IMG/VR virus record: IMGVR_UViG_2684623171_000001 | Reading direction: 5' to 3' (one strand) | DNA: 39,217 nt | From: a virus | Taxonomy: Duplodnaviria; Heunggongvirae; Uroviricota; Caudoviricetes | Part shown: piece by piece, positions 1 through 39,217 of the stretch | How the letters are laid out: every line of letters starts with the position of its first letter | Numbering within the stretch: position 1 is the stretch's first letter | Translations under genes and position numbers: made by a program | Notes under the pieces: generated by a model | Seen by the model: the letters and a program-made list of their open reading frames with translations, nothing else | Told to the model about the DNA's origin: nothing | Databases searched by the model: none

Positions 1-531
1 CTAACCCGCTTTAGATTCTACCGGATTTGATTGCCTACTTGTCTCGGTTTTTTCCAAAATCTCTCTGACGCAATCGTCTGGCATATCTACAATCATCAAC
101 GCAGCCAGGCGCTTCCTGCCTTCTAGTTGTAATAAATCCTGGTTTTCTTTATCCAGCAGTGTCAGAACCGTCTCTACACCTTTGCGAGCAAGGAGATTGG
201 TTAACTGTTCTCGTTCGTCTTTCGTAAGGAATGAAAGCATCTGTGTAAGTTGATCTCCCTTATCACCAGAACAACCAAAATTACCACAAATACCAACATC
301 GTTTGGTGATTCACCCTTGCCCTCTTTAAGCCACTCAAGACTAACTCCTTCACTTTCAGAAATTCGTATAAGGATACTTTCTCTGGGGGCTGGTTGTGTT
401 TGTCCTCCCTTGAAATAGCTGTTTAATGTGTTGATATTGATTCCCCACGCTCTGGCAGCTGCACTTCTTGAAGGGTAGCGCTTTGTAAGCATTCCAATAC
501 GTTCAATAACAGGTTCTTTTCCCTGCGACAT
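1..531 (-). CDS. Mu c-type repressor, probably truncated at its C-terminus by the window edge
   Basis: Leftward ORF divergent from ner/A/B; AAGAGG RBS 8 nt upstream of the Met at 531 (MSQGKEP...); reading frame is open to position 1; position and size like Mu c. Confidence 0.6.
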   Translation of the reverse strand: MSQGKEPVIERIGMLTKRYPSRSAAARAWGININTLNSYFKGGQTQPAPRESILIRISESEGVSLEWLKEGKGESPNDVGICGNFGCSGDKGDQLTQMLSFLTKDEREQLTNLLARKGVETVLTLLDKENQDLLQLEGRKRLAALMIVDMPDDCVREILEKTETSRQSNPVESKAG

Positions 532-606
532 AAAGATACCTCTTGGTGCTTTTCTAAGGAAAGGTTTCTTTCTATTTATCCAATTGAAAAATAAGGATAA
601 AAGCAA

Positions 607-721
607 AAATTAGCCAAAATACCAAAAATACCTTGATTTGGTATTTTTGGTGATGCATTATTTACCCGTGCAGATATCCGCACGAATATCCGCGCGGGTA
701 ACTTTTTAGAATAGAGGAAGT
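607..721. promoter_or_regulatory. Divergent early promoter and operator region between the repressor and ner
   Basis: Perfect 12-bp inverted repeat ACCAAAAATACC (621-632) / GGTATTTTTGGT (640-651), an extra direct copy CCAAAATACC just upstream, and a second element TTACCCG..ATATCCGC..ATATCCGC..CGGGTAA (662-703). Confidence 0.5.
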
Positions 722-970
722 ATGAGTAGAAGAGAAGTTTCAGATCACGATTGGCCGCCTGAAATCATCAAGGCGCGCTTACACATGGCTGGCTTATCAC
801 TGCGCTCTTTATCTTTAAAGGCTGGTTACAGCAGGGATTCGCTGAAAAGCGTATTACGTACTCCTTGCCGACCGTATCAGCAAATAATTGCTGATGCTCT
901 TGGGGTATCGCCTGAAGAAATCTGGCCCAGTAGATACCAGGTTAAGAGCTATATGAGAAAGGCGTCATGA
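722..970 (+). CDS. ner: Ner-like DNA-binding regulator (Ner/Nlp family)
   Basis: 82 aa, first rightward gene after the operator region; the C-terminal motif EEIWPSRYQ closely matches Mu Ner as I recall it. Confidence 0.8.
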   Translation: MSRREVSDHDWPPEIIKARLHMAGLSLRSLSLKAGYSRDSLKSVLRTPCRPYQQIIADALGVSPEEIWPSRYQVKSYMRKAS

Positions 971-971
971 T

Positions 972-3062
972 ATGTATGTCATTGCAAAAGAACTGATTGG
1001 CGCGCCCGGAATGCCTGCTACAACAAAAGGTATTCGCCAGGCATTACAACGTTACGTACAAGGGAAAAGCTGTTGTTCCCGTCGTCGCTCAGGCTCTAAA
1101 GCAACTGAATACAGCATCGACTGTTTACCTGAAGTGACGCAGCAGGCATTACGTGAACGTTATGCCCTGCAACTGATGACGCAAAAAGCCGATGAATCAC
1201 CGGCTCCGGTGGTGACAAAGGCCAGACGCTCATCTGACGTGGTTGATGCGGTGGAGGCATATCGCGGATCACCACAACTGATGGTCGAACGCCTCAATGC
1301 CCTGACTGAAAACCAGCGCCAGGTGGCTGATGCACGAATCGCGATCGTCAGCGAAGTGATGAAAGTCGCGCAACAACCCGGTTTCAGCTGCGCGAAGGCT
1401 ATCCGGTTTATCGTTGACAACCTGGCACGTTCACAGCTGGACGAGCGCATTGTGGCAATGGTTGAGACGGCGAACGCCAAAAAGGGAAACAGCCGTGCGT
1501 TGAGTGAAATCACGCTGAAGCGATGGATTGCGGCCTTTAACAAGGCACAGAACGCCGCTGAACGCCTGCTTTTACTGGCACCGGGTAAACGCCAGGAAAT
1601 AAAAGCCGAAGATATTAACTGGCTGCCCGAATTTCTGGCGCAGTATCGCCAGTCAAACGGCCGACCAATGACCGAGGCTTACGAGGATTTTGTCGCTGAA
1701 TGGCAGCACCGGCACGCTGATGAGCCTTATATGCTCGATATCATGCCGTCTTATGACACCATTCGCCGCGCAATGAAGAAACTGCCGGAAGTGGTGAAAC
1801 AAAAAGGCCGGGTGACCGGCAGTGAATACCGCCAGCTTGAGGGATTCACGCGCCGCGACTGGTCCAGAATGCCGGTGAATTATGTCTGGATTGGTGACGG
1901 TCACGGCATGAAGCTGAAATGCGCACACCCGGTTCACGGTCGGCCATTTGCACCGGAAGTGACCTTTGTTATCGACGGTGGCACGCGCTTTGTGGTGGGC
2001 TGGAGCCTTGACCTGGCTGAAAATGTTTTCGCCGTAGCCGGTGCCATACAGCACGGCATTCGCCATCACGGCAAACCGTTTCTGTATTACTCGGATAACG
2101 GCTCCGGGGAAACCGCCGACATCCTGGATAAGGAGGTTGTGGGGATACTGCCGCGACTGGGGATTAATCACCCGACCGGGATTGCCGGTAATCCGCAGGG
2201 ACGAGGCATTATCGAACGGCTTAACCGCACATTACCGATGCGCATAGCCCGTAAATACCGCACCTATTTCGGGAAAGGTGCAGATCGCGAGACGTTACGC
2301 AAAACCAACCGCGATTTACGCTCGGCATTTACTGCCCTGCAACAGGGCAAACGGCTGAACGCCCGGCAGCAGTCAGCGATGCGTGATTTACCGTCCTGGT
2401 CTGAACTGATTGATGCCATTCGTGATGGTGTTGAGTGGTACAACAACCGGCCGCACGATGAATTACCGGTGAAGCCGAACGGCAAGCATTACAGCCCGGC
2501 GGAGTTCAGAAAAAAACGCCTGGCGGAAGAGGACACGGAAATTGAATGGCTGTCCGATGTGGAATTGCGGGACATGTTCCGGCCGATGGTGGAACGCCCT
2601 GTAAGACGCTGTGAAATACGCTGGCTGAATAATATTTACTACGCGCCCGAGCTGCGTGATGAGCATGGCCGCAAGGTGCTTATCAGCTATGACATTCATG
2701 ATGCCGAACGAATTACCGTACGTCGCCTGGATGGCAGCGTGATTTGCGAGGCGGTATGGGACGGTAATAAACGCGAAGCCTTCCCGGTTAGCGCGGAATA
2801 CTACAAACAGCAGCAACGCCTTAAAGGCATGCGTAAACGCGCAGAGGAAAAAATCCGTGATGCCGAGGATGAGGTTGTCAACGTGCTGGAGCACAAGCCG
2901 CAGGAGCCCTGGCTGGAAAACATCTATCGCCCGGTAGGTAATACGGTGGCCGTTCAGCAACCTGCCATTGATGATGAGCCTGATGAAGAATACGAGCGCA
3001 ATTTCCAGCGGGGATTGCAGTTGCTCGAAGCGAAATTAAAAGAAAATGACCCGCTGGCCTGA
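972..3062 (+). CDS. A: MuA-type DDE transposase
   Basis: 696 aa immediately after ner and before the B ATPase; size and position match Mu A. Confidence 0.85.
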   Translation: MYVIAKELIGAPGMPATTKGIRQALQRYVQGKSCCSRRRSGSKATEYSIDCLPEVTQQALRERYALQLMTQKADESPAPVVTKARRSSDVVDAVEAYRGSPQLMVERLNALTENQRQVADARIAIVSEVMKVAQQPGFSCAKAIRFIVDNLARSQLDERIVAMVETANAKKGNSRALSEITLKRWIAAFNKAQNAAERLLLLAPGKRQEIKAEDINWLPEFLAQYRQSNGRPMTEAYEDFVAEWQHRHADEPYMLDIMPSYDTIRRAMKKLPEVVKQKGRVTGSEYRQLEGFTRRDWSRMPVNYVWIGDGHGMKLKCAHPVHGRPFAPEVTFVIDGGTRFVVGWSLDLAENVFAVAGAIQHGIRHHGKPFLYYSDNGSGETADILDKEVVGILPRLGINHPTGIAGNPQGRGIIERLNRTLPMRIARKYRTYFGKGADRETLRKTNRDLRSAFTALQQGKRLNARQQSAMRDLPSWSELIDAIRDGVEWYNNRPHDELPVKPNGKHYSPAEFRKKRLAEEDTEIEWLSDVELRDMFRPMVERPVRRCEIRWLNNIYYAPELRDEHGRKVLISYDIHDAERITVRRLDGSVICEAVWDGNKREAFPVSAEYYKQQQRLKGMRKRAEEKIRDAEDEVVNVLEHKPQEPWLENIYRPVGNTVAVQQPAIDDEPDEEYERNFQRGLQLLEAKLKENDPLA

Positions 3063-3132
3063 AATAAAAAATAACCCGAGCGGCGACTCAGGTTATTTGA
3101 TTAAACAAGGTATCAAATGAGAGGTTAATAAT

Positions 3133-4065
3133 ATGACTGATATTAACGATGTAATCAAGACCATTGATGAACTTATTGATGGCGGCGTACTGACGCAGTA
3201 TGCCATCGCCAGAGAGGCGGGAATTTCCGACGGCACATTATCGGCTTTCCGCAAGGGGAAATATAAAGGCGATAACGCCGCTGTGGCTGCTTCCCTGCGT
3301 TCCTGGTATGAGAACTGGAATAAACAAAGCGCACTGCCGGAACCGCCGCAGTTTGTGGAAACGCAGACAGTTCAGGAGCTGCGCGCACTGTTTCAGGCGG
3401 TTCGCCTGATGGGCTGTATTAACGTCATTGTGGGCGTGCCGGGGGTAGGTAAAACGGCCACCGCCCGTAATTACTGCCAGGAGCAACCAAACACCTGGAT
3501 GATCACCCTGTCACCCGCGCACTCCAGCGTCACGGAGTGTCTGCTGGAGCTGGCCGATGCGCTGGGGATTGATTACACCCGCGCGAACAAAGGGGCATTA
3601 TCCCGCGCCATCCGCCGTCGCCTGATGGGAACGCGTGGACTGGTGATTGTGGATGAGGCGGATCATCTTGGTATTGACGGTCTGGAGCAACTCCGGGCAA
3701 TTCAGGACGCCACGGGGATCGGGATGGTGCTTATTGGTAACCCGCGCGGATTGTTTAAAGGTGGACGCCGCGCCTTTGATGATTTATCGCGCCTGTTCAG
3801 CCGTCTTGCCCGTACAAAACAACTTCGCAAGGCCAAAAAGGCGGATGTGCTGGCCATTGCCAGGGCATGGGGTATCAGTGGTGAGGCCGAGCTGGCCGTC
3901 ATGCAGGCTATCGCTGAAAAGCCGGGAGCGTTACGCGTTCTGACACATACGCTTAACCAGGCGTGGCTCACCGCCAGCGGTGAAGGTGCGGCGCTGACAG
4001 AAAAACATATTAATGCGGCCTTTAAAGAGGTTTATACCAACCCTGAATTACTCTCACAGGTGTGA
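3133..4065 (+). CDS. B: MuB-type AAA+ ATPase, transposition target-DNA activator
   Basis: 310 aa; Walker A GVPGVGKT and Walker B VIVDEADHL; follows the transposase as in Mu. Confidence 0.85.
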   Translation: MTDINDVIKTIDELIDGGVLTQYAIAREAGISDGTLSAFRKGKYKGDNAAVAASLRSWYENWNKQSALPEPPQFVETQTVQELRALFQAVRLMGCINVIVGVPGVGKTATARNYCQEQPNTWMITLSPAHSSVTECLLELADALGIDYTRANKGALSRAIRRRLMGTRGLVIVDEADHLGIDGLEQLRAIQDATGIGMVLIGNPRGLFKGGRRAFDDLSRLFSRLARTKQLRKAKKADVLAIARAWGISGEAELAVMQAIAEKPGALRVLTHTLNQAWLTASGEGAALTEKHINAAFKEVYTNPELLSQV

Positions 4066-4289
4066 TTATGGCGGTATTTTATATTCCTGATATTTACGGA
4101 CGCTTTTACCTGGTTAATTTCGATAACGTGAAGGTGATTTCACTGGCCGAAAATAAAGAATGTGGCGATTTACTTTTTGAATTTAATGACCGCACACGAA
4201 TGGTGATATCTGCCGGACTTGATCGCGAAGGTGCGACAGACGTTTACAGCGGAATATGCCGTTCTGTTGGTGCGAAACAAGTCAGCTAA
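4062..4289 (+). CDS. Small protein in the kil position (Kil-like)
   Basis: 75 aa, start overlaps the B stop; position matches Mu kil; no motif confirmation. Confidence 0.45.
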   Translation: MIMAVFYIPDIYGRFYLVNFDNVKVISLAENKECGDLLFEFNDRTRMVISAGLDREGATDVYSGICRSVGAKQVS

Positions 4290-4556
4290 ATGAGGTGTTA
4301 TATGAATATGCAATCCTGCGGTAACAAAATGAATTTATTCGACTCCCTGAACAGCGCGCGCCGTCTGACCGAACTTGCCGGTGCGGTACTGGAACGCAGT
4401 AAGCGCTACCCACAACGTTTTGCACTGAAAACCACGCCGCCGGTAGGCAACGTGCAGGGAACCGGTGAAATTGAAATCACCATACAGACCAACGGCCTGC
4501 GCCGCCGTGTGAAGGCCACCCGCATCAGCGGCTGCACGGTTTACTGGGAGGTGTGA
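4290..4556 (+). CDS. Hypothetical early-region protein
   Basis: 88-aa ORF tightly packed in the rightward early operon; start codon uncertain. Confidence 0.4.
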   Translation: MRCYMNMQSCGNKMNLFDSLNSARRLTELAGAVLERSKRYPQRFALKTTPPVGNVQGTGEIEITIQTNGLRRRVKATRISGCTVYWEV

Positions 4557-4557
4557 G

Positions 4558-4839
4558 GTGAAAAAAAATCTCATTGCATGGGCGTGGTCGAGTGGTCTTA
4601 TTGAGTTTGGTTACGTCCTGCCGGAAGGTGCATTGCCGATAGTTGCCGGAAAGCCTGCCACGGTACGGCATGTGATTGAGGTTATGGCGCGTCATGGACG
4701 TGATGAACAGGAGCAGTTACTGGTTCCGGGGATACCGGAAGCGGTGACGGAGGAAGAAGCCTTTAATGCCATGATTCGGTTCTGCCGTGAGGTCAGACGC
4801 CGGGTCAGTTATCCAAACAGAACGAGGACCAGAGGGTGA
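4558..4839 (+). CDS. Hypothetical early-region protein
   Basis: 93-aa ORF, start 2 nt after the previous stop; its stop overlaps the next GTG start (GTGA). Confidence 0.4.
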   Translation: MKKNLIAWAWSSGLIEFGYVLPEGALPIVAGKPATVRHVIEVMARHGRDEQEQLLVPGIPEAVTEEEAFNAMIRFCREVRRRVSYPNRTRTRG

Positions 4840-5108
4840 GTAAAGTCGTACGCATTATTTTCGAATACAAGGAGCACGTTATCCATAAAAACGCTGATGG
4901 AACAGTGCGCATGGGGGTAAGTCTGGACATACGTTCAACCGGGATAAAGCAGAAAGGTGATGGACCCGCCATGATTTTTGGGGTGGTTATGCTCGCGGAA
5001 AGCAGAGACTTTGCTGAACTTGTGGCAATGAAAGCCAGTGCGCTCATGAAAGATATGAGCATGCGTTCCGGGGTTATTAAAGGTAATGAATTTAATCAGC
5101 AGGGGTAA
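4836..5108 (+). CDS. Hypothetical small protein, paralog 1 of a tandem pair
   Basis: GTG start; N-terminus MSKVVRIIFEYKEHVIHKN resembles the start of the next ORF. Confidence 0.45.
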   Translation: MSKVVRIIFEYKEHVIHKNADGTVRMGVSLDIRSTGIKQKGDGPAMIFGVVMLAESRDFAELVAMKASALMKDMSMRSGVIKGNEFNQQG

Positions 5109-5112
5109 TTCC

Positions 5113-5406
5113 ATGAGCAAAGTACGCGTTATTTTTGAATTTAAGCATGTTTCGCATGACGAAAAACCGGCAGGCAATGACTGTGTTGAAGTGCATGAAA
5201 AGATTGGTGTGGATGTAAAAACAGAACGTGATACGAATAACAGGCCGACGTCACTCTGTGACGTTTATGCAAGTATTCTCCAGTATCACAGCCCTGAAAT
5301 TATTCAGTTTCTCTCAGCGGAATTTCAGGCATCTGTACAGGCTTTTGGGGCGGATGCCATCATTAAACGCCACCGCGTGCATAAAGCATCAGGCACACTG
5401 CAATAA
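5113..5406 (+). CDS. Hypothetical small protein, paralog 2 of a tandem pair
   Basis: ATG at 5113 with AGGGG RBS; N-terminus MSKVRVIFEFKHVSH similar to the preceding ORF; the track's upstream start at 5086 is less likely. Confidence 0.45.
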   Translation: MSKVRVIFEFKHVSHDEKPAGNDCVEVHEKIGVDVKTERDTNNRPTSLCDVYASILQYHSPEIIQFLSAEFQASVQAFGADAIIKRHRVHKASGTLQ

Positions 5407-5417
5407 GGAAAAACAAA

Positions 5418-5948
5418 ATGGCAAAACGCGTTACAAAATTAAAGGCCGCAGCAGAGGCGGCACCGCAGACCCGTGAAGAGGTCAGCCGCGATATCCGCAC
5501 CCTGGGCGATATTCAGCGAGAGGCGCTGCGCCTGGAAACAGCGATGAATGATGAAGTGGCAGAAATCACCGCCCGTTATACGCCGCAGATTGAAAACCTT
5601 AAAAAAGAAATCAAAGTGCTTTTTAAGGGGATTCAGGACTGGTGCAAAACCAACCGTGATGAGCTGACGAACGGCGGCAAAACCAAAACTGCCAATCTGA
5701 CCACCGGAACGGTGTCATGGCGACTGGGGAATCCATCATGCAGCGTCAGTCGTGATGTGGAAGGTGTGATTGAAATGCTGCGCCGTATGGGCCTTGAGCG
5801 TTTTATCCGCACGAAAGAGGAAGTGAACAAGGAAGCGGTCCTGGCGGAGCCGGATGCGGTGAAAGGGATTGCCGGTATTAAGGTGAATAAAGGCGCTGAA
5901 AGTTTTTATGTCGAGCCTTTTGAACAGGACGCCGGACTGAATAAATAA
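5418..5948 (+). CDS. gam: Gam-like host-nuclease inhibitor (DNA-end binding)
   Basis: 176 aa; size and position match Mu Gam; lysine-rich coiled-coil-like N-terminal half. Confidence 0.75.
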   Translation: MAKRVTKLKAAAEAAPQTREEVSRDIRTLGDIQREALRLETAMNDEVAEITARYTPQIENLKKEIKVLFKGIQDWCKTNRDELTNGGKTKTANLTTGTVSWRLGNPSCSVSRDVEGVIEMLRRMGLERFIRTKEEVNKEAVLAEPDAVKGIAGIKVNKGAESFYVEPFEQDAGLNK

Positions 5949-6045
5949 CACCGCATTAATCAATTAAATATCACTTCGTTTTAATTATGGCGCTCGCGTC
6001 AGGGGACTGCCTGCGCCTGTAAACTGAAAATAAGGAACAGGATAT

Positions 6046-6588
6046 ATGGCATATTTTTATTTCAAATTAGACCGTGTGCAGACAAATAAATATTTCACCA
6101 AATATCAACAGACTGTTTTACCGCTACGCAACAGTATTCTTCGGGCATTACTGAAAAATACAGGCGCTGCCGGATTGCGCTTAAAGCCGTTTGCCATGGA
6201 CGTAATCAGTGAGTTTTATTTTTCTGGTGCTCTGCCTGCGGGCTGGCGTAAGCGCGATGATGTGGCTTTTATCGGGGACGGACCGTGCTTTATTGCCAGA
6301 CCTGATGAGTCATGCCCTGAAGGTCCGGCGATTGCCGCAATGATTGAAACCGCTGAACGTGAGTTAAGAAAGCGTCCTGATTTCCTTGTCTGGCTCTGTG
6401 AAAAGCTGGGGGTAATGAGAATCCCCTCCATGTTTAACACGGACTCCTGGTGGACCCCGTCGCTCTCCCGTGATGCCCTGTGCGTGGTGTTTAAAGTAGG
6501 CGCTTATGGCAGGGAAATAAAAGGGTGTATTCCTGAAGAATGCCAGGAAATTAAACATTCTGAATATGTGGCGCTGACGGAGGAATAA
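6046..6588 (+). CDS. Hypothetical protein, accessory region
   Basis: 180-aa ORF in the gam-gemA variable region; no motif recognised. Confidence 0.45.
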   Translation: MAYFYFKLDRVQTNKYFTKYQQTVLPLRNSILRALLKNTGAAGLRLKPFAMDVISEFYFSGALPAGWRKRDDVAFIGDGPCFIARPDESCPEGPAIAAMIETAERELRKRPDFLVWLCEKLGVMRIPSMFNTDSWWTPSLSRDALCVVFKVGAYGREIKGCIPEECQEIKHSEYVALTEE

Positions 6589-6591
6589 TTC

Positions 6592-7125
6592 ATGATTGAT
6601 GCAAAAGTGCTTGAAGGGGTTAAAAACTGGCTGAGTATTTACGGGCGTCTGACCTGCGGCATTCTGGCTGAAAAAATGAATATGCCGCCATCCTCGATGG
6701 TTTATTTTTTGCGTGATGCGGTCGATGCCGGGGTGCTGACGGAATGTAACGGTTTTTATGATATTCCGCGTCCCCGCCCGGTGCAGCCGGTTCGTCGCAA
6801 ATGCAGCCAGGAAGGTGCGGCTGATGATGTTCAGTGGTGCAGCTTCAGAAAATCCCTGCCGTGGATTGAGGGGCATGATATTCCGTCGATGGCGTGGGAA
6901 TTTGCTCAGGGCGTACTGACCTGCGAAACCGTTTATGTGGTGGTTGAAGTTGATGAGCAGGCCATGAAAGAAGGCGTGCCCCAGTTTGTGATGGCGTATA
7001 TCGACATTCGCCTGGGTGTCATTATCTGCGGTTTAAGCGGCTGGAATATCACCGAACATGTTCTGCGTTACCTGATTGTTGACCGGACGGCTGCACCTGC
7101 CGGGATATCTGCGGAGGTGGCGTAA
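6592..7125 (+). CDS. Hypothetical protein, accessory region
   Basis: 177-aa ORF, start 4 nt after the previous stop. Confidence 0.45.
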   Translation: MIDAKVLEGVKNWLSIYGRLTCGILAEKMNMPPSSMVYFLRDAVDAGVLTECNGFYDIPRPRPVQPVRRKCSQEGAADDVQWCSFRKSLPWIEGHDIPSMAWEFAQGVLTCETVYVVVEVDEQAMKEGVPQFVMAYIDIRLGVIICGLSGWNITEHVLRYLIVDRTAAPAGISAEVA

Positions 7126-7640
7126 TGTTCTTTAAAACATCAAACCCTTCCGCGCTGGCCGCGTGGCAAAAATATCAGCAGGACTGCCAGAAAGTTAAGG
7201 ATGAGGCAAAACGCCTTGAGGCCGTGCTGAATGTTGCGTGCCGGTCGGTATTTGTATCCGGTATCAGTGGCTTTTGTTTTAAAGGGCTGCGCTTTATGGA
7301 TGACAAATATCCTTTTCATCGCGACTTATGGCGAAAACCGACTGCGTCGAATGGCTGGAGCTGCACACCGCGCACATCACGTATTCCCAAAGCCCTGCGC
7401 GTTGCCTCTGACGAACTTAACAGTCTGTGGCGTGAATATTCGCCCGTCACGTATGCCAGAACCGATGCACTGTTGTTCTGGCTGGGTATTGACTTCTCAG
7501 CAATATTGCATGGTCCCGTGAAGTGGTTCTGCGTTGACGATGTTATTTACCTTCAGTGCGAAGATGATTCCGCAAAACGGAAAATGACCGAAATTCTGTC
7601 TGATGAGTTTTATGCTGCCGAAAAGCGAGTCGGGGGGTGA
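7125..7640 (+). CDS. Hypothetical protein, accessory region
   Basis: 171-aa ORF, start overlaps the previous stop. Confidence 0.45.
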   Translation: MFFKTSNPSALAAWQKYQQDCQKVKDEAKRLEAVLNVACRSVFVSGISGFCFKGLRFMDDKYPFHRDLWRKPTASNGWSCTPRTSRIPKALRVASDELNSLWREYSPVTYARTDALLFWLGIDFSAILHGPVKWFCVDDVIYLQCEDDSAKRKMTEILSDEFYAAEKRVGG

Positions 7641-7643
7641 TGC

Positions 7644-8195
7644 ATGATGAAATTACAACCCATGGGGAGAAAAGGCCGTGCACCCGCTCATGTTCGCGCA
7701 TGGACACCTGAAGAAGATGCGCTGCTGATTGCGCTTTATCCATCCACCCCGGTTAAGGATATTGCTGTCAGGATAAAAAGAAGTTTCTGGGGTGTACATA
7801 ACCGGATTGTTTTATTACGCGGTACTTACCCGGAGTTGCTCAAATGCAAACGCCTCAGATTTAAACCTGATGAAGATAAATTTATCCGAAAAAATGCCAG
7901 GACGATGACCGGTAAGCAAATAGGAGAATATCTGGGGCGAGACCGGGATTCTGTCCACAATCGGGCGCGATATATTGGCGTAAGCATGAAAAAATACGGA
8001 GAATTACTGCCTTTTACCCGCATACCTGACGATGATGTTCATCTTATTCGTGAATTACGGGATGCTGAATCACCACGGCGTCTTACCTTTAGGGAAATCG
8101 GCGAGAAATTTGAATTATCCGAGGGCACGGTGAGTTTTATTTATCACCGTCGTCGGACTGCCGAAGATGTTGTATTACGGGAGTTAACGACATGA
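7644..8195 (+). CDS. Hypothetical DNA-binding protein with three tandem HTH-like repeats
   Basis: 183 aa; three ~45-aa repeats of the pattern P-E/D-E/D-D..LI...G....SV.NR; the last resembles a sigma-70 region 4 / LuxR-type HTH; first gene of an AT-richer block. Confidence 0.45.
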   Translation: MMKLQPMGRKGRAPAHVRAWTPEEDALLIALYPSTPVKDIAVRIKRSFWGVHNRIVLLRGTYPELLKCKRLRFKPDEDKFIRKNARTMTGKQIGEYLGRDRDSVHNRARYIGVSMKKYGELLPFTRIPDDDVHLIRELRDAESPRRLTFREIGEKFELSEGTVSFIYHRRRTAEDVVLRELTT

Positions 8196-8377
8196 TAAGG
8201 AGACTTGTTTTTTTCGCAATTATCGTTCCTGTGTGGGGGGTTGGTTTTATATTTGCGGTTACAGGAAATCTGTCCATGATGCCGGATATATGGTTCTTTA
8301 TCAGGATGTCGCTCTTCCTGTTTATTATGAATCTTCTTATCGACATATATATCCGTATTACTGGAAAACATAAATGA
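8192..8377 (+). CDS. Small hydrophobic (membrane) protein
   Basis: 61 aa, almost entirely hydrophobic, AT-rich codons; overlaps the neighbouring stop and start. Confidence 0.35.
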   Translation: MIRRLVFFAIIVPVWGVGFIFAVTGNLSMMPDIWFFIRMSLFLFIMNLLIDIYIRITGKHK

Positions 8378-8748
8378 GAAAAATCACGACCTTGTCAGAG
8401 TTACAGGAGATGAATATGAGTATTGAATTAAGATCGTCTTATGAATATCGTAAAATTCTCATCGCCGGAGGCATGAAACCGGAAGATGCAGAAAAAATCG
8501 TTTCTTTTATGGATAAAGAATGTGACAAACGGGATATGCCAGAAATTATTATGGATGACATGATTCTGGATTCAGCCGTGGCGTTAAGTCCGTTATGGAT
8601 TGTGCATTCTCTTGCTGAAATTGCCAAAGGCACCGATAAACAGGCAGCTGTTGCTGCCCTTCAGACGCTTAATGAAATGCGTATATCTCCACGCCCGACA
8701 TTAATACATATGATTCTGTCCAGCATGGAGGATAAAGCAAATGAATAG
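8374..8748 (+). CDS. Hypothetical protein
   Basis: 124-aa ORF in the AT-rich block; no motif recognised. Confidence 0.4.
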   Translation: MRKITTLSELQEMNMSIELRSSYEYRKILIAGGMKPEDAEKIVSFMDKECDKRDMPEIIMDDMILDSAVALSPLWIVHSLAEIAKGTDKQAAVAALQTLNEMRISPRPTLIHMILSSMEDKANE

Positions 8749-8938
8749 TCTACCCGCTGGATGGGCGCGGCCACTAATGGCCAGGAAGCATCATTTTTTT
8801 AAAACAGGCGAAAATATCAGTATATGTGGACGGTGGTTATATCTGGCTCATAATCGCGAGCCGGATACATTTGAAAGCCCTGATGACTGTGCCGAATGCC
8901 GCAGAAGAGTGAATAAGGAGAAAGATAATGGACAATAG
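8741..8938 (+). CDS. Small cysteine-containing protein, possible zinc ribbon
   Basis: 65 aa with C..C...CxxC spacing (ICGRW....DCAEC). Confidence 0.35.
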   Translation: MNSLPAGWARPLMARKHHFFKTGENISICGRWLYLAHNREPDTFESPDDCAECRRRVNKEKDNGQ

Positions 8939-9224
8939 TTCTCTGTTGTTCTGGTGCTTATATATCACATCCTTTTTCGGCGCATTTGTTATTACCCGGT
9001 GGTTATGTCGAAAAATCATCTGCTTTTTTGATAAAAGACATCCGGTTGAACGGGCGGCTGATGCGCTCATTCAGCAGGCCATTGTGTTATATAGCGGTGA
9101 GTTTTTCTGCCGGATAACAACCAGAGATGGCTGGCACATAATGATTATTCCACCAACACACCATGCCCGGTGGGATGAGGCAGAAAAGGCTTTCCATGTC
9201 CGTAAAAAGGTAAATACGGTATGA
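8928..9224 (+). CDS. Hypothetical protein
   Basis: 98-aa ORF overlapping its neighbours by a few nt. Confidence 0.35.
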   Translation: MDNSSLLFWCLYITSFFGAFVITRWLCRKIICFFDKRHPVERAADALIQQAIVLYSGEFFCRITTRDGWHIMIIPPTHHARWDEAEKAFHVRKKVNTV

Positions 9225-9730
9225 GAGGAAAACTGATATCCGCCATTCATGTGGCAAAGCGCGAGCTTGCCCTGGATGATGAGACTTATACATCCGCGCT
9301 GCTGGCAGCCACCGGCAAAACCAGCTGCCGGGATATGTCACCGGATGAGTTATCCCGCGTGCTGGATGTTTTCAAAAAACGCGGTTTTAAAGTGCGTCAG
9401 AACCCGGTTAACCGGGCCTTAAAACCGGGTACGGTGACCGCCAAAATTCGCGCCATCTGGAAGGTGATGCACCGGCAGGGCTTTATCACCGATGGTGCGG
9501 AAACCGCCCTTAACCGCTGGGTGAAATCGCAGACGGCCGCGCAGAACGGCGGCGAAGGTGTGGCAAACTGGCAGTGGCTGGAGCAACACCCCGCCCTGGC
9601 CTCAGATGTGCTGGAGCGTCTCAAGCGATGGCACCGCCGCAAAATGCTGGCCGCGATGGGAATGCCCGAACGCACGCTGATGGGGTATGACGCCGTTTGC
9701 AGGCAGTATGAAAAATCACTTCCCCGTTAA
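9221..9730 (+). CDS. gemA: GemA-like (Mu gp16 family) protein
   Basis: 169 aa, last gene before the early terminator; position matches Mu gemA; family call from memory only. Confidence 0.55.
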   Translation: MRGKLISAIHVAKRELALDDETYTSALLAATGKTSCRDMSPDELSRVLDVFKKRGFKVRQNPVNRALKPGTVTAKIRAIWKVMHRQGFITDGAETALNRWVKSQTAAQNGGEGVANWQWLEQHPALASDVLERLKRWHRRKMLAAMGMPERTLMGYDAVCRQYEKSLPR

Positions 9731-9734
9731 CCCC

Positions 9735-9766
9735 AAATCCCGCCACAACGCGGGATTTTTATTTTA
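9735..9766 (+). terminator. Rho-independent terminator at the end of the early operon
   Basis: Perfect 9-bp stem AAATCCCGC / GCGGGATTT with a 6-nt loop, followed by TTATTTTAA. Confidence 0.65.
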
Positions 9767-9799
9767 AACTTACCGGGAACGCGAGAACCGGAGGCTGAT

Positions 9800-10225
9800 A
9801 TGGCAGAAACTCAGATGAGCATGTTTGGTGGTGACAGTGAGCAACTGCACGCCCTTATCGACCGCCTTGATGACATCCCTGATGATGTTCTCAAAAAGAA
9901 CTGGCCGCGGACCCTGTCAGAACTGGTTGAAGTCACCGGCGCAGAACTTCAGCGTCAGGGGATTGAGCCGGTACTGGCCGGTAAACTGGCACGCAAGGTG
10001 GCTGCGGCTCAGGCAGCCTATATGGGCGGACGGGGTTATTACCTGCCGGTCGGGGAATCTCTCTTTGCCGAGCTGCGAAACAATGAGATATTTTCGCGCT
10101 GGGACCGGGGCGAGAAAATTGAATCCCTTCGCCGCCATTACCGGATGTCAGAAACCCAGATTTATACCGTCATACGCGAACAGCGCCGTCTGCATCTGGC
10201 AAGAACGCAACCGCCACTTTTCTGA
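9800..10225 (+). CDS. Mor/C-family transcriptional activator
   Basis: 141 aa; C-terminal region GGRGYYLPVGESLFAELRNNEIFSRWDRGEKIESLRRHYRMSETQIYTVIREQRR fits the Mor/C pattern as I recall it; GGAGG RBS. Confidence 0.7.
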   Translation: MAETQMSMFGGDSEQLHALIDRLDDIPDDVLKKNWPRTLSELVEVTGAELQRQGIEPVLAGKLARKVAAAQAAYMGGRGYYLPVGESLFAELRNNEIFSRWDRGEKIESLRRHYRMSETQIYTVIREQRRLHLARTQPPLF

Positions 10226-10296
10226 TATTCCGCAAAGCCTGCCGCCTCTCCTTCACCGTTACGCTGACTCAGAGAACATCATGAGACAGCGTAACA

Positions 10297-10797
10297 ATGC
10301 CAAAACTCCCCGCACCACTGCGTAAAAAGCTGATTGCCCTTGTTCTGGCCGGTGCCGGGACGTTCACGATTGCCACGCATTACACCGGTTACTGGGAAGG
10401 GAAAGAAAACTCCACGTATATCGATCCCACCGGTACACCCACCATCTGTTACGGCCATACCGGCCCGGATGTGAAACCGGGTATGACCCTGACAGATGAA
10501 GAATGCCTGGAACTACTGGAAAAGGACATGAAATGGGCCTTTGCGGCCATTGATCGGCGTGTTCAGGTGCCGCTTACCCGTGGTCAGACGGTGGCGCTGG
10601 CTTCGTGGATCTTCTGGGCCGGTGAAACGAACTTTCGCAACTCCACGCTTCTGCGCCTGATCAATGCCGGGCAGATGCCCGCGTCCTGTAAGCAGTATAT
10701 CCGCTGGATTTATTCAAAGGGGGTGAAACTCCCCGGCCTTGAGGCCCGCCGTTCGGCGGATGAATGGTTATGTCGCTACGACTTGCCGAAAGTCTGA
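10297..10797 (+). CDS. lys: Endolysin, T4-type lysozyme family, with an N-terminal signal-anchor-release (SAR) domain
   Basis: Catalytic spacing E-x8-D-x5-T (EGKENSTYIDPTGTPT); N-terminal RKK followed by the Gly/Ala-rich weakly hydrophobic LIALVLAGAGTFTIATHY. Confidence 0.75.
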   Translation: MPKLPAPLRKKLIALVLAGAGTFTIATHYTGYWEGKENSTYIDPTGTPTICYGHTGPDVKPGMTLTDEECLELLEKDMKWAFAAIDRRVQVPLTRGQTVALASWIFWAGETNFRNSTLLRLINAGQMPASCKQYIRWIYSKGVKLPGLEARRSADEWLCRYDLPKV

Positions 10798-10870
10798 ACC
10801 GCTTCTGGCGACCGCTCATGATAGCGCTGCTGTGTGCGGTACTGCTGTTACGGGGTGTCCTGTGGCTGCG

Positions 10871-11260
10871 GTGAATAATGCCTTACCGGCCCTGATTGCC
10901 GGGGCGTGCATGGCGGCGCTGGGGATTATCGCTGTACTGGTTGCCGCTATATGGGGAATGCACCAGAAGACGCAGCGCCTTGAAGACAATAATCAGGTGC
11001 TTGTGCGTGAGCGGGATGAGGCGCGTCAGGTGCTGGCAAATCAGCAGCACACCCTGCAACTCATTTCACAAATCAGTGAGGCGGCCACGAATGAAAAACA
11101 ACAGAACATTCAGCACAGCGAGGGGCAGCAGAGCGTTGTCCGCCGGTCGCTGGCAGCAGTGCCTGCGGCCTCTGCCCCTGTTCCTGATGATGTGGCTGAT
11201 CGGGTGCGCCGGGCCGTCTGTGAAATACGTGCCTGTGAAGCCGGTGCCGATCCCCGCTGA
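10871..11260 (+). CDS. Rz-like i-spanin candidate
   Basis: GTG start at 10871; N-terminal TM helix (LIAGACMAALGIIAVLVAAIW) then a charged, Gln-rich coiled-coil-like region; lies after the endolysin. Confidence 0.45.
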   Translation: MNNALPALIAGACMAALGIIAVLVAAIWGMHQKTQRLEDNNQVLVRERDEARQVLANQQHTLQLISQISEAATNEKQQNIQHSEGQQSVVRRSLAAVPAASAPVPDDVADRVRRAVCEIRACEAGADPR

Positions 11261-11462
11261 ATGGCTGGCTGACTGCCTGGTCCCTCCTGCGCCGGAGCCG
11301 TTCACGTTTGGGGCATCGGTCACTTACAACCTGCAACTGCTGGCGGTGATCAAGAACTGCAACGTGGACAAGGCCAGTATTCGTCGTCTGGAGACGCGGC
11401 GACAACATGAATTTACTGATATGGCCGGAACGCCTGCTGTTCCGGCAGGAAAAACGAAGTAA
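11091..11462 (+). CDS. Rz1-like o-spanin candidate (lipoprotein), overlapping the i-spanin
   Basis: Internal Met at 11091 in the +1 frame; lipobox-like LIGC after a hydrophobic segment; proline-rich mature region. Confidence 0.4.
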   Translation: MKNNRTFSTARGSRALSAGRWQQCLRPLPLFLMMWLIGCAGPSVKYVPVKPVPIPAEWLADCLVPPAPEPFTFGASVTYNLQLLAVIKNCNVDKASIRRLETRRQHEFTDMAGTPAVPAGKTK

Positions 11463-11471
11463 GGAAAAGGT

Positions 11472-11699
11472 ATGGATGATTCAGATCGTGCTCAGGCTGT
11501 GATGGAGCGGGGATCAGAACGCGCCCTTTGTAACCGGCTGACACGTAAGCGCCAGGCAGTGGATACGCCGGGCAGACGTGTCTGCGCGGACTGTGGCGGA
11601 GAGATCCCCGCCGCACGTCTTGTTGCTGTGCCGGATGCCATCCGTTGTGTGAACTGCCAGAACATCATGGAGGCCCGTCATGTGGGTCAGCATCGTTAA
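11472..11699 (+). CDS. TraR/DksA-family C4 zinc-finger protein
   Basis: 75 aa with CADCGGEIP...RCVNCQ (CxxC-x17-CxxC), typical of TraR-like phage proteins. Confidence 0.6.
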   Translation: MDDSDRAQAVMERGSERALCNRLTRKRQAVDTPGRRVCADCGGEIPAARLVAVPDAIRCVNCQNIMEARHVGQHR

Positions 11700-11988
11700 A
11701 GATTATGTTGTGCCGATCCTTTCGGCGACGGCAACCGCTGGCGGGATATTCATGGCGCTGATGCGCAAAACGTTTGTCCCCCGCGAGGCCTTTGAAAAAC
11801 TCTCCGACCGCGTTGAGAAGGTGGAAACCCGCCTGTCGTCACTGCCGACAGAAGCCGAGGTCAACCGTCTGAATGTGGAAATCGTGACCCTGCGGGGTGA
11901 ACTGAAAACCACGAACGCCACGCTCCGCTCTGTCTCCTATCAGAACGAACTGCTGCTGGAGCAGGCTGTAAGGAAAAAAACGCAATGA
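11680..11988 (+). CDS. Small membrane protein with one N-terminal TM segment, possible lysis accessory factor
   Basis: 102 aa; one predicted TM helix (VVPILSATATAGGIFMAL) then a charged soluble domain; position resembles Mu gp25. Confidence 0.4.
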   Translation: MWVSIVKDYVVPILSATATAGGIFMALMRKTFVPREAFEKLSDRVEKVETRLSSLPTEAEVNRLNVEIVTLRGELKTTNATLRSVSYQNELLLEQAVRKKTQ

Positions 11989-12275
11989 GTGATTTCATTA
12001 CTGAAGATCAGCGTCTGGTCATTCTGCGGTCGCTGGCAGATTACAACGGTGAACTGGGTGAATCCGTGCTCCAGGACTGTCTGGATGATTACGGCCACCG
12101 CGTGTCCCGCGACACCGTTCACACCCACATTGCCTGGCTTGCCGAGCAGGGACTGGTGCGCAAACGCGTTCTGATTAACGGTTATTTCATCGCGGAACTG
12201 ACCGGTCGTGGGCAGGATGTGGCGGAAGGCCGGGTCTGCGTTCCGGGTGTGAAGAAACCACGCGCAAGGGGGTAA
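11985..12275 (+). CDS. Mu gp26-like protein
   Basis: 96-aa ORF immediately upstream of the packaging genes; call by synteny. Confidence 0.45.
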   Translation: MSDFITEDQRLVILRSLADYNGELGESVLQDCLDDYGHRVSRDTVHTHIAWLAEQGLVRKRVLINGYFIAELTGRGQDVAEGRVCVPGVKKPRARG

Positions 12276-12277
12276 CG

Positions 12278-12859
12278 ATGGACAAGCCGACGCGTGGTCG
12301 TGTACGCAAGGTGGATTTGCTCCCCGACAGCATCCGTAAGCCGCTGCTGGAAATGCTGCGTGAAAAACGTCTGACGCAGGTCCAGATCCGTGAGGAAATC
12401 AACCGTCTGATCCGTGAGGCGGGCCTGCCGGAAGAGCAGCAGCTTTCACCGGCGGCCATCAGCCGGGAAGCCTCCCGTAATGAGCTGATTGCCCGTAACC
12501 TGCGTGATTTACGCGAGCAGACAAAAGCCATGATGGCCGAACTGGGGGACAAGCCGACCGGTGAAACCACAGCGCTGATTCTGGAAATGTCCCGCGCCCT
12601 GATGTACCGCCGCCTGCGTGCCGCGACCGAATCTCTGAACAGCGACAGCGACGTGGATATGCGCCTCATCAAAGACATCCTCCTGTCAGCACAGCGTGCG
12701 GAAAGTGCCGCCGAGCGCAGCATTAAGCGTGAAAAAGAAATCCGGGCCGCATTTGCTGAAGAGATGGCAAACGCGGTCACCGACGAGCTGCGCGGCGTGG
12801 ACGGGATGAGTGAACAGCTTGAGTCCCGTATTAAGGGGATTCTGTTGGGTAAAGCCTGA
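12278..12859 (+). CDS. Mu gp27-like protein (putative small terminase subunit)
   Basis: 193 aa, charged and Arg-rich with coiled-coil character; directly precedes the large terminase. Confidence 0.55.
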   Translation: MDKPTRGRVRKVDLLPDSIRKPLLEMLREKRLTQVQIREEINRLIREAGLPEEQQLSPAAISREASRNELIARNLRDLREQTKAMMAELGDKPTGETTALILEMSRALMYRRLRAATESLNSDSDVDMRLIKDILLSAQRAESAAERSIKREKEIRAAFAEEMANAVTDELRGVDGMSEQLESRIKGILLGKA

Positions 12860-14523
12860 TGAATAACGCCGAAGAACTCTCACCCTTACTGACGAATACC
12901 GTCTCCACCCGCAAAATTGATCTGGCCGGTGAAAAAGCCCTGCTGGGCGTGGATGTGCCGGACAGCCTTGATTTGCCCGGTGATATGCCGGTGTTTCTGG
13001 ATTATCAGGCCCGCTGGTTTGAGGATGAAAGCGAGGTCTGCATCGCGGAAAAATCCCGCCGCACCGGGCTTACCTGGGCGGAAGCCGGGCGTAACGTCAT
13101 TACCGCTGCAAAACCGAAGCGGCGTGGTGGCCGCAATGTGTTTTATGTGGGGTCAAAGCAGGAGATGGCGCTGGAATATATTTCTGCCTGTGCACTGTTC
13201 TCCCGTGCCTTTAACCAGCTGGCAGATGCTGATGTGTATGAGCAGACCTTCTGGGATCGGGATAAAAAAGAAGAAATTCTGACCTACATGATCCGCTTTC
13301 CGAACAGTGGATTCAAAATTCAGGCACTGTCTTCCCGTCCGTCAAACCTGCGCGGCCTTCAGGGGGATGTGGTGATTGATGAAGCCGCGTTCCACGAGTC
13401 ACTGGATGAGCTTCTCAAGGCGGCAATGGCGCTTACCATGTGGGGCGCGCGCGTGCGTATTATCTCCACGCATAACGGCGTCGATAATCTGTTTAATCAG
13501 TACATTCAGGAAGCCCGCGAAGGGCGCAAGGATTACAGCGTCCACCGCATTACCCTGGATGATGCCATTGCGGACGGGCTGTACCGTCGTATCTGTTATG
13601 TCACCGGCCGCGAATGGTCACCGGAAAGCGAGCAGAAGTGGCGTGATGATCTCTACAAAAACGCCCCGACCCGTGAGGATGCCGACGAGGAATACGGCTG
13701 TATCCCGAAAAAATCCGGCGGTGCCTATATTCCTCACGCGCTTATTGAAATGGCGATGCTCCGCGACATCCCGATTCTGACGTTTGAAGCCCCGGACGAC
13801 TTCATCAGCCGTGCCGCATGGCTGCGTGAATCGGAAGTTTTAACCTGGTGTGAAGAACATTTAAAACCGCTTTTAGAGGCGTTAAATCCCCGTTCCCGCT
13901 TCAGCTTCGGGGAAGACTTTGCCCGCACCGGTGACCTGTCCTGCTTTGTGCTGCTGGAAATCACTGAATCCCTGGCAAAACGCGAGGTGTTTCGCGTGGA
14001 GCTGCGCAACCTGCCGTATGCCCAGCAGGAGCAGGTGATGATGTACATCCTGACCCGCGTTCCGGCGCTGGTCGGTGCGGCGTTCGACGCCACCGGTAAC
14101 GGCGGCTATCTGGCCGAAGCCGCGCTGCTGGCCTTTGGCCCGGACATCATCGACTGCGTGATGTTATCGCCGAAGTGGTACGGTGAGTGGATGCCAAAAC
14201 TGAAGGCCGAGTTTGAGGATCAGAATATCCTCGTCGCCCGCCATCAGACCACGCTTGATGATTTGCGCCATGTGAAGGTGGTGAACGGTATCCCGCAAAT
14301 CGACAAGGGGCGTACGAAGGACCAGAACGCAACGGCTGTGAACGCCCGCCGCCATGGTGATTTTGCCGTGGCGCTCTGTATGGCAAACCGGGCGTCATAC
14401 ATGGAGGGCTTCATCCTGGATGAATCAGCCTGTCAGGCGCTGCCGGAGCGGTCGCGGGCAATGGAGGGCGGTTATCGTGATGACGATGAGGCATATCATG
14501 AATTTGATCGGGGGTGCTGGTAG
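12859..14523 (+). CDS. Terminase large subunit (Mu gp28-like)
   Basis: 554 aa, position and size match Mu gp28; start overlaps the gp27 stop. Confidence 0.7.
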   Translation: MNNAEELSPLLTNTVSTRKIDLAGEKALLGVDVPDSLDLPGDMPVFLDYQARWFEDESEVCIAEKSRRTGLTWAEAGRNVITAAKPKRRGGRNVFYVGSKQEMALEYISACALFSRAFNQLADADVYEQTFWDRDKKEEILTYMIRFPNSGFKIQALSSRPSNLRGLQGDVVIDEAAFHESLDELLKAAMALTMWGARVRIISTHNGVDNLFNQYIQEAREGRKDYSVHRITLDDAIADGLYRRICYVTGREWSPESEQKWRDDLYKNAPTREDADEEYGCIPKKSGGAYIPHALIEMAMLRDIPILTFEAPDDFISRAAWLRESEVLTWCEEHLKPLLEALNPRSRFSFGEDFARTGDLSCFVLLEITESLAKREVFRVELRNLPYAQQEQVMMYILTRVPALVGAAFDATGNGGYLAEAALLAFGPDIIDCVMLSPKWYGEWMPKLKAEFEDQNILVARHQTTLDDLRHVKVVNGIPQIDKGRTKDQNATAVNARRHGDFAVALCMANRASYMEGFILDESACQALPERSRAMEGGYRDDDEAYHEFDRGCW

Positions 14524-16112
14524 TGGGACGCATAATTGATCTTGACGGAAAACCTTTCTCCTTTGACCCGGAGATGCAGAGTGCCGTGCTGGATATTCCG
14601 CAGATTGCCAGCCGTTATATTGAACATCCGGCCTCGGGTATCACCCCGAACCGGGCGGCGCAGTGCCTTCGCGGGGCTGAACGTGGCGATCTGATTGCCC
14701 AGTCCGATCTGGCGGCTGACATTGAAGAAAAGGATACCCACCTTTTTGCAGAGCTGGGCAAGCGACGTCTTGCCATTCAGAGCGTGCCCTGGAGTATTGA
14801 GCCGCCACCGAACGCCAGCGCGAATGAGAAAAAGGACGCGGAAATGCTCGACGAATATCTGCATTCCGCCGACTGGTTTGATGCCATGCTGTTTGACGCC
14901 ACGGATGCCATCCTGAAGGGCTATTCCTGCATGGAGATTGAGCACGGGATGCTCGGTAAAATGCACATCATCCGCGCCATCCGCTGGCGTGACAGCGGGC
15001 ATTTCTGCCTTAACCCGGATGATTTGAGCGAACTGCGGCTGCGTGACGGCAGCCATGCCGGGGTGGCGTTTCAGCCCTTTGGCTGGGTAGTGCATCAGTC
15101 ACGTTCACGCACCGGTTACGGTGGTGCGACGGGGCTTGTCAGAACGCTTATCTGGCCGTTCATTTTCAAAAACTATTCCGTGCGCGATCTGGCTGAATTT
15201 CTGGAGGTGTACGGCCTGCCGATGAAGGTCGGTAAATACCCGTCCGGGGCAACATCGGAGCAGAAAAGCGCCCTGATGCGGGCGGTGATGGATATCGGGC
15301 GACGTACAGGCGGGATCATCCCGGCCGGGATGTCGCTGGAGTTTCAGGTAGCCGCGAACGGTCAGGCCGATCCGTTTGAAACCATGATTTCGTGGGGGGA
15401 GCGTTCCATCTCCAAAGCTATCCTCGGCGGCACGCTGACCACGGAAGCCGGAGACAAAGGCGCGCGCTCACTGGGTGAGGTGCATAACGAGGTGCGCCGG
15501 GAAATCAGGGATTCTGATTTACGTCAGCTGGCCGCCACGCTGAACCGCGATCTGGTGTATCCGCTGTATGCCCTGAACACCGCCCACGCCATAGATATCC
15601 GTCGCCTGCCGCGTATCTGTTTCCAGACAAAAGAGCCGGGGGATATCACCAAAATCACCAGTGCGGTGATGCAGCTCAGTACGGGGATGGATATTCCTGA
15701 TCCCTGGGTACGGGACCAGACCGGTATTCCACAGCCTGCCCCCGGTGAAGCCATCTTCCGTGTCCGTCAGAGTGGCAATGAACCTGCTCAGACAGACAAA
15801 GAGATGCCACCGGAAAAACAGGAGAAGACAGAGCAGACGGCGCTGTCAGCCCGACTGCCGGAAGCGAAAAGCAGCCCCCGTGATGAACTGGACGATATGG
15901 GGGATGCGGTGCCTGCCCGCCGGTTACAGGACGCTATCGACCCGCTGCTGGAGCCGGTCATTGATGCCATCAGAACGCGGGGGCTGGCGGATGCGCTGGC
16001 AGACCTGCCTGCCCTTTACCGTGAAATGGATGATTCCCGCCTGATGACGCTGCTCAGTGATGCCATGTTTGCTGCGGAAATGAAGGGGATGCTGGATGGC
16101 ACAGGGGATTGA
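14514..16112 (+). CDS. Portal protein (Mu gp29-like)
   Basis: 532 aa following the terminase; acidic C-terminal tail. Confidence 0.7.
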   Translation: MLVVGRIIDLDGKPFSFDPEMQSAVLDIPQIASRYIEHPASGITPNRAAQCLRGAERGDLIAQSDLAADIEEKDTHLFAELGKRRLAIQSVPWSIEPPPNASANEKKDAEMLDEYLHSADWFDAMLFDATDAILKGYSCMEIEHGMLGKMHIIRAIRWRDSGHFCLNPDDLSELRLRDGSHAGVAFQPFGWVVHQSRSRTGYGGATGLVRTLIWPFIFKNYSVRDLAEFLEVYGLPMKVGKYPSGATSEQKSALMRAVMDIGRRTGGIIPAGMSLEFQVAANGQADPFETMISWGERSISKAILGGTLTTEAGDKGARSLGEVHNEVRREIRDSDLRQLAATLNRDLVYPLYALNTAHAIDIRRLPRICFQTKEPGDITKITSAVMQLSTGMDIPDPWVRDQTGIPQPAPGEAIFRVRQSGNEPAQTDKEMPPEKQEKTEQTALSARLPEAKSSPRDELDDMGDAVPARRLQDAIDPLLEPVIDAIRTRGLADALADLPALYREMDDSRLMTLLSDAMFAAEMKGMLDGTGD

Positions 16113-17421
16113 TTTAGGTTATGCCGCCACCCTTCCCTCAAAAGAGGCGGTGGCATACTTCCGCGCCAAAGGGGCGCATATCAGCTGGAACTGGTTCGAA
16201 ACAGACGCAGATGTTCATGCCCGATCGTTCACGGCGGCAAAAGCGGCACGCCTGGACGTACTGACCACACTACAGGCGGAAGTGCAACGGGCCATTGATG
16301 AGGGGATTTCACAGAAAGCATTTATCCGCACACTGACACCCCGCCTGCAAAAGCTGGGATGGTGGGGGAAGCAGATTGTGGTGGACAGCGCCGGTAACGC
16401 AGAAGAAGTACAGCTGGGCAGTCCCCGCCGTCTGGCGCTGATTTACAACGTGAACACCCGCGTGGCTTACAATGCCGGGCGTTACACGCAGATGATGAAC
16501 AACACGGACACGCATCCGTTCTGGCAGTATGTGGCGGTCATGGACAGCCGTACCCGCCCGTCGCATTCCACCCTTAACGGTCTGGTATTCCGCTATGATG
16601 ATCCGTTCTGGAAAACACACTACCCACCCAATGGCTGGAACTGCCGCTGCCGTGTGCGGCCATTGTCTCAGGCCCGTCTGGATGCAATGGGGTTATCCGT
16701 TTCATCCGGTGAGGATCATCTCTCCACCCGCAATGTTGAGGCTGGCGTGGATAAACAGACCGGAGAAGTCAGAGAAATGCCGGTGACCACATATTCAGAT
16801 GGCACCAGAACCATGACACCGGATGTGGGCTGGTCATATAACCCCGGTTCGGCGGCGTTCGGCACAGACCAGGCGCTGATCCGTAAACTGATCGAGGTGA
16901 AAAGCCCGGCGTTACGGGAAATGGTGGTTCAGGAGATGAACAACAGCCCGGAGCGGCAGCTGGCGTTCCGCATCTGGGCAAAAAATATCATGAAAACCCG
17001 GCGCGGTGGTCACGATATCCGCACGCTGGGCTTTATGACCGAAAGTATTGCGCAGGCAGTGGAAAGCCGGACAGGAACGCCACCGGCCCGCCTGCTGGCG
17101 ATGAGCGGTAAAAATGTGCTCCATGCGGACAGTGTGAAACATCAGAATGACGGTATCGCCCTGACGCCGGAGGATTTCGCGCAGCTTCCCGCCATGCTGG
17201 CTGCCCCCGATGCCGTGCTGTGGGATCATGTCCATCAGAACCTGCTTTACATCACTGAAACCCGTGACGGAACGGCAAAGATTGCCGTCAATGCGCCTTA
17301 TGGTGTGAAGCGCCAGCCGGATAAGCTGGATGTGGTAATTAATGCTTACCGGGTAAATAAATTTGATATTGAAAAAGCAATAGAGGGCGGAAAGCTGGAA
17401 CTACTGGAAGGTAAATTGTAA
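16096..17421 (+). CDS. F: Head morphogenesis protein (Mu F-like)
   Basis: 441 aa after the portal; size and synteny match Mu F. Confidence 0.7.
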   Translation: MAQGIDLGYAATLPSKEAVAYFRAKGAHISWNWFETDADVHARSFTAAKAARLDVLTTLQAEVQRAIDEGISQKAFIRTLTPRLQKLGWWGKQIVVDSAGNAEEVQLGSPRRLALIYNVNTRVAYNAGRYTQMMNNTDTHPFWQYVAVMDSRTRPSHSTLNGLVFRYDDPFWKTHYPPNGWNCRCRVRPLSQARLDAMGLSVSSGEDHLSTRNVEAGVDKQTGEVREMPVTTYSDGTRTMTPDVGWSYNPGSAAFGTDQALIRKLIEVKSPALREMVVQEMNNSPERQLAFRIWAKNIMKTRRGGHDIRTLGFMTESIAQAVESRTGTPPARLLAMSGKNVLHADSVKHQNDGIALTPEDFAQLPAMLAAPDAVLWDHVHQNLLYITETRDGTAKIAVNAPYGVKRQPDKLDVVINAYRVNKFDIEKAIEGGKLELLEGKL

Positions 17422-17539
17422 GCCGGTGACGGGGGTCGAACCCGCATAAACATATGACCCCTGAGGGTTTATGCCGCTTTACCAGTTAAGAGTACACCGG
17501 CCTGTATTTATTTTAATCAGATAGTTTTAAGGAGGCAAC

Positions 17540-18013
17540 ATGTCATCCATCGATGCAGCCGTGGTGGTGGACGTTGCGCGTCTCCAGCGGGTCTTTGCCC
17601 GGCTTCAGTTTGTGGGTGGTGGAAAAGACCTGGCCCGCAGTGTGGCGTCCAGCCTTCTGTCATCGTCAGAAATGGCGTTTGAACAGGAAAAAGAGCCGGA
17701 CGGCGAACGCTGGCATGACTGGTCAGATCCTTACCGCAAGTGGCGTACCCGTAAGGGAAACATGCCCGGCAAAATCCTGACGCTGAACGGCGATCTGGCC
17801 CGACGCCTGACCACGGATTATGGCGATACCTGGGCGCTGATTGGATCAAATGAGCCTTATGCGGCCATTCATCAGTGGGGTGGCCTGCCAGGTATGCCGC
17901 CTGGACCGGCGGCCATTGGTGCACGTCCGTATATGGGTTTTGATCAGGTGGCAGAGCAGGAGATCATGGACGAAATCAGAAAACGCTTTAAAAAGGCCAC
18001 AGAAACGCCTTAA
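17540..18013 (+). CDS. G: Virion morphogenesis protein (Mu G-like)
   Basis: 157 aa; GGAGG RBS; position and size match Mu G. Confidence 0.6.
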   Translation: MSSIDAAVVVDVARLQRVFARLQFVGGGKDLARSVASSLLSSSEMAFEQEKEPDGERWHDWSDPYRKWRTRKGNMPGKILTLNGDLARRLTTDYGDTWALIGSNEPYAAIHQWGGLPGMPPGPAAIGARPYMGFDQVAEQEIMDEIRKRFKKATETP

Positions 18014-18189
18014 TTGTTTAAGGTATGCAAATGCATTACCTTACCCCCTTCAGGCGCGTGTCGTGATTTTCTAACCTGTATTTAACGGGCTTTAAAATCT
18101 GCGTGAAGCGCCTTTGTATTTTTCCCCTGGAAGCACTTCCTGAAATCCCGCAAAACCCGCCCTGAAAATTCCCGGCCTATGCTGCCGGA

Positions 18190-19314
18190 ATGAAGACGAA
18201 AAACACGCCCAAACTTGCTTATGCCATTCTGAATGCCATCAGCCTGTCCGCAGACGGGGACGGTGACTGGTGTCAGATCATGCCAGCCGGTCGGGTAAAG
18301 GCCCGTGACGGTCGCCCGGAAAAACCGGCGGAAGGCTGGCTGATCAACCATGCAGCCGTTGAGCGCATGGTCTCCCGTGTTGTGGCGCTCAATCAGCCGG
18401 TGAAAATTGACTACAACCACCAGACCCTGATTGAGGGACATCCGGCACCGGCTGCCGGTTTTGTGATGGCCTCACCGGAGAATTTTCGCTTCAGTGAAGA
18501 GCGAGGTTTCGAGGTGCGCCCGAAGTGGAACCCTCCGGCCCTTGAACATCTGCGTAATAACGAATTCCCCTGGTTTTCACCGGTGATTGGCTATGACGAG
18601 AACACCGGCGAACCTGTCGAACTTCGGATGCTGGCTATTACCGGTGACCCCGGTCTGACCGGCATGAATCCTGTCGCCGCGCTGTCGGCGGATGACCTTT
18701 ATAACGCCTTAAACCCTCCTTTAAAGGATACCTCCATGAATGAGCAATTACGCCAGTTGCTGACGGCGCTCGGTCTGACCGTGGCTGACGGTGACGAATT
18801 TACGCCGGAGCTGGGCACGGCGGCGCTGTCTGCCCTCACCGGGATCAAAACCCGTGCGGATGCACACGACAACCTGAAAACACAGGTCGCCAGTCTGTCG
18901 GCAGAGCTGGAAACCGCAAAAGGCACACCGGCTGGCGGCATTATTGATCTGACGAAATACGTGCCCGTTGAAACGTATAACGCCCTGCGTACCGAATACG
19001 TTGCGCTGTCGGCGCAGCACGGCAGCACCACGCTGGAGCAGGTGCTGGACAAGGCTGAATCCGAAGGGCGCATCTTCAAAAGCGAACGCGGCTATCTGGA
19101 ACAACTGGGCGGGCAGATTGGCGTTGCGGCACTTTCTGCACAGCTTGACGCCCGCCAGCCGGTTGCGGCCCTGACCTCTCTTCAGACCGACACCGTGACC
19201 GTGCCGGATAAAAAGACTGCCACCGCTGCGCTGTCGGCTGAAGATATCGCGGCCGCCAAACTGCTGGGTAAAACCGAAGCCGAGTTCCTGAAAATGAAAG
19301 AGGAAATGCAATAA
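18190..19314 (+). CDS. I: Head protease/scaffold protein (Mu I-like)
   Basis: 374 aa immediately before the major head gene; Ala-rich C-terminal scaffold-like half. Confidence 0.65.
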   Translation: MKTKNTPKLAYAILNAISLSADGDGDWCQIMPAGRVKARDGRPEKPAEGWLINHAAVERMVSRVVALNQPVKIDYNHQTLIEGHPAPAAGFVMASPENFRFSEERGFEVRPKWNPPALEHLRNNEFPWFSPVIGYDENTGEPVELRMLAITGDPGLTGMNPVAALSADDLYNALNPPLKDTSMNEQLRQLLTALGLTVADGDEFTPELGTAALSALTGIKTRADAHDNLKTQVASLSAELETAKGTPAGGIIDLTKYVPVETYNALRTEYVALSAQHGSTTLEQVLDKAESEGRIFKSERGYLEQLGGQIGVAALSAQLDARQPVAALTSLQTDTVTVPDKKTATAALSAEDIAAAKLLGKTEAEFLKMKEEMQ

Positions 19315-20261
19315 TGCCTACCCCGATTACACCGGCGATGATCACAGCCCTGATGACGGGCTACCGTTCTGATTTTCAGGCCGGGATGTCCATGGCCCCG
19401 TCGCAGTATAAAAAAATTGCGATGACCGTGCCCTCCACATCGAAATCCAACACCTACGGCTGGCTGGGGCAGTTCCCGCAGTTCCGTGAGTGGATCGGCT
19501 CCCGCGTCATCGAGAAGATGAAAGCCTATGGCTATGCCATCGTGAACAAAACTTTTGAAGGCACTGTCGCCATTAGCCGCGATGACTTCGAAGACGACAA
19601 CCTCGGTATTTATTCCCCGTTGTTCCAGGAGATGGGGCGCGCTGCGGCGGTACAACCGGATGAGCTGGTCTTTGCTGCCCTGCGTGACGGGATCAGTGCG
19701 GCCTGCTATGACGGTCAGAACTTCTTTGATACCGAACATCCGGTTTACCCCAAAGTGGATGGCTCCGGGGATGCGCAGATGGTCAGCAATATGTTTGTGG
19801 CAAAAACCGGCTCTGTCGGCGCACAGGCTGATTACAGCGGTCCGGCCTGGTATCTGCTTGACTGCTCCCGCGCGGTAAAACCGCTGATTTATCAGGATCG
19901 CCGTAAGGCTGAACTGGTTGCCCAGACCAAAGTCGATGAAGGTCGCGCATTCACCGATAACGAATTTGTGTTTGGTGCATCCGCCCGTCGCAATGTGGGC
20001 TACGGCTTCTGGCAGATGGCCTACATGATGCAGTCACCGCTGACGCTGGATGCACTGTGGCACGGCTGGTCAGCCATGCGCGAATTTACCGCTGACGGTG
20101 GCCGCAAACTCGGCATTAAACCCACCCATATTGTTGTCCCCACCTCGCTGGAAAAACAGGCGGTGCAGCTGCTGGAGCGTGAACTGTTCGCAGACGGAAA
20201 CGCAACCGTCTCTAACGAGATGAAGGGTAAGCTGGAGCTGGTTGTCGCGGATTATCTGTAA
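19314..20261 (+). CDS. T: Major head subunit (Mu T-like)
   Basis: 315 aa, start overlaps the I stop; size and position match Mu T. Confidence 0.7.
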   Translation: MPTPITPAMITALMTGYRSDFQAGMSMAPSQYKKIAMTVPSTSKSNTYGWLGQFPQFREWIGSRVIEKMKAYGYAIVNKTFEGTVAISRDDFEDDNLGIYSPLFQEMGRAAAVQPDELVFAALRDGISAACYDGQNFFDTEHPVYPKVDGSGDAQMVSNMFVAKTGSVGAQADYSGPAWYLLDCSRAVKPLIYQDRRKAELVAQTKVDEGRAFTDNEFVFGASARRNVGYGFWQMAYMMQSPLTLDALWHGWSAMREFTADGGRKLGIKPTHIVVPTSLEKQAVQLLERELFADGNATVSNEMKGKLELVVADYL

Positions 20262-20304
20262 ACGGTGAGCCGGGCTTACGGCCCGGCCCCTGCGGAGGGC
20301 AAAT

Positions 20305-20691
20305 ATGAATGAACATCACACTGTGGCAGCAACAGATGATTCAGGTCTTCAGGTCAGTGGTGACAATTCTGTCACGGTGCTGGCAGAAGTGCGTTGCAGT
20401 CGTTCGGCGTTTCGTCGTGCGGGGTTCCTGTTCACGCGTGGACGTCAGCAGGTTGAGGTCACCCCGGAGCAGCTTGCCCGACTGGAGGAGGAGCCATGCC
20501 TCACTGTGCGAATACTACAGACGTCTGCTGATGATGCGGGGAGCGTGGCGGGTGTGGTTCATGCAGTGGCCGGTACAGATTTAGCCGAAGCCGAAGCCGA
20601 AGCCGAAGCCGAAGCCGAAGCCGAAGCCGAAGCCGGACAGGATGCTCCCCGGAAAAAGACCGGTAACAAAGCGGAACAGGCCCGTGCATGA
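20305..20691 (+). CDS. Small head-region protein with an internal (Ala-Glu)8 repeat
   Basis: 128 aa; GGAGGG RBS; contains LAEAEAEAEAEAEAEAEAG encoded by a tandem hexanucleotide repeat. Confidence 0.5.
   Translation: MNEHHTVAATDDSGLQVSGDNSVTVLAEVRCSRSAFRRAGFLFTRGRQQVEVTPEQLARLEEEPCLTVRILQTSADDAGSVAGVVHAVAGTDLAEAEAEAEAEAEAEAEAGQDAPRKKTGNKAEQARA
20584..20637 (+). repeat. Tandem hexanucleotide repeat (GCCGAA)x8 plus one GCCGGA unit, in-frame in a coding region
   Basis: Directly visible: eight perfect GCCGAA units at 20584-20631, then GCCGGA. Confidence 0.95.
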
Positions 20692-21107
20692 ATTACGCCA
20701 CTGAAACCGATATGCGGGCGCGTTACCGCGAGGATTTGCTCAGGCCGTTACTGGCTGTGCCCCGTTCGGATGAGCCGGACACGCGCAAGCTGAACCGGGC
20801 GCTGACAGATGCGTCAGCCCTTATCGACAGCTATCTGTCCGCCCGTTACACGTTGCCGCTGGAGGTTATTCCGGCCGTTCTTGTTCAGCACTGTTGCGCG
20901 ATTGCCTTTTATTACCTGTGCGATCAGCGAGCCTCCGATCAGGCGCGTGACCGTTACCGTGAAGCGCTGGCCTGGCTGAAAGATGTCATGAACGGCAATG
21001 TGCCGGTCGGTGTGGATACGAACGGTGCGGCCCCTGAATCCGGGGATTTACCACAGGTTCAGTCTGATGCAGCGGTATTCGGGCGCAACCAGAAGGGCTT
21101 CATATGA
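20688..21107 (+). CDS. Mu gp36-like head completion/connector protein
   Basis: 139 aa; synteny between the head and tail genes. Confidence 0.55.
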   Translation: MNYATETDMRARYREDLLRPLLAVPRSDEPDTRKLNRALTDASALIDSYLSARYTLPLEVIPAVLVQHCCAIAFYYLCDQRASDQARDRYREALAWLKDVMNGNVPVGVDTNGAAPESGDLPQVQSDAAVFGRNQKGFI

Positions 21108-21664
21108 TTACGGAAACCGAACAGGCATACATCGCCCGTATCCGTGAGTATTTCGGGAATGAACTGGTGTCTGTTGACACGCATCCCGGCGACTGGAGCG
21201 ACAGCGTACTGCGCACCATGCTGATTAACGCCCCGGCGATCTACGTTGCCTGGCTGGGTGCCGGTGAAGGCCGTACCCGTGGTCGCCTGGTCAGTCACTG
21301 GGTGTTCTACGTCATCGGCGACATGCTCAACGGGCGTGAGGCCAGCCGTCCCGGACTGTATCAGATTGTGGCCCGGCTGATTGCCGTGCTTAACGGCTTC
21401 AGAACAGAAAAAACCTCACCGCTTTACTTTGAAAAGGCGGTCAACGGTTACACCGAAACCCAGGCGGACAGTGGTGCGGTGATGTATGCGCTTTATTTCT
21501 CCTGCGAGGAAATGATCGCACCGCTGACCGATACCAGCTCGCTGGACGACTTCCTGCGTCATTACGAAACCTTTGTGGAGCCGCCCGGTACGCCGCCGTT
21601 TGAGGCACATATTGATTTGCCGGGGAACACGACAACGGCGGTCGAACCGCCGGAGGAACTGTAA
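21104..21664 (+). CDS. Mu gp37-like protein
   Basis: 186 aa; synteny. Confidence 0.55.
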   Translation: MITETEQAYIARIREYFGNELVSVDTHPGDWSDSVLRTMLINAPAIYVAWLGAGEGRTRGRLVSHWVFYVIGDMLNGREASRPGLYQIVARLIAVLNGFRTEKTSPLYFEKAVNGYTETQADSGAVMYALYFSCEEMIAPLTDTSSLDDFLRHYETFVEPPGTPPFEAHIDLPGNTTTAVEPPEEL

Positions 21665-21910
21665 ATGAAAACCATCTTTATCAAACCCGCGCCGGGACGC
21701 CTGATTCGTGATCCCGACACAATGCGCCCGCTGGCACAGGAGGGGGAGGAAAAGCCCTTTACGCCGTTCTGGTGTCGGCGTCTTGATGACGGCGATGTCA
21801 TTCAGGCTGAAAAAGCCGCTGAAGAGGCTCCGGCTGTATCTGCGGATGCAACGACTGCGACAGAAAAACCGGTCGCCCAACCGGCATCCGATAAGGAGAA
21901 ACCGCAATGA
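21665..21910 (+). CDS. Mu gp38-like small protein
   Basis: 81 aa directly upstream of the sheath gene; acidic, Ala-rich C-terminus. Confidence 0.45.
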   Translation: MKTIFIKPAPGRLIRDPDTMRPLAQEGEEKPFTPFWCRRLDDGDVIQAEKAAEEAPAVSADATTATEKPVAQPASDKEKPQ

Positions 21911-23409
21911 TTAATTTTGACGGGATCGGTAATGACCGCCGTATACCGCTGATTGAGGTTGAGTTTAATAACTCCATGGCTGTCACCGGCACTCCGGCAC
22001 AGCGTCAGTGTGTGCTGCTGTTTGGTCAGGCGAGAATGAAAGAGAATGCCGTGGACGGTGCCGGTGTTCTGGATGTTCCGGTCAGGATCACCCGTGCGTC
22101 TCAGGCAACAGAACTCTGGGGGCGCGGCTCCATGATTGCCCTGATGGTGGCGGAATTTATCGCCATCAATCCTGATGCTGAACTGTATGCCATTGCTCAG
22201 GGGAACGGCACCGGACAGGCAACGGCTGCGGCCATGAATCTGACCGGAACGGTCACCCGTGACGGGATTGTTTATGCCTGCGTGGGGGGGCGGCGTTATA
22301 CACTCCCGGCACCAAAAGGTAAGAAAGGCAAAGAACTGACCGACGAGCTGGCCGCGCTGATCAATGCCGATCCTGACGCGCCCTTCACGGCCTCCTCTGG
22401 TGCAGGAAGTGGTGATAATGGCGCAGGTCTGAAAGGGTCTCTGGGGATCACCGCCCGCTTTACCGGTGAATGCTCCGTTCATGATGTGCGCCTGAACTAT
22501 CACGACGGGGAAGCAACCCCGGAAGGAATACAGGTCGCTATAGCCTATCCGAAACAAAAAGCGGCTAACCCGGATATCACCCGAAGCGTGGCGGGTATGG
22601 GCGATCGCCAGTACAACTATGTCGTCATGCCCTATAAGGATGATGCAAACCTGAAAATCATCAGTGATGAGCTTCTGAAACGCTGGGGACCGGCCAAAAT
22701 GTCTGACGGCGTGCTGTGGCTGGCACATACCGGCACGTTTGGTGAGGTGCAGGCATTCGGGGCAAAACGCAATGATTTTCTGGCGACCTGCACATCCATT
22801 CCCAAAGCCCCTGAACCGGATTACCTCTGGGCAGCGGCGGTCTGTGCCACCTGTGCACCCTCTCTGGGAGCAGATCCTGCGCGTCCGCTTCAGACGCTGG
22901 CGCTTCCGTCACGCATGGCCCCGGCTCCGGCCGATCGTCTGACGCGTGAAGAGCGTAACAGTCTGCTGTGGGGAGGGATTGCCACGGTCAGTGTGGCTGC
23001 CGGTGATGTGGTTCAGATCGAACGTCAGGTGACCATGTATCGCCAGAACGTGTACGGCGAAAGTGATCCCAGCTATCTGGATGTGGAAACCATCTACACC
23101 CTCTCCTGGCTGCGTTATTCCCTGCGTACTTTTATCACACAACGTTTTCCGCGCCATAAACTGGCTGATGACGGGACGCCCGTTCGTGCCGGTCAGAATA
23201 TCGTGACGCCGGAGATCATGAAGCTTCAGTTAATTTCGCTGGGTGAAGAGTGGGTGGAACTCGGGCTGGTCGAAAATCTGGACACCTTTAAAAAGAATCT
23301 GCTTGTGGAGCGTAATGCGTCAGATCGAAACCGTCTTGACGTGTTATGCACGCCGGATCTGGTTAACCAGTTCCGCTTCCTGGCAGCACAGATCCGTTTC
23401 ATTTTGTGA
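21907..23409 (+). CDS. L: Tail sheath protein (Mu L-like)
   Basis: 500 aa followed by a ~120-aa tube gene; contractile-tail arrangement. Confidence 0.7.
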   Translation: MINFDGIGNDRRIPLIEVEFNNSMAVTGTPAQRQCVLLFGQARMKENAVDGAGVLDVPVRITRASQATELWGRGSMIALMVAEFIAINPDAELYAIAQGNGTGQATAAAMNLTGTVTRDGIVYACVGGRRYTLPAPKGKKGKELTDELAALINADPDAPFTASSGAGSGDNGAGLKGSLGITARFTGECSVHDVRLNYHDGEATPEGIQVAIAYPKQKAANPDITRSVAGMGDRQYNYVVMPYKDDANLKIISDELLKRWGPAKMSDGVLWLAHTGTFGEVQAFGAKRNDFLATCTSIPKAPEPDYLWAAAVCATCAPSLGADPARPLQTLALPSRMAPAPADRLTREERNSLLWGGIATVSVAAGDVVQIERQVTMYRQNVYGESDPSYLDVETIYTLSWLRYSLRTFITQRFPRHKLADDGTPVRAGQNIVTPEIMKLQLISLGEEWVELGLVENLDTFKKNLLVERNASDRNRLDVLCTPDLVNQFRFLAAQIRFIL

Positions 23410-23417
23410 GGTAAGGC

Positions 23418-23783
23418 ATGAGCGGAAAACAGTATCAGGGTACGGCCACTATCCGTGTGAACGGTCAGGAATACGAGACGCTTGAGGGGGCTACATTTTC
23501 TCCGTCTGGTTTTGAACGTGAAGTGGTGAAAGGCGCGAAAGTCTATGGTTACCGCCAGAAACCACGTGAAGCGACGCTGGACTGCAAATTTCCGGCAGGC
23601 GGAGAAGGTTCACCAGCCGCCGATGAAATCAACAACTGGACTGCGGTCACTATCGAGTTTGTGGCGGATACCGGCGAAGTCCACATGATGACGAAGGCCT
23701 GGAGCAGTGAACCGGCCTCGCTTGACGGTGGCGGGGAGATCTCCGTGAAGTTCGCCAGCGCCTCCAGTACCCGTGTTCAGTGA
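23418..23783 (+). CDS. M: Tail tube protein (Mu M-like)
   Basis: 121 aa directly after the sheath. Confidence 0.65.
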   Translation: MSGKQYQGTATIRVNGQEYETLEGATFSPSGFEREVVKGAKVYGYRQKPREATLDCKFPAGGEGSPAADEINNWTAVTIEFVADTGEVHMMTKAWSSEPASLDGGGEISVKFASASSTRVQ

Positions 23784-24274
23784 TCAGGAAAAATAAAATG
23801 ACCACACGTAAGAAAAAAACGGCAGTTTCCGAGGCAGCCGTGATGGAGGCAATCCGGGAAGCACTTGAGGGGGCTGATCCACGCACTGCCGGGCTGACAG
23901 AGCAACTGGCAAAGGGATATGTGGATCTGCTTGATGGTCTGCCGTTTGGTGAGACCCGTGAATATCGTGTCACGTTCCGGGAACTGACAGCGAAAGACAG
24001 TATTGACGCAGAAGCAGAAGCCGAGCGCGTGGTGGAGACAAACAATGGCCCGATGCTGATAGCGTCTCCGTCGTTACGCGGTGTTGCACTGCTGCGCCGT
24101 CAGATTGCCGCAGTGGGAGACATTGAAGGTCCGTTGTCACCCCGTCAGATTGGACAGTTAAGCGAGCGCGATCTCTCCCGCCTGATGGCAGCGGTCAGCC
24201 TGCTGGATACCGCGCTTGCCGGAAAGCTGGCAGCTGACCGGGGGCGATCAGGCGCAGTGTCGGGATCAGATTGA
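23780..24274 (+). CDS. Tail assembly chaperone; a frameshifted extension to 24398 is likely
   Basis: 164-aa ORF immediately upstream of the tape measure; an overlapping ORF (24216-24398) in a different frame starts at a G5 run. Confidence 0.5.
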   Translation: MIRKNKMTTRKKKTAVSEAAVMEAIREALEGADPRTAGLTEQLAKGYVDLLDGLPFGETREYRVTFRELTAKDSIDAEAEAERVVETNNGPMLIASPSLRGVALLRRQIAAVGDIEGPLSPRQIGQLSERDLSRLMAAVSLLDTALAGKLAADRGRSGAVSGSD

Positions 24275-24400
24275 AGAAGCGGCAATTATCCTGGGGATGG
24301 TGACAAAAAGCGGTCCGGAATGGGCGCTTAACCTCCCCCTGTCGCAACTTTACCGGCACTGCCGACAGACAGAAAAAATCATCAGAACGAAGCAGTAAGT

Positions 24401-26476
24401 ATGGCCCGAAATCTCAGAGCATCTCTGATAGTTGATTTGCTCGGCAATATCTCAGCCAAATCCCGCCAGTGGTCACAGGAGCTGGGGGCATTCTCACGCT
24501 CCGGCCAGGCGGGGCTGGGTGGCCTGGGAAATGCTGCCCGCCGTGCCGGGCAGGAAACAGATGTACTCGGAAGCAGGATGCAGCGCACGCTGGCCGGGGT
24601 GCGGGGCAGTATCCGCCATGTCACTTCTGATTTTGACCGTCTTCAGGGCAGTATTACCGGCACCATCGGGCGGATCAGCAATCTTTACGGAATGCTGGCC
24701 GGTGGTGCTGCTGTATATGGCTTTAACCGGGGATTTATTCGCCCGGCAGCGGAGATGGAAACCTATATGATTCGCCTGAACTCCCTTTACAAAGGGGATC
24801 GGGCGAAAACTGATGATGTCCGCAGGTGGGCAATACAGAATGCGAAGGAAACCACCTGGGGGCTGGCTGGCGTCATGCAGGAATATACGTCCAGTCTGGG
24901 CTTTGGTATGAGTGACAGGGAGGCCCGAAATTTTGTCACCATGCTTCAGGATCAGGGTGCCGTGGGCGGCTGGTCACTGTCCGATGCACAGGGGGCATCC
25001 CTGCAACTGAAACAGATGTATGCAAGAGGCAGTATTCAGGCGGCGGATGCAAATATTCTTGCCACCTACGGCATTAATGCCTACCGCGTGCTGGCTGATC
25101 GTCTGGGTGTGGACCAGAAAGTGGTCAGAAAACTTGGTGAAAAAGGGCTGCTTGGGCCGGACAGTATTCGCCTGTTATTTCAGACGCTGGCGGAACAGGC
25201 CAGGGGAGCACAAAAGGACGCAATGAATTCCTGGAGTGGCCTGACGGCCATGATGGGTGACGTCTGGGACCAGTTTGCCCGGGATGTGATGGACAGTGGG
25301 CCATTTGAAAAACTGAAGGGTAATCTCAGGGGATTTCTTTCATGGGTTGACAGTGCCAAATCTGATGGCAGTTACCATTCCCTGGCGGAAAGCACGGCAT
25401 CAGCCATGAACCAGGGCTTTGAGTATGCCCGTGATGCAGTGACTGGGTTTTATCAGGCGATCAGAAAGGTACGCGACACGCTTCAGGCTCTGCGGGATGC
25501 GGGCTATGGTGATGCGCTGGATCGCATTGGTCAGGGGGCACAGACCGCCGCGAAATACCTGCTGTACATGTATCTCGCCACCCGTGCCCTGAAAATGGCG
25601 CGGGCTGTCGGAACGGGGATTATACGTCCGGGTGCTGCATTGCTGGGATACGGATTATCAGCGGCGGCCTTCCTGACCTCACCTTTCCGGCGCTCTCCTC
25701 CGGCCGGAACACCACCAGGCACATATCAGGGACGAGGGCAACGTTTTATAAACTTTCTTACCGGGGTAAATCCGGCAGCCGTTCAGCCAGTACTTGTAAC
25801 AAACTGGCCCACAGGAGGACTGTCCGGCACCGGCGCGACCGATACATCCTCAGGCGGACGTCAGGGGCGGGGCCGCAGGAAACGCGGACCGGGGCGCGGA
25901 AGACCGGTCACGCCTCCCCTGCCACCGTCCCCAGTGCCACCGTCTCCCTCTTCTGGTGGGGCAGGGTTCTGGGGGCGCATGATGGGGCGCGCCGGTGGGT
26001 TACTTTCGTCTGTCGGTAGCCGCATGGGGCTGGGGCGTTTCTCCGGCTTTTTCCGCAGTGCCGGTGGACTGGCCGGCCGGCTGGGTGGAGGTGCCCTGTG
26101 GGCTGGCGCGATGGCAGCCCCGGTTCTGCTGGATGGCAGCGCCAGTGCCACAGACAAGGGAGAAGCGGTCGGCTCTCTTGCAGGCAGTATTGCCGGTGGT
26201 GCGCTGGGGGCGGCAGCCGGACCTGTGGGGATTGCCATTGGTTCTACGGTGGGCAGCTATCTCGGTAACTATCTGGGGGGATGGCTGACTGAAGCCTGGC
26301 AGAAATTACGGGGCAGTGATGATGAAAGCAGTGGACAGGCGGTACAAAAAGCCTCTGCCCGTGTGGAGCTGGTTGCCCCGGAAGGGTGGCAGGCTCGCAG
26401 TATTGATATTGATGACACGTCCGGTCACGGACTGGATGTGAATGTCTGGAACGGAGGGAATTATGGCCTCTGGTGA
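24401..26476 (+). CDS. Tail tape measure protein
   Basis: 691 aa, Gly/Ala-rich repetitive C-terminal half; located between the chaperone and baseplate genes. Confidence 0.75.
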   Translation: MARNLRASLIVDLLGNISAKSRQWSQELGAFSRSGQAGLGGLGNAARRAGQETDVLGSRMQRTLAGVRGSIRHVTSDFDRLQGSITGTIGRISNLYGMLAGGAAVYGFNRGFIRPAAEMETYMIRLNSLYKGDRAKTDDVRRWAIQNAKETTWGLAGVMQEYTSSLGFGMSDREARNFVTMLQDQGAVGGWSLSDAQGASLQLKQMYARGSIQAADANILATYGINAYRVLADRLGVDQKVVRKLGEKGLLGPDSIRLLFQTLAEQARGAQKDAMNSWSGLTAMMGDVWDQFARDVMDSGPFEKLKGNLRGFLSWVDSAKSDGSYHSLAESTASAMNQGFEYARDAVTGFYQAIRKVRDTLQALRDAGYGDALDRIGQGAQTAAKYLLYMYLATRALKMARAVGTGIIRPGAALLGYGLSAAAFLTSPFRRSPPAGTPPGTYQGRGQRFINFLTGVNPAAVQPVLVTNWPTGGLSGTGATDTSSGGRQGRGRRKRGPGRGRPVTPPLPPSPVPPSPSSGGAGFWGRMMGRAGGLLSSVGSRMGLGRFSGFFRSAGGLAGRLGGGALWAGAMAAPVLLDGSASATDKGEAVGSLAGSIAGGALGAAAGPVGIAIGSTVGSYLGNYLGGWLTEAWQKLRGSDDESSGQAVQKASARVELVAPEGWQARSIDIDDTSGHGLDVNVWNGGNYGLW

Positions 26477-27812
26477 CGGTCGTGGTGCGTTCCGTGGTGT
26501 GCCGTTCCTCGTCTGGCGTGAGCAGCGCGAACGTGGCGGGCGAAACATTGTCCGTCGGGAATATCCGTTACGGGAAACCGGTGGTGCAGACGATCTGGGA
26601 CCTAAACTGGCTGAATTTACGTTCAGTGTACTTGTGATGGGGGATGATGTTCAGACACAGCGAAATCGTCTGCGTGATGCCCTTCGTGCTCCCGGTGCCG
26701 GGGAGCTGCTTCACCCGGATTACGGCACGTTAAATGTGCTGATAAACAGCTTTGAAAGTCGTTATAACGCTGCTGAACAGGGCGTGGTTGAGTTCACCAT
26801 TAATGTCACGCCGGTAAGTGATGATACCGCACCTGCTGTCACACAGGACACGGCCGCCATTCTGGAGCAGAAGAGTACCACCGCGCTCGGGAAGGTTTTT
26901 GAAACCCTGGAAGCGGGCTGGACGGTGATTTCTGACGGAATGCACGATGTCCAGGCAATGACCGAAACCATCAGCGATAAGGTGTCCGCCCTGGAAAATG
27001 CCGTTTCCGGCATGGGGATTGTACAGGATATCAGTGCCTTTACTGCCACGTTCACGGCGCTGAAAGGGAATGCCACGGCATTACTGACAGCACCTTCCCG
27101 CATGGCCTCATCTTTTGCGGGGCTTTTCAGTGCCCTGATCACCCTGCCATCGCTGCCGTCACTGTCTTCAGGAGGCCTGAATACCCGGCCCGGTGGCAGT
27201 ATCGGCCGGACGACATCCGCCTTCTCTCAGGGAATGCCGCAACTGTACAGGACATTATCTTCCCTGCGTTACGTGCTGGATGAGCAGGATAATCCGCAGA
27301 CTCTCATCGGTCTGACACCGGCAGCACAAAAGAATATTCGTCTGATACGGGCGGTAATGCAGAGTGCTGCCGTGGTGGCCCAGGCACAGACCGTGGGAAA
27401 ACTGCTGGATCAGGTTCTCAGTCAGGAAACCCTGCCGGACAGTGACGCAGCCCACCGTACCTGGCCTGTCTGGCTGGAAAGTTCAGTTGATCTTCAGCGC
27501 ATTAACCGTGACTTAAGCGAAGCGCTCGAACGGCAGGTGATGACACTGTCCGGGCAGGGGTATACCGCCACGGCGCTGACGCTTCGTGATGCCAGACTGG
27601 CACTGACAGAGGATCTGAATACACGGGGAGTTCAGCTACCCGGTGCAACAGTAGTGACTGTACGTACCACCGAGCCTGCACTGGTGACCCTGTACCGTGC
27701 CACCGGGAACAGTACCGGCTGGCAACGTTTTGTGCGCCGTAACGGTATTGTTGATCCGCTGTTCATTCCCGGAGGCCATTCAGTGGAGGTGATTAGTGAG
27801 CAGCAGGGTTGA
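26442..27812 (+). CDS. N: DNA circulation protein (Mu N-like); start may be the Met at 26463
   Basis: 456 aa after the tape measure; GGAGGG precedes the in-frame ATG at 26463. Confidence 0.6.
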   Translation: MSGTEGIMASGDGRGAFRGVPFLVWREQRERGGRNIVRREYPLRETGGADDLGPKLAEFTFSVLVMGDDVQTQRNRLRDALRAPGAGELLHPDYGTLNVLINSFESRYNAAEQGVVEFTINVTPVSDDTAPAVTQDTAAILEQKSTTALGKVFETLEAGWTVISDGMHDVQAMTETISDKVSALENAVSGMGIVQDISAFTATFTALKGNATALLTAPSRMASSFAGLFSALITLPSLPSLSSGGLNTRPGGSIGRTTSAFSQGMPQLYRTLSSLRYVLDEQDNPQTLIGLTPAAQKNIRLIRAVMQSAAVVAQAQTVGKLLDQVLSQETLPDSDAAHRTWPVWLESSVDLQRINRDLSEALERQVMTLSGQGYTATALTLRDARLALTEDLNTRGVQLPGATVVTVRTTEPALVTLYRATGNSTGWQRFVRRNGIVDPLFIPGGHSVEVISEQQG

Positions 27813-28920
27813 ACTGTATCTGGGCGGTGAGATTTTTTCCGGCTGGCTGACGGTGAGTGTTCGTCGCTCTCTTGAACATCTGGCGGGCTCCTTTGAACTG
27901 GGGGTAATGATGCCCGGTGTACGCCTTCCGTCATCCGTCCGTGCCGGTCAGTCTCTGGAATTGCGCATTGACGGTCAGCCTGTGATCACTGGCTGGCTGG
28001 ATCAGGTCCGGCAGCGCATCAGCGCCACGCGTTTTCAGATCACGCTCAGCGGACGGGATAAAACCGGTGACCTGGTGGACTGTTCAGCCATTCATCCGGG
28101 CAGCCAGTGGAGGAACCGCACGCTGGAGCACATTGCTTCAGATTTGTGTGCTCCGTTCGGGGTCACGGTGCGCTGGCAGGTAAATGATGCAACGGCAGCC
28201 CGGCCCTTTTCCACCTTCACACTGGAAAACTCAGAAACCGTGGCAGATGCGCTGACACGGGCCGCGAGACACAGAGGCGTCCTGGTAACCAGTAATGCCG
28301 CCGGTGAACTGGTTTTCACTCAGGCCGGCAGTCAGCGTGGCGACACGCTGACGCTGGGCGAAAATCTGCTGGATTTGGATCACAACGTGGATCACCGTCT
28401 GCGCCACAGTGAATACCGTGTACGGGGGCACGGGCGTGGTGGTGGTCATGCCGGGGATGCACTGACAGCCGGAACGCTGGCCGCACCCGTTGGTACGGTG
28501 ACAGACAGTGCCATCCACCGTTACAGACCGAAAATTGTGCTGGCGGATCATGCTGTTGATGCAGACGGTGCACGCCAGAGGGCTGTCCGGGAAATGCGCC
28601 GGGCGGTTGCCCGCTCTGTGCGCCTGACAGCCACCGTGCGGCACTGGTTTCGGGAGAACGGCCAGTTGTGGGATATCAACCTGCTGACGGCTGTCACGGC
28701 TCCCCGCACCGGAGTGGAAGAGCGTGATCTTCTTGTCTGTCAGGTGGAGTTTTCGCTGGATGCAAATCACGGCGAAACCACCCGTCTGATTCTGGCACCC
28801 CGTGACGGCTTTATTGTTCCGGCAGAGCCGGGAAACAGCGGAAGCGGAAATGCGGGTGACGTGGACGCCTTCGTGCGGGCACAGATGAAAAAACAGGGGA
28901 TTAAATTCAATGATGAATGA
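27796..28920 (+). CDS. P: Baseplate protein (Mu P-like)
   Basis: 374 aa; synteny. Confidence 0.65.
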   Translation: MSSRVELYLGGEIFSGWLTVSVRRSLEHLAGSFELGVMMPGVRLPSSVRAGQSLELRIDGQPVITGWLDQVRQRISATRFQITLSGRDKTGDLVDCSAIHPGSQWRNRTLEHIASDLCAPFGVTVRWQVNDATAARPFSTFTLENSETVADALTRAARHRGVLVTSNAAGELVFTQAGSQRGDTLTLGENLLDLDHNVDHRLRHSEYRVRGHGRGGGHAGDALTAGTLAAPVGTVTDSAIHRYRPKIVLADHAVDADGARQRAVREMRRAVARSVRLTATVRHWFRENGQLWDINLLTAVTAPRTGVEERDLLVCQVEFSLDANHGETTRLILAPRDGFIVPAEPGNSGSGNAGDVDAFVRAQMKKQGIKFNDE

Positions 28921-29524
28921 CGAAGTCATCAGCCGCCTTCTGGCCCCCGTGATGCGGGGTGTTCGTCTGCTGTTCGGGCGTGGTGTACTGACCGGCACAA
29001 CGGACACGCTGAAAATCCAGAATGTGCAAATCACCGGTATGGATGGTGAAACCTTTGATGACGTTGAACGCCCCCAGCAGTACGGGCAAATCAGCGTCCC
29101 CCTGCCTGGTGCGGAAGTTTTTCTGGCCTGTGCTGGCGGACAACGGGATCAGGCCGTGGTGCTTGTGGTGGAAGACCGCCGCAGTCGCCCGACCGGACTT
29201 ACCGCCGGAGATACCGGCGTGTATCACCATGAGGGGCACCGTATACGTCTGACAAAGAACGGCCGGATCATTGTGACCTGTAAGACGCTGGAGATTTACG
29301 CCGATGAAGGTGTTCAGGTGGATACACCGGAGGCTCACTTTACCGGTAATGTCACAGTGGATAAGAACCTGCATGTCAAAGGCAATGTGTCCATTGACGG
29401 CACCGGAAGATCACAGGGGACGTTCACGATGTCCGAAGCGGTTATTGCCGGGATCACCTATTCAGGTCATGTGCATCACGATAACGGTGAAGGCAGCAAA
29501 ACGGGAGGACCAGAGAATGGCTGA
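28910..29524 (+). CDS. Baseplate assembly/spike protein (Mu gp45-like, gpV family)
   Basis: 204 aa; synteny. Confidence 0.6.
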   Translation: MMNDEVISRLLAPVMRGVRLLFGRGVLTGTTDTLKIQNVQITGMDGETFDDVERPQQYGQISVPLPGAEVFLACAGGQRDQAVVLVVEDRRSRPTGLTAGDTGVYHHEGHRIRLTKNGRIIVTCKTLEIYADEGVQVDTPEAHFTGNVTVDKNLHVKGNVSIDGTGRSQGTFTMSEAVIAGITYSGHVHHDNGEGSKTGGPENG

Positions 29525-29954
29525 TATTGCTGTCGTCTGGGATCAGGGTTGCGGTTCCCTGCAACTGAACGGCGCAGATCTTCTGACGGATAACAGCCTG
29601 CTGACTGCGGTCATTATTTCACTGTTTACGGACAGGCGGGCGCTGGATTCCGATGAAATCCCTGACGGCACCCGTGACCGTCGGGGATGGTGGGGAGACA
29701 GTTTCCGGGAGCGCCCCGTTGGCTCCCGTCTCTGGCTGTTAAGCCGTGAAAAGACGCTGTCCTCCGTGGTCAGCCGTGCACAGGCCTATGCTGATGAAGC
29801 GCTGGCGTGGCTGCATAAAAGCGGTGCTGCCACATCCGTGGTATGTCATGCCATGCGTGTGGGGCATGCTCGCCTTTCGCTTTCCGTGAAAATCACCCTG
29901 CCGGACGGAAGCAGACATCCGATGATTTTTTATGCTGATATGAAGGGGGAATGA
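29517..29954 (+). CDS. Baseplate protein (Mu gp46-like)
   Basis: ATG at 29517 (MADIAVVWDQGCGSL...) overlaps the previous stop; the track's longer ORF from 29304 is mostly overlap. Confidence 0.55.
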   Translation: MADIAVVWDQGCGSLQLNGADLLTDNSLLTAVIISLFTDRRALDSDEIPDGTRDRRGWWGDSFRERPVGSRLWLLSREKTLSSVVSRAQAYADEALAWLHKSGAATSVVCHAMRVGHARLSLSVKITLPDGSRHPMIFYADMKGE

Positions 29955-31036
29955 TGCCTTATCAGCCCTTACCACTGGCGCAACTGATCACACAGACACA
30001 ACAGGATATCAGCCAGCGCCTGCCCGGTTCGCAGCCGGGCGTGAATGAAACCACCCTGAATGCCATTGCGTATGCACTGGCGGGTCTGTCAGCACAGGAG
30101 CATGAACATCTGGCCTGGATCTCCCGGCAGATAATTCCGACAGAAGCTGATGAAGCCGAACTCCTGAAACACTGCGCATTCTGGGGTGTCATCCGTAAAC
30201 CGGCTTCCCGCGCTGACGGACCGGTACAACTGATGCTGACCACGGATGCAGGGATCACGGAAGGCGTACTCCTTCAGCGAAGCGATGGGGTTGTGTACCG
30301 CATCACCGGCTCTGCGACCGGAAAAGCCGGAACACTGAATGTTAATGTGGAGGCGGAAAGTGCGGGGCGCGCTGGAAATACCCCGACCGGAACCCGCCTG
30401 TCCTTTATCACGCCACAGGCGGGCATCAACCAGACAGCCACGGTCACCGGCACGGGACTCACCGGTGGTGCGGATGTGGAAACGGTGCCGGAGTTGCTGT
30501 CCAGGCTGGTATTCCGGGTACAGAACCCGCCATCAGGGGGAACACAGTATGATTTTGAACGCTGGGCACGGGAAGTACCGGGCGTGACGCGGGCATGGTG
30601 TAAGCCTGAATGGCCTGAGGCGGGTAGTGTTGGTGTGACTTTTGTTCAGGATAATAACCCTGACATTTTCCCCGGAGAAGGTGATGTGAAGCGGGTGGCG
30701 GATTATATCCGCAGTCATGATGATCCGGCGACGGGCCAGCCCGTTGGTCAGCCACTTGGGCCGACAATCAGCGTGTTTAAGCTGACCAATAAGCCGGTGG
30801 CGTTTGAGATCAGGATTGTACCCAAAACGCCGGAAAATCAGGCTGCCGTAAAACAGGCATTAACAGACCTGCTTTATAACGAATCGCGGCCGGGTGGACT
30901 TGTATTGCCTTCATCATTCTGGCGGGCTGTTGCAGGGGTGAAAGGACTGGAGGATTTTGAAGTTCGCAGCCCGCTGAAGTCCGTGATGGCCGGAGATACA
31001 GAGTTGCTGACCGTGGGGGAAATCACATGGCTGTAA
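29951..31036 (+). CDS. Baseplate J-like protein (Mu gp47-like)
   Basis: 361 aa; synteny with baseplate wedge genes. Confidence 0.65.
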   Translation: MMPYQPLPLAQLITQTQQDISQRLPGSQPGVNETTLNAIAYALAGLSAQEHEHLAWISRQIIPTEADEAELLKHCAFWGVIRKPASRADGPVQLMLTTDAGITEGVLLQRSDGVVYRITGSATGKAGTLNVNVEAESAGRAGNTPTGTRLSFITPQAGINQTATVTGTGLTGGADVETVPELLSRLVFRVQNPPSGGTQYDFERWAREVPGVTRAWCKPEWPEAGSVGVTFVQDNNPDIFPGEGDVKRVADYIRSHDDPATGQPVGQPLGPTISVFKLTNKPVAFEIRIVPKTPENQAAVKQALTDLLYNESRPGGLVLPSSFWRAVAGVKGLEDFEVRSPLKSVMAGDTELLTVGEITWL

Positions 31037-31587
31037 CCCTGACCCCGCATCAGCGCGCCCTGTTGCAGTTGCTGCCTGACGGGCTGGCATGGGATAAGCG
31101 GCCGTCATCCGTTCTTGCGGCTTTGTGCCTGGGCCTCAGTCATTCCACGGAGCGTGTTTCCTGGACCGGTAACCAGATGCTGGCAGAACGTTTTCCTGAT
31201 TCATCCCGTCTGCTGCTGGAAGACTGGGAGCGTTATCTGGGGTTACCGGAATGTGATATGACCGGCGCAACCATTCAGGAGCGTCAGCGTTATGCCGGGA
31301 ATAAATACCGGATGAAACCCTCTCTTAACCGTGAATTTTATATCCGGTTTGCGGCAGAGTTTGGTTATGAAATAGATATTCAGCCATCACCGGATTCACA
31401 GTGGGTCAGTATTGTCACGATTAACAGTGAAACCGGCTACCGGAATATGAATGTGCTGGATGATATTCTCACGCCGCTGCGTATTTATGAAGGCGGTGCG
31501 CTGGAATGTATTCTGAACCGTTATAAGCCTGCATGGCAGACGTTTATTTACGTATATGCAAACAGTCACGAAGAGGAGAATATTTAA
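31027..31587 (+). CDS. Tail protein (Mu gp48-like)
   Basis: 186 aa directly upstream of the tail-fibre gene; stop overlaps the fibre start (TAATG). Confidence 0.55.
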   Translation: MAVTLTPHQRALLQLLPDGLAWDKRPSSVLAALCLGLSHSTERVSWTGNQMLAERFPDSSRLLLEDWERYLGLPECDMTGATIQERQRYAGNKYRMKPSLNREFYIRFAAEFGYEIDIQPSPDSQWVSIVTINSETGYRNMNVLDDILTPLRIYEGGALECILNRYKPAWQTFIYVYANSHEEENI

Positions 31588-32498
31588 TGTTCCATGTTGA
31601 TAATAATTCCGGCGTGGCGAATATGCCTGCGCTGGCACCGGCGCAGAGTAATACCACCACCTGGTTTACCGAAGGTGACGGACAAAAAGGTATCAGCTGG
31701 ATTGGTCAGGACTGGCTGAATATTCTCCAGGCCGAACTGCTGAATATTCTGGCTGAAGCCAGTATTCAGCCGGATAAGGCGCAGTTAAACCAGCTTACGC
31801 TGTCCATTAAAGCCATTATCGCTGCGAATGCCTTTTCCCGGAAAAACAACCTGAAAGAAATTGCTGATGCCGGTGCGGAAGCCCAGCGTCTTGCCCGTGG
31901 TTATCTTGGTCTTGGGGCGCTTGCCACAAAAAACAGTCTTGGTCCCGGTGACGTTAATGCTCTGGCGAAGGATCAGAACCTTGCCGACCTGGAGAATGCG
32001 GGAACCGCCCGTAATAATCTGGATGTTTACAGCAAAAGCGAAGGTGATAACCGTTACCTGCGCAGGGAGCAGAACGGCGCAGACATTCCGGATAAAGGCG
32101 CTTTTATCGATAACGTCGGTTTACGGGAAACGGTAAATAAGGCTGCTGATGCCCTGCCATCGGGTGGAACCGCCGTGGCAGCAAACAGACTCGCCACCCC
32201 AAGAAATATTAATGGTGTTCCTTTTGACGGAACGCTGGATATCAACATCACGTCAGGAATGACGCAGTCAACCGCAGATGGCCGGTATGTACAGAATGTT
32301 CAGCTTGGAGCACAGAGCTATCATTCACCCGGAGGCAATGAAATGTCATGGAATTACAGCGCACCTTCCGGTTGTATGCTTTCCGGAATTAACGTGCAGG
32401 AAACCGGCTCCCGGTCTGCGGACAATATCGGTGGGGTCTATTATCGCCCGGTTCAGATTTATATTAATAATGCCTGGAGAACGGTAAGTTCAGTGTAA
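31587..32498 (+). CDS. S: Tail fibre protein: constant N-terminal part fused to variable tip Sv in the current orientation
   Basis: ATG at 31587 with GAGGAG RBS; N-terminus MFHVDNNSGVANMPALAP is typical of Mu S / P2 H-type fibres; the C-terminal ~125 aa lie inside the invertible segment. Confidence 0.7.
   Translation: MFHVDNNSGVANMPALAPAQSNTTTWFTEGDGQKGISWIGQDWLNILQAELLNILAEASIQPDKAQLNQLTLSIKAIIAANAFSRKNNLKEIADAGAEAQRLARGYLGLGALATKNSLGPGDVNALAKDQNLADLENAGTARNNLDVYSKSEGDNRYLRREQNGADIPDKGAFIDNVGLRETVNKAADALPSGGTAVAANRLATPRNINGVPFDGTLDINITSGMTQSTADGRYVQNVQLGAQSYHSPGGNEMSWNYSAPSGCMLSGINVQETGSRSADNIGGVYYRPVQIYINNAWRTVSSV
32106..32131. promoter_or_regulatory. Left recombination site (gix-like) for the serine invertase, inside the fibre gene
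   Basis: CGGTTTACGGGA (32116-32127) is identical to the reverse complement of 33484-33495, with partial matches in the flanks. Confidence 0.5.
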
Positions 32499-32508
32499 AC
32501 CACAGAAA

Positions 32509-32527
32509 AGGGTGCTGAATGCACCCT
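32509..32527. terminator. Hairpin between the convergent fibre and chaperone genes, possible bidirectional terminator
   Basis: Perfect 7-bp stem AGGGTGC / GCACCCT with a 5-nt loop; T-rich stretch downstream on the plus strand. Confidence 0.4.
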
Positions 32528-32532
32528 CTGAA

Positions 32533-33054
32533 TTATTCCGGTTTTTCCGGCCAGGGAATCGCCTGGTAATGCCCCTCACTGGCAATATCATTAAAGTGCA
32601 TTTCTTTAAGCTGTCGGATATACGCCATCCAGCGCGTCAGCTGTAATTTATTTTCATCGCTAATCATGTCCAGTTTTAATTCCGTTTTCCAGTCATCCAC
32701 AGTTTCGTTGGCTTCCTGGAGCAGCGATGAGCGGCGCTTTTCAGCAACCGTCTTCCAGTTTACCGGCACCTTTGATATCAGGCCATCAGAAAACTGCCAG
32801 TTACCGTCAATATTCACACCTTCCGGCAGTTCGTCCACTTCAACAACAGTAAAACCTGCCGGATATAAAGCAGAGACATCTTCAGCAACAGAGCAGATAA
32901 TACCCGTTACAGGCGAAATACAGAGTTTGTATTTCTTTGTGAAAAGCGGGATAGATTCATAAAAATCCCTTCCGTCCTCACTCTGGAAATACTGAACATC
33001 CTCACCATAGGGTTTGTGTTCCGGGTAATATCGTTTTACGTTAATAAGCTCCAT
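32533..33054 (-). CDS. Tail fibre assembly chaperone (Tfa/U-type), co-oriented with the silent alternative tip
   Basis: Met at 33054 (MELINVKRYYPEHKPYGEDVQYF...) with a typical Tfa N-terminal motif; AGGTGA RBS; the track ORF extends upstream but this start is better supported. Confidence 0.65.
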   Translation of the reverse strand: MELINVKRYYPEHKPYGEDVQYFQSEDGRDFYESIPLFTKKYKLCISPVTGIICSVAEDVSALYPAGFTVVEVDELPEGVNIDGNWQFSDGLISKVPVNWKTVAEKRRSSLLQEANETVDDWKTELKLDMISDENKLQLTRWMAYIRQLKEMHFNDIASEGHYQAIPWPEKPE

Positions 33055-33133
33055 TATTTCACCTTGTTTTTGTTGAAAAGACAAAATCATCATATATTTA
33101 TTCAGATAATCTGTTTTTTGAACTACTGCACTT

Positions 33134-33505
33134 TTATGCGCTGGAAGCTGTTTTCCACGAACCATCTATCAGAAACTGAACAGGTCGATAATATGCGGTT
33201 ACCGTTGCATTACCATCACCAGCGACATCAAGCCCTGTAAGTACGCATCCGTCAGGAACCTCAAAAATATTATATTGCATTCCAATCGTTGACCTTGAAC
33301 CTCTTCGAATGCTTTGAACATAACGTGAGTCAGCCACAGACTGCGTCATCCCCGATGTAATATTTATATCCTGCGTTCCGTCAAATGGGACACCATTAAT
33401 ATTTCTTGGAGTGGCGAGTTTATTCGCTGCAACAGCCGCTCCGTTCGATGGCAGGGCATTCGCGGCCCTGTTTACAGTATCCCGTAAACCGAAGGTTTCA
33501 GGGAT
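33134..33505 (-). CDS. Alternative tail fibre C-terminal cassette (S'v), promoterless and unfused in this orientation
   Basis: Minus-strand translation from the right site gives GLRDTVNRAANALPSNGAAVAANKLATPRNINGVPFDGTQDINITSGMTQSVADSRYVQ..., paralogous to S residues GLRETVNKAADALPSGGTAVAANRLATPRNINGVPFDGTLDINITSGMTQSTADGRYVQ...; the last ~55 aa diverge. Confidence 0.6.
   Translation of the reverse strand: MPETFGLRDTVNRAANALPSNGAAVAANKLATPRNINGVPFDGTQDINITSGMTQSVADSRYVQSIRRGSRSTIGMQYNIFEVPDGCVLTGLDVAGDGNATVTAYYRPVQFLIDGSWKTASSA
33479..33505. promoter_or_regulatory. Right recombination site (gix-like), upstream of gin
   Basis: Near-palindrome ATCCCGTAAACC-GAA-GGTTTCAGGGAT, resembling gix/hix half-sites. 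Confidence 0.55.
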
Positions 33506-33559
33506 GCCGTATATCTGCTTTAAAAGGCCTTTCCACCTCTTTTTAAGGAAGGTAAATAC

Positions 33560-34120
33560 ATGCTGATTGGCTATATACGCGTATCAACAAATGACCAGAA
33601 CACAGGTTTACAAAGAAATGCGCTGGAATGTGCAGGATGTGAGCAGATTTTTGAAGATAAAATGAGTGGTAAAACGACACAGCGGCCGGGACTGAAGCGG
33701 GCACTGAAGAAACTAAAACCCGGTGACACACTGATGGTCTGGAAACTGGACAGGCTGGGGCGCAGTATGCGCCACCTTGTTGCGCTGACAGATGAATTAC
33801 AGCAACAGGGGATAAATTTTCGTAGTCTTACTGACAACATTGATACGTCAACCCCCATGGGGCGCTTCTTTTTTCACATAATGGGTGCGCTGGCAGAAAT
33901 GGAGCGTGAATTAATTGTCGAACGGACACGGGCTGGTCTTGCAGCTGCCCGTGAAAGGGGACGAACCGGCGGCAGACCCCGTCGTCTCACGCAGGAACAA
34001 TACGAGCAGGTCGGGCGTTTACTGGCCGGGGGTGTCAGTCGAAGACAGGTGGCACTTATTTTTGATATCGGCCTTTCAACCCTTTATCGTTATTATCCTG
34101 CGAGCGTTTCGGAAAAATAA
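33560..34120 (+). CDS. gin: Serine-recombinase DNA invertase (Gin/Hin/Pin family)
   Basis: 186 aa; N-terminus MLIGYIRVSTNDQN with the catalytic Ser; C-terminal HTH (GLSTLYRYY); adjacent to the invertible fibre segment. Confidence 0.85.
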   Translation: MLIGYIRVSTNDQNTGLQRNALECAGCEQIFEDKMSGKTTQRPGLKRALKKLKPGDTLMVWKLDRLGRSMRHLVALTDELQQQGINFRSLTDNIDTSTPMGRFFFHIMGALAEMERELIVERTRAGLAAARERGRTGGRPRRLTQEQYEQVGRLLAGGVSRRQVALIFDIGLSTLYRYYPASVSEK

Positions 34121-34219
34121 GACGCTCTCTTTGTTGGGCCTTTACTGAATTAACGCAAAATGGCGTTTATCGGTCTGTGGATATGATAATTCAGTTTATT
34201 CAGGAACAGGCTGATTATT

Positions 34220-36259
34220 ATGACGTCCAAATGGGTTCAACTATCATCAATGCCCGGAAACTTTACTGTTAAAGTTTCCGGTGGTACAGCGGCATTTCTT
34301 GAGGCTCCCTTTCCTCCGGCCGAAACAAAAGGAGGAATGACATTTGCTGACTGTCTCATCAGTTTTAATACACGGGATTGCCTGTGGGTAAGGCCAGTAT
34401 CCGGTGATCCGAGTGTGGAAATTACCGGAGCGGGTATTGGTGCGGTCATTCCGTTAAGTGCTGATGTTGCCGGTACTGCTGAACCGTCAGACTGGGATAA
34501 TGCTGAAACACATACCCGTCCGTCAGGAAATGAAACTGCTTCCAGCTCCCCTTCCTGGTATTACGTGGTGGTTCTTGCTGGTCAGTCAAACGGTATGGCT
34601 TACGGTGAAGGTCTGCCACTGCCGGAGACATATGACCGCCCCGAACCGCGTATTATGCAGTTAGCCCGTCGCAGTACAGTCACGCCGGGAGGTAAAGCCT
34701 GTCAGTATAACGACATCATTCTGGCCGACCACTGTCTGCATGATGTGCAGGATATGAGTGGAAAAAATCACCCGAAAGCGGATGTGGCTAAAGGGCAATA
34801 TGGCACCGTGGGTCAGGGGCTTCACATTGCCAAAAAACTGCTGCCGTTTATTCCGGCAGATGCGGGGATTCTGCTGGTTCCCTGCTGCCGTGGTGGTTCT
34901 GCATTCACGGCGGGTGCTGACGGCACGTACAGTGACAGCACGGGTGCTTCAGAGGACTCAGCCCGCTGGGGTGTGGATAAGCCGCTGTATAAGGACTTAA
35001 TCAGCCGGACAAAAGCGGCACTGGCGAAGAACCCGAAAAACCGCCTGCTTGCTGTGGTGTGGATGCAGGGCGAGTTTGATATTGATGCGAAGCCGACGGA
35101 GCATTCCGCGCTGTTTCTGGCGATGGTGGAAAAATTCCGCGCAGACCTGGCTGAACAGGCGGAACAGTGTACCGGTGGCAGTGCTGCTGGCGTTCCGTGG
35201 ATTTGTGGCGATACCACGTATTTCTGGAAACAGAAAAATGAACCGGCATACCAGGCAATCTATGGCGGCTACAAAAACAAAACAGATAAAAACATTCATT
35301 TCGTTCCATTAATGACAGATGAAAATGACGCGAATGTACCCACCAACAATCCGGCAGAAGACCCGGATATTGAATCCATTGGTTATTACGGCTCAACGTG
35401 GCGTAACAGTGCCGCCACCTGGACATCTGCGGACCGGGCCAGCCATTTCAGTTCATGGGCACGTCGTGGGATTATTTCCGACCGTCTGGCCACGGCAGTT
35501 CTGACTCATGCGGGGCGAACCACAGTAAAAGCCGATGTTCCATCTTCTGAAACTGAAGCACCAGTGCCGTCACCTTCAGAAACTGAAGCAGTAACCACAA
35601 CACTGCTGTCTTATCGTGTCAGTGAGTCAGAAGGAAATCTGAAAGCCCAGGGCTGGGAGCCGGCTGGCGGTAAAGCTGAAATTATCAGTGATGCAGGAGG
35701 CACAGGTGGTAAGGCAATGAAACTGACCAAGGAAACAGGTAAATCATCCTGGTATCTGGATCATGATGCCGGTACTGGTGCTGAACTGCTGAAAAATGGT
35801 GGTTTAATCAGTTGTCGTTTTAAAGTACCTGGCGACCTGGTGGCAAACCAGTATGTCATGGGGCTTTACTGGCCGGTTTCCTCTCTGCCGCAGGGTGTCA
35901 CCCTGACAGGGGATGCAGGGAATAATCTGCTGGCATCGTTCTACATCCAGACAGACGCAAAAGACCTGAATGTGATGTACCACAATGCAAAAGTGGCAAC
36001 AAATAACCAGAAACTGGGAACCTTTGGTGCATTTGATAATGAATGGCATACGCTGGCCTTCCGTTTTGCAGGAAATAACAGCCTTCAGGTTATTCCGGTT
36101 ATTGATGGTCAGGATGGTGCCGCGTTTACCCTGACGCAGTCACCAGTAGGAACTTTCCCGGTGGACAAACTCCGCGTAACGGATATCACAAAAAATGCAA
36201 CTTACCCGGTGCTGATTGACAGCATTGTGGTGGAAGTGAAAAAAGCGGTAACAGAATAA
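34220..36259 (+). CDS. SASA/SGNH-type sialate O-acetylesterase-like protein with unknown N-terminal domain and lectin-like C-terminal domain (NanS-p-like prophage esterase)
   Basis: 679 aa; GQSN catalytic motif (VVLAGQSNGMAYGEG) and downstream WMQGEFD; duplicated SETEA linker (PSSETEAPVPSPSETEAV); C-terminal ~220 aa have beta-rich, lectin-like composition; has no counterpart in Mu between gin and mom. Confidence 0.65.
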   Translation: MTSKWVQLSSMPGNFTVKVSGGTAAFLEAPFPPAETKGGMTFADCLISFNTRDCLWVRPVSGDPSVEITGAGIGAVIPLSADVAGTAEPSDWDNAETHTRPSGNETASSSPSWYYVVVLAGQSNGMAYGEGLPLPETYDRPEPRIMQLARRSTVTPGGKACQYNDIILADHCLHDVQDMSGKNHPKADVAKGQYGTVGQGLHIAKKLLPFIPADAGILLVPCCRGGSAFTAGADGTYSDSTGASEDSARWGVDKPLYKDLISRTKAALAKNPKNRLLAVVWMQGEFDIDAKPTEHSALFLAMVEKFRADLAEQAEQCTGGSAAGVPWICGDTTYFWKQKNEPAYQAIYGGYKNKTDKNIHFVPLMTDENDANVPTNNPAEDPDIESIGYYGSTWRNSAATWTSADRASHFSSWARRGIISDRLATAVLTHAGRTTVKADVPSSETEAPVPSPSETEAVTTTLLSYRVSESEGNLKAQGWEPAGGKAEIISDAGGTGGKAMKLTKETGKSSWYLDHDAGTGAELLKNGGLISCRFKVPGDLVANQYVMGLYWPVSSLPQGVTLTGDAGNNLLASFYIQTDAKDLNVMYHNAKVATNNQKLGTFGAFDNEWHTLAFRFAGNNSLQVIPVIDGQDGAAFTLTQSPVGTFPVDKLRVTDITKNATYPVLIDSIVVEVKKAVTE

Positions 36260-36405
36260 AAAAATCCCGCCGGTCATGATATGGCTGGCGGGAGCTACCT
36301 AACCCATAAAGGAAAATAAAAATACTCCCGAAGGAGTGGTTATCAGTCGCTTCGATGTTTTTACCCGATAACGAATTATGTAGTCAATATCAAAGGTAAG
36401 GTTAT

Positions 36406-36588
36406 ATGACATTCGTTCATACAATGCTGCTTTATTTCTGCGCTGTGGTCAGTGCGTTATATCTGGTGAGCGGTGGTTATAAGGTCATCAGAAATTATAT
36501 TCGCCGTAAAATTGATGATGCGGCAGCTGAAAAACTCAGTAAAACAGCACAGGCACCGTCATCCCCAAACGACCCGACCCCGCTCTGA
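36406..36588 (+). CDS. Small membrane protein
   Basis: 60 aa; N-terminal TM helix (MLLYFCAVVSALYLVSGG); AAGGTAAGG RBS. Confidence 0.35.
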   Translation: MTFVHTMLLYFCAVVSALYLVSGGYKVIRNYIRRKIDDAAAEKLSKTAQAPSSPNDPTPL

Positions 36589-36623
36589 TAACGGGGCAAT
36601 ATACCTGCAAAAGGAGAATATTC

Positions 36624-36869
36624 ATGCCAGAGATTAAAGGCACGGTTACTGAAGAGCTTGTCAAACAGGCACTTTATTCTGAAGAAGTGAACCGCGTGCT
36701 GAAGGCGCAGGTTCGCAAGGATTTTGAGGCACAAATCGACGCATATGTTGATGAAGTGCTGGCCCGAATGGTTGGCCGTTCTCCGGCTGAAAACAGCACG
36801 GAAAATGATCCTCAACCCGTAGAGCAACCAGAGCCGGTTCAGCCCGGAACTGACGGTACTATGATGTAA
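36624..36869 (+). CDS. Small acidic hypothetical protein
   Basis: 81 aa; strong AAGGAG RBS; followed by a hairpin terminator. Confidence 0.4.
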   Translation: MPEIKGTVTEELVKQALYSEEVNRVLKAQVRKDFEAQIDAYVDEVLARMVGRSPAENSTENDPQPVEQPEPVQPGTDGTMM

Positions 36870-36879
36870 CAATACCGAC

Positions 36880-36911
36880 CGGCAGGTTTCCCTGCCGGGT
36901 GAGTTTGTTAA
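36880..36911 (+). terminator. Hairpin terminator after the two small genes
   Basis: 8-bp stem CCGGCAGG / CCTGCCGG with a 4-nt loop, followed by GTGAGTTTGTT. Confidence 0.4.

Positions 36912-39217: not shown

Follow-up and report, generated by a model that had tools for sequence, protein, structure and literature searches.

Adjacent small genes upstream of gam in the Mu-like prophage Sp18 are probably diverged paralogs of one early-region protein family

Tandemly duplicated, fast-evolving small accessory genes are a general pattern in phages, for example among anti-defence and host-takeover genes. In phage Mu, the interval between B and gam carries gp7 (E6, Mup07), an 87-aa protein that resembles in size and early-region location the products of two adjacent genes, orfA and orfB, analyzed here in a Mu-like prophage. 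The DNA examined (the window; the whole stretch of 39,217 nt of IMG/VR record IMGVR_UViG_2684623171_000001) corresponds to prophage Sp18 of Escherichia coli O157:H7 Sakai, with 100% identity over the 2.1 kb around orfA and orfB, and many other Shiga-toxin-producing E. coli are also 100% identical across the same 2.1 kb. A published study of the prophages of strain Sakai (PMC2669165) predicted Sp18 to be intact. Its genes run in the order repressor, ner, transposase A, MuB-type ATPase, ECs_4947, ECs_4948, ECs_4949, orfA, orfB, gam and homologs of Mu gp11 and gp12 (Table 1), which places orfA and orfB in the semi-essential early region of a Mu-type genome. From MuB to gam, the + strand showed neither promoter-like nor terminator-like sites. 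Among complete E. coli genomes, the prophage region was observed in up to four places per genome and once on a plasmid, a distribution compatible with a transposable phage that is active.

Several neighbors of the two genes are themselves variable or sparsely annotated. The Kil homolog ECs_4948 is annotated as 'hypothetical protein' and is separated from MuB by one gene more than Mu kil is. The family of ECs_4949 is labeled 'host nuclease inhibitor', a label whose basis is not evident. Presence or absence of ECs_4949 is polymorphic (L014, L017, L019, L021, L032, L033, L036, L037, L042, L043 and L045); many relatives hold only a remnant matching residues 72-93, which some gene calls append to orfA as 26 extra N-terminal residues (P0001, 116 aa). 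Downstream of gam, ECs_4953 (6046-6588) occupies a second variable slot. Related to SfMu gp11 (DUF5420, 40% identity), it is missing in ~10 related contigs, and ~8 others carry a 24%-identical variant instead.

Table 1 Features of the Sp18 early region, with coordinates in the window
Feature	Coordinates	Strand	Description
MuB-type ATPase	3133-4065		
ECs_4948	4302-4556		Kil homolog, PHROG 2679 (E 7e-46); 33% identical to the C-terminal half of Mu Kil
ECs_4949	4558..4839	+	93 aa, PHROG 1518; upstream neighbor of orfA, stop overlaps orfA start
Diversity minimum	4796-4870		End of ECs_4949 and first ~35 nt of orfA
orfA (ECs_4950)	4836..5108	+	90 aa, basic (pI 9.45), PHROG 4107; putative diverged upstream copy
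orfA 5′ segment common to orfB	4836..4886	+	Encodes MSKVVRIIFEYKEHVIH; low nucleotide diversity among relatives
Diversity minimum	5078-5137		End of orfA, spacer and first ~25 nt of orfB
orfB (ECs_4951)	5113..5406	+	97 aa, pI 6.6 (6.58), PHROG 2230; copy with family-typical sequence
orfB 5′ segment common to orfA	5113..5157	+	Encodes MSKVRVIFEFKHVSH
Diversity minimum	5408-5452		orfB/gam junction
gam	5418..5948	+	Mu Gam family PF07352, 57% identical to Mu Gam; downstream neighbor, marks the semi-essential early region

Both orfA and orfB are annotated as 'hypothetical protein'. The start codon of orfA is GTG (4836-4838) here and in L032, and ATG at that position in most relatives. This GTG overlaps the TGA stop of ECs_4949 (GTGA), an arrangement that suggests the two genes may be translationally coupled. 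Shine-Dalgarno motifs are located at a distance of 7 nt from the start of both genes (GAGGA at 4824-4828 for orfA; AGGGG at 5101-5105 for orfB), and orfB ends 11 nt before gam. The listing of open reading frames also offers a longer orfB from an ATG at 5086, inside orfA; all orfB homologs begin with MSK. The ratio dN/dS was 0.29 for orfA (21 alleles), and 0.41 and 0.24 within the two allele classes of orfB described below (0.35 overall). Judged by these ratios (0.24-0.41), orfA and orfB can be regarded as real genes under purifying selection. A single E. coli protein record at NCBI (P0036; one record only) represents an in-frame fusion of orfA residues 1-49 with orfB residues 80-97. As its junction falls at a 'ttttgggg' (FG) microhomology common to both genes, it is explained by an internal deletion between non-homologous positions of orfA and orfB.

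A sequence-only reading of the window had proposed that these adjacent ORFs share a related N-terminus and similar 5′ DNA and then diverge, as the outcome of a local duplication followed by diversification. The N-terminal relationship was confirmed. BLASTP aligned residues 1-17 of orfA with residues 1-15 of orfB at 12/17 identities with two one-residue gaps (E 9e-4 as a single comparison), and orfA keeps the N-terminal strand MSKV-R-IFE-K nearly unchanged. The six frames of the window contain 181 ORFs of ≥60 aa; when their 20-residue N-termini were compared with one another, the orfA/orfB pair was the best among 16,290 pairs, with the best other pair scoring 39. The Smith-Waterman score was 45 compared to 24.1 ± 4.2 for shuffled sequences (3/5000 shuffles reached 45), and the global alignment score was 19 compared to -33 ± 11 (0/5000 reached 19). 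Given the shuffles and the N-terminus pair control, the similarity is real and lies above the chance level that the reading had named as its possible undoing. Similar 5′ DNA was likewise recovered, with 35 of 45 aligned bases identical (78%) and two 3-base, whole-codon indels. It is because of these codon indels that a gapless repeat search misses the orfA/orfB repeat. A separate repeat hit (D6, TTTTTGAATTTAA, also within ECs_4947) looks like chance. The DNA similarity begins exactly at the start codon, the DNA upstream of the two starts is dissimilar, and most synonymous sites within the shared segments are identical. This degree of 5′ identity exceeds what would be expected if the whole genes had diverged together and points to gene conversion, recent 5′ exchange or nucleotide-level constraint. 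Beyond the first 17 residues, nothing was detectable by pairwise comparison of orfA with orfB.

Gene junctions stand out in the variation among related prophages. Across 25 distinct haplotypes, nucleotide diversity reached its minima at gene junctions and its maxima in gene bodies. Two allele classes of orfB were distinguished that are ~60% identical in protein (L038-L046, L005 and L006). The first 30 nt of the gene are near-invariant across both classes, and divergence between them was 5% in the first 33 nt versus 34% in the body. These classes combine freely with orfA alleles (79-100% identical), and the backbones carrying either class are 94-100% identical in MuB and gam. Alleles of orfA, orfB, ECs_4947, ECs_4949 and ECs_4953 reassort, and the orfA alleles of L019 and L042 contain orfB-type bases in the shared 5′ segment. 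Variable bodies set between conserved junctions are the usual picture of cassette exchange via homologous recombination, which these patterns suggest took place here; such recombination at the junctions would account for the agreement between orfA and orfB at most synonymous sites of their 5′ ends. Homogenization of the 5′ ends, or nucleotide-level constraint, is therefore likely to have acted on top of common descent, and for this reason two alternative origins of orfA were kept under consideration.

The first alternative is that orfA is an unrelated gene that took only the start and the first ~15 codons of orfB, either by partial duplication or by recombination at the gene junction. Such a capture fits the confinement of strong similarity to the first 45-51 nt, where the 78% DNA identity extends to most synonymous sites, as well as the position of recombination-prone conserved blocks at the gene junctions beside variable bodies. 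It also fits an orfA N-terminus that is nearer to the local orfB than distant orfB relatives are. However, profile comparisons extended the similarity into the body of the protein. Already with close orfB relatives (A3), the orfA family (A2, 22 sequences) aligned over 33 columns (hhalign, E 1e-5). An orfB profile search of 1.84 billion representative proteins then provided distant full-length relatives (P0098 and P0100-P0103) of 93-98 aa with ~30% identity to orfB and the N-terminus MSNK-QVIFTFE. Against the orfB family widened by these relatives (A5), the orfA profile matched over 66-75 collinear columns (E 3e-6, probability 88%), and with the first 12-21 residues removed from both families hhalign returned the same register (orfA 24-75 versus orfB 27-79, P ~0.002). 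Overall, hhalign probabilities were moderate (88% and 37%) and the family alignments shallow (Neff 1.3-3.3). Furthermore, orfA aligned over 75 columns to a profile of the distant relatives only (A6), which excludes the Sp18 sequence and has a different N-terminus (score 25.7, P 3.5e-4; 0/200 column shuffles reached the orfA score). Among the 748 six-frame stop-to-stop ORFs of the window, orfA was the sole other match of the orfB-family HMM (E 8e-4), and with the distant-only HMM it was found at E 0.004, with the next best ORF above 2.

Two further observations weigh against a captured 5′ end. AlphaFold models of both proteins, although of low confidence, predict a common layout of a long N-terminal β-hairpin followed by helices: in orfA (pLDDT 62.7), a hairpin (residues 3-18 and 24-38), a third strand and then a helix; in orfB (pLDDT 53.2), a hairpin (residues 4-21 and 24-39) and then two helices. 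Structure prediction had been suggested as a check by the sequence-only reading; the shared layout favors paralogy, and the low confidence means that the models add little and that a shared fold is at most putative. In addition, no orfA-like body was found outside the orfA/orfB pair in searches of phages, viral contigs and proteins. On balance, we consider a captured 5′ end unlikely. Because the profile match survives both removal of the N-terminus and restriction to distant relatives, orfA is better described as a diverged paralog of the orfB family than as a mere N-terminal look-alike; certainty about its membership is moderate rather than complete, since the profiles are shallow. We conclude that orfA and orfB are probably diverged paralogs of one family of ~90-98 aa proteins, and that both are translated, co-oriented genes of the Sp18 early operon. 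The proposed divergence after the N-terminus thus holds for the pairwise comparison, but in profiles gives way to weak collinear similarity up to ~residue 75.

The distribution of the two genes indicates how the pair arose. The 571-bp orfA-orfB pair was found in 233 records representing 232 complete E. coli genomes, of which at least 226 have a place covering ≥80% of both genes. Among the 41 viral contigs with orfB, those that are untruncated all also carry orfA, with the exception of L046. In L046 and in E. coli CI5 (L005), orfB stands alone, without orfA and ECs_4949. Here, the DNA before the single orfB is homologous to the DNA before orfA elsewhere, and the gene itself is orfB-type from base 6 on. 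The final ~45 nt of ECs_4949 form a conserved context before orfA that also precedes the lone orfB-type gene where orfA is missing. This single-copy state may be either ancestral or the product of a secondary deletion.

A single orfB-type gene with no orfA was also found in nine more distant Mu-like prophage loci, whose MuB is 62-79% identical; these comprise Citrobacter braakii ATCC 51113 (L085), the one locus returned by a profile scan of genome contigs with the distant-only alignment, and eight viral contigs. In five of the nine (L085, L086, L088, L089 and L093), the orfB-type gene or match starts at the end of an ECs_4949-type gene, and in L085 and L086 the two genes overlap by 4 nt of start and stop codon exactly as orfA does in Sp18. 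The remaining four (L087, L090, L091 and L092) have the orfB-type gene after a Kil-like gene, and no ECs_4949-type gene was found there. The downstream gene was identified in two of the nine, as DUF3164 in L085 and as gam in L091. In the Citrobacter locus, a 212-aa DUF3164 protein (L085:5303-5941; PF11363, E 6e-79) fills the gam slot, and the neighbors are syntenic. In the distant loci where gam or DUF3164 was identified, the order of the early operon is the same as in Sp18, with the orfB-type gene placed after Kil-like or ECs_4949-like genes and just before gam or DUF3164. In the enterobacterial Mu-like prophage loci examined, the slot of the family, as read from gene order, appears to be the one upstream of gam or DUF3164.

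From this distribution, a single copy is the more widespread condition and the pair is a specific feature of the Sp18-like lineage of E. coli, which fits a lineage-specific duplication. By sequence comparison, the upstream copy (orfA) seems to have kept the ancestral context with a diverged sequence, and the downstream copy (orfB) to have retained the family sequence. The copy-number and divergence surveys proposed at the outset showed single copies in the nine distant loci, CI5 and L046, the pair in nearly all E. coli genomes with the prophage, and two orfB classes under purifying selection. For the proposed local duplication followed by diversification, paralogy and divergence are upheld by the profile comparisons (E 3e-6, P ~0.002 and P 3.5e-4), whereas the local origin of the second copy has a competitor. 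As a second alternative, orfA could be a homolog that arrived from another Mu-like phage by recombination, with its 5′ end later homogenized with orfB. The body of orfA is about equally far from local and distant orfB relatives (~20% identity to each), the region is mosaic with reassorting alleles, and the orfB-type bases in the L019 and L042 alleles of orfA are of the kind such homogenization would leave. However, phage, viral-contig and protein searches revealed no lineage that carries an orfA-type gene alone and could have been the donor, and orfA occupies the ancestral position, its start lying on the stop of an ECs_4949-type gene like that of the single copy in distant loci; we regard acquisition of this kind as unlikely. 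A last alternative, that the shared segment acts at the nucleotide level (as a regulatory site, an RNA structure or a translation-initiation signal) and is repeated before unrelated genes, or is a product of chance, draws on the low variability of the junctions and gene starts (first ~30 nt), the least variable DNA of the region, on start regions that fold more weakly than shuffled ones (z +0.65 and +1.59), as expected of open initiation regions, and on MSK being a common N-terminus, but is hardly credible given that similarity runs from exactly the start codon with dissimilar upstream DNA and whole-codon indels, that differences are chiefly third-position or conservative replacements, that neither an Rfam scan nor folding of the start regions revealed an RNA element, and that shuffles and the N-terminus pair control exclude chance. 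The preferred reading is that of an ordinary lineage-specific tandem duplication of an uncharacterized small early gene.

Residues V6, F8, F10, I55, L56, E70 and G79 are invariant across the orfB family and are mostly hydrophobic core positions. As there is no conserved catalytic set and no match to an enzyme domain, orfA and orfB are most likely small non-enzymatic binding proteins. In such proteins, the predicted N-terminal β-hairpin and C-terminal helices would place the conserved first strand in the core or at an oligomer interface and leave contacts with a host or competitor factor, probably early in lytic growth, to the variable remainder. Neither protein is strongly acidic in the manner of a DNA mimic (pI 9.45 for orfA and 6.58 for orfB). 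A role in host interaction or anti-defence would fit the two allele classes of orfB and the accessory setting of the genes, although this is conjecture, and orfA appears to be dispensable for this type of prophage since CI5 and L046 lack it. A more elaborate possibility, to which we assign a low probability, is that the two proteins belong to a modular diversifying family in which the constant strand serves both as structural or oligomerization core and as recombination handle. The conserved 5′ DNA block would then let variable bodies swap between Mu-like prophages, and a basic orfA and a mildly acidic orfB might hetero-oligomerize against a variable host defence or competing phage; if so, duplication would have broadened the range of targets.

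As it stands, the finding is one of ordinary phage genome evolution. In the accessory early region of a Mu-like prophage often found in Shiga-toxin-producing E. coli, it offers a dated case of tandem copies that diverged asymmetrically. Should the proteins prove to act against host defences or in the exclusion of other phages, the single-copy and double-copy prophages and the two orfB classes would make a ready comparison set.

Among described families, orfB belongs to PHROG 2230, matching positions 1-88 of the 89 of its profile (E 1.3e-40). The distant members of that family resemble orfB in length (93-98 aa), in the V-IF-FE N-terminal strand and in their slot upstream of gam or DUF3164, and an HMM built from them alone matches orfB at E 2e-17. 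For orfA, the PHROG library scan gave an end-to-end match to PHROG 4107 (E 1.1e-61) and none to PHROG 2230, and the orfB profile search of 1.84 billion proteins did not retrieve orfA at E ≤ 0.001. All 41 protein-search matches of PHROG 4107 are from E. coli wherever the source names an organism, and every untruncated viral contig with orfA has orfB as well. Both PHROGs are labeled 'unknown function'; the relationship described here would join them as one family, a link that appears to be new and is weak. Searches for other relatives returned little: neither protein matched Pfam or NCBIfam, PADLOC-DB (E ≤ 1) held no family for orfA, orfB, their neighbors or the distant relatives, a PDB sequence search with both family profiles gave only noise, and among 50,697 phage records tblastn with the two proteins matched only two, both of Stx phages with an inserted Mu-like phage. 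A literature search on ECs4950, ECs4951 and Mu early-region accessory functions yielded nothing on these two genes, and neither locus tag occurs in the papers listed for them. An RNase H-like (YqgF-RuvX) fold was rejected, as it calls for a significant structural match together with conserved acidic catalytic residues and fold searches gave insignificant matches only.

The closest positional counterpart, Mu gp7, begins with MAKVIIEIK and shows a weak collinear alignment with orfB, whose global score was reached by 3/5000 shuffles. BLASTP of orfA and orfB against gp7 gave no match, and homology was rejected since hhalign lends it no support (E 0.43 for orfA, 0.1 for orfB and 0.2 for the wide orfB family, all with probabilities <1%); orfA and orfB are consequently not classed with gp7. 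No sequence or structural link was found to characterized anti-defence or host-takeover proteins. The likeness to such phage genes is instead one of genetic behavior: orfA and orfB share with them small size, early expression, accessory location and variable presence, together with allelic dimorphism and asymmetric divergence after duplication.

Follow-up and report, generated by a model that had tools for sequence, protein, structure and literature searches.

The 39,217-nt stretch of DNA analysed here (the window) corresponds with 100% identity to the Mu-like prophage Sp18 of E. coli O157:H7 Sakai, whose predicted state is intact (PMC2669165). Sp18 is carried by about 4% of complete E. coli genomes, mostly EHEC/STEC. 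Its plus strand encodes, in this order, gam, ECs_4953, gp11, gp12, the AT-rich block that is the subject of this work (positions 7644-9224), gemA and Mor/C. The block is thus on the early strand and in the early operon, between the transposition genes and gam on one side and gemA and mor on the other. Its left anchor is a homologue of Mu gp12, on whose identical neighbours the Pfam domain Phage_Mu_Gp12 is found, and its right anchor is a GemA homologue. Six small genes had been counted in the block by the initial annotation; both the ORF list and RefSeq give five, all hypothetical: ECs_4956, ECs_5772, ECs_4957, ECs_4958 and ECs_4959 (Table 1). No additional ORF on either strand of the block has family support, those on the minus strand lacking family matches, and an Rfam search of both strands from 7000 to 10300 returned no match.

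Table 1. Features of the gp12-gemA region of Sp18 (window coordinates)
Feature	Coordinates	Strand	Length	Description
ECs_4955	7125..7640	+	171 aa	homologue of Mu gp12 (53% identical, E=2e-63) that anchors the slot on the left; phrog_2314
ECs_4956	7644..8195	+	183 aa	phrog_323, E=1e-58
ECs_5772	8192..8377	+	61 aa	weak phrog_19804 match
ECs_4957	8416..8748	+	110 aa (124 aa from start 8374)	PHROG match
ECs_4958	8741..8938	+	65 aa	phrog_2358
ECs_4959	8928..9224	+	98 aa	phrog_17269
ECs_4960	9221..9730	+		GemA homologue, right anchor of the slot; Pfam GemA E=3e-30; 44% identity to Mu GemA
Hairpin	9735..9758	+		first strong intrinsic-terminator-like hairpin 3' of the block; 9-bp stem, 5 GC pairs, T-run

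The genes had been described as tightly overlapping, which is mostly true (4, 8, 11 and 4 bp), except that a gap of 39 nt separates the 61-aa gene from the 110-aa gene if ECs_4957 starts at 8416. This start is better supported than the one at 8374: it has an AGGAG ribosome-binding site, the PHROG match to the longer form of the protein starts at residue 15, and in a variant locus (L003) homology begins only at window position 8403. At the other end of the block, the stop of ECs_4959 overlaps the start of gemA, and a comparison of junctions revealed that the 5' end of gemA co-varies with the upstream cassette.

The drop in composition noticed from the sequence is real. The block has a GC content of 43.3%, against a window mean of 53.4%, and it represents the lowest 1.58-kb stretch of the window; only 0.27% of the segments of equal length are equally low, and nearly all of them overlap the block. 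Codon usage agrees, with A/T-ending codons at 59.6% in the block and 41.8% in the flanking genes (chi-square p = 7e-11). The dN/dS values of the five genes range from 0.06 to 0.28, compared with 0.16-0.19 for the flanks, between alleles that diverge down to 47-50% identity. Judging from these comparisons, purifying selection acts on all five genes. As a phage accessory region, the AT-rich block is of an ordinary kind; its genes are real.

We sought related loci by scanning viral contigs for gp12; the same scan of genome contigs gave only one locus. The 64 Mu-family loci collected in this way display at least 18 slot architectures between gp12 and gemA, composed from about 12 single-gene cassette families, and the slot length varies from 274 to 2457 bp. 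Many of the sampled E. coli prophages are near-identical, and because of this redundancy the counts of architectures are not frequencies. In every one of the 64 loci, the GC content of the slot is lower than that of its flanks. The view of the gam-gemA interval as an accessory hotspot, put forward in the initial annotation, is therefore well supported. The complete five-gene set is present in 13 of the 64 loci, and the rarest cassette, ECs_5772, in 14. Elsewhere, one locus (L004) harbours homologues of gp13, gp14 and gp15 together with a 110-aa gene, another (L003) has three genes inserted within the 39-nt gap, and five further E. coli variants have yet other slot contents. The 65-aa gene (ECs_4958) stands alone beside gemA in a Salmonella Mu-like prophage and is also solitary in a non-Mu Citrobacter element. 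Four of the five block genes are absent in natural relatives, a hint that they are dispensable for phage growth.

In Mu itself, the slot contains gp13-gp15, which are unrelated to the Sakai cassettes. This segment has the same place, the same anchors and the same early operon as the Sakai block, and its genes are likewise small and functionally uncharacterised (PMC3820752). In some Sp18-type prophages, homologues of gp13, gp14 and gp15 stand in for four of the five Sakai genes. The Sakai version differs from the Mu segment in being about twice as long and in having no minus-strand gene. The statement that no ORF of the block resembles a Mu gene holds as far as gp13, gp14 and gp15 are concerned, as no sequence or profile similarity links the Sakai cassettes to them. 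It fails for ECs_4956, which matches Mu gp9/E8, and for ECs_4957, a relative of which, 49% identical, is found between gp13 and gp14 in Mu-type phages. We also considered the block ORFs as diverged versions of gp13 or gp14 and rejected this idea at a profile-profile probability of 0.2%.

ECs_4956 is a basic protein (pI 10.1) for which three tandem HTH-like repeats had been proposed. Similarity is detected between repeats 1 and 2 (z = 4.1) and between repeats 2 and 3 (z = 2.3), each repeat begins with Trp/Phe-x-x-Glu/Asp-Asp and has the same HTH register, and the family profile matches tandem HTH structures in the PDB, namely 2lvs (8e-7), the N-terminal HTH of the Mos1 transposase (1e-4) and c-Myb R2R3 (1h88; 5e-4, over profile positions 18-104). 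The proposal is borne out in these respects, but not for repeats 1 and 3, between which no similarity is detectable by sequence. The resemblance to tandem Myb/SANT and homeodomain-like HTH domains spans one or two repeats of the family profile; in contrast with the two repeats of tandem Myb/SANT domains, ECs_4956 has three, and its single-sequence Pfam scores are under the curated cut-offs (16.6 bits for Myb_DNA-binding, cut-off 24.4). Residues 66-166 match Mu gp9/E8 with 32% identity (BLASTP, E=1e-8). The two HTH repeats of gp9 align to repeats 2-3 of ECs_4956, and both proteins belong to phrog_323. However, gp9 is a 99-aa protein with two repeats encoded upstream of gam, whereas the 183-aa ECs_4956 has an additional N-terminal Myb-like repeat and is encoded downstream of gp12; in Sp18 the gp9 position is occupied by an unrelated gene. 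ECs_4956 is present at the same position in 38 of 38 Sp18-type loci, with dN/dS values of 0.16-0.25. On sequence grounds, it is predicted to be a Myb/homeodomain-like DNA binder with three repeats, and it is a relative of Mu gp9 that is fixed in the Sp18 lineage. Most likely, it functions early, in DNA binding or regulation, and is not swappable cargo. As for names, NCBI places ECs_4956 in the AsnC/Lrp family, an assignment that we rejected: the HTH_AsnC-type domain reaches 20.1 bits (cut-off 27), and AsnC_trans_reg, the C-terminal ligand-binding (RAM) domain, gives no match. By these profile scores 'AsnC family' is a misnomer. The phrog_323 label, 'transcriptional regulator, D5-like', has no backing in our tblastn matches, among which phage T5 is absent.

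The four other products are smaller. ECs_5772, noted from the outset as hydrophobic, has two hydrophobic helices (residues 1-28 and 32-58; GRAVY 1.23) and is predicted to be a two-helix hairpin peptide of the inner membrane; its dN/dS against the allele of L003 is 0.13. ECs_4957 is acidic (pI 4.9), predicted to be all-helical and a member of a narrow orphan family. ECs_4958 is small and hydrophilic. It had been called Cys-rich, an overstatement for a protein with only three Cys residues; each of these is nevertheless conserved, as are two His residues: H17/H18, C29 and C50-x-x-C53 are found in all nine non-frameshifted homologues of an alignment that covers Salmonella, Citrobacter, Buttiauxella, Scandinavium and Trabulsiella. 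An AF2 model (pLDDT 62) consists of beta-hairpins and a helix that begins at the CxxC motif. No Pfam zinc-ribbon family matches; the conserved residues indicate that the protein probably binds zinc. A supposed resemblance to Pfam DUF3039 was dropped after the search yielded no Pfam match. In ECs_4959, a hydrophobic stretch (residues 4-24) is a predicted N-terminal membrane anchor, beyond which lies a domain of about 65 residues. The N-terminus is conserved in the alignment and the C-terminus is variable; there are two alleles, about 50% identical, as seen with the variant loci L008/L011, and dN/dS is 0.14-0.16. Hydropathy thus predicts an inner-membrane location for two block products: ECs_5772 would have two TM helices, ECs_4959 a single one.

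A consensus scan of the block detected promoter- and terminator-like sites at frequencies not above shuffle expectation, and none of them flanks a single gene. The hairpin located just 3' of gemA is likely to be where the early transcript with the block ends. The early transcript of Mu includes 'semi-essential' genes, for the most part functionally uncharacterised, and lysogens express it weakly (PMC3820752). We consider it probable that the block forms the variable distal portion of the 'semi-essential' early operon in a transposable prophage of the Mu family, and that the gp12-gemA interval is a recombination hotspot in which single small genes are exchanged in line. Slot genes would be exchanged among related and unrelated temperate phages. 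The five Sakai genes are independent cassettes, each with its own ribosome-binding site but, by the consensus scan, devoid of its own promoter and terminator, placed on the early strand and packed or overlapping. The gene arrangement and the consensus scan suggest that they are co-transcribed from the early promoter, in which case their products would be made early in lytic growth. There may also be basal production in lysogens, by analogy with what has been reported for Pe, the early promoter of Mu, and several of the genes are probably translationally coupled. The predicted products are a DNA binder with three HTH repeats, a two-helix membrane peptide, an acidic helical cytoplasmic protein, a small protein of zinc-binding type and a protein anchored in the membrane whose soluble domain is diversifying. 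The last four (ECs_5772, ECs_4957, ECs_4958 and ECs_4959) may be dispensable and may modulate host physiology or the conflicts of phage with host or with other phages; each would work independently, through binding to a component of the host or of a phage.

Such cassettes are reminiscent of the morons (in the Hendrix/Juhala sense) and accessory-gene hotspots of temperate phages, among them the lambdoid morons and, in Pseudomonas Mu-like phages, morons such as Tab (PMC10884400), which also occur in some genomes but are missing from closely related ones. Morons have a deviant composition and are often small orphans, as in Sp18, and they sometimes act in phage-host conflict. The Sakai genes share with them the insertion between genes that are adjacent in relatives, as well as the deviant composition. 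Classical morons, however, are expressed from the prophage with the help of a promoter and a terminator of their own, whereas the consensus scan found neither element for the Sp18 cassettes, which are in line in an early lytic operon. The present gain is mainly a clean description of the locus, with a corrected gene count, a revised start for ECs_4957 and the recognition that the name 'AsnC family' is misleading. The predicted DNA binder of 183 aa is a lineage-fixed relative of Mu gp9 and most likely not cargo, and the other genes are independent cassettes, not a system.

An anti-defence, anti-restriction or exclusion role had been proposed for the block. PADLOC-DB 2.0 gave no match for four of the proteins and only noise for ECs_4956 (E=0.02-0.03). 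Searches of Pfam and NCBIfam with all five proteins yielded nothing beyond sub-threshold HTH matches, and no weak Pfam signal was consistently shared across family members. PDB sequence profiles gave no match to a characterised inhibitor or defence-related family, and fold searches with the structure models were likewise negative, Foldseek with the ECs_4958 model (pLDDT 62.5) returning no match at E<1; missing fold matches are weak evidence, as both structure models are of low confidence (pLDDT 68 and 62.5). A literature search on the locus tags of the block and on anti-defence genes of the Mu early region retrieved nothing on the block genes. The proposed function draws on location and turnover only and is not supported. 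The location argument is itself inaccurate in calling this region the classical home of anti-restriction genes in Mu-like phages. The anti-restriction gene of Mu is mom, and com/mom homologues are found at the right end of Sp18.

One may still ask whether the cassettes include at least one new factor for anti-defence, anti-restriction or superinfection exclusion. The likeliest candidates would be the two membrane proteins, ECs_5772 and ECs_4959, or else ECs_4957, the acidic one; such a factor would bind and block a host defence protein or the entry machinery of an incoming phage. Many known exclusion proteins are small membrane proteins, and the block encodes two predicted small inner-membrane proteins. 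The fast turnover of the cassettes, the low GC content of the slot, the divergent alleles of ECs_4959 with their conserved anchor and variable domain, the acidic, small and helical nature of ECs_4957 and the orphan status of the products all fit this idea. However, the proteins resemble no defence-related or other characterised family, their dN/dS values are ordinary, with no whole-gene sign of positive selection, the consensus scan revealed no internal promoter for expression in the lysogen, and the recognisable anti-restriction function of Sp18, com/mom, is located elsewhere. Moreover, the alternative cassettes are all equally uncharacterised, so that the slot has no proven link to defence. 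Altogether, we regard this possibility as doubtful.

It is tempting to speculate further that the gp12-gemA slot is an uncatalogued library of counter-defence or host-takeover cassettes, with at least 12 orphan families, and that at least one Sakai cassette founds a new family of inhibitors directed against an E. coli defence system or incoming phages; this broader proposal seems to us unlikely. Its best candidates would be ECs_4959, with its membrane anchor and diversified alleles, perhaps working with ECs_4958, its constant upstream neighbour in Sp18-type phages, as well as ECs_4957, the acidic orphan. Should any cassette prove to be an anti-defence, exclusion or host-takeover factor, a new family would be added, and transposable phages could be mined for such genes in a compact slot recognisable by the flanking gp12 and gemA.

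A very different origin, which we deem very unlikely, is conceivable for ECs_4956. Rather than a phage regulator, it could be a DNA-binding module, remnant or free-standing, that stems from a homing endonuclease or another selfish element, and its place at the left edge of the mosaic region would then be a trace of past endonuclease-driven recombination. Its repeats 1-2 match the N-terminus of gp103, an HNH endonuclease of mycobacteriophage Thibault that splits a DNA methylase gene, weak matches are obtained to a 'homing endonuclease' entry of PADLOC (E=0.027) and to the HNH family phrog_1891, and the variant junctions all begin exactly at the ECs_4956 stop codon. Nevertheless, ECs_4956 has no nuclease domain, its constant position and the purifying selection on it do not fit a selfish remnant, and free-standing early-gene relatives, full-length as well as two-repeat, occur in P2-like, P1-like, Vibrio and Mu phages.

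The term 'module', under which the initial annotation grouped the genes, is unsupported because they assort independently, as exemplified by the solitary 65-aa gene of the Salmonella prophage and of the Citrobacter element. The tight packing and overlaps of the genes, the recurrence of the five-gene arrangement and the co-occurrence of the 65-aa and 98-aa genes would be expected of a single co-functional anti-defence or exclusion unit. However, the genes are also found singly and in many other combinations, insertions occur between them, and the full set recurs among near-identical prophages; such a unit is highly improbable. On a smaller scale, the 65-aa gene is followed by the 98-aa gene in 20 of the 20 sampled Sp18-type loci that have the former. 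The two may form a functional pair in the Sp18 lineage, although linkage by descent explains the pattern equally well.

As for ECs_4957, we considered that it might mimic the central dimerisation site of H-NS and thereby counter H-NS silencing of AT-rich prophage DNA. Residues 6-24 align with residues 56-74 of H-NS with 8 of 19 positions identical (pairwise E=0.002), a profile that included the doubtful family member P0115 touched the H-NS structure 3nr7 (E=0.07), and P0115 itself matched Pfam Histone_HNS_N (E=0.002). The signal disappeared once P0115 was left out of the profile, the motif is poorly kept in true family members, where the Pro and the Tyr-Arg are lost, and the match loses significance once the size of the searched databases is corrected for. 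The idea depended on P0115, vanished from the cleaned profile and was rejected as unsupported, such mimicry being barely credible.

Finally, small size, low GC and the lack of functional annotation might bring to mind chance reading frames in an AT-rich non-coding spacer, a notion of negligible probability that is already refuted by the conservation pattern, with PHROG family matches for all five proteins, low dN/dS between divergent alleles, Shine-Dalgarno motifs on the block genes and homologues in other genera.

The interval between the gp12 and gemA homologues of the Mu-like prophage Sp18 is a cassette-shuffling hotspot. The small genes of its AT-rich block belong to a kind already known, accessory cassettes that stand in line within the Mu semi-essential early region. 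Positions 7000-9800 match many EHEC/STEC chromosomes at 100% identity, among them that of E. coli O157:H7 Sakai, whose annotation names the matching region 'prophage Sp18, Mu-like phage'. Of 5426 complete E. coli genomes, 232 contain related sequence. Sp18 is reported to be apparently intact and, like Mu, neither mitomycin-inducible nor circularising (PMC2669165); one study recorded its loss from a mutant strain (PMC13502914).

The initial annotation counted six genes here. The unbroken plus-strand chain comprises five ORFs, identical to the five RefSeq coding sequences, and no sixth ORF with family support was found on either strand of the block. Judged from their sequences, the five are real genes: each matches a PHROG family, they occur on hundreds to thousands of contigs, and their dN/dS values against natural alleles and homologues, some at only 47-50% amino acid identity, are 0.06-0.28, as against 0.16-0.19 for the flanking gp12 and gemA. 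The start of ECs_4957 appears best placed at 8416 rather than 8374, because an AGGAG lies 7 nt upstream of the former and none precedes the latter, the PHROG match to the long form begins at residue 15, and in a natural variant the DNA is unrelated to that of Sakai as far as 8403, near this start.

Features of Sp18 discussed in the text (window coordinates)
Feature	Position	Strand	Description
ECs_4950, ECs_4951	4836-5406		adjacent genes of ~90 aa, upstream of gam
ECs_4952			Gam homologue, 57% identity to Mu Gam
ECs_4953	6046-6588		180 aa, phrog_2260, between gam and gp11
ECs_4954			gp11 homologue, 67% identity to Mu
ECs_4955			gp12 homologue, 53% identity to Mu; left anchor of slot
ECs_4956	7644-8195	+	183 aa; ORF and RefSeq CDS, 'hypothetical'
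ECs_5772	8192-8377	+	61 aa; ORF and RefSeq CDS, 'hypothetical'
ECs_4957	8374 or 8416-8748	+	124 or 110 aa; ORF and RefSeq CDS, 'hypothetical'
ECs_4958	8741-8938	+	65 aa; ORF and RefSeq CDS, 'hypothetical'
ECs_4959	8928-9224	+	98 aa; ORF and RefSeq CDS, 'hypothetical'
ECs_4960			GemA homologue, 44% identity to Mu; right anchor of slot
ECs_4961	9800-10225		Mor/C-family activator
com homologue	37486-37686		within AT-rich 36907-38377
mom homologue	37640-38377		Pfam Mom, E=4e-77

The compositional anomaly noticed at the outset is real and can now be quantified. GC content is 43.3% in the block versus 53.4% in the window, a value so low is reached by only 0.27% of windows of the same length, nearly all of them overlapping the block, and A/T at third codon positions reaches 59.6% versus 41.8% in neighbouring genes (p = 7e-11). 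AT content is somewhat higher across the whole early region than across the late one, so the block marks the far end of a trend and is not an isolated island.

The accessory character of the region was likewise borne out. Two genomes of ~93 kb deposited as 'Stx-converting phage', L003 (LC727881) and L004 (LC727895), each enclose a complete Sp18-like Mu-type phage, and their differences from Sakai fall at gene boundaries. L003 has ~890 bp with three genes inserted into the 39-nt gap behind the 61-aa gene; L004 keeps ECs_4956, the rest up to gemA being replaced by a 110-aa gene and homologues of Mu gp13, gp14 and gp15. Five more E. coli variants carry yet other gene sets. We gathered 67 IMG/VR loci and one Citrobacter genome via gp12 and scored the slot wherever both anchors were present (64 loci). 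It takes at least 18 architectures, built from about 12 cassette families, a lower bound as some Mu-type slots hold DNA outside all reference cassettes. Slot length ranges from 274 to 2457 bp, and slot GC (0.425-0.524) is below that of the flanks (0.51-0.55) in every locus. The Sakai arrangement is the commonest (13 of 64), a count that is not a frequency given the redundancy of the sample. Alternative cassettes fall in phrog_6925, phrog_6158 and DUF2513, families without assigned function. On the left, an ATGA overlapping the ECs_4956 stop is the common starting point of the different cassettes. On the right, the first ~15 gemA codons exist in two forms, MRGKLISAIHVAKRE and MNRASLITLIHVAKRD (window 9221-9265; L004 4741-4785; variant locus L010 2829-2870), which co-vary with the upstream cassette and thus place the right recombination junction inside gemA. 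A GC-rich hairpin stands ahead of gemA in those cases where its upstream neighbour is a minus-strand gene (gp15-like or DUF2513).

The block had also been proposed to form a module, and the survey speaks against this. ECs_4956 is present in 38/38 Sp18-type loci versus only 2/26 Mu-type loci, members of the 110-aa family are spread over both lineages (43 loci), the 98-aa gene is found with and without the 65-aa gene, and the 61-aa gene is restricted to Sakai-type arrangements. A distinct Mu-like prophage of Salmonella has the 65-aa gene by itself, immediately before gemA, and the gene is also found among the early genes of a non-Mu Citrobacter element with Cro, a Q-like protein, HicAB and a methylase. 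Such independent assortment is evidence against a functional module of all five genes. One pairing alone recurs: the 65-aa gene has the 98-aa gene behind it in 20/20 Sp18-type loci, which may be simple linkage. In some genomes, frameshifted versions of the 65-aa gene (P0101-P0103) retain the ~22 N-terminal residues, beyond which the sequence diverges and the Cys residues are gone; this suggests occasional cassette decay.

The statement that no block gene resembles a Mu gene is overstated and has to be corrected. In Mu, gp13, gp14 and minus-strand gp15 occupy the gp12-gemA interval, and none of the Sakai genes resembles them by BLAST or profile-profile comparison. However, ECs_4956 is similar to Mu gp9/E8 over residues 66-166 (E=1e-8), phrog_323 being common to both, and Mu-type phages carry a relative of ECs_4957, 49% identical, between gp13 and gp14. 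Upstream of gam, where Mu has gp9, lie ECs_4950 and ECs_4951, neither of which resembles it; their N-termini are alike (9/13 identical, E=0.002) and they may be diverged tandem paralogues. The gam-gp11 interval is a second variable slot of the early operon: Mu has only ~100 bp in place of ECs_4953, and L004 has unrelated sequence there (window 6019-6546 unmatched).

ECs_4956 (pI 10.1) consists of three repeats of ~50 aa (1 vs 2, z = 4.1; 2 vs 3, z = 2.3). Its family profile, comprising Sp18 variants, a P2-like Citrobacter phage, Vibrio phages, phage D6, Mu gp9 and a mycobacteriophage protein, finds matches among tandem HTH domains of solved structure (2lvs, E=8e-7; Mos1 transposase, 1e-4; c-Myb R2R3, 5e-4). 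The NCBI name 'AsnC family protein' is unjustified, as the HTH_AsnC match is sub-threshold and the ligand-binding domain is absent. In Mycobacterium phage Thibault this module is joined to an HNH nuclease interrupting a methylase gene, and is therefore a portable DNA-binding unit. There (L014 1000-3130), gp103, an HNH endonuclease with homology to ECs_4956 repeats 1-2 at its N-terminus, lies between the methylase-annotated fragments gp102 and gp105 and looks like a homing-endonuclease insertion splitting the gene; a second HNH gene, gp106, comes next.

As for the other products, ECs_5772 is a predicted two-helix membrane hairpin. ECs_4957 is acidic (pI 4.9), with only ten representatives at E<1e-3 among 1.84 billion sequences. 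Over residues 6-24 it is similar to the central dimerisation motif of H-NS, and an initial profile reached H-NS, but this signal was traced to P0115 and vanished once that protein left the profile, and the motif is unconserved among true family members. P0115 itself, a secreted repeat protein of 211 aa with a signal-peptide-like N-terminus and three copies of EYRKxLIxDGLxPxDxDRI, a motif similar to the central dimerisation helix-turn-helix of H-NS, probably has no relation to the family. ECs_4958 is conserved in several enterobacterial genera, with the pattern AGWARP...HH.F...SICG.W...REPDTFESPDDCxxCR, which suggests a His/Cys zinc site; a fold search with a low-confidence structure model gave no match. 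ECs_4959 has a conserved anchor at its N-terminus, followed by basic residues, and its ~65-aa domain is variable, with two alleles that share ~50% identity. Family profiles of ECs_4957, ECs_4958 and ECs_4959 found no significant match among PDB sequences, and none of the five products matched PADLOC, NCBIfam or, above threshold, Pfam.

Promoter- and terminator-like sites within the block show no excess over shuffle expectation, and the first strong terminator-like hairpin (9735-9758) lies right after gemA, before the Mor/C-family gene. Together with the gene overlaps, this suggests that the block is expressed in line from the early promoter. The Mu early transcript holds 'semi-essential' genes largely without assigned function and is weakly expressed in lysogens (PMC3820752). 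The Mor/C-family gene is 39% identical to Mu C versus 27% to Mu Mor. As Sp18 has neither a second activator nor Mu's gp18-gp20, its middle/late regulatory cascade probably differs from that of Mu.

From its context, an anti-defence or exclusion role of the block is no more than a possibility. The result is mainly of use as a short candidate list and as a clearly bounded slot in which to mine for genes. The genes by which an anti-restriction function can be recognised in Sp18, the com and mom homologues, are at the prophage right end. They lie in the sole other stretch that equals the block in AT-richness (36907-38377), along with minus-strand ECs_4996, a hypothetical protein of 154 aa without Pfam or PADLOC match. 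Between the gin-like DNA invertase gene and com/mom, three additional genes (34219-36868), none matched in PADLOC, comprise a DUF1378 gene, a DUF826 gene and one for a NanS-p-like product of 679 aa with a SASA sialate O-acetylesterase domain and DUF6645. Such cargo is typical of lambdoid Stx phages and is carried here by a Mu-like prophage.

Follow-up and report, generated by a model that had tools for sequence, protein, structure and literature searches.

The early–middle–late relay of phage Mu is the textbook picture of gene control in transposable phages. A sequence-only reading of a Mu-like phage genome, the 39,217-nucleotide IMG/VR record IMGVR_UViG_2684623171_000001 (hereafter the window, meaning the whole stretch that was analysed), held that this phage has a single activator of the Mor/C family where Mu has two, Mor and C, and that its gene is placed after the early terminator and directly before lys. 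From this arrangement, it suggested either a simplified cascade in which one activator does both jobs or early-to-late coupling by terminator read-through. Because it is encoded downstream of the terminator, the activator of the window can be made only once transcription has gone past the terminator. The question raised by the locus is how such a switch could be thrown for the first time.

The prophage and its activator locus

The window represents a complete E. coli prophage of the Mu-like kind, similar to Sp18, with the gene order c, ner, A, B, gam, and gemA, followed by the lysis, head, and tail genes, gin, com, and mom. Mor and the middle-operon genes gp18–20 are absent, and all structural genes are open frames. 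A dcuC-like host gene appears to be the insertion site, since the right end of the prophage adjoins a truncated C4-dicarboxylate carrier gene of the DcuC family (38396–39217, − strand). The segment 9221–10797 is found at 100% identity in the chromosomes of E. coli O157:H7 and other STEC. The prophage is of the type of Sp18, a Mu-like element of O157:H7 strain Sakai that has been judged intact (PMC2669165). At a coverage of at least 80%, the gemA–activator–lys stretch occurs in 231 of the 5426 complete genomes of E. coli examined, in up to four copies per genome. In addition, two Stx-converting phages carry an inserted Mu-like phage with a target duplication, an identical activator, and a 98.5–99% match to window positions 8300–11500, which indicates that the phage is probably active.

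The early operon ends with gemA (9221–9730, + strand; gp16 family; Pfam GemA PF06252, E = 3.2e-30; 'gp16 family protein' in RefSeq), whose stop codon TAA occupies 9728–9730. It is followed by an intrinsic terminator, the activator gene, and, after a gap of 71 nt, the endolysin gene lys, the first late gene (10297–10797, + strand; Pfam Phage_lysozyme PF00959, E = 6.3e-37). The order proposed from the sequence is thus borne out on both sides of the activator gene, given that the lysozyme gene follows at this short distance and that the hairpin is the only strong + strand terminator closing the early operon. The coordinates first given to the activator, 9735–10225, are right for the end, as the stop codon ends at 10225, and wrong for the start: the terminator begins at 9735, whereas the gene begins with an ATG at 9800, preceded by the Shine–Dalgarno sequence GGAGG (9790–9794, + strand). 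No terminator was found by the terminator scan between the activator stop and lys (10226–10296), so transcripts of the activator gene would continue into lys. In this, the window lineage differs from Mu, which has a terminator between C and lys (10383–10406 in the Mu record), and from many relatives that likewise have a hairpin between the activator stop and the lys promoter, Plys.

A single activator resembling Mu C

Members of the Mor/C family characteristically bind a dyad centred near −43.5 of σ70 promoters that lack a −35 element and activate these promoters. To count the family's representatives in the window, a profile HMM was trained on 146 sequences, namely the window protein, the two Mu activators, and 143 family representatives recovered by exhaustive HMMER searching. 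All 906 stop-to-stop ORFs of 25 aa or more in the six frames of the window were then scanned with it, the filters being switched off. One match was obtained, at 163 bits, and the runner-up scored 3.5 bits (E = 3.3). Applied to Mu as a positive control, the same HMM recovered the two known activators, Mor at 115 bits and C at 161 bits. Pfam revealed no other Mor domain in 30 of the ORFs of the window. At the profile level, therefore, the prophage has one Mor/C activator; the second paralog among the unknown ORFs that, according to the sequence-only reading, would speak against its claim was not turned up by the profile search, and the claim stands. The three-tier arrangement of Muvirus, in which Mor and C are split by a middle operon, is not that of the window, which gives a single match in a scan that gives two in the Mu control.

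The activator gene (9800–10225, + strand) encodes a protein of 141 aa, labelled 'Mor transcription activator family protein' in RefSeq, which matches Pfam Mor (PF08765) over profile positions 2–107 of 107 (E = 2.8e-32; 111.3 bits vs a cut-off of 24.9). It is 39% identical to Mu C over 137 residues (105 bits) and 27% identical to Mu Mor (52 bits), and it matches the PDB chains of both, C (9l0x) with E = 1e-26 and Mor (1rr7) with E = 2e-9. A neighbour-joining tree of the 146 sequences, the comparison against Mor and C by which the sequence-only reading had proposed to check its view, places the protein together with Mu C in a clade of seven members, and 139 of the 143 family representatives score nearer C than Mor. 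The likeness to Mu C (gp21; PDB 9l0x and 9vw8) extends from the family to the length (141 vs 140 aa), the position before lys, and the invariant residues of the β-linker. The linker of the window protein, GGRGYYLPVG, has G76, G77, Y81, P83, and G85, which correspond to G70, G71, Y75, P77, and G79 in C numbering, and G76, Y81, and P83 are invariant in an alignment of 40 sequences.

Proteins of this family are about 100–150 aa long, acidic in their N-terminal and basic in their C-terminal half (PMC2582627). The window activator has a net charge of −4 in residues 1–70 and +4 in residues 71–141, and the corresponding values for Mu C are −3 and +5. The family consensus also includes two clamp-binding motifs, an N-terminal Qx[DE][LM]F and a C-terminal QPDLF, both of which have recently been shown to be necessary for MuC function (PMC12867686). 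The window protein has near-consensus candidates for both: the N-terminal one, QMSMF (residues 5–9), carries S instead of D/E, which fits the general motif QL[SD]LF, and the C-terminal one, QPPLF (residues 137–141), carries P instead of D.

Judged by its sequence, the activator is a C orthologue rather than a Mor/C hybrid: it is closer to C than to Mor, and its gene ends just 5′ of lys with a Plys-like site between them. A Mor orthologue would be the last early gene, overlapping gemA and lying 5′ of the terminator, as Mor itself is encoded upstream of the terminator in Mu; the window activator starts 69 nt after gemA and lies 3′ of the terminator. The surroundings of C differ too, as C is preceded in Mu by Mor, the promoter Pm, and gp18–20, whereas the window activator comes directly after the early terminator.

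Single-activator layouts among relatives

Relatives of the activator at 44–100% identity were examined in 80 IMG/VR loci, each with up to 10 kb of flanking sequence per side. One Mor/C ORF is present in 78 of them. In locus L056, a second, partial Mor-like ORF (8462–8683; 83 bits) lies about 1.4 kb 3′ of the activator. A tblastn search with Mu Mor against 50,697 phage records gave a similar picture, with a family match in 80 records, 66 with a single match and 14 with two. The two-match records all belong to Muvirus, namely Mu, D108, SfMu, the Yersinia vB_YpM phages, PhiR68_1, and Mu_3F6, and among the matches listed, the Vibrio, Pseudomonas, Burkholderia, Klebsiella, Pasteurella, Shewanella, and Pseudoalteromonas records have one each. 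Like the window, SuMu, 3927AP2, and phiMhaMu2, together with BcepMu and the Mu-like phages of Vibrio, Pseudomonas, and Shewanella, carry one Mor/C gene near gemA, have lys next, and lack a middle operon; for the first three, lys directly after a single activator has already been published (PMC4553209). Thus, the single-activator layout is a common design of Mu-like phages, largely ordinary and already in the literature, and the unusualness implied by the sequence-only reading is not upheld.

What can be distinguished within this design is the position of the terminator. Among 60 distinct upstream regions, 14 have an activator overlapping gemA, 32 have the hairpin or its right arm upstream of the activator, and 14 have neither. 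In the first class, the overlap with gemA is 8–14 nt, which makes the activator a true early gene, and in several members a terminator comes just after it. The window belongs to the class of 32, in which the terminator comes first and in which a bootstrapping problem arises because the sole activator is encoded behind it. An activator overlapping gemA is also seen in L087 (Klebsiella phage Kp4866-3; 3474–3890). It is of the Mor type, 62% identical to Mu Mor, and no second family member was found in the 3.5 kb to its left or right, which shows that a sole activator can be Mor-like as well.

The terminator between gemA and the activator gene

The intrinsic terminator (9735–9765, + strand), located by the terminator scan, consists of the stem AAATCCCGC/GCGGGATTT (9735–9758) followed by TTATTTT. 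By sequence, it has the G+C-rich hairpin and U-tract expected of such an element, with a 9-bp stem, a 6-nt loop (CACAAC), and the tail TTTTTATTTT; its predicted fold of −13.5 kcal/mol (z = −4.8) is equalled by none of 200 shuffles. Only 4 nt lie between the gemA stop codon and the hairpin. In relatives, the distance from stop codon to hairpin is 3–12 nt in 20 of 22 distinct cases, whatever gene precedes. Terminators situated a few bp past a translated gene are reported to be almost completely repressed in E. coli by the terminating ribosome (PMC4824070). Appreciable read-through would therefore be expected at a hairpin so close to the gemA stop.

The hairpin, TCCCGC–N6–GCGGGA with a T-run, or its right arm alone, is what defines the 32 terminator-first regions. 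Where measured in related loci, it lies 59–76 nt 5′ of the activator ATG, and in loci where additional genes set gemA and the activator apart, the module is found next to the activator. Two variants without the left arm were seen among the relatives. In L023, an IS4-type transposase (8595–9932) is inserted exactly in the hairpin and the left arm is replaced, for which reason this phage may be defective. In L034, an antisense gene of 111 aa (9317–9652) stands in place of the left arm, and GCCACAGCGCGGGATTTTT and the −10 element are kept while the box is absent. The 9-mer AAATCCCGC was also tried as a site marker and rejected: it has six copies in the window, of which those at 13051 and 24458 are inside coding sequence and that at 36262 belongs to a hairpin behind a cargo gene, so it is not a clean marker.

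Candidate late promoters

The four late promoters of Mu (AF083977) consist of the box ATAA(T/C)C(C/A)C, 20 nt, and then the −10 element. The lys-upstream regions of 12 related lineages obey the same box–N20–(−10) rule, and a rigid matrix of 55 columns was derived from those of Mu and 11 relatives, with the window lineage excluded. On the window, this matrix reaches 20.6 bits at 10215–10269, compared with a shuffle maximum of 14.8. The candidate Plys at this position (10230–10265, + strand) comprises the box CCGCAAAGCCTGCC (10230–10243; core GCAAAGCC), a 20-nt spacer, and the −10 element TACGCT (10260–10265), which is the geometry seen upstream of lys in Mu. A candidate PI with the same pattern and spacing (18148–18183, + strand) comprises the box CCGCAAAACCCGCC (18148–18161), 20 nt, and TATGCT (18178–18183), or, in core form, GCAAAACC, N20, and TATGCT; the box–N20–(−10) arrangement also precedes I in Mu and about 12 related lineages. 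The box itself differs from that of Mu, being CCGCAAAnCC as inferred for the window.

The 14-mer CCGCAAANCCYGCC is common to the candidate Plys and PI. With at most one mismatch, it is matched four times in the window, where 0.31 matches would be expected, and not one shuffle in 100 attains this number; these figures are optimistic because the 14-mer was defined after the sites had been seen. The combined pattern xCAAAnCC–N18–22–TAnnnT occurs only three times on both strands, at 9733, 10232, and 18150, that is, before the activator, lys, and I. Together with the 14-mer matches, this distribution is the main support for self-activation. One of the single-mismatch copies, CCGGAAAGCCTGCC (4646–4659), is inside the early gene 4558–4839; no −10 element was found at the expected distance from it, and it may be a chance occurrence or an internal binding site.

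The evidence is uneven across methods and promoters. A shorter rigid matrix places Plys at chance level, and a two-block model misses it; with generic late-promoter matrices from Mu and relatives, nothing above shuffle level was obtained for PI, PP, Pmom, or the activator promoter. A weak and tentative PP box, CAGGAAACCCTGCC (27423–27436, + strand), with two mismatches to the 14-mer, is located inside gene N, 373 nt 5′ of P, and thus corresponds in position to Mu PP, which is likewise inside N; no convincing −10 element was found at N20 from it. Of the Mor/C-type sites that the sequence-only reading had suggested seeking before lys, I, the baseplate genes, and com, those of lys and I therefore have candidates. 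For P there is a weak one, and Pmom was not found by the matrices.

The −10 element of the candidate PI ends 6 nt before the ATG of gene I (protease/scaffold) at 18190, so its transcript would be leaderless or nearly so. A distance of 6–7 nt from the −10 element (CACACT or TAAGCT) to the ATG recurs in relatives, for example, in L035, L036, L038, L048, and L074, and the gene I leaders of Mu and of the L055/L079 types are about 30 nt long.

A candidate promoter within the terminator

The first of the three sites mentioned above is a late-promoter-type box, CCCCAAATCCCGCC (9731–9744, + strand), which has one mismatch to the 14-mer and overlaps the left arm of the hairpin. Two −10 elements may be proposed behind it on the + strand, TATTTT (9760–9765), 19 nt after the box core, and TAAACT (9765–9770), 24 nt after it. 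All related lineages have TATAAT, TATACT, TATATT, or TATAGT 7–9 nt 3′ of the right arm, and although the leaders 3′ of the hairpin are unalignable among lineages, this −10 element is conserved. The −10 of the window is the weakest among them. A −35 element or a proper extended −10 is absent in every lineage compared, and a σ70 consensus scan found no promoter in 9200–9800, its matches overall being fewer than in shuffles.

A parallel exists in Mu, whose record places the terminator t9.2 (9179–9200) inside the promoter Pm (9163–9233). In both phages, a hairpin lies a few nt past the last early stop codon, and a T-run and a promoter without a −35 element are superimposed on it. Pm needs a protein of the Mor/C family, as is proposed for the window promoter, and its −10 element is about 8–10 nt farther from the hairpin than that of the window. 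A strictly Pm-like geometry, with the dyad at −43.5, was tried for the window and rejected, as +1 would fall inside the Shine–Dalgarno sequence and no −10 element would be present. Relatives of 84% identity have TGTAAT at the Pm-like spacing, whereas the window does not.

Self-activation is not settled by these features, because the spacing from box to −10 at the activator promoter (19 or 24 nt in the window, 22–24 nt in relatives) departs from the 20 nt that the candidate Plys, the candidate PI, and the four late promoters of Mu all keep strictly. From lineage to lineage, the left arm of the hairpin hardly varies, whereas the late boxes differ, and co-variation of the activator-promoter box with the Plys box of its own lineage (within vs between lineages) is not significant (p = 0.10). 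Conservation of the arm alone requires no binding protein, since CCCGC/GCGGG stems are common in ordinary terminators. The most fitting reading of the sequence is a terminator overlapped by a promoter of the activator type, not a plain barrier. The suggestion of a simplified cascade coupled by read-through survives as a reasonable mechanism, given a hairpin 4 nt past the stop codon and the repression reported for such terminators in E. coli (PMC4824070); the view of the terminator as a simple barrier does not survive, as a promoter-like module overlaps it.

A proposed two-tier cascade and its alternatives

The reading to which we give slightly more credence than doubt is a two-tier cascade, early to late, in which the first activator comes from read-through and then probably turns on its own promoter as well as the late ones. 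Early transcripts from Pe would run through gemA and meet the hairpin just past its stop codon. A terminating ribosome there would cover the left arm, so incomplete termination is expected, and a trickle of read-through could make the first activator. The terminator would itself hold a promoter lacking a −35 element, its box located in the left arm, its spacer provided by the T-run, and its −10 element coming just after. The activator would probably stimulate this promoter, a positive feedback that would replace the job done by Mor at Pm, and would then switch on Plys, PI, and further late promoters. The presence of both clamp-binding motifs, near consensus, suggests that it probably uses the sliding clamp. 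Transcripts started at the activator promoter would run on into lys.

Alternatively, the terminator might insulate the activator fully, and an activator-independent σ70 promoter, with TAAACT or TATTTT as its −10 element and a T-rich spacer, might drive the gene, the timing then coming from weak basal expression and from the need for sliding clamps loaded by phage replication. We consider this unlikely, although several observations agree with it: the −10 elements of the relatives are at or near consensus, with TATAAT in three lineages, the spacing of the box is unlike that of late promoters, and the clamp-binding motifs would serve this scheme as well. L034, which keeps GCCACAGCGCGGGATTTTT and the −10 element beside its antisense gene without left arm or box, is a further point in its favour, and L023 also lacks the left arm, in this case by the IS insertion that may have made it defective. 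However, no lineage has a −35 element or a proper extended −10, the weakest −10 of all is that of the window, and full insulation is hard to expect from a hairpin so close to a stop codon, in view of the repression reported in E. coli (PMC4824070). Moreover, a constitutive promoter would be active in lysogens, and in the window, where no terminator precedes lys, this is hard to square with stable lysogeny, which favours an activator-dependent promoter.

The two-tier cascade could also be mistaken if three tiers are kept and a non-homologous early protein does the job of Mor, be it GemA, the gp11-like protein, or a 183-aa early protein (7644–8195), a proposal that we regard as quite improbable. 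The 183-aa protein contains three HTH-like repeats, two Myb-like and one resembling σ70 region 4, and belongs to phrog_323 ('transcriptional regulator, D5-like'), which would suit such a role, but it is present in only 6 of the 20 related loci with the hairpin module and has been rejected as a Mor substitute on this ground. GemA is encoded upstream of the activator in every locus that covers the early region; the only early proteins that track the module are Ner, A, B, the gp11-like protein, and GemA, a pattern confounded by phylogeny. Finally, decay from Mu by deletion of mor and the middle operon, with loss of the lytic programme, would explain why the stretch from gemA to the C-type gene lacks the mor-to-gp20 segment of Mu (about 1.2 kb), but is hardly credible for a layout found in 32 of 60 distinct upstream regions with activators at 44–100% identity, in a phage that has up to four copies per genome, has newly inserted into Stx phages with target duplication, and has all its structural genes open, Sp18 having been judged intact (PMC2669165).

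Implications for the Mor/C pair

The counts above indicate that the three-tier relay is a peculiarity of one genus and that most Mu-like phages use one activator, which for E. coli means a single-activator prophage in about 4% of complete genomes, including many O157 strains. The new points are modest: the distinction between two classes by the place of the terminator, the closeness of that terminator to terminating ribosomes, the conserved −10 element embedded in it, and the late-type box in the arm of the hairpin. They leave the understanding of the Mor/C protein family unchanged. The manner in which the switch is first thrown in the terminator-first subgroup nevertheless bears on the origin of Mor and C by subfunctionalisation of a self-activating ancestor, and the comparison suggests that the Mu pair arose by duplication of a read-through-primed, self-amplifying activator. 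In its fullest form, the proposal that the ribosome-weakened early terminator is at the same time a self-activated promoter, that the one-activator feedback switch is ancestral, and that the Mor-to-C relay is derived from it by duplication is tentative and more open to doubt than to belief; if it holds, Mor would have kept the terminator promoter and C the late promoters, as a division of labour.

Other features of the prophage

Neither a tRNA nor an Rfam family was found in the window. Between genes F and G, which overlap in Mu, the window has a non-coding gap of 118 nt (17422–17539), in which ARAGORN and Rfam found nothing; it holds an inverted repeat, CATAAAC...GTTTATG, and a stretch, GGGGTCGAACCC, that resembles a tRNA T-arm. 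Just 3′ of the lysis genes, a 75-aa zinc-finger protein of the TraR/DksA type is encoded (11472–11699). Proteins of this type bind in the secondary channel of RNA polymerase, and the 75-aa protein may modulate late transcription. Its homologues are present in both single-activator classes (10 of 20 and 12 of 13 loci). A cargo block, which Mu does not have, is located between gin and com/mom (34220–37372). It encodes a 679-aa protein with a SASA sialate-acetylesterase domain and DUF6645, small DUF1378 and DUF826 proteins, and two minus-strand ORFs, and the 679-aa gene is followed at 36262 by the hairpin AAAAAATCCCGCC...GGCGGGA.

Follow-up and report, generated by a model that had tools for sequence, protein, structure and literature searches.

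Mimicry of tRNA is already known from tmRNA, Y RNAs and viral tRNA-like structures. In bacteria, tmRNA (SsrA) reproduces the acceptor and T arm of a tRNA without an anticodon, while YrlA, a bacterial Y-RNA module that has been reported in some phages too, is a non-coding and non-decoded RNA that mimics the D/T elbow, with its ends at the anticodon-stem site and its acceptor-like stem closed. The c4 RNAs of P1 and P7 and the CI RNA of P4, found in prophages and satellites, are small and stable; they have a basal stem resembling an acceptor and type-specific variable parts, are excised by RNase P and act through complementary loops. Finally, mascRNA, the tRNA-like RNAs of gammaherpesvirus-68 and engineered tRNA scaffolds share a tRNA body in which the anticodon arm is reduced or replaced, do not decode, and have tRNA-type stability or processing; these are eukaryotic, viral Pol III or artificial RNAs that mature through RNase P, RNase Z and CCA addition.

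The window (i.e., the whole stretch of 39,217 nucleotides analyzed here) carries a tRNA-shaped element at 17420-17503 on the minus strand. Like canonical and phage tRNAs, this element has acceptor, D and T arms, the universal tertiary bases, a 4-nt variable loop and a score just over the Rfam cut-off. Unlike them, it has no 7-nt anticodon loop (such a loop is found in none of the 33 members of the family described below), it carries one extra base after position 9, and it is closed by a covarying helix of 9 bp instead of 7 bp followed by a single-stranded NCCA. Since the anticodon arm and the acceptor end are not those of a tRNA, even though the score and the tertiary core are, the element should not be filed as a tRNA. 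It also lacks the G3.U70 pair and the mRNA-like domain of tmRNA, and has both a full D arm and a middle arm; neither Rfam nor ARAGORN returned a tmRNA match for it. Compared to YrlA the arrangement is the opposite one, with the head genes F and G as neighbors and neither rsr nor rtcB, and Rfam gave no YrlA match for the element. In contrast to the c4 and CI RNAs its loops are mostly tetraloops; the Rfam C4 model gave no match at E <= 10, and the complement of the middle arm, or of the 15-nt loop proposed in a first-pass annotation made from the sequence alone, was found within the window only at the element's own locus. Its working principle most resembles that of the non-decoding tRNA mimics and engineered tRNA scaffolds, although this is a bacterial element with a putative promoter of the sigma-70 type, a transcript expected to have almost no leader, and the 9-bp helix as its closing stem. 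Overall, we consider it very probable that this locus is a conserved, transcribed gene for a tRNA-shaped, non-decoding RNA.

The window represents a Mu-like prophage of the Sp18 type known from E. coli O157, in which the order and sizes of the open reading frames (ORFs) agree with those of Mu (Table 1). Pfam domains also identify a Gin-type invertase, Mom and, at the right end, a fragment of the host DcuC; a 679-aa ORF located 3' of the invertase gene (34220-36259) carries a SASA (sialate O-acetylesterase-type) domain and DUF6645. The spacer between F and G is 118 nt long and contains the element antisense to both genes, a location already given by the first-pass annotation and borne out by the Pfam domains Phage_Mu_F and Phage_tail_S on either side. 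The next spacer, between G and I (18014-18189), occupies the place of the gyrase cut site, the terminator and the late promoter P_I in the Mu record. Many chromosomes of O157:H7 and other STEC strains contain DNA identical to it, and 206 of 5426 E. coli genomes have the F-G junction, at identities that fall into bands of ≥99%, 80–90% and 60–80%. Only two GenBank phage records matched this DNA, both of them Stx phages with an inserted Mu-like phage. Sp18-type prophages have been reported to be capable of transposition (PMC7430833). Two strains differ near the junction. In E. coli E2865 (L001, 1-1622), the portal (DUF935) and F genes are frameshifted pseudogenes according to PGAP; its 100% identity to the window covers the 351 nt of the F-G query only, F is annotated there with 1325 vs. 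1326 nt, and the portal and F ORFs of the window are both intact (14514-16112 and 16096-17421). In O157:H7 Z1826 (L007, 299-1476), an IS3-family element separates the end of F from the 3' side of the tRNA-like element, and the RNA gene and promoter are undamaged despite this adjoining insertion.

Table 1. Genes, promoter-like sites and structural parts of the tRNA-shaped element at the F-G junction (positions in the window).
Feature	Positions	Strand	Basis or comment
Gene F, Mu F-type minor head protein	16096..17421	+	Pfam Phage_Mu_F and MuF_C; 61% identical to Mu gp30
Closing helix, 3' strand, CACCGGCUU	17420..17428	-	sequence
T arm GCGGG-UUCGACC-CCCGU; G49.U65 wobble; G53, U54, U55, C56, A58, C61	17429..17445	-	
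Variable loop UUAU, 4 nt; U48 partners A15	17446..17449	-	U48 invariant in 33/33
Middle arm in place of anticodon arm: GCAUA/UAUGU, internal loop, ACCC-UCAG-GGGU	17450..17474	-	MFE fold
U8-A9 and one extra C, D arm UCUU / AACUGGUA / AAGC; A14, A15, G18, G19, A21	17476..17494	-	Rfam alignment
Closing helix, 5' strand, 9 bp, AGGCCGGUG	17495..17503	-	all 9 pairs covary
Predicted transcription start, 7th nt after the -10 and first closing-helix base (position -2)	17503	-	inferred from promoter geometry
-10-like hexamer TAAAAT	17510..17515	-	promoter scan
-35-like hexamer TTGCCT	17533..17538	-	promoter scan; 2 nt from complement of the ATG of G (17540-17542)
Gene G, virion morphogenesis / neck protein	17540..18013	+	Pfam Phage_tail_S; 54% identical to Mu G

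Detection of the element depends on the tool and its settings. With permissive filters, the Rfam tRNA model RF00005 searched against 17300-17650 scored 31.4 bits (cut-off 29, E = 7e-5) over 17421-17501, spanning the full model with 15 nt of the anticodon region aligned as an insert, and relatives of the element match the same model at 35–37 bits (range over the family 31.4–37.3). With default filters and gathering thresholds, Rfam gave no match across the whole window, and ARAGORN called neither a tRNA nor a tmRNA in it. RefSeq/PGAP labels identical copies “tRNA-OTHER.” A covariance model of the family itself, built from an alignment of 19 variants, found a single copy in the window (17418-17503, 86.4 bits). 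Rfam 15 holds no dedicated family for the element, and a full-text literature search returned no description of it, including on satellites.

Most of the tRNA-like parts pointed out in the first-pass annotation are present as described, namely the 7-bp stem of GCCGGTG (17501-17495) with CACCGGC (17428-17422) on the minus strand, U8-A9 directly after it (17494-17493), the GG (17483-17482) of the D-loop TAACTGGTA, and the T arm GCGGG-TTCGACC-CCCGT (17445-17429). The acceptor-like helix, however, is really 9 bp long (17503-17495 with 17428-17420) and includes these 7 bp, and the last two bases of its 3' strand are the complement of the AA in the TAA stop of F (17419-17421). The remaining proposal, an 8-bp stem between GCATAAAC (17474-17467) and GTTTATGC (17451-17444), or GCAUAAAC/GUUUAUGC as RNA, with a 15-nt loop, can pair but is neither the favored nor the conserved fold: it consumes G49 and C50 of the T stem, although pair 50:64 covaries in relatives, it abolishes the 4-nt variable loop, and it has no equivalent in the other types of the family. 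The minimum free energy (MFE) fold is a four-way cloverleaf with a middle arm formed by GGCAUA/UAUGUU, an internal loop and a tetraloop-capped ACCC-UCAG-GGGU; in both this fold and the family consensus, the base stem of the middle arm measures 5–6 bp and is followed by a small internal loop. A cloverleaf was likewise obtained for all eight variants folded. The element of the window, ~84 nt long and without an ORF domain, has no anticodon loop, and CCA is not encoded by the phage copies, this one included. The minus strand of the middle arm reads AUAAACC at 17465-17472, in type A only and in none of the other types.

Comparative analysis indicates that this structure is maintained by selection. 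An alignment of eight variants displayed compensatory changes in the acceptor and T stems, together with a middle arm that differs wholly in sequence and length. Pairing was scored over a model of 21 pairs (the 9-bp closing helix, the 4-bp D stem, three basal pairs of the middle arm and the 5-bp T stem). In a MAFFT alignment of 19 variants, which was not fitted to this model, 95.2% of cells were paired vs. 37–51% in slid controls, 12 of the 21 pairs included double-sided changes, and the covariation score was reached by none of 500 shuffles. For 33 members including distant ones, whose alignment was fitted to this model, pairing is found in 97.5% of cells and compensatory change in 18 of the 21 pairs, with again no shuffle out of 500 reaching any of the measures. 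The cells include 39 G.U vs. 2 A.C, and 95.2% of them are paired when read on the minus strand vs. 86.0% on the plus strand; this asymmetry between G.U and A.C shows that the minus-strand RNA is under selection, rather than the DNA or the late mRNA.

The covariation extends beyond the canonical acceptor stem. Across the 33 members, pair -2:74 is AU in 19, CG in 5 and GC in 3, and pair -1:73 is AU in 13, GC in 13, UA in 4 and GU in 3. Since both pairs covary, positions 73 and 74 appear to be selected to be paired, and not single-stranded. The T-stem pairs 50:64 and 51:63 covary as well, as do the basal pairs of the middle arm (G.U in 20; U-A in 20 and C-G in 12; G-C in 16 and A-U in 12). Fourteen bases (U8, A14, A15, G18, G19, U20, A21, U48, G53, U54, U55, C56, A58, and C61) are invariant in 32–33 of the 33 members, and such an invariant core is the signature of a real tRNA L-shape. 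Other parts are far more variable. Beyond its basal pairs the middle arm is a hypervariable hairpin of about 5–11 bp, some arms having only 4–5 bp, and no arm sequence motif is common to the whole family. Twenty-two of the 33 members have a tetraloop cap (nine UUCG, three GCAA, one GAAA and others), the rest having loops of 3, 5, 6, 9, 10, or 14 nt, and within a type the apical loop drifts (UCAG, UCAA, UCCG, UUCG, UAAC) while the stem is retained. The sequences of the acceptor helix differ among types, as does base 73 (U, C, or A), and pair 3:70 among the 19 variants is CG in 14, UA in three, AU in one and UG in one, and never G.U.

On the strand of the element, a sigma-70-like site, TTGCCT-17-TAAAAT (17538-17510), precedes the closing helix. 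The TAAAAT is invariant in the eight-sequence alignment, in which adjacent intergenic bases vary. Most variants keep a -35-like hexamer beside the CAT of the G start codon, which in distant members approaches the consensus (TTGACA, TTGAAC), a conservation that is confounded by the ribosome-binding site and start codon of G on the opposite strand. In the phage-borne variants compared for this feature, with the exception of L063/L076, a -10-like hexamer (TAAAAT, TACAAT, or TATACT) ends 5–7 nt before the first helix base, and this distance holds for helices of 9, 11, or 14 bp. The promoters of distant members (TTGACA-17-TAAATT and TTGAAC-17-TATAAT) still abut the complement of the G start codon, with a predicted start 5–8 nt before the helix that would leave a short leader. 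“Leaderless” is thus not a valid description of the whole family. A promoter and terminator scan of the window revealed no clear terminator after the element, and the 3' end is presumably made by processing. Transcription of the element and the positions of its 5' and 3' ends are here predicted from sequence features.

Pattern scans of IMG/VR, GTDB genomes and metagenomes provided 23 distinct variants of the element. A strict-pattern scan of one genome per species yielded a single true match, in Citrobacter braakii, besides two ordinary tRNAs and an unexplained element of tRNA-like form. More distant Mu-like phages were reached through an alignment of the F protein, the family model then being run on their loci. 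The element was found directly after F, and always on the opposite strand, at F identities to the window of 64–67%, 52%, 46%, and 41–47%. In the isolated Pasteurella phage Pmp9 (OR544140), an unannotated element (L181 2818-2901, 60 bits with the family model) has the gene for the minor head protein on one side and that for Neck1 on the other. The family model found no element at loci where F is 60% identical to that of the window, which is close to the value for the F of Mu (61%), nor at a few others, and the element is absent from the F-G junction of L062/L127 and from Mu, in which F and G overlap. With regard to the criteria for a “moron,” a promoter-like site is present and conserved, and Mu and L062/L127 are without the insert at the junction. 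The metagenome contig Ga0209599_10049188 (L083), from a more distant phage, carries two antisense units (119-196 and 753-832), each with a TATACT -10 upstream, which flank a segment for the C-terminal part of an F homolog; F may be split there, and the contig is seemingly frameshifted. In a MAG of Mucilaginibacter, an unrelated bacterium, the family model gave 40.7 bits for a tRNA-like sequence whose middle arm is long (L070 7469-7560); this could be either a tRNA of unusual form or a tRNA-like element that has no relation to the family.

The element is also found away from F and G, on satellite islands. The metagenome loci L089, L092/L096, and L098 have two or three tandem units that are not beside either gene, and in E. 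coli JNEC-KY203 a three-unit array (13131-13437 of L102) terminates an 11-kb island (L102 2446-13437) inserted between yicC and dinD. Besides PerC and a Mor-family activator, this island encodes an integrase, an AlpA-like HTH protein, AntA, Icd-like proteins, a toprim primase and a DUF927 helicase. A second island, in STEC17-183 (L103 6042-14038), lies inside mdtP and has a different integrase and a RepA helicase. The two share an SSB-PerC-Mor-array module at the island right end, 96% identical, which includes GTGAAA repeats, a palindrome and a promoter-like site, TTTACC-17-TACTAT; the palindrome proximal to this promoter was not found in the window. The three satellite units are of different types (CCC-UAAC-GGG; a 6-bp stem with a 14-nt loop; AGCCU-GUAC-AGGCU), and PGAP annotates them as tRNA-OTHER or, spuriously, as tRNA-Tyr. 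In the host DNA near the island of L098 (10112-10366), the Rfam model Ysr141 (Yersinia sRNA 141) scored 160 bits, below its cut-off of 196.

The Mor protein of the island is 47% identical to the Mor homolog of the window. The module is present in 14 of the 5426 E. coli genomes, at least eight of which show a second query match vs. a base rate of 3.8% for the F-G junction, a comparison uncorrected for strain relatedness. Direct checking of KY202 and KY203 showed a Mu-like F-G junction in the same genome as the island. The gene set of the islands agrees with that of Gram-negative PICIs (PMC6092414, PMC11773190), and a Pasteurella PICI with a Mu-like helper has been reported (PMC6092414). Among the identities left open by the first-pass annotation, that of a tRNA-like structured RNA is the one supported by the 18 compensatory pairs of 21 in the 33 relatives, the invariant core bases and the conserved promoter. 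A degenerate tRNA, or a remnant, is not supported: structure, promoter and position are kept at F identities of 41–67% and three units occur on satellites, while a relic would not have kept the former over such distances and would not be tripled on satellites.

At the nucleotide level, the window and L004 are 97.9% identical in G, 76.9% in the RNA core and 79.4% in the last 450 nt of F, and G is 94–98% identical between phage types (window, L004, and L002). The divergence of the F protein is concentrated in its last ~70 residues. With G near-identical while the RNA core and the end of F diverge, the RNA appears to be located at a mosaic boundary, and from these sequence comparisons we infer that it behaves as a set of old alleles, like conflict or specificity loci. 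A toxin/immunity-style cassette made of the F C-terminal domain and the RNA was considered and rejected, as F is orthologous to Mu F over its full length and displays a divergence gradient, not a domain swap.

As the best explanation for these observations, we tentatively favor a stable tRNA mimic that does not decode, is encoded by a self-contained gene and would act in trans. Sp18-type and many other Mu-like phages would carry this ~84-nt RNA as an accessory “moron”-type gene, with a sigma-70-type promoter that abuts the start codon of G and would fire leftward, against the late operon. Transcription would start at the 9-bp helix or a few bases before it, so that the 5' end would be paired and require little or no RNase P trimming. 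The RNA would then adopt a genuine tRNA L-shape, with D and T arms, the universal tertiary bases and a 4-nt variable loop, but with the anticodon arm swapped for a closed, usually tetraloop-capped hairpin and with no encoded CCA, which would make codon reading impossible and aminoacylation unlikely. In trans, such an RNA may occupy or divert a protein that recognizes the tRNA body (elbow and acceptor/T stack) and not the anticodon, candidate partners being a tRNA-targeting nuclease, another defense or counter-defense factor, or a tRNA-processing enzyme.

Both the action in trans and the kind of partner are deduced indirectly, a trans-acting RNA being the simplest view given the copies that lie away from F and G (i.e., the satellite arrays and the second copy of L083). 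The decoy mechanism itself, drawn from anatomy and analogy, is plausible but somewhat less likely than not. Since the acceptor-helix sequences differ between types, no particular host tRNA seems to be imitated. The body-mimic reading fits the accessory position in the head region, the apparently constitutive promoter, the allele-like divergence and the carriage by satellites; in Pseudomonas, Mu-like phages have anti-CRISPR genes in the head region. Counting against a mimic, the 9-bp helix departs from the 7-bp-plus-NCCA geometry that is measured by many tRNA-binding enzymes.

The strict antisense position beside the G start could alternatively reflect a local, cis-acting role, in which the leftward promoter and its RNA would tune the expression of F and G or the cleavage of their mRNA, by antisense pairing or transcriptional interference, with the tRNA shape stabilizing the 5' end. 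The RNA is a perfect complement of the spacer that separates F and G in the late mRNA, every phage-borne copy examined is antisense to the late operon, the -35 abuts the G start codon in nearly all lineages while the 3' strand of the helix overlaps the F stop, and RNA and target would change together, which could explain the many types. We nevertheless regard this role as distinctly unlikely, as satellite islands bear the RNA without F or G, and the middle-arm hairpins of the second and third satellite units are absent from all the Mu-like prophage copies examined. Regulation in cis would also have no need for invariant tertiary-core bases, the Shine-Dalgarno sequence of G is outside the RNA, and in Mu the two genes overlap and the element is missing. 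Within the L-fold, moreover, the D and T loops are mutually engaged, and the sole free loop is mostly a tetraloop, poorly suited to kissing interactions.

A natural “tRNA scaffold,” in which the body would provide stability or processing and the variable hairpin would be the active part (as a protein-binding decoy or a CRISPR-repeat-like mimic), appears improbable. The hairpin is type-specific, with three different hairpins per satellite array, and engineered tRNA scaffolds likewise replace the anticodon arm with an insert; the AUAAACC of type A furthermore corresponds to 7 of 8 nt of what we take to be the 5' handle of the E. coli type I-E repeat, AUAAACCG, a resemblance that may well be due to chance. 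These points are set against an arm without any family-wide sequence motif, whose apical loop drifts freely within a type while the stem is kept, and which is in some lineages only 4–5 bp long. Most lineages have generic UUCG or GNRA caps, and these generic tetraloops disfavor both a hairpin “payload” and a loop-loop antisense mechanism.

We find it very improbable that the element works, fully or nearly, as a tRNA, or that it is a charged RNA of the tmRNA kind, either of which would be trimmed to 7 bp, carry CCA and be aminoacylated by an anticodon-independent synthetase. Mu prophage control reportedly needs the tRNA function of tmRNA, according to the citation of Ranquet et al. (2001) in PMC11633108. 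A G-1:C73 pair, a HisRS-type determinant, occurs in 12 of the 19 variants, and a CCA is located near the 3' end in some satellite units and in L095. Yet no member out of 33 has an anticodon loop, pairs -1:73 and -2:74 covary and are hence paired, and the phage copies encode no CCA. Charging is thus disfavored by the pairing of positions 73 and 74 and by the lack of consistent identity elements, with 3:70 never G.U, a short variable arm, and a type-dependent base 73 (U, C, or A). Two specific identities were rejected on this basis: a tmRNA-like or AlaRS identity, as 3:70 is never G.U, and a HisRS-type identity as a feature of the family, given a variable base 73 and selection for pairing at -1:73 and -2:74. 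Lastly, a role in the DNA only, as an integrase attachment site or a recombination hot spot, or a tRNA gene in decay, in each case with no function as RNA, is scarcely credible and already largely refuted: integration into tRNA genes is common, the region marks a mosaic boundary and an IS3 lies beside the element in one strain, but the 39 G.U vs. 2 A.C cells denote selection on one RNA strand, the promoter is conserved, compensatory changes and long-range conservation are observed, and the satellites insert in the yicC-dinD spacer and in mdtP, not in tRNA-like sequence.

If the non-decoding tRNA mimic is retained as the preferred reading, the fast, allele-like divergence and the three versions on satellites suggest a part in the conflict between phage, satellite and host. 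The satellites would hold three allelic versions under a putative promoter adjoining a Mor-type activator gene, and it is tempting to speculate, although we consider it somewhat unlikely, that helper phages and PICI-type satellites share anticodon-less tRNA mimics as RNA effectors in this conflict. Such effectors could block, or be sensed by, an immune or processing factor that recognizes the tRNA body, or could aid the exploitation of the helper by the satellite.

Neither Rfam nor the literature provided a promoter-equipped, anticodon-less tRNA mimic of Mu-like phages with a 9-bp helix. The mimic described here spans Mu-like phages of Escherichia, Citrobacter, and Pasteurella hosts and is multiplied on satellite islands, and annotation pipelines silently file it as “tRNA-OTHER,” or even “tRNA-Tyr.” Should it serve as an effector when phage, satellite and host are in conflict, a player made only of RNA would join a field dominated by proteins, and a family of Mor-bearing, PICI-like islands would be tied to Sp18-type helpers in Shiga-toxin-producing E. 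coli. If helper phages and satellites do share such effectors, RNA-only accessory genes that pass between them would form a new class.

Follow-up and report, generated by a model that had tools for sequence, protein, structure and literature searches.

In phage Mu, G ends at 17859, the annotated gyrase cut site falls at 17879-17880 and I starts at 18056, leaving a gap of 196 bp that carries the central strong gyrase site (SGS). The Mu SGS is the top gyrase-motif site of the Mu genome (Sutormin 2019), and its parts differ in their reported contribution: the right arm is essential, the left arm is removable without effect, and the core and left arm tolerate change (literature including PMC10052514). 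A passage in PMC3820752, citing Oram & Pato 2004, describes SGS-type sites as confined to Mu-like prophages, and a passage in a 2023 review (PMC10052514, citing the same work) states that, among the foreign gyrase sites tried, one alone promotes Mu replication in place of the Mu SGS, namely that from the Mu-like prophage of E. coli O157:H7 Sakai. Mu late promoters, one of which (PI) serves gene I, have a -10 element, no -35 element and a C dyad centred at -43.5, with the consensus TTAT-N5-6-ATAA (PMC2582627, PMC12867686).

The window analyzed here, a stretch of 39,217 nucleotides from IMG/VR virus record IMGVR_UViG_2684623171_000001, holds a Mu-like transposable prophage that encodes a MuA transposase, a Mor/C-family activator, G and I (protein families from Pfam). 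From the ORF ends, the gap between G and I spans 18014-18189, exactly 176 bp, and we consider it about 85% probable that this spacer combines three functions in one compact control region: a gyrase site, the terminator of the lys-to-G transcript and the late promoter PI (Table 1). The preliminary description had called the gap non-coding and without an ORF at the junction, and both statements were borne out by the ORF ends, Pfam and ORF checks. No credible gene was found in the gap: the only ORFs there, of 20 and 23 amino acids with TTG/GTG starts, were rejected as genes, as was an antisense ORF of 119 amino acids (18082-18441) that is interrupted by stop codons in relatives. Rfam and a simple promoter and terminator scan of 17800-18400 likewise returned nothing. 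Relatives' loci were collected by an I-protein search of viral contigs (a search of genome contigs gave one locus only), and a non-coding G-I gap of ~170-240 bp was kept in 36/36 relatives checked.

Table 1. Features of the G-I spacer and of related elements in the window
Feature	Position	Strand	Basis or remarks
C homologue, Mor/C-family activator	9800-10225		Pfam
Candidate lys late promoter	10222-10272		C-box CTGATATTCCGCAA, which overlaps the C-activator stop codon; -10 TACGCT at 10260-10265
G	17540-18013	+	PF05069, virion morphogenesis (Pfam)
Predicted gyrase G-segment and cleavage core	18015-18050		Cut expected at ~18029-18035; Mu register and local matrix maximum
SGS right-arm homologue, invariant 67-bp block	18048-18114		Conservation, identity to Mu and phasing
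Terminator-like RNA hairpin and U-rich tail	18052-18124	+	Fold energy; hairpins of Mu and relatives
A/T tracts of the right arm	18066-18074 (ATTTTCTAA), 18079-18085 (TATTTAA), 18091-18098 (TTTAAAAT)		
Variable T/C-rich linker with indels	18115-18139		58% of columns variable; length changes within the clade
C-type activator box, CTGA-AATCCC-GCAA plus AACC (predicted)	18140-18157	+	1/18 columns variable
-10 hexamer TATGCT of PI	18178-18183	+	Invariant in the clade
I start codon, predicted transcription start	18190-18192	+	-10 ends 6 nt before the ATG
I	18190-19314	+	PF10123, Mu-like prophage I protein; protease/scaffold head gene (Pfam)

For exactly this sequence, the gyrase site has been described before. 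Prophage Sp18 was located in E. coli O157:H7 Sakai at NC_002695.2 5040971-5079729, and its 176-bp G-I spacer (5059233-5059408) was 100% identical to that of the window, so the function reported in the literature for the Sakai SGS bears on the window sequence. The G-I junction occurred in 228 of 5426 complete E. coli genomes, between the same two flanking genes every time; the analysis supplies base-level coordinates for the SGS and PI of this widespread O157:H7 Mu-like prophage. The window prophage itself is inserted in dcuC, at a junction common to only three O157:H7 FRIK strains; its right end (~38507-39217) adjoins the disrupted dcuC, whereas Sakai Sp18 sits in sorM. Such different sites in FRIK and Sakai are consistent with random transposition of the Mu type. 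Elsewhere in the prophage, the ORF at 20305-20691, which comes directly after the major head gene, holds 8.8 perfect tandem copies of the hexamer AGCCGA (20583-20635), translated as an (Ala-Glu)n run.

Counted from the G stop codon, the window and Mu spacers aligned without a gap (window position = Mu + 154), and GATTTT began at nucleotide 55 after the stop in both. The ungapped identity was 42/85 (z of about 5), while shuffles averaged 21.7 (sd 3.9) and 0/20000 of them came as high; register 0 was uniquely best, and other registers came nowhere near. Alignment with the Mu SGS was the check that had been put forward with the preliminary description, and the significant similarity that it revealed was concentrated in the Mu right arm, where identity was 32/46 (nucleotides 40-85) and rose to 21/24 for GATTTTCTAACCTGTATTTAACGG (18065-18088). 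The conserved part of the spacer corresponds to the Mu right arm within the 133-bp Mu SGS fragment of Sutormin et al., and the Mu cut at 17879/80 projects, by the ungapped register, to 18033/34 of the window. The earlier placement of the gap at the same relative position as the Mu central SGS also held: beyond the collinearity from the G stop, 18.3 of the prophage's 38.8 kb (47%) lie to the left of the site, which is equally central with that of Mu (49%). Together with the identity to Sp18 and the reviews that report the Sp18 SGS to be functional in Mu, the right-arm similarity supports the candidate SGS proposed for this gap, and the preliminary reading, made from raw sequence, had placed both the Mu central gyrase site and PI correctly. 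Inside the predicted cleavage core lies an imperfect palindrome, TAAGGTATGCAAATGCATTACCTTA (18019-18043). As an RNA terminator hairpin it was rejected, given that the outer 6-bp stem is kept but not the inner one, and that compensatory changes are lacking.

Conservation within the clade was patchy, in a way not expected of chance or neutral drift. Among 20 unique clade sequences, only 3 of the 67 columns at 18048-18114 were variable (4%), against 28% of third-codon positions in G and 46% in I. Variability was near-neutral in three segments of the spacer, 18014-18047, 18115-18139 and 18158-18177; the first of these, which includes most of the predicted core, had 24% variable columns in the same 20 sequences, a level that fits the tolerance to change reported for the Mu core. 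The right arm also showed a periodicity of strong and weak bases of 11.25 bp (shuffle p = 0.01), close to the 10.75 bp of Mu (p = 0.007). These sequence comparisons support the assignment of 18048-18114 as the putative SGS right-arm homologue and the most conserved part of the spacer. That the Sp18 lineage keeps mainly the right arm agrees with the experiments showing that the right arm matters.

A general gyrase motif gave a less pointed result. From 428 pairs of coordinate and score published for W3110 1-200 kb (Sutormin 2019), we rebuilt a symmetric 130-bp gyrase matrix by ridge regression. The rebuilt matrix is an approximation, with a cross-validated r of 0.85 and an error of some 1.6 bits, and extra anchor points brought no improvement. 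It gave the Mu SGS a score of 10.4, rank 4 of 36588 Mu positions and an underestimate relative to the published 14.3. The window site scored 6.0 by this approximate matrix, which places it in the top 1.1% of E. coli background and at rank 740 of 39088 in the window; the local maximum, at 18029 (6.0) and 18031, fell in the same register as the Mu peak at 17876/7. On the same approximate scale, the window and its closest relatives scored 5.5-6.8 (top 0.5-1.7% of E. coli background) and other relatives 9-12.7 just after G, the site of the window lineage being the lowest in the family, while five loci (L004, L023, L029, L027 and L039) reached 11.5-12.7 after G, four of them with rank 1-2 in their 4-kb loci. 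Where the Mu right arm has its first A/T tract, the window has ACCCCCTTCAGG, which is the likely reason for the lower score of the window site. Homology, conservation, position and the literature support the SGS; the general motif score does not single out the site. Across diverged Mu-like phages, nonetheless, a strong gyrase motif directly after G is conserved. An alternative scoring, by strong/weak correlation with the published 133-bp gyrase consensus, was dropped because it ranked the Mu SGS only 233 of 36585. As a separate observation, the left arm of the predicted gyrase site falls inside the 3' end of G (17950-18013) and scored in the top 0.1-3% of background in every relative; gyrase wrapping, in addition to coding, may shape this part of the gene.

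The same conserved block can be folded as RNA. The hairpin at 18052-18113 comprises an outer stem, AGGCGC/GCGCCU, and an inner stem, CGUGAUUUU/AAAAUCUGCG, and is followed directly by a U-rich tail, UUGUAUUUUUC (18114-18124). Its fold energy was -23.7 kcal/mol (z = -3.3), a value that 0/200 shuffles equalled. The homologous stretch of Mu forms ACGGGAUUU/GAAUCCCGU, then UUUUAUCUU (z = -3.2), and three other relatives (L023, L029 and L036) have a compact hairpin and then a U-run, U-rich in L023, at the same place. The simple terminator scan of 17800-18400 made no call on this hairpin, because the loop is long, and no covariation or compensatory changes were seen for its stems among the relatives. 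From the modelled fold, the hairpin and U tail are probably the 3' end of the lys-to-G late transcript. For Mu, Zha, Zhao and Howe reportedly mapped, in 1994, the 3' end of the lys transcript between G and I.

Downstream of the linker, the layout is that of a Mu late promoter. The core of the predicted activator box, CTGA-N6-GCAA (18140-18153), is followed by 24 nt and then the -10, a spacing equal to that of Mu Plys and Pmom; the dyad centre of the box, 18146.5, lies at -43.5 from the predicted +1 at 18190; and no sigma-70 -35/-10 pair was found in the scan of 17800-18400. The 20 nt upstream of the -10, between it and the box, had 40% variable columns in the clade. Among 11 relatives examined, Mu included, the pattern yTnA-N6-rYAA-N24-(-10) had exactly one spacer match in 10, with ~0.004 expected by chance. 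The window box matches the Mu consensus TTAT...ATAA at only 3/8 positions, a divergence that fits an activator only 39% identical to Mu C, for which a shifted specificity is expected. Upstream of lys there is a near-identical box, CTGATATTCCGCAAAGCC (10222-10239); TACGCT follows it after the same 24 nt, and transcription is predicted to start ~25 nt before the lys ATG (10297). The relaxed box/-10 pattern had three matches on the whole + strand, namely those of I and lys and one at 32839, in the tail-fibre region, that is probably due to chance. Searches ahead of the P homologue (27796) and of com/mom, over 27500-27830 and 37300-37500, gave no C-box/-10 of the lys and I type. Upstream of com (37400-37440) there is a GATC cluster, GATCGTTTTTGTCGATCGATTGC, which resembles the Dam/OxyR-controlled region upstream of Mu Pmom. 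The suggestion that a C-dependent late promoter would sit in this gap is supported by the Mu geometry, the lack of a -35, the duplicate at lys and the conservation in relatives, and PI is best described as a routine homologue of the Mu promoter whose C-dependence is predicted from these motifs.

What lies between PI and I is less routine. In the window, I has no usable Shine-Dalgarno sequence and no earlier in-frame start, and the same arrangement, with the -10 ending 6-7 nt before the I start and no Shine-Dalgarno sequence, was shared by L004, L010, L023, L025, L027, L029, L031, L036 and L039. Given that distance and the missing Shine-Dalgarno sequence, the PI transcript is predicted to be leaderless, with the I mRNA starting at the A of the ATG. 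Mu differs, in that 32 nt separate the -10 of PI from the I ATG, leaving a leader of ~26 nt with a Shine-Dalgarno sequence. Within the Mu leader (18036-18058, locus L003) lies a mini-ORF of six codons, ATGATGAGCAGCAGGACATGA, and its stop overlaps the I start (ATGA). The overlap points to translational coupling in Mu, at the position at which the relatives are predicted to lack a leader. We advance only tentatively, and at well under even odds, the joint proposal that the 67-bp block is read twice, as DNA in the gyrase-wrapping right arm and as RNA in the terminator of the upstream late operon, and that I is translated from a leaderless, PI-only mRNA in the window, as in most of its enterobacterial Mu-like relatives. 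If this proposal were true, read-through transcripts, lacking a ribosome-binding site, would give no I expression, and head assembly would be strictly dependent on the late activator. Our reading goes beyond the literature reached in two respects only, the predicted leaderless start of I and the sharing of one block by terminator and gyrase arm.

The coincidence of the two signals in one block raises the question of which of them is responsible for its conservation. One possibility is that the block is retained solely for intrinsic termination of the lys-G transcript; gyrase binding in this lineage would then be vestigial or weak, and a shared terminator, not a shared gyrase function, would account for the resemblance to the Mu right arm. 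Its boundaries do coincide with the hairpin arms (18052-18113), with the U tail directly after them, relatives have a terminator-like hairpin at the same place, and both the moderate gyrase-motif score and the loss of the first A/T tract would be accommodated. A stem and tail would suffice for termination, yet the whole 67 bp, loop included, is invariant; relatives of the L023 type conserve the phased A/T tracts apart from a compact terminator downstream; and the identical Sakai SGS supports Mu replication, according to the passage in the review cited above (PMC10052514). We regard an exclusive role in termination as unlikely.

Less probable still is that the spacer holds only the promoter and leader of I, the remainder being neutral filler where other Mu-like phages hold accessory genes, anti-CRISPRs for example. 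There are clear promoter elements, and the near-neutral rates in the segments 18014-18047, 18115-18139 and 18158-18177 are what filler would show, but synonymous sites vary far more than 18048-18114, a block homologous to Mu, and the length and layout of the gap are conserved across distant relatives. The conservation pattern already contradicts this reading.

Under the preferred reading, that of a control region with three functions, host gyrase would bind with the cleavage core about 20 bp after the G stop and wrap the 67 bp of right arm that follow; the A/T tracts there, in phase with the helix, would make it easier for the DNA to wrap on the GyrA C-terminal domain and for the T-segment to be presented. 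Acting processively from its central position, gyrase would introduce supercoils that help to join the prophage ends for replicative transposition, as shown for Mu. This gyrase mechanism is transferred by homology from Mu, the function of the sequence itself being reported in the literature. Transcribed into RNA, the right-arm block would form the hairpin and U-rich tail that end the lys-to-G late transcript. A C-type activator would bind CTGA-N6-GCAA at -43.5 and, with sigma-70 RNA polymerase, fire a promoter that has a -10 only, and the PI transcript of I would start at or next to the A of the ATG; for the terminator and for the activator and promoter, we infer these steps from the elements described above.

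Set beside known systems, the locus shares its gene junction with an anti-CRISPR locus. Pseudomonas Mu-like phages carry anti-CRISPR genes at the identical junction, between G and the protease/scaffold gene, whereas neither the window gap nor that of any relative examined contains an ORF. With the Mu SGS, the window site has in common its place just after the G stop and at the genome centre, an indel-free register, a homologous right arm and phased A/T tracts; it differs in core sequence, in being without the first right-arm A/T tract and in its lower general gyrase-motif score. As in the terminator of the Mu lys transcript, a hairpin and U-rich tail stand between G and PI and the inner stem is homologous, but the window adds an outer GC stem and a long structured loop, and termination there is predicted. 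The putative late promoter resembles Mu PI, Plys, PP and Pmom in having the box at -43.5, 24 nt to a weak -10, no -35 and a Mor/C activator encoded upstream, and departs from them in its box, CTGA-N6-GCAA instead of TTAT-N5-6-ATAA. Nearest of all is the SGS of Sp18, from which the window spacer does not differ.

Follow-up and report, generated by a model that had tools for sequence, protein, structure and literature searches.

A predicted Mu-type -2 frameshift in the gene for the tail assembly chaperone of a Mu-like Escherichia coli prophage

In a Mu-like prophage of Escherichia coli, the tail assembly chaperone gene and the tape measure gene are separated by 126 nt (24275-24400), which are left unannotated by PGAP in the RefSeq record of an identical prophage. 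The question addressed here is whether these nucleotides form a spacer, encode a small protein of their own or specify the end of a longer chaperone that is reached by a change of reading frame. The DNA analysed, hereafter referred to as the window, is a stretch of 39,217 nt and represents the complete prophage. An initial annotation, made from the letters of the window, had proposed a programmed -2 (or +1) frameshift at this place, and the proposal is supported in the present analysis by the homology of the chaperone to gp41 of phage Mu, by a slippery site identical to that of Mu and by a homologous and conserved extension. As judged from sequence comparison, Mu-type -2 slippage at 24239-24247 very probably yields a 200-aa fusion protein beside the 158-aa chaperone.

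The prophage and its chaperone locus

The genes annotated in the prophage include a Mu-type transposase, Mor, Com, Mom, an invertible tail-fibre segment and Mu-like head and tail genes. Of the 5426 complete E. coli genomes, 228 carry the element, and the queried stretch 23400-24500 of the window is matched by 184 records at an identity of at least 99%, the prophages in many E. coli genomes being 100% identical to the window over this stretch. Many of the carriers of the prophage lineage are Shiga-toxin-producing E. coli strains. A closely related Mu-like prophage, itself identical to the window over the queried 23400-24500 stretch, interrupts the portal gene of a second prophage, of lambdoid type, in E. 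coli O26 RM10386, and an 87%-identical element lies inside Stx1a- and Stx2c-converting phages, where it is recorded as 'region of the inserted Bacteriophage Mu-like phage'. Both are cases of phage-within-phage insertion.

A separate observation concerns a 'tRNA-OTHER' feature, which is annotated in RefSeq NZ_CP028126.1 at the spot corresponding to window 17421-17501, on the minus strand, between the head-morphogenesis and virion-morphogenesis genes. These 81 nt have acceptor-like ends (GCCGGTG/CACCGGC), a T-arm-like GGGTTCGACCCCC and a cloverleaf-like RNA fold (z -1.7); no tRNA was predicted in them by ARAGORN and no match was obtained in Rfam.

The features of the chaperone locus are listed in Table 1. 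The identification of the gene product as a tail assembly chaperone, made in the initial annotation, is borne out by its homology to Mu gp41 and by its match to the Pfam family Gp41_Mu (PF23746; E 7e-32, 110.2 bits against a cutoff of 27). The protein also matches phrog_508, 'tail assembly chaperone' (E 1.2e-46), and just clears the threshold of Phage_TAC_7 (PF10109; E 1.1e-5, 25.8 bits against a cutoff of 25). The ORF of 164 aa described earlier does extend from a GTG at 23780 to 24274; ATG 23798, which is preceded by AGGA 8 nt upstream and is the start used in RefSeq (WP_000213225.1, 158 aa), is the likelier start of the chaperone.

Table 1. Features of the chaperone locus in the window, and of an upstream element in relatives
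Feature	Position	Strand	Description
Sheath gene	21907-23409		
Tail tube gene	23418..23783	+	Pfam Tail_tube PF10618, E 3.3e-31; RefSeq 'phage tail tube protein'; directly upstream of chaperone
gp41-like tail assembly chaperone	23798..24274	+	Standard decoding, 158 aa, 16.8 kDa; TGA 24272-24274
Slippery site C GG GGG CGA	24239..24247	+	Identical to Mu site; GGGGCGA in 102/102 homologous loci
C-terminal extension, -2/+1 frame	24246..24398	+	50 codons, DQAQCRDQIEEAAIILGMVTKSGPEWALNLPLSQLYRHCRQTEKIIRTKQ, then TAA 24396-24398
Predicted fusion	join(23798..24247, 24246..24398)	+	200 aa, 21.9 kDa, ...AADRGR-DQAQCRDQIEEAAIILGMVTKSGPEWALNLPLSQLYRHCRQTEKIIRTKQ
Tape measure gene	24401..26476	+	Pfam TMP_3 PF20155, E 1.9e-18; RefSeq 'tape measure protein'
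Upstream GGAGG(T) element in relatives	e.g. L011 1818-1855, L094 1758-1795, L096 1818-1855		Loci L010-L016 and L079-L100

The run of five G noted earlier (24240-24244) is read GAC CGG GGG CGA in the chaperone frame, with CGG at 24239-41, GGG at 24242-44 and CGA at 24245-47 as the zero-frame codons of the site, and the octamer GG GGG CGA (24240-24247) lies 9 codons before the chaperone stop. The overlapping ORF, as the initial annotation had described it, comprises 60 codons in the frame displaced forward by one nucleotide (23780 mod 3 is 2, 24216 mod 3 is 0) and occupies 24216-24398, beginning with a TTG. From the slippery site this +1/-2 frame is open to the extension stop at 24398, leaving 2 nt between that stop and the ATG of the tape-measure gene. 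In the -1 frame there is a stop, TGA 24235-24237, shortly upstream of the site, and beyond the chaperone stop only 9 further codons are open, too few for a ribosome shifted by -1 to arrive at the tape-measure gene; a simple -1 frameshift, already discounted in the initial annotation, was therefore rejected.

Considered alone, neither the motif nor the ORF is beyond chance. The window contains one copy of GGGGGCGA against 2.33 expected, at least one copy is present in 91 of 100 shuffles, and 51 ORFs of at least 40 aa are found in a 6-kb stretch here. Because the pattern in a single sequence does not exceed chance, the case for a real signal rests on comparative evidence.

The length of the fused product, earlier put at about 205 aa, was computed as 200 aa if translation starts at ATG 23798 and as 206 aa if it starts at GTG 23780. 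In RefSeq the short chaperone alone is listed and the fused product is unannotated. A search with the junction and the extension against a database of 5.8 billion proteins returned no fusion, just three short 'hypothetical proteins', and searches of NCBIfam and of PDB sequences with the fusion gave nothing meaningful. The extension matches phrog_12783, a 54-aa family of 'unknown function' (E 4e-37), and the equivalent ORF of phage D108 is annotated as a separate gene, '41.5'. The single-sequence AlphaFold2 model of the fusion is weak (mean pLDDT 51), with moderate confidence and helical structure in the C-terminal 90 residues only; the extension is modelled as helices with pLDDT of about 73-79.

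Comparison with Mu and other relatives

The initial annotation had pointed to the chaperone frameshift site of Mu for comparison, and the two sites proved to be identical in sequence and frame: the 9-nt CGGGGGCGA is common to the window and to Mu, where it is located at 1858-1866 of the Mu locus L001 (octamer GG GGG CGA at 1859-1866) and read in the gp41 frame as GAA CGG GGG CGA GTG. The chaperone is 49% identical to Mu gp41 (tblastn E 2e-26), the extensions are 55% identical to each other (E 5e-20) and the window fusion aligns with the Mu fusion at 49% identity over 167 aa (E 3e-56), gapless across the junction. The order sheath, tube, gp41, extension and tape measure is the same in both phages, and in both a homologous 50-residue extension in the +1/-2 frame ends just before the tape-measure gene. 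The window differs from Mu in representing another phage lineage, with about 50% protein identity to Mu in this region, in the longer N-terminus of its chaperone (158 aa, against 144 in Mu) and in the zero-frame tail past the site, which is longer (GRSGAVSGSD) than that of Mu (GRVAAVPE); in addition, the Mu fusion is annotated (Mu_56), whereas that of the window is a prediction absent from RefSeq.

The -2 ribosomal frameshift of Mu was reportedly verified experimentally by Xu, Hendrix and Duda in 2004, at a level of about 2%. The statement in the initial annotation that Mu uses a -2 shift on a G-rich site is in agreement with GenBank Mu_56, PMC3458567, PMC3498833 and PMC5009743. The joined CDS Mu_56 in GenBank AF083977 is labelled 'verified -2 translational frameshift in PMID 15469818; tail assembly chaperone frameshift product'. 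For Mu, tandem -2 slippage on GG GGG CGA has been described, with the A-site tRNA-Arg (anticodon ICG) re-pairing better in the -2 than in the -1 frame (PMC3458567), and the efficiency of the Mu frameshift is given as about 2.2% (PMC3498833). Mu is among the few natural -2 cases, and a -2 shift specifies one amino acid more than a +1 shift (PMC5009743). On the strength of these sequence similarities, the locus is classed as a putative Mu-type -2 frameshift chaperone in a Mu-like E. coli prophage, which is a known and well-understood kind of signal.

Homologous loci were gathered by protein similarity to the gp41 body only, the motif playing no part in their selection. They were obtained from reference genomes (14), from IMG/VR (79) and from seven phage records, which include Mu, D108, Alteromonadaceae phage B23, Pasteurella Pmp9, Shewanella MuM16-2 and Vibrio phages. 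The complete conservation of GGGGCGA at the homologous place (Table 1) extends down to about 35% protein identity, and 99 of the 102 loci show xGG GGG CGA, a zero-frame stop 3-11 codons further on and an extension of 47-51 residues in the +1/-2 frame. The second ORF, on whose conservation in relatives the initial annotation had made its proposal depend, is kept in these 99 loci.

Among the 73 unique sequences, the context of the site is CGGGGGCGA in 62, AAGGGGCGA in eight, AGGGGGCGA in two and GGGGGGCGA in one. The codons GGG and CGA are present at the site in 100% of the sequences and account elsewhere in these genes for 18% of the Gly and 10.5% of the Arg codons, respectively; being minor elsewhere yet invariant at the site, they indicate conservation at the nucleotide level and not at the protein level. 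Differences in the extension among close relatives are distributed as 3296/1554/6287 over positions 1/2/3 of the shifted-frame codons, and the extension evolves as a coding sequence in the shifted frame, though it is widely divergent. What the present analysis shows is the anatomy of the locus, its homology and that both the site and the shifted ORF are conserved.

These data bear on an explanation without recoding, in which 24216-24398 would be a separately translated small protein or a non-coding spacer that is open by chance. Chance ORFs of similar size are common in the stretch, and the equivalent ORF is annotated on its own as D108 '41.5', as the three 'hypothetical proteins' and as phrog_12783. 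The explanation is nevertheless very improbable: it leaves the invariant slippery octamer unaccounted for, and the stretch codes for protein in the shifted frame and its conservation extends from E. coli to Vibrio, so that it is not a spacer. As regards separate translation, 32 of the 73 unique relatives have an ATG 2 codons past the slip point, at the place homologous to window 24252-24254 (L013, L029, L079, L096, L097 and others), with the G run 7 nt upstream as a Shine-Dalgarno (SD) sequence (-8.8 kcal/mol), and these relatives could in principle also initiate the extension independently. The window has GCG instead of this ATG and Mu has CTG. Anti-SD pairing in the window amounts to -3.1 kcal/mol for TTG 24216, -1.7 for ATG 24297 and -2.0 for GTG 24300, and Mu too is without a candidate start. 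Independent initiation of the window extension was rejected, as no start with a usable SD sequence and no promoter-like site was found.

The three loci that depart from the frame arrangement are L006, L057 (Kluyvera genomosp. 3, CP022114) and L007 (Erwinia tracheiphila ICMP 5845). At 1847, each of them has one G fewer (CGGGGCGA), and the chaperone and the extension are fused in the DNA (...ERGEWLQCRNEIEQ...). In L006 there is a second apparent frame break downstream, where the shifted-frame ...MLKG departs from the GGPEWAL of the relatives and the GGPEWAL motif is met again in a different frame; a further E. tracheiphila record (P0104) has the normal arrangement. In view of the second frame break in L006, the three loci most likely represent homopolymer (long-read) assembly errors rather than natural fusion-only variants.

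A deletion of one G does, however, fuse the frames in these three DNA sequences, and together with the homopolymer run at the junction this is in keeping with transcriptional slippage, whereby RNA polymerase would lose one G or add two in the G5 run and an in-frame subset of mRNA would arise. Productive slippage of RNA polymerase normally needs longer runs, typically of 7-9 or more A or T. At five G, and at four in one clade, the run here is short, slippage would not account for the neighbouring CGA being invariant, and the Mu event is described as translational (GenBank Mu_56, PMC3458567), all of which makes a transcriptional origin of the fusion extremely improbable.

Direction of the shift and possible stimulators

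According to the proposed Mu-type mechanism, most ribosomes would stop at TGA 24272-24274 and give the 158-aa chaperone, and a small share, about 2% if the site behaves as that of Mu, would slip with GGG (24242-44) in the P site and CGA (24245-47) in the A site. Both tRNAs would step back two nucleotides, the P site coming to GGG 24240-42, on which the re-pairing of tRNA-Gly would be perfect, and the A site to GGC 24243-45, on which tRNA-Arg (anticodon ICG) would re-pair at two of three positions. Decoding would restart at GAT 24246 and run to TAA 24396-98, and the outcome would be a 200-aa fusion, ...AADRGR-DQAQCR..., consisting of the N-terminal chaperone body and a 50-residue tail predicted to be helical. 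We infer the -2 direction from homology to Mu, and slippage in the prophage, its efficiency and the role of the extension are likewise put forward here as expectations.

Shifts of -2 and +1 lead to the same frame, the sequence is compatible with both and their products differ by a single Arg. In a +1 shift, the slow CGA would stand in an empty A site and the P-site tRNA-Gly would slide from GGG 24242-44 to GGC 24243-45, giving a product of 199 aa without the Arg. Such a 'hungry A-site' model is suited by the CGA codon, invariant in all the relatives and minor among Arg codons (10.5%), and there are other phage tail chaperone genes for which a +1 shift is known (PMC5009743, PMC3498833). It is further suited by the clade with AAG GGG CGA, which retains the GGG-to-GGC option and loses the perfect -2 re-pairing. 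The -2 direction is favoured because it has been determined for the identical 9-nt site in Mu (GenBank Mu_56, PMC3458567, PMC3498833, PMC5009743) and because in 65 of the 73 unique sequences the GGG codon is preceded by two or more G, which a -2 shift requires for perfect P-site re-pairing and a +1 shift does not; a +1 shift in the window is accordingly considered improbable.

The four-G variant, GAC AAG GGG CGA, was observed in eight unique sequences (L003, L038-L042, L045 and L047), which belong to Citrobacter braakii and IMG/VR contigs and are 67-84% identical to the window chaperone; the matching DKGR motif occurs in proteins of Salmonella, Klebsiella and Serratia. In this variant a -2 slip would bring the P-site tRNA-Gly onto AGG, with which it would re-pair imperfectly. 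The clade has GGCAGGTG (-8.7 kcal/mol) 4 nt upstream, and it might use a +1 shift or single-tRNA slippage.

No stimulatory element was detected at the window site by the searches performed. The 105 nt of potential downstream RNA structure (24236-24340) fold no better than shuffled sequences (z -0.10), RNAalifold with 11 aligned relatives gave 8 pairs with no compensatory change or covariation, and the Rfam scan of the whole window gave no family at the gathering score. The best upstream anti-SD pairing in the window, -3.5 kcal/mol, is within the gene background, and an SD-like stimulator is likewise absent in Mu, with a pairing of -4.8. The window site was therefore not placed in the class of cis-stimulated sites, which have a downstream hairpin or pseudoknot or a dnaX-like upstream SD.

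In distant gp41 clades, a strong SD-like GGAGG(T) was observed 6-10 nt upstream of the G run (Table 1). These clades comprise Serratia, Brenneria, Pluralibacter, Vibrio, Shewanella, Alteromonadaceae phage B23 and Pasteurella Pmp9. In many of them the element pairs with the anti-SD at -9 to -11 kcal/mol, the 5th percentile of the gene background being about -6. A Glu codon at the element is GAG in 17 of 17 unique sequences and never GAA, as against 46% GAG elsewhere, and a codon other than Glu is GGG, AAG, CAG or GCG. The GGAGG-like element might serve, in the style of dnaX, to stimulate backward slippage from upstream.

It is conceivable, if rather unlikely, that the gp41 family represents a natural series of ways into the +1/-2 frame. 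In such a series, the clade of Mu and the window may slip by -2 on GG GGG CGA without a detectable cis stimulator, the invariant GAG at the element of the distant clades suggests a dnaX-style stimulator, and the Salmonella/Citrobacter/Serratia clade with AAG GGG CGA may have moved to +1 or single-tRNA slippage. Were this so, the mechanism would have its shared core in the invariant CGA, which is an I:A wobble codon, and the window prophage would be a convenient model, native to E. coli, of -2 frameshifting without a stimulator.

Relation to other frameshift systems

In phage lambda, a -1 frameshift gives rise to the short and extended chaperones of the G/GT system, neither of which is present in the virion (PMC5009743). 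The window locus resembles lambda G/GT in its place, with the major tail gene on one side and the tape-measure gene on the other, and in a low-level frameshift near the 3' end that, in the window as predicted, sets the ratio of short to extended chaperone. It differs in the slippery sequence and direction, -1 on G GGA AAG in lambda as against -2 on GG GGG CGA, in the lack of detectable sequence similarity and in the phage type, lambda being a siphovirus and the window a contractile-tailed Mu-like phage. The locus was not assigned to the lambda G/GT type, defined by a -1 extension on X XXY YYZ, since its -1 frame is closed; the resemblance is one of function and position, not of membership. If the analogy with lambda G/GT holds, the prophage would make its short and long chaperones in a fixed ratio and both would bind to the tape-measure protein, the extension would recruit tail tube or sheath assembly around it, and neither chaperone would be found in the virion. 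The role of the extension is thus proposed from this analogy.

The E/E+E' system of phage P2 uses a -1 shift. It is similar to the window locus in being a myovirus tail chaperone pair made via frameshifting, with PF10109 shared, though marginally, and a GenBank note on Mu_41 (AF083977) points to the P2 chaperone system; it differs in the direction of its shift and in the marginal similarity of the window protein. The nsp2TF of arterivirus (PRRSV) is another of the few natural -2 programmed frameshifts, with an efficiency of about 20% (PMC5009743), and differs in belonging to a eukaryotic RNA virus, in using another slippery sequence and in encoding unrelated proteins.

The understanding of the -2 mechanism is unchanged by the present finding. 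Mildly novel material comes from the relatives only, namely the upstream GGAGG-like element, the four-G clade and the ATG past the slip point. The main gain is one of annotation, whereby a predicted tail-assembly protein of 200 aa is added to prophages in which the 126 nt after the chaperone gene had appeared to be non-coding, and the known conservation of a rare natural -2 signal is extended across the Enterobacterales, Pasteurella, Vibrio, Shewanella and the Alteromonadaceae.

Follow-up and report, generated by a model that had tools for sequence, protein, structure and literature searches.

Programmed inversion of phage fibre genes is a well-known host-range switch. The C segment of P1 with its recombinase Cin, the P segment of e14 with Pin, and the segments of the P2-like phages P88 and Cartapus, which have Gin-like invertases, share with the locus described here both the recombinase family and the swapping of fibre C-termini. 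The invertible segments of P1 and e14 contain two tail-fibre assembly (tfa, chaperone) genes as well, and P88 and Cartapus have two convergent tfa within the segment, against one in our locus. In the G segment of Mu, also found in D108 and SfMu, each tip is paired with its own assembly gene. Mu Tfa is needed in fibre assembly and remains on the virion (PMC9608196, PMC11915804).

Essentially the same element as ours is Sp18 of E. coli O157:H7 Sakai, whose matching region is annotated as 'prophage Sp18, Mu-like phage': the right junction is 98.8% identical and the orientation is the same. An invertible region in Sp18 was already noted in 2009. We came across no publication that discusses the single chaperone of the Sp18-type segment, and no determination of Sp18 infectivity in the literature.

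Layout of the invertible segment

The window, i.e. the whole stretch of 39,217 nucleotides analysed here, is an Sp18-type Mu-like prophage of Shiga-toxin E. coli (STEC), inserted in dcuC (FRIK2455 type). Its tail-fibre gene S as now expressed (31587-32498, plus strand; 'tail fiber protein' in RefSeq) is an ORF of 303 aa with two parts: a constant part Sc of ~176 aa (31587-32115) that lies outside the invertible segment, and a variable C-terminal part Sv (32116-32498), composed of a proximal stretch encoded by an inverted repeat and a distal tip of 67 aa. The segment itself (32116-33492) measures 1,377 bp core to core between two gix-like sites. Downstream of Sv it holds a hairpin and then, both on the minus strand, tfa and a silent alternative C-terminal part, S'v (33492-33134), which lacks its own start codon; a Gin homologue adjoins the segment. 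Inversion fuses S'v to Sc, giving a fibre of 295 aa. Both fusions, Sc-Sv and Sc-S'v, are intact in the window and in the loci L014, L001 and L002, and no copy examined has a broken reading frame. An earlier note on this DNA had described a segment of ~1.4 kb between inverted gix-like sites, with Sv on the plus strand, convergent S'v and Tfa on the minus strand and a hairpin between the convergent genes; each of these elements is present.

The inverted repeat runs inward from both sites (32109-32293 and 33315-33499), with 78% complementarity over 185 nt. The same note called the two tips near-identical for ~60 aa after the crossover, which overstates their likeness: over the first 57 aa past this point Sv and S'v are 84% identical (48/57). 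The distal divergence that it described holds, with the reservation that these tips, of 67 aa (Sv) and 59 aa (S'v), are still homologous (22/58 identical) and have in common the C-terminal motif YYRPVQ..W.T.SS.

The locus resembles the Mu G segment in several respects. Sc is homologous (E = 4e-49), as are the 26-bp sites, which fall at the same place within S, and gin stands directly to the right of the segment. Residues 1-198 of S align to residues 1-191 of Mu S, and the tip domain (residues 229-302) to Mu S 435-503 (PDB 5YVQ chain A). The differences lie in size and gene content: the segment is 1.38 kb long versus ~3 kb in Mu, the variable parts 118-126 aa versus ~320 aa, and one tfa takes the place of two (U and U'), preceded by an AT-rich spacer of 79 nt versus 2-3 nt. 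Unlike in Mu, a nanS-p-like cassette is placed between gin and com/mom.

Crossover sites and invertase

One site lies within the fibre gene S and the other just upstream of gin. The left site (32104-32129; TTATCGATAACG-TC-GGTTTACGGGAA, core 32116-32117) is canonical: it is identical to the Mu left site TTATCCAAAACCTCGGTTTACAGGAA at 22/26 positions and falls at the same protein position as in Mu (FI[DQ]N[VL]GL). The right site (33479-33505; ATCCCGTAAACC-GA-(A)GGTTTCAGGGAT) qualifies the expected match to the gix consensus, as it carries one extra A (33493) beside the core relative to its relatives and Mu, which puts one half-site out of register by 1 bp. Sakai Sp18 is without this base. Spacing of the right site is canonical in Sakai, FORC_044, L003 and L014, with 20/26 identity to the Mu right site.

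The adjoining gene (33560-34120, plus strand) encodes a Gin-family serine DNA invertase of 186 aa, with the catalytic and helix-turn-helix domains of a small serine recombinase (Pfam Resolvase, PF00239, E = 1.4e-51; HTH_7, PF02796, E = 1.7e-14). It is 70% identical to Mu Gin by global alignment and 75% by tblastn; the first 180 nt of the gene, the part in which invertases of this family have their Fis-dependent recombinational enhancer, are 76% identical to Mu gin.

We observed the extra-A allele in the window (Sv) orientation only. Strains of O157:H7, O26, O103 and O145 carry it, and six distinct insertion sites are represented among them. The misplaced half-site may slow or block inversion, fixing the window in the Sv state.

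The segment inverts in nature

We flipped the segment in silico, setting the reverse complement of 32116-33492 between the original flanks, and compared the product to complete E. coli genomes. It matches FORC_044, O157:H7 2-6-2 and 07_3636 at 100.0% in a single 2.5-kb match, the sole difference between the predicted flip and the naturally flipped genomes being the extra A of the right site. Since the flipped product is found in one piece in complete genomes, inversion happens in nature. FORC_044 encodes exactly the 295-aa fibre, followed by tfa, and Sc is common to both fusion products, in the flip as in the naturally flipped genomes. The inversion anticipated from the sequence is thereby borne out by near-identical prophages in both orientations, among complete genomes and IMG/VR contigs alike: a Gin-type programmed inversion switch joins Sc to either Sv or S'v, producing two fibres with different receptor-binding tips.

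No two of the 11 genomes that we checked share an insertion site; in six the segment points as in the window, and in five it is flipped. Counted over genomes, 182 show Sv and 23 are flipped, and IMG/VR loci divide 15 to 5 in the same direction; neither set of counts is phylogenetically independent. The window orientation accounts for ~80-90% of genomes. A 'lock' by the extra A fails as an explanation of this bias: the allele occurs in only ~37 of ~173 window-orientation genomes, and the bias persists among those with the canonical site (~136 in window orientation versus 36). A Mu-like inversion validated by long reads (Milman et al., CP066032) was considered as the same variant and set aside, being a classical two-tfa G segment.

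A single assembly gene

The tfa gene (33054-32533, minus strand) encodes a protein of 173 aa that matches Pfam Caudo_TAP (PF02413; E = 1.9e-18, 67 bits against a cut-off of 22). It is homologous to Mu U (PDB 5YVQ chain B; E = 2e-15, ~30% identity), with its two-domain layout. With seven Tfa proteins as queries, tblastn returns this single match in the whole 39 kb, and no second chaperone on the plus strand, the presence of which the earlier note had named as contrary to its reading. A 98-aa plus-strand ORF antisense to tfa was rejected as a candidate because it is missing in the diverged relative L007. The lone tfa is co-oriented with S'v, leaving the expressed fibre without a co-oriented chaperone, as the note had it, and the Mu-type pairing is absent. 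The contrast that it drew with Mu stands and can be extended: Mu, SfMu, P88 and Cartapus each have two tfa genes.

Upstream of tfa lies an untranslated spacer of 79 nt (33055-33133, minus strand; 25% G+C). In loci that lack an invertible single-tfa segment and co-transcribe tfa with its fibre gene, this gap is 2-14 nt. Together with the 3' end of S'v, the spacer is a candidate place for a promoter of tfa itself. In the window, no match of at least 9/12 to the sigma-70 consensus was found upstream of tfa; the best-scoring candidates are ATGGTA-17-TATTAT (starting at 33216) and AAAACA-17-TATGAT (starting at 33117), within AT-rich DNA in which matches of this kind turn up often. A late promoter was tried and rejected: the C-dependent motif CGCAAA-N22/23-TAnGnT, which we derived from the upstream regions of lys, I and the nanS-p-like gene, is absent from the segment. 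The Mu C box TTAT-N6-ATAA, seen at Mu Pmom, is not used in this phage. Nothing convincing was found as a leftward promoter upstream of gin.

Only 34 nt separate the stop codons of Sv and tfa. They accommodate the hairpin (32507-32529, minus strand; -15 to -18 kcal/mol, z ~ -3.6), which is terminator-like for tfa because TTTTCTGTGG comes next on the minus strand. On the plus strand it has no T-run, and read-through of late transcripts into gin may therefore occur.

Relatives with one tfa

The compact layout recurs in ~30 IMG/VR loci, with at least three kinds of tip on each side and Tfa proteins 61-100% identical, and always with one tfa. Judging by these loci, having a single chaperone is a conserved feature of the design and no sign of decay. 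In this Tfa family, the fibre-binding N-domain is the conserved half and the C-domain the fast-changing, recombining one. One Tfa lineage adjoins several tips that are only ~40-46% identical; in L003, a Tfa 98% identical to that of the window stands behind a different tip.

The non-invertible Mu-like E. coli prophages L009-L011 combine an Sv-type tip on a short S (331 aa) with a Tfa from the same family, and the adjoining baseplate genes are the same as in the window. They differ from the window in having neither invertase nor alternative tip: tfa belongs to the S operon, 14 nt after the tip, and is followed by a second, lambda-Stf-like fibre. Their Tfa is 57% identical to that of the window overall and 68% in the N-domain. 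The S'v-type tip of Hafnia phage yong1, in turn, is paired with a Tfa only 31% identical in the N-domain, so that the fit of the window Tfa to S'v is suggested by their adjacency alone. A scan of genome contigs with the window Tfa confirmed no relative, and lambdoid mEpX1-type phages with a related invertase were discarded as a comparison, having a different fibre and no recognisable Tfa.

In another group of derivatives, comprising seven IMG/VR loci and E. coli CI5, M1, M3 and M18, a single deletion removed gin, the right site and S'v. Their 173-aa tfa remains intact; it lies permanently antisense to S and diverges from the neighbouring gene. Among gin-less loci, tfa shows a dN/dS of 0.10-0.23 at dS up to 0.43, and the Sv tip compared with diverged relatives 0.09-0.13 at dS 0.5-0.7, indicating purifying selection on both, although these values could partly reflect variation recombined in from conventional-operon loci. 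The gin-less loci have a 10/12 sigma-70-like ATGATA-17-TATAAT ~125-150 nt upstream of tfa, on the tfa strand; in L003, a 9/12 sigma-70-like site is found at a similar distance.

Proposed mechanism and alternatives

The Gin-type switch itself is shown by the natural genomes in both orientations: the Gin homologue recombines the two 26-bp gix-like sites and flips 1.38 kb, so that the constant N-terminal 176 aa of S carry either Sv or S'v. As the best explanation of the lone chaperone, and one that we hold to be reasonably probable, we propose one generalist Tfa that forms its own transcription unit and serves both tips. The single Tfa would be a generalist from a lineage normally partnered with Sv-type tips. 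Driven by its own promoter, located either in the AT-rich spacer or at the 3' end of S'v, tfa would be a separate unit; Tfa would thus be made in either orientation of the segment and serve both tips. In the flipped orientation, tfa would also follow on from the late operon, whose transcript would end at the tfa hairpin. The synteny in relatives and the retention of tfa in gin-less derivatives suggest that Tfa may be required for folding and trimerisation of its cognate fibre tip. The earlier note had left three options for the lone chaperone: the comparative evidence favours one chaperone for both tips, the likely route being a tfa transcribed on its own, and disfavours both an Sv that needs no chaperone and a chaperone simply lost.

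Could the Sv tip instead fold without any Tfa, with tfa reserved for S'v and silent in the Sv orientation? The lack of a consensus-grade promoter upstream of tfa in the window would fit, as would the short fibre (303 aa) and its small tip. However, in conventional operons, those of SfMu, P2-like phages and L009-type prophages, an Sv-type tip is always followed by a tfa, and the gin-less derivatives, left with the Sv-side tip only, still hold a selected, intact tfa. We regard this alternative as unlikely.

Slightly less probable again is a supply of Tfa in trans, either from minority copies flipped during replicative transposition or from the tfa of co-resident prophages. Late Gin levels could rise through transcription that continues from Sv into gin, and some genomes contain several related prophages, with up to 8-9 matching places. 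Yet gin-less derivatives are unable to flip, and Mu inversion is reported to be slow both in lysogens and in lytic growth (PMC10434027). Moreover, as Mu Tfa remains fibre-bound, roughly stoichiometric amounts of Tfa are expected, which argues against its provision from elsewhere.

By the classical Mu expectation, S-U or S'-U' are expressed as pairs (PMC4406740), and the Sv orientation would be a defective, OFF state: the fibre would misfold without a co-oriented chaperone, and only flipped genomes would give infectious virions. This we consider very improbable, as the supposedly defective orientation is the majority one and each of the six genomes checked that have it showed a different insertion site. 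The extra-A allele, seen only in this orientation, nevertheless occurs at six sites in the O157:H7, O26, O103 and O145 strains, the Sv tip evolves at a dN/dS of ~0.1, and fixed gin-less derivatives persist and diversify.

We rank lowest the reading in which a Mu-type G segment decayed recently, losing one of its two tfa by deletion, without functional significance: two-tfa invertible segments with this Tfa family do exist (L098, L107) and 34 nt between the Sv and tfa stops is what clean loss of a U-like gene would leave, but many variants of tip and Tfa, down to 61% Tfa identity, preserve the single-tfa arrangement, the closest non-invertible relatives also have one tfa, and all frames are intact in each copy examined.

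Significance

Beyond the known switch, what the generalist-Tfa reading adds is modest and opens no new field. Its unusual aspect seems to be one chaperone gene for both tips, probably with its own promoter. This minimal switch, with tips of ~120 aa and one chaperone, has been conserved and occurs commonly among E. coli strains, STEC among them.

More tentatively, and with somewhat less than even confidence, we suggest that an autonomous tfa within an invertible segment uncouples chaperone supply from tip choice, that this generalist Tfa serves at least five tip types, and that the Tfa C-domain is a possible second, non-flipping host-range determinant. The last idea draws on the fast-changing C-domain and on Mu-type Tfa, which is retained on virions and attaches to the surface of the cell.

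The system offers a natural test bed for the specificity of Tfa chaperones and could help in engineering fibre tips that share one chaperone. Gin-less variants, and extra-A variants if these are indeed locked, would serve as natural controls fixed in one orientation.

Prophage setting and architecture of the tail-fibre switch

The window region is 100% identical to Mu-like prophages in complete genomes of Shiga-toxin-producing E. coli (including O157:H7 FRIK2455, O26, O103 and O145), and its right junction matches the Sakai chromosome at 98.8%, where the annotation reads 'prophage Sp18, Mu-like phage'. Mu-type baseplate genes (gp44-gp48 homologues) lie upstream of the switch; the invertase, a nanS-p-like esterase cassette, com/mom and the host gene dcuC lie downstream. 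Eleven genomes were checked and gave 11 different insertion sites (6 in the window orientation, 5 flipped), thus the element is mobile. Several of these sites fall inside other prophages, in portal and tape-measure genes. At the right end of the window (38396-39217) dcuC is split by the prophage; in FRIK2455, nanR and nanA adjoin dcuC.

The switch is built on a 185-nt inverted repeat with 78% complementary arms (32109-32293 and 33315-33499). Gix-like sites sit at its outer ends: on the left TTATCGATAACG-TC-GGTTTACGGGAA (32104-32129), identical to the Mu left site at 22/26 positions, and on the right ATCCCGTAAACC-GA-(A)GGTTTCAGGGAT (33479-33505). The fibre gene S (31587-32498, plus strand) encodes 303 aa. 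Because its residues 1-198 and 229-302 align to Mu S residues 1-191 and to the Mu S tip, residues 435-503 (PDB 5YVQ chain A), S is, judged by alignment, a shortened Mu-type fibre. Convergent to its tip part Sv, the minus strand carries the silent S'v (33492-33134), without a start codon of its own, a 79-nt spacer and tfa (33054-32533), coding for a 173-aa Caudo_TAP protein homologous to Mu U (~30% identity, PDB 5YVQ chain B). A hairpin (32507-32529; -15 to -18 kcal/mol, z ~ -3.6) resembles a terminator when read on the minus strand. The invertase (33560-34120), with Resolvase and HTH_7 domains, shares 70% identity with Gin. The inverted sites bounding the segment, the convergent genes and the hairpin are thus all where the earlier note had placed them. 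It had also described two tips near-identical for ~60 aa and then diverging: the distal divergence holds (38% identity, 22/58), but the first 57 aa are 84% identical, short of near-identity.

The segment inverts in nature

We flipped the segment in silico by reverse-complementing 32116-33492. As one uninterrupted 2.5-kb match at 100.0% identity, the product is found in FORC_044, O157:H7 2-6-2 and 07_3636, and the RefSeq annotation of FORC_044 gives a 295-aa fibre followed by tfa. With 80% coverage of the 2.5-kb query as the minimum, 182 genomes have the window orientation and 23 the flipped one; short junction queries gave ~173 and ~36. Both orientations thus exist among natural isolates, as expected of the invertible segment first proposed.

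The commoner orientation is the one expressing Sv, whose tip has a dN/dS of 0.09-0.13 at dS 0.5-0.7 (against the related loci L014 and L007). The exact window allele was seen only in the Sv orientation, at six different insertion sites and in strains of O157:H7, O26, O103 and O145. It carries one extra A beside the core of the right site (33491-33493, CCGAAGG vs CCGAGG) that is absent from Sakai Sp18, FORC_044, L003, L014, L027, SCU-171 and Mu. The extra A is present in ~37 of ~173 window-orientation genomes, counts that are not phylogenetically independent, and in 0 of ~36 flipped junctions examined; it occurs at no fewer than six insertion sites and in four serotypes, always in the Sv orientation. 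Where sequenced flipped junctions have an extra base, it is a T, further out. As a 1-bp change of half-site spacing would be expected to impair a Gin dimer, the extra-A allele may be locked.

A conserved layout with a single chaperone

The Sp18 invertible region was noted in 2009 (PMC2669165), and a systematic catalogue of tail-fibre inversions exists (PMC9881135), its validated example being a two-tfa segment. In the searchable literature we came across neither the one-chaperone layout nor gin-less derivatives with an antisense tfa.

With seven Tfa proteins as tblastn queries, the 39 kb yielded one tfa and no second. The contrast drawn earlier with the Mu G segment is borne out: Mu, SfMu, P88 and Cartapus carry two tfa genes each, whereas the window has one. 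No conservation was seen for the plus-strand ORF antisense to tfa. An IMG/VR scan with a Tfa alignment gave 80 loci, ~30 of them compact, with exactly one tfa in each. Across these ~30, at least three tip kinds adjoin tfa, Sv-side tips are 42-100% identical to that of the window, and Tfa is 61-100% identical. In the L003 variant a different, Mu-S-like tip precedes a 98%-identical Tfa; L007 and L008 keep the layout with the C-terminal half of Tfa replaced (72% identity). The same Tfa family also occurs in two-tfa versions (L098, L107). The single-chaperone layout is conserved and, on this comparative evidence, not accidental.

Sv-type tips elsewhere always precede a tfa, as in SfMu (gp52-gp51) and P2-like phages (H and tfa). 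In the non-invertible Mu-like prophages L009-L011, a 331-aa S with an Sv-type tip (...SGINVQDTGRGSADNIGGVYYKQTQIYINGAWRTVSG) is followed after 14 nt by a tfa. Over its full length the product of this tfa shares 57% identity with the window's Tfa, rising to 68% in the N-terminal fibre-binding domain. Among sequenced phages, the S'v tip has a close relative in Hafnia phage yong1 alone, and the N-domain of the Tfa paired with it is only 31% identical to the window's. By ancestry, the sole Tfa therefore appears to be the partner of Sv at least as much as of S'v.

The N-terminal, fibre-binding half of Tfa is conserved (91, 68 and 64% identity between the window, 32533-33054, and L007, L009 and L012), and the C-terminal half is divergent and recombining (49, 44 and 30%); for Tfa proteins in general the opposite pattern has been described. 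Possibly, the C-domain is exposed and takes part in host binding.

Gin-less derivatives and expression of tfa

Gin, the right site and S'v are all missing from seven IMG/VR loci (L041-L046, L050) and from the complete genomes CI5, M1, M3 and M18. A single deletion, extending from the last codons of an S'v gene up to a point ~68 nt short of the gin stop codon, spares the whole type-B spacer. The resulting order is S, tfa in the opposite direction (L113 4401-4922 in E. coli M18) and the nanS-p-like gene forward; tfa is the sole reverse gene, 305 nt from its divergent neighbour. Two kinds of Sv-side tip occur in this class, with 47% and 91% identity to that of the window. In the seven IMG/VR loci tfa is intact throughout, with dN/dS of 0.10-0.23 at dS up to 0.43. 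Fixed in antisense to the late operon and still under purifying selection, it is probably transcribed on its own.

Some 125-175 nt ahead of the tfa start codon, the gin-less loci carry on the tfa strand a sigma-70-like ATGATA-17-TATAAT (10/12) together with two overlapping sites that match at 9/12; in L003, ATGACC-18-TACAAT (9/12) lies about as far upstream. Upstream of the window tfa no promoter matches at 9/12 or better. The candidates scored there, ATGGTA-17-TATTAT (start 33216), TTGACG-16-TATTAC (33384) and AAAACA-17-TATGAT (33117), score within the highest 0.05-0.4% of window positions, but the DNA around them is AT-rich. The spacer before tfa has 25% G+C. A spacer of 79-121 nt is confined to the invertible single-tfa loci and their gin-less derivatives; at other loci tfa follows after 2-14 nt.

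We propose that tfa would be expressed whichever orientation the segment takes, and that one Tfa would serve both tips; promoter evidence in the window is the weakest link of this model. Mu Tfa is needed for assembly, is kept on the mature fibre and aids receptor recognition (PMC9608196, PMC11915804).

Other features

Between gin and com/mom of this Mu-like phage, the stretch 34220-36869 encodes a protein of 679 aa, in which a sialate O-acetylesterase (SASA) domain is combined with DUF6645, and then has DUF1378 and DUF826 genes; we take this cassette to resemble the nanS-p cassette adjoining stx in Stx phages. L009-L011 have in this slot a lambda-Stf-like second fibre and a DUF4376 protein. 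The only other reverse-oriented gene of the right arm is a 154-aa ORF (36908-37372, minus strand) between the DUF826 gene and com, a hypothetical protein in RefSeq.

Candidate late promoters, CGCAAA-N22/23-TA(C/T)G(C/A)T, lie upstream of the lys-like, I-like and nanS-p-like genes (10231-10265, 18149-18183, 34154-34187), with 4 matches in the window vs 0.98 expected by chance; none was seen ahead of the P-like gene. The putative activator box differs from Mu's TTAT-N6-ATAA.

Lambdoid phage mEpX1 (L031, 1703-4349) has a Gin-like invertase (54% identity) beside a different kind of fibre gene; fibre-like ORFs lie on its minus strand, and no Tfa can be recognised. Its gp25, annotated on the plus strand as a 'hypothetical protein', may have been miscalled on the antisense strand.

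Follow-up and report, generated by a model that had tools for sequence, protein, structure and literature searches.

The Mu-like prophage Sp18 of Escherichia coli O157:H7 encodes a predicted NanS-p-family sialate O-acetylesterase with an orphan N-terminal domain in place of DUF1737

NanS-p esterases are thought to help EHEC exploit the O-acetylated sialic acids of mucin and have been regarded as a signature of lambdoid, especially Stx, prophages. Enzymes of this family have been characterized as active esterases on Neu5,9Ac2 and on mucin O-acetyl groups (PMC8065619), the roles of the catalytic Ser and His have been described (PMC10017367), and the sequences of the motif blocks (GQSN; RSSH/RASH) along with the lectin-site residues have been reported (PMC10462455). 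In lambdoid phages (L0105/z1466 of 933W and gp84 of phi24B, also designated vb_24B_21), nanS-p is located between stx/Q and the S-R-Rz lysis genes, and its product carries an N-terminal DUF1737. According to a single non-peer-reviewed preprint, gp84 of phi24B attaches to capsid hexons through its DUF1737, and the esterase is released by processing (bioRxiv 10.64898/2026.04.10.717836). The chromosomal NanS (YjhS) is not phage-borne: it is encoded in the nanCMS operon as a single domain of about 326 aa, without the N-terminal module and the lectin C-domain. At the right end of bacteriophage Mu the genes gin, com and mom follow each other with a GATC cluster upstream of com, and only 94 bp, as checked directly, separate the gin stop from the com start.

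The window analysed here, i.e., the whole stretch of 39,217 nucleotides, represents Sp18, a transposable Mu-like prophage of the myovirus type from E. coli O157:H7 Sakai (100% DNA identity to NC_002695.2), and the RefSeq feature over the locus is labelled accordingly ('prophage Sp18, Mu-like phage'). Sp18 has been predicted to be intact, and its DNA has been reported as packaged (PMC2669165). The right end of the prophage is of the Mu type: Resolvase, Com and Mom were found by Pfam, gin, com and mom stand in the same order as in Mu, com is likewise preceded by the GATC cluster, and the mom protein is 79.5% identical to Mu mom. Sister loci encode Phage_Mu_Gp45, GP46, Baseplate_J and Gp48, which represent Mu-type baseplate genes. 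The preliminary description of this DNA had placed a gene between gin and com-mom, where Mu has none, and our analysis confirmed this arrangement. On the plus strand, the gin-type DNA invertase ECs_4992 (33560-34120; RefSeq; Pfam Resolvase, E 1.4e-51, together with HTH_7) is the left neighbour of ECs_4993 (34220-36259), an ORF of 679 aa present as first described, whose protein is already named sialate O-acetylesterase in RefSeq. The right neighbour is com (37487-37687 in RefSeq; Zn_ribbon_Com, E 3e-12), followed by mom (37641-38378; RefSeq; Pfam Mom, E 4e-77), both also on the plus strand. The invertible tail-fibre segment is located upstream of ECs_4993, with gin in between. In contrast to the short gin-com interval of Mu, the extra DNA of Sp18 extends from ~34121 to ~37400 and comprises about 3.3 kb with four ORFs; Pfam, RefSeq and the alignment with Mu and with the Mu-like AST46 bear out the proposed amount of additional DNA, including its two small genes. 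In that alignment the GATC cluster AATCGATCGTTTTTGTCGATCGATT (37419-37443, no strand assigned), a homologue of the GATC region that precedes com/mom in Mu, marks the right-hand boundary of this DNA. An Rfam search over 33400-38600 matched nothing.

Comparison with Pfam and PDB supported the view of ECs_4993 as a three-part protein with a SASA/SGNH core and a lectin-like C-terminal domain. The esterase core (aa 112-430; 34553-35509, plus strand) was positive in the PF03629 profile search that had been suggested earlier (Pfam SASA, aa 116-312; E 6.5e-12; score of 46 bits, cut-off 24.8). Residues 104-428 matched NanS (PDB 3pt5, E 1.9e-118), which possesses the same catalytic fold and the same Ser/His pair and is 53-66% identical to the Sp18 core. 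The GQSN motif occupies aa 121-124, as had been noticed, and includes Ser123; GGS225, QGE283 and RASH (aa 406-409, with His409) follow it in the core. The Ser123 and His409 blocks are invariant across the Mu-like and lambdoid members compared. The C-terminal jelly-roll domain (aa 459-679; 35594-36256, plus strand) was assigned to DUF6645 (PF20350 at aa 524-642, E 2.4e-69), and aa 459-674 matched the NanS-p C-terminal domain (PDB 6yp6, E 1e-111). Its conserved residues Y545, Y550, Y575 and F646 align with Y510, Y515, Y540 and F611 of vb_24B_21. The lambdoid enzymes have the same GQSN/RASH core, DUF6645 domain and four aromatic residues, and the suspected resemblance to NanS-p is borne out by an amino acid identity of 78-81% between Stx-phage NanS-p and ECs_4993 from aa ~100 to the end, and of 81-82% between the ECs_4993 core and lambdoid cores. 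Judged by its sequence, ECs_4993 is a real and intact NanS-p-family sialate O-acetylesterase.

In the lambdoid proteins and in the Sp18 protein alike, the domains are connected by flexible linkers. Linker 1 of ECs_4993 (aa 79-111; 34454-34552, plus strand), which is longer than its lambdoid equivalent, is predicted to be disordered, is rich in Ser, Thr, Pro and acidic residues and ends in ASSSP (aa 107-111; SSP at aa 109); the pLDDT of the predicted model is below 50 at aa 81-119. In linker 2 (aa 431-458; 35510-35593, plus strand) SETEAPVPSP is encoded twice by a 30-bp-spaced direct repeat (35541-35560 and 35571-35590), in agreement with the duplicated SETEA of the earlier account, which was located at aa 443 and 453. 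The common 669-aa allele contains a single SETEAPVPSP unit. TRF gave no repeat in linker 2, and the two-copy 30-bp repeat was confirmed by a repeat search and by the 669-aa allele.

The enzyme family itself is well known, and the new element is the N-terminus, at which an orphan all-beta domain is found in place of DUF1737. This domain (aa 1-78; 34220-34453, plus strand) contains no His and is predicted to form a small cupin-like barrel; the N-terminal part of unknown kind recognized in the preliminary description consists of a domain of ~78 aa and the disordered linker. DUF1737, which had been put forward as a domain to look for, is absent according to Pfam: PF08410 gave no match at E<=0.1 on the whole ECs_4993, nor at E<=10 on the N-domain. 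By BLASTP the N-domain did not resemble the N-terminal regions of two NanS-p proteins from lambdoid phages. The absence of DUF1737 is the most informative feature of the protein, and the replacement of the N-terminal module is the only unusual feature of the Sp18 esterase in comparison with the lambdoid versions. Two clean architectures were distinguished in the databases, one of 669-691 aa that lacks DUF1737 and occurs in Mu-like contexts, the other of 638-651 aa that contains it, and precomputed Pfam data list PF08410 only for the 638-651-aa lambdoid proteins. DUF1737 has been described as a helix with a three-strand sheet, whereas the unrelated Sp18 domain is a predicted beta barrel.

Homologues of the N-domain were found only in Mu-like contexts, both by exhaustive HMMER over 1.84 billion representatives and by tblastn against phage and plasmid records. 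The exhaustive search contributed one further real distant homologue (Salmonella P0008), and a word-indexed search returned only fragments of the ECs_4993-type protein itself. The exhaustive HMMER search also gave a repetitive Gly/Ala/Val-rich protein of 1445 aa (P0005), which was judged a compositional match and was not used. The N-domain profile gave no match against one genome per species, and a search of the Sp18 genome for a paralogue of the domain found none. AF2 modelling with 3 sequences resulted in a pLDDT of 48, too low for use, and a 16-sequence alignment resulted in a usable model of moderate confidence. Fold searches with the N-domain gave weak and generic small-barrel (cupin-like) matches and a group of unnamed phage proteins of ~90 aa (TM ~0.6, E ~0.01-0.1), none of which points to a function. 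Weak matches to PA14 carbohydrate-binding domains were obtained as well.

The genes downstream of the esterase are another property shared with lambdoid phages, in which nanS-p is likewise followed by DUF1378 and DUF826 genes; the same order and sizes occur in phage 1720a-02, and small ORFs of these kinds have been described between nanS-p and S (PMC10462455). DUF1378 and DUF826 are frequent but non-universal partners of nanS-p. By Pfam, the two small genes reported earlier for Sp18 are real members of these families. ECs_4994 (36406-36588, plus strand; 60 aa; PF07125, E 1.2e-38), a DUF1378 protein with a hydrophobic N-terminal segment, shares 74% identity with its Mu-like counterpart in AST46 and 54% with that of Stx phages; for the DUF826 protein ECs_4995 (36624-36869, plus strand; 81 aa; PF05696, E 2.8e-15) the corresponding values are 72% and 47%. 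The following ~600 bp, previously regarded as an AT-rich spacer, are indeed AT-rich but not empty, as the minus-strand ECs_4996 (36908-37372; RefSeq; 154 aa with CxxC...CxxC; phrog_26524, E 2.5e-52) is annotated there. The slot is variable, with an unrelated ORF in AST46, and ECs_4996 was matched as three separate pieces in LC727895; this ORF probably lies outside the functional module. PADLOC gave no matches for the four ORFs of the extra DNA.

The order gin, esterase, DUF1378, DUF826 was detected in at least three diverged Mu-like lineages, from E. coli, Shigella sonnei and Salmonella. The AST46-type esterase of E. coli and Shigella sonnei shares 66% amino acid identity with ECs_4993, and this gene order recurs in AST46 and in the P0092 and P0111 contigs. 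In a Salmonella enterica Mu-like prophage the esterase also comes after gin, with an N-domain of 29% identity. Carriers amount to about 3-4% of complete E. coli genomes (168-204 of 5,426). What had been taken for a peculiar insertion at gin/com-mom is thus an arrangement conserved in AST46-type prophages, in Salmonella and in these E. coli genomes: the gene occupies the same site in Mu-like prophages, and this site lacks it in Mu and in isolated Muviruses. None of the isolated phage records carries the N-domain or the cassette. Plasmid pO177A1 holds a rearranged esterase copy disrupted by IS1. The three-gene module is a conserved right-end trait of a clade of Mu-like prophages in E. coli, Shigella and Salmonella. 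We found no literature that associates Sp18 or Mu-like phages with nanS-p or an acetylesterase, and an earlier mention is possible.

The individual parts of the Sp18 cassette have different closest relatives. DNA homology to lambdoid nanS-p is confined to the interval from ~34554 to ~36250 and starts at the 3' end of linker 1, and megablast matches to lambdoid nanS-p begin at query position 1055-1069. The core and C-domain are 72-88% identical to lambdoid proteins versus 60-83% to the AST46-type and are nested among the lambdoid proteins in NJ trees (computed with no bootstrap values). The N-domains of Sp18 and AST46 share 63% identity. Since the core is nearer to lambdoid proteins, and the N-domain and the small genes are nearer to Mu-like ones, the enzymatic part would have been exchanged and the N-terminal module would have stayed with the backbone. 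Synonymous divergence between ECs_4993 and every lambdoid copy examined is about 1, which indicates that the acquisition is not recent; the core and lectin part appears to have been swapped in the Sp18 lineage with a lambdoid-type allele long ago. With dN/dS of 0.09-0.19 in the core and C-domain, and with a dN of 0.26 and saturated dS in the N-domain, every domain of ECs_4993 is by these estimates under purifying selection. A mosaic allele, P0075 of GCA_012426925.1, may be a real recombinant. The comparison demonstrates separate evolution of the enzymatic part and the N-terminal module; DUF1737 fusions and the Sp18 esterase are alike in that anchor and cargo recombine independently (bioRxiv 10.64898/2026.04.10.717836). 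The tie of the N-domain to Mu-like backbones could be simple vertical inheritance.

As the Sp18 copy is situated at the gin/com-mom site, it is not under Q/pR' control. Scanning for promoters and terminators gave matches that did not exceed their frequency in shuffled sequence and no convincing promoter upstream of ECs_4993, and a block preceding the esterase gene that is conserved between Sp18 and AST46 contains no recognisable Mu C-type late-activator site. ECs_4993 possesses no signal peptide.

Taken as one account, the intact NanS-p esterase, its place in a conserved Mu-like three-gene module, the replaced N-terminal module, the exchanged core and the possibility of virion docking have in our estimation a probability of roughly 0.7. 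Ser123 and His409 of the SGNH/SASA core would be used for hydrolysis. The lack of a signal peptide implies that the enzyme could exit from the cell only at phage lysis. Once outside, the lectin domain would direct ECs_4993 to sialoglycans, and the esterase would take 7/8/9-O-acetyl groups off mucin sialic acids, so that sialidases could act on these and E. coli could use them. The N-domain would most likely be the counterpart of DUF1737, a backbone-specific module for attachment or oligomerisation, and we infer that it might possibly dock the enzyme to the Mu-type virion. The location of ECs_4993 outside the head and tail gene clusters counts against such docking. Like capsid-decoration proteins (DUF1737 fusions; the mucin binder T4 Hoc), the Sp18 esterase combines a small N-domain, a flexible linker and a glycan-directed cargo. 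A more general proposal, which we regard as tentative and rather doubtful, is that NanS-p represents cargo shown on particles through swappable N-terminal adaptors, one per virion architecture, with DUF1737 serving lambdoid T=9 capsids and the beta barrel serving Mu-type ones.

A real possibility, short of probable, is that ECs_4993 acts solely as a soluble 'moron' which benefits the lysogen through growth on O-acetylated sialic acids after partial lysis, the N-domain being a module for carbohydrate binding, solubility or oligomerisation with no virion link. NanS-p alleles do allow growth on Neu5,9Ac2 (PMC8065619), there are several nanS-p paralogues per EHEC genome (among genomes with any matching place, the median number is 1 and the maximum 12), and the gene resides at the accessory right end beside mom, away from structural genes; furthermore, the fold matches of the N-domain include small cupin barrels, often dimerisation modules, as well as the PA14 hits. 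However, a purely soluble function leaves unexplained why the N-terminal module was kept with the Mu-like backbone when the core was swapped with a lambdoid allele, and why the limit of the swapped part coincides precisely with the linker after the lambdoid capsid anchor. Release at lysis would, moreover, occur at the same time as virion assembly.

It is unlikely that the esterase, free or virion-bound, serves to de-O-acetylate bacterial surface polysaccharides (O-antigen, capsule, colanic acid) and thereby aids Sp18 adsorption or blocks superinfection, a receptor-modifying role of the kind proposed in the preliminary description. SGNH deacetylases that act on O-antigen are known from phages, and ECs_4993 has a lectin-like domain suited to targeting; the possibility has also been raised for NanS-p in a review (PMC8065619). 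Nevertheless, the core is 66% (aa 112-260) and 53% (aa 261-430) identical to chromosomal NanS, and the lectin site has the same residues as in NanS-p proteins, a family active on sialoglycans. The same core is moreover present in lambdoid and Mu-like phages with very different receptors and tails, and no link to a tail-fibre gene was seen, gin separating the esterase gene from the invertible segment. That the cassette is a decaying remnant left by ancient recombination with a lambdoid phage, neither expressed nor functional, appears very improbable, because, despite the negative promoter scan, the variable and partly degraded adjoining slot and the IS1-disrupted plasmid copy, the 679-aa frame and the homologous frames of all lineages examined are intact, dN/dS is low, the dN of the N-domain is well under its saturated dS, the catalytic and binding residues are invariant, and the gene trio has been kept across lineages diverged to 60-70% identity.

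An enzyme regarded as characteristic of lambdoid prophages is thus, together with its two small companion genes, a stable trait also of a Mu-like prophage clade. EHEC nanS-p counts based on DUF1737 or on stx adjacency would miss the Sp18 copy, and nanS-p paralogues represent homology for recombination between Mu-like and lambdoid prophages. The clean replacement of DUF1737 in a phage whose particle is of another kind provides a direct and cheap test of virion display versus lysogen metabolism as the selected function. If the N-domain does prove to be an adaptor, Sp18 would become the first phage of the Mu-like kind to display a mucin-glycan esterase on its virion, and the domain would define a novel family of modules for virion docking. 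In that case the same sialoglycan-editing enzyme would have come, by convergence, to decorate the particles of two unrelated groups of temperate phages from enteric pathogens.

The 4.9-kb region at 33500-38400 corresponds at 100% identity to NC_002695.2 5074718-5079618 of E. coli O157:H7 Sakai and belongs to the insertion in sorM that RefSeq lists as 'prophage Sp18, Mu-like phage'. In RefSeq the sorM gene of the sorbose PTS operon is a pseudogene split by Sp18 (about 38500-39217 of the window; L001:8003-8200), and the right end of the window reaches sorA. The ORF at 34220-36259 (679 aa) was present as described and is ECs_4993, a 'hypothetical protein' in the Sakai annotation NC_002695.2, for which newer RefSeq entries give 'DUF6645 domain-containing protein' or 'sialate O-acetylesterase'. 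Sp18 has been reported as intact by prediction, not inducible by mitomycin and non-circularising, as expected for Mu, with efficiently packaged DNA (PMC2669165).

The view that com follows gin almost directly in Mu was borne out, with 94 bp from the stop codon of gin to the start of com. Sp18 carries about 3.3 kb of extra DNA here, with the left edge at the gin end (34120) and the right edge near 37400, as placed by a GATC cluster upstream of com as in Mu. The imperfect palindrome AATCGATCGTTTTTGTCGATCGATT (37419-37443), containing two GATC sites upstream of com, is conserved in AST46, an E. coli with a diverged Mu-like prophage, and can be aligned with its Mu counterpart, the GATC cluster that precedes com there and is the Dam/OxyR control region of Pmom; it lies closer to the start of com in Sp18 than in Mu. 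Both small genes following the esterase are real and were identified by Pfam as DUF1378 (36406-36588) and DUF826 (36624-36869). The remaining 600 bp or so, taken beforehand for an AT-rich spacer, are indeed AT-rich but not empty, since RefSeq annotates the minus-strand ORF ECs_4996 (154 aa, CxxC...CxxC) at 36908-37372. GC content is lowest here (35-44%), and the slot, which separates DUF826 from com, is variable: AST46 has an unrelated 86-aa ORF in it; the copy in LC727895 matches as three separate pieces, and searches of Pfam and PADLOC gave no match, phrog_26524 being the only one. The prophage (1-38511 in the window) measures 38.76 kb versus 36.7 kb for Mu. A Mu-sized headful is about 39 kb, which Sp18 with its 3.3-kb module would nearly fill, leaving little room for variable right-end host DNA, so that other parts of Sp18 would have to be more compact than their Mu counterparts.

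Profile searches confirmed the proposed esterase and lectin-like domains of ECs_4993, with SASA (PF03629) at aa 116-312 and DUF6645 at aa 524-642, both over the curated Pfam cut-offs. Among solved structures, aa 104-428 matched the chromosomal NanS/YjhS structure 3pt5 (E 1.9e-118) and aa 459-674 the crystallised NanS-p C-terminal lectin-like domain 6yp6 (E 1e-111), described in the literature as a lectin-like jelly roll. The GQSN motif occupies aa 121-124 and RASH aa 406-409. They contain the Ser and His identified as catalytic in NanS by mutagenesis (PMC10017367), and block sequences of NanS-p esterases have been described (PMC10462455). Two members of the anticipated Ser/His/Asp set are in place, while the acidic partner is undefined for the family (PMC10017367). 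Residues Y545, Y550, Y575 and F646 correspond to the proposed carbohydrate-binding aromatics Y510, Y515, Y540 and F611 of vb_24B_21, the NanS-p of phage phi24B (gp84). The two SETEA copies noticed in the linker (aa 443 and 453) stem from a direct repeat spaced by 30 bp (35541-35560 and 35571-35590). Copy number of SETEAPVPSP is polymorphic in this linker (35541-35590): the Sakai 679-aa allele has two 30-bp units, against a single unit in the 669-aa allele P0015, which is very common and was seen on at least 1000 contigs.

From about aa 100 to the C-terminus, ECs_4993 is 78% identical to NanS-p of Stx2 phage 1717 and 81% to that of phage 1720a-02, which upholds the suggested likeness to lambdoid esterases; its first 100 or so residues showed no similarity to either protein. 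Likewise, DNA similarity to about 300 records of Stx and other lambdoid phages is limited to approximately 34554-36248, exactly the core and C-domain. In these lambdoid phages the order is stx, nanS-p, a 183-bp ORF, a 246-bp ORF and S-R-Rz; DUF1378 and DUF826 of Sp18 are homologous to these two ORFs at only 54% and 47% identity, with no match at the DNA level. By its core and C-domain ECs_4993 belongs to the NanS-p family and would work like its members, but it lacks two usual features of the family, the DUF1737 N-terminus and the location in a lambdoid late region, and is best described as a Mu-like-prophage NanS-p variant with a swapped N-terminal module. We put the probability that it is an esterase at roughly 0.9.

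The replacement module (aa 1-78) gave no Pfam match over aa 1-90 even at E<=10, DUF1737 included, and has no paralogue in the window. Exhaustive HMMER scanning of 1.84 billion cluster representatives limited its relatives to AST46, Shigella sonnei, the homologues P0092 and P0111, and Salmonella lineages; a repetitive protein was set aside as a compositional match. Between Sp18 and AST46 its dN is 0.26 with saturated synonymous sites, which indicates a selected coding domain and rules out junction debris. AlphaFold2 (16-sequence alignment) predicted an all-beta fold for aa 1-78 (pLDDT 72-87), followed by a linker at aa 81-119 (pLDDT <50). The domain contains no histidine, and a metal-dependent cupin enzyme is thereby excluded.

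The arrangement, for which no other case at this site of a Mu-like backbone had been known beforehand, is not private to Sp18. In the AST46 prophage the order is gin, a 684-aa esterase, DUF1378, DUF826, a minus-strand ORF, com and mom, the esterase being 66% identical to that of Sp18 over its full length including the N-terminus; Shigella sonnei has N-termini identical to the AST46 type. The further members P0092 and P0111 share this Mu-type setting: they follow DNA_circ_N, Gp45, GP46, Baseplate_J, Gp48, a tail fibre gene and its assembly gene and precede DUF1378 and DUF826. Of the two, only the P0092 loci have a gin (Resolvase) gene called ahead of the esterase. One Mu-like sublineage keeps the three genes and carries a C5 DNA methylase (PF00145; L008:12792-13844, likewise in L009 and L010) in the com-mom position, which looks like an alternative anti-restriction module. 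On a Salmonella enterica contig, an esterase homologue with a 29%-identical N-domain comes after Mu-type baseplate genes, tail-fibre genes and gin, and is cut by the contig end, which places downstream genes off the contig; two more small ORFs lie between gin and the esterase (L005:9426-9910), one of 87 aa and one of 58 aa that is hydrophobic in a C-terminal segment. Of 5,426 complete E. coli genomes, 168 contained 80% or more of the 4.9-kb region, and 204 the segment over the gin 3' end and N-domain. Isolated phage records contained neither N-domain nor cassette, except two Stx prophage records holding an inserted Sp18-like Mu. The IncF plasmid pO177A1 (NZ_CP024617.1:1-7633) carries a rearranged fragment of an Sp18-type right end: gin with N-domain coding DNA, dusA where the esterase core is expected, and then an inverted com-mom followed by DUF826, an IS1 transposase and DUF1378.

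Two architectures were distinguished among the database matches: those of 669-691 aa are without PF08410 (DUF1737), those of 638-651 aa have it, and every examined protein of the former class had a Mu-like context. Comparisons made domain by domain disagree with one another. Both the core and the C-domain of Sp18 are nearer to lambdoid sequences (72-88% identity, dS about 1.0-1.15) than to the AST46 type (60-83%, core dS about 2.4) and nest within the former in neighbour-joining trees rooted on NanS, drawn without bootstrap values, whereas the N-domain (63%), DUF1378 (74%) and DUF826 (72%) are closest to AST46. On its simplest reading, this pattern suggests that the three genes are ancestral in this Mu-like clade and that in the Sp18 lineage a lambdoid-type allele long ago took the place of the segment at about 34554-36250, while the flanks and the N-terminal module were kept. 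The mosaic protein P0075 (L007:608-2539, GCA_012426925.1, AASMET010000054.1) has DUF1737 and the first 150 or so core residues of lambdoid type, is identical to Sp18 from about aa 260 to its end, and is surrounded by an Sp18-type right end (DUF1378, DUF826, minus-strand ORF, com, mom). It may be a real Mu-lambdoid recombinant or, because its contig has just 607 bp ahead of the gene, an assembly chimera. The C-terminal lectin domain of P0091, a lambdoid protein of the DUF1737 type, groups with AST46-type Mu-like proteins (neighbour-joining tree without support values), which suggests further domain-level exchange between lambdoid and Mu-like phages.

What is shown here is the domain composition, the conservation of the catalytic and binding residues and of the three-gene synteny, and purifying selection. 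NanS-p enzymes remove O-acetyl groups from Neu5,9Ac2 and mucin glycans and enable growth on Neu5,9Ac2 (PMC8065619). No N-terminal hydrophobic signal was read in ECs_4993, so extracellular action would come only after release at lysis, whereupon sialoglycans would be de-O-acetylated with the lectin domain as a guide. According to a 2026 preprint, phi24B gp84 is a capsid-decorating protein whose DUF1737 hexamer plugs central hexons of the T=9 capsid and whose esterase portion is subsequently removed by cleavage close to SSP motifs (bioRxiv 10.64898/2026.04.10.717836). By analogy, the N-domain might serve the Mu-type particle as DUF1737 serves lambdoid capsids, or at least provide backbone-specific docking or oligomerisation; virion docking itself is a tentative proposal that we hold to be rather less probable than its opposite. 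The linker retains an ASSSP motif (aa 107-111) that recalls the processing site proposed for gp84, a likeness that is no proof of processing. The main rival is a soluble enzyme benefiting the lysogen, with an N-domain unconnected with the virion, followed by a receptor- or O-antigen-modifying enzyme; a decaying passenger is contradicted by the dN/dS values and the conservation. Upstream of the gene, a block is conserved between Sp18 and AST46 and not enriched elsewhere in the prophage, and promoter-like and terminator-like matches were no commoner than in shuffled sequence.

The enzyme itself is ordinary and already named by automated annotation. Our literature search, incomplete in its coverage of several key papers, found no paper on a NanS-p in Sp18 or any Mu-like phage. 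The swap of the N-terminal module gains weight from the recent report of DUF1737 as a capsid anchor and is directly testable.
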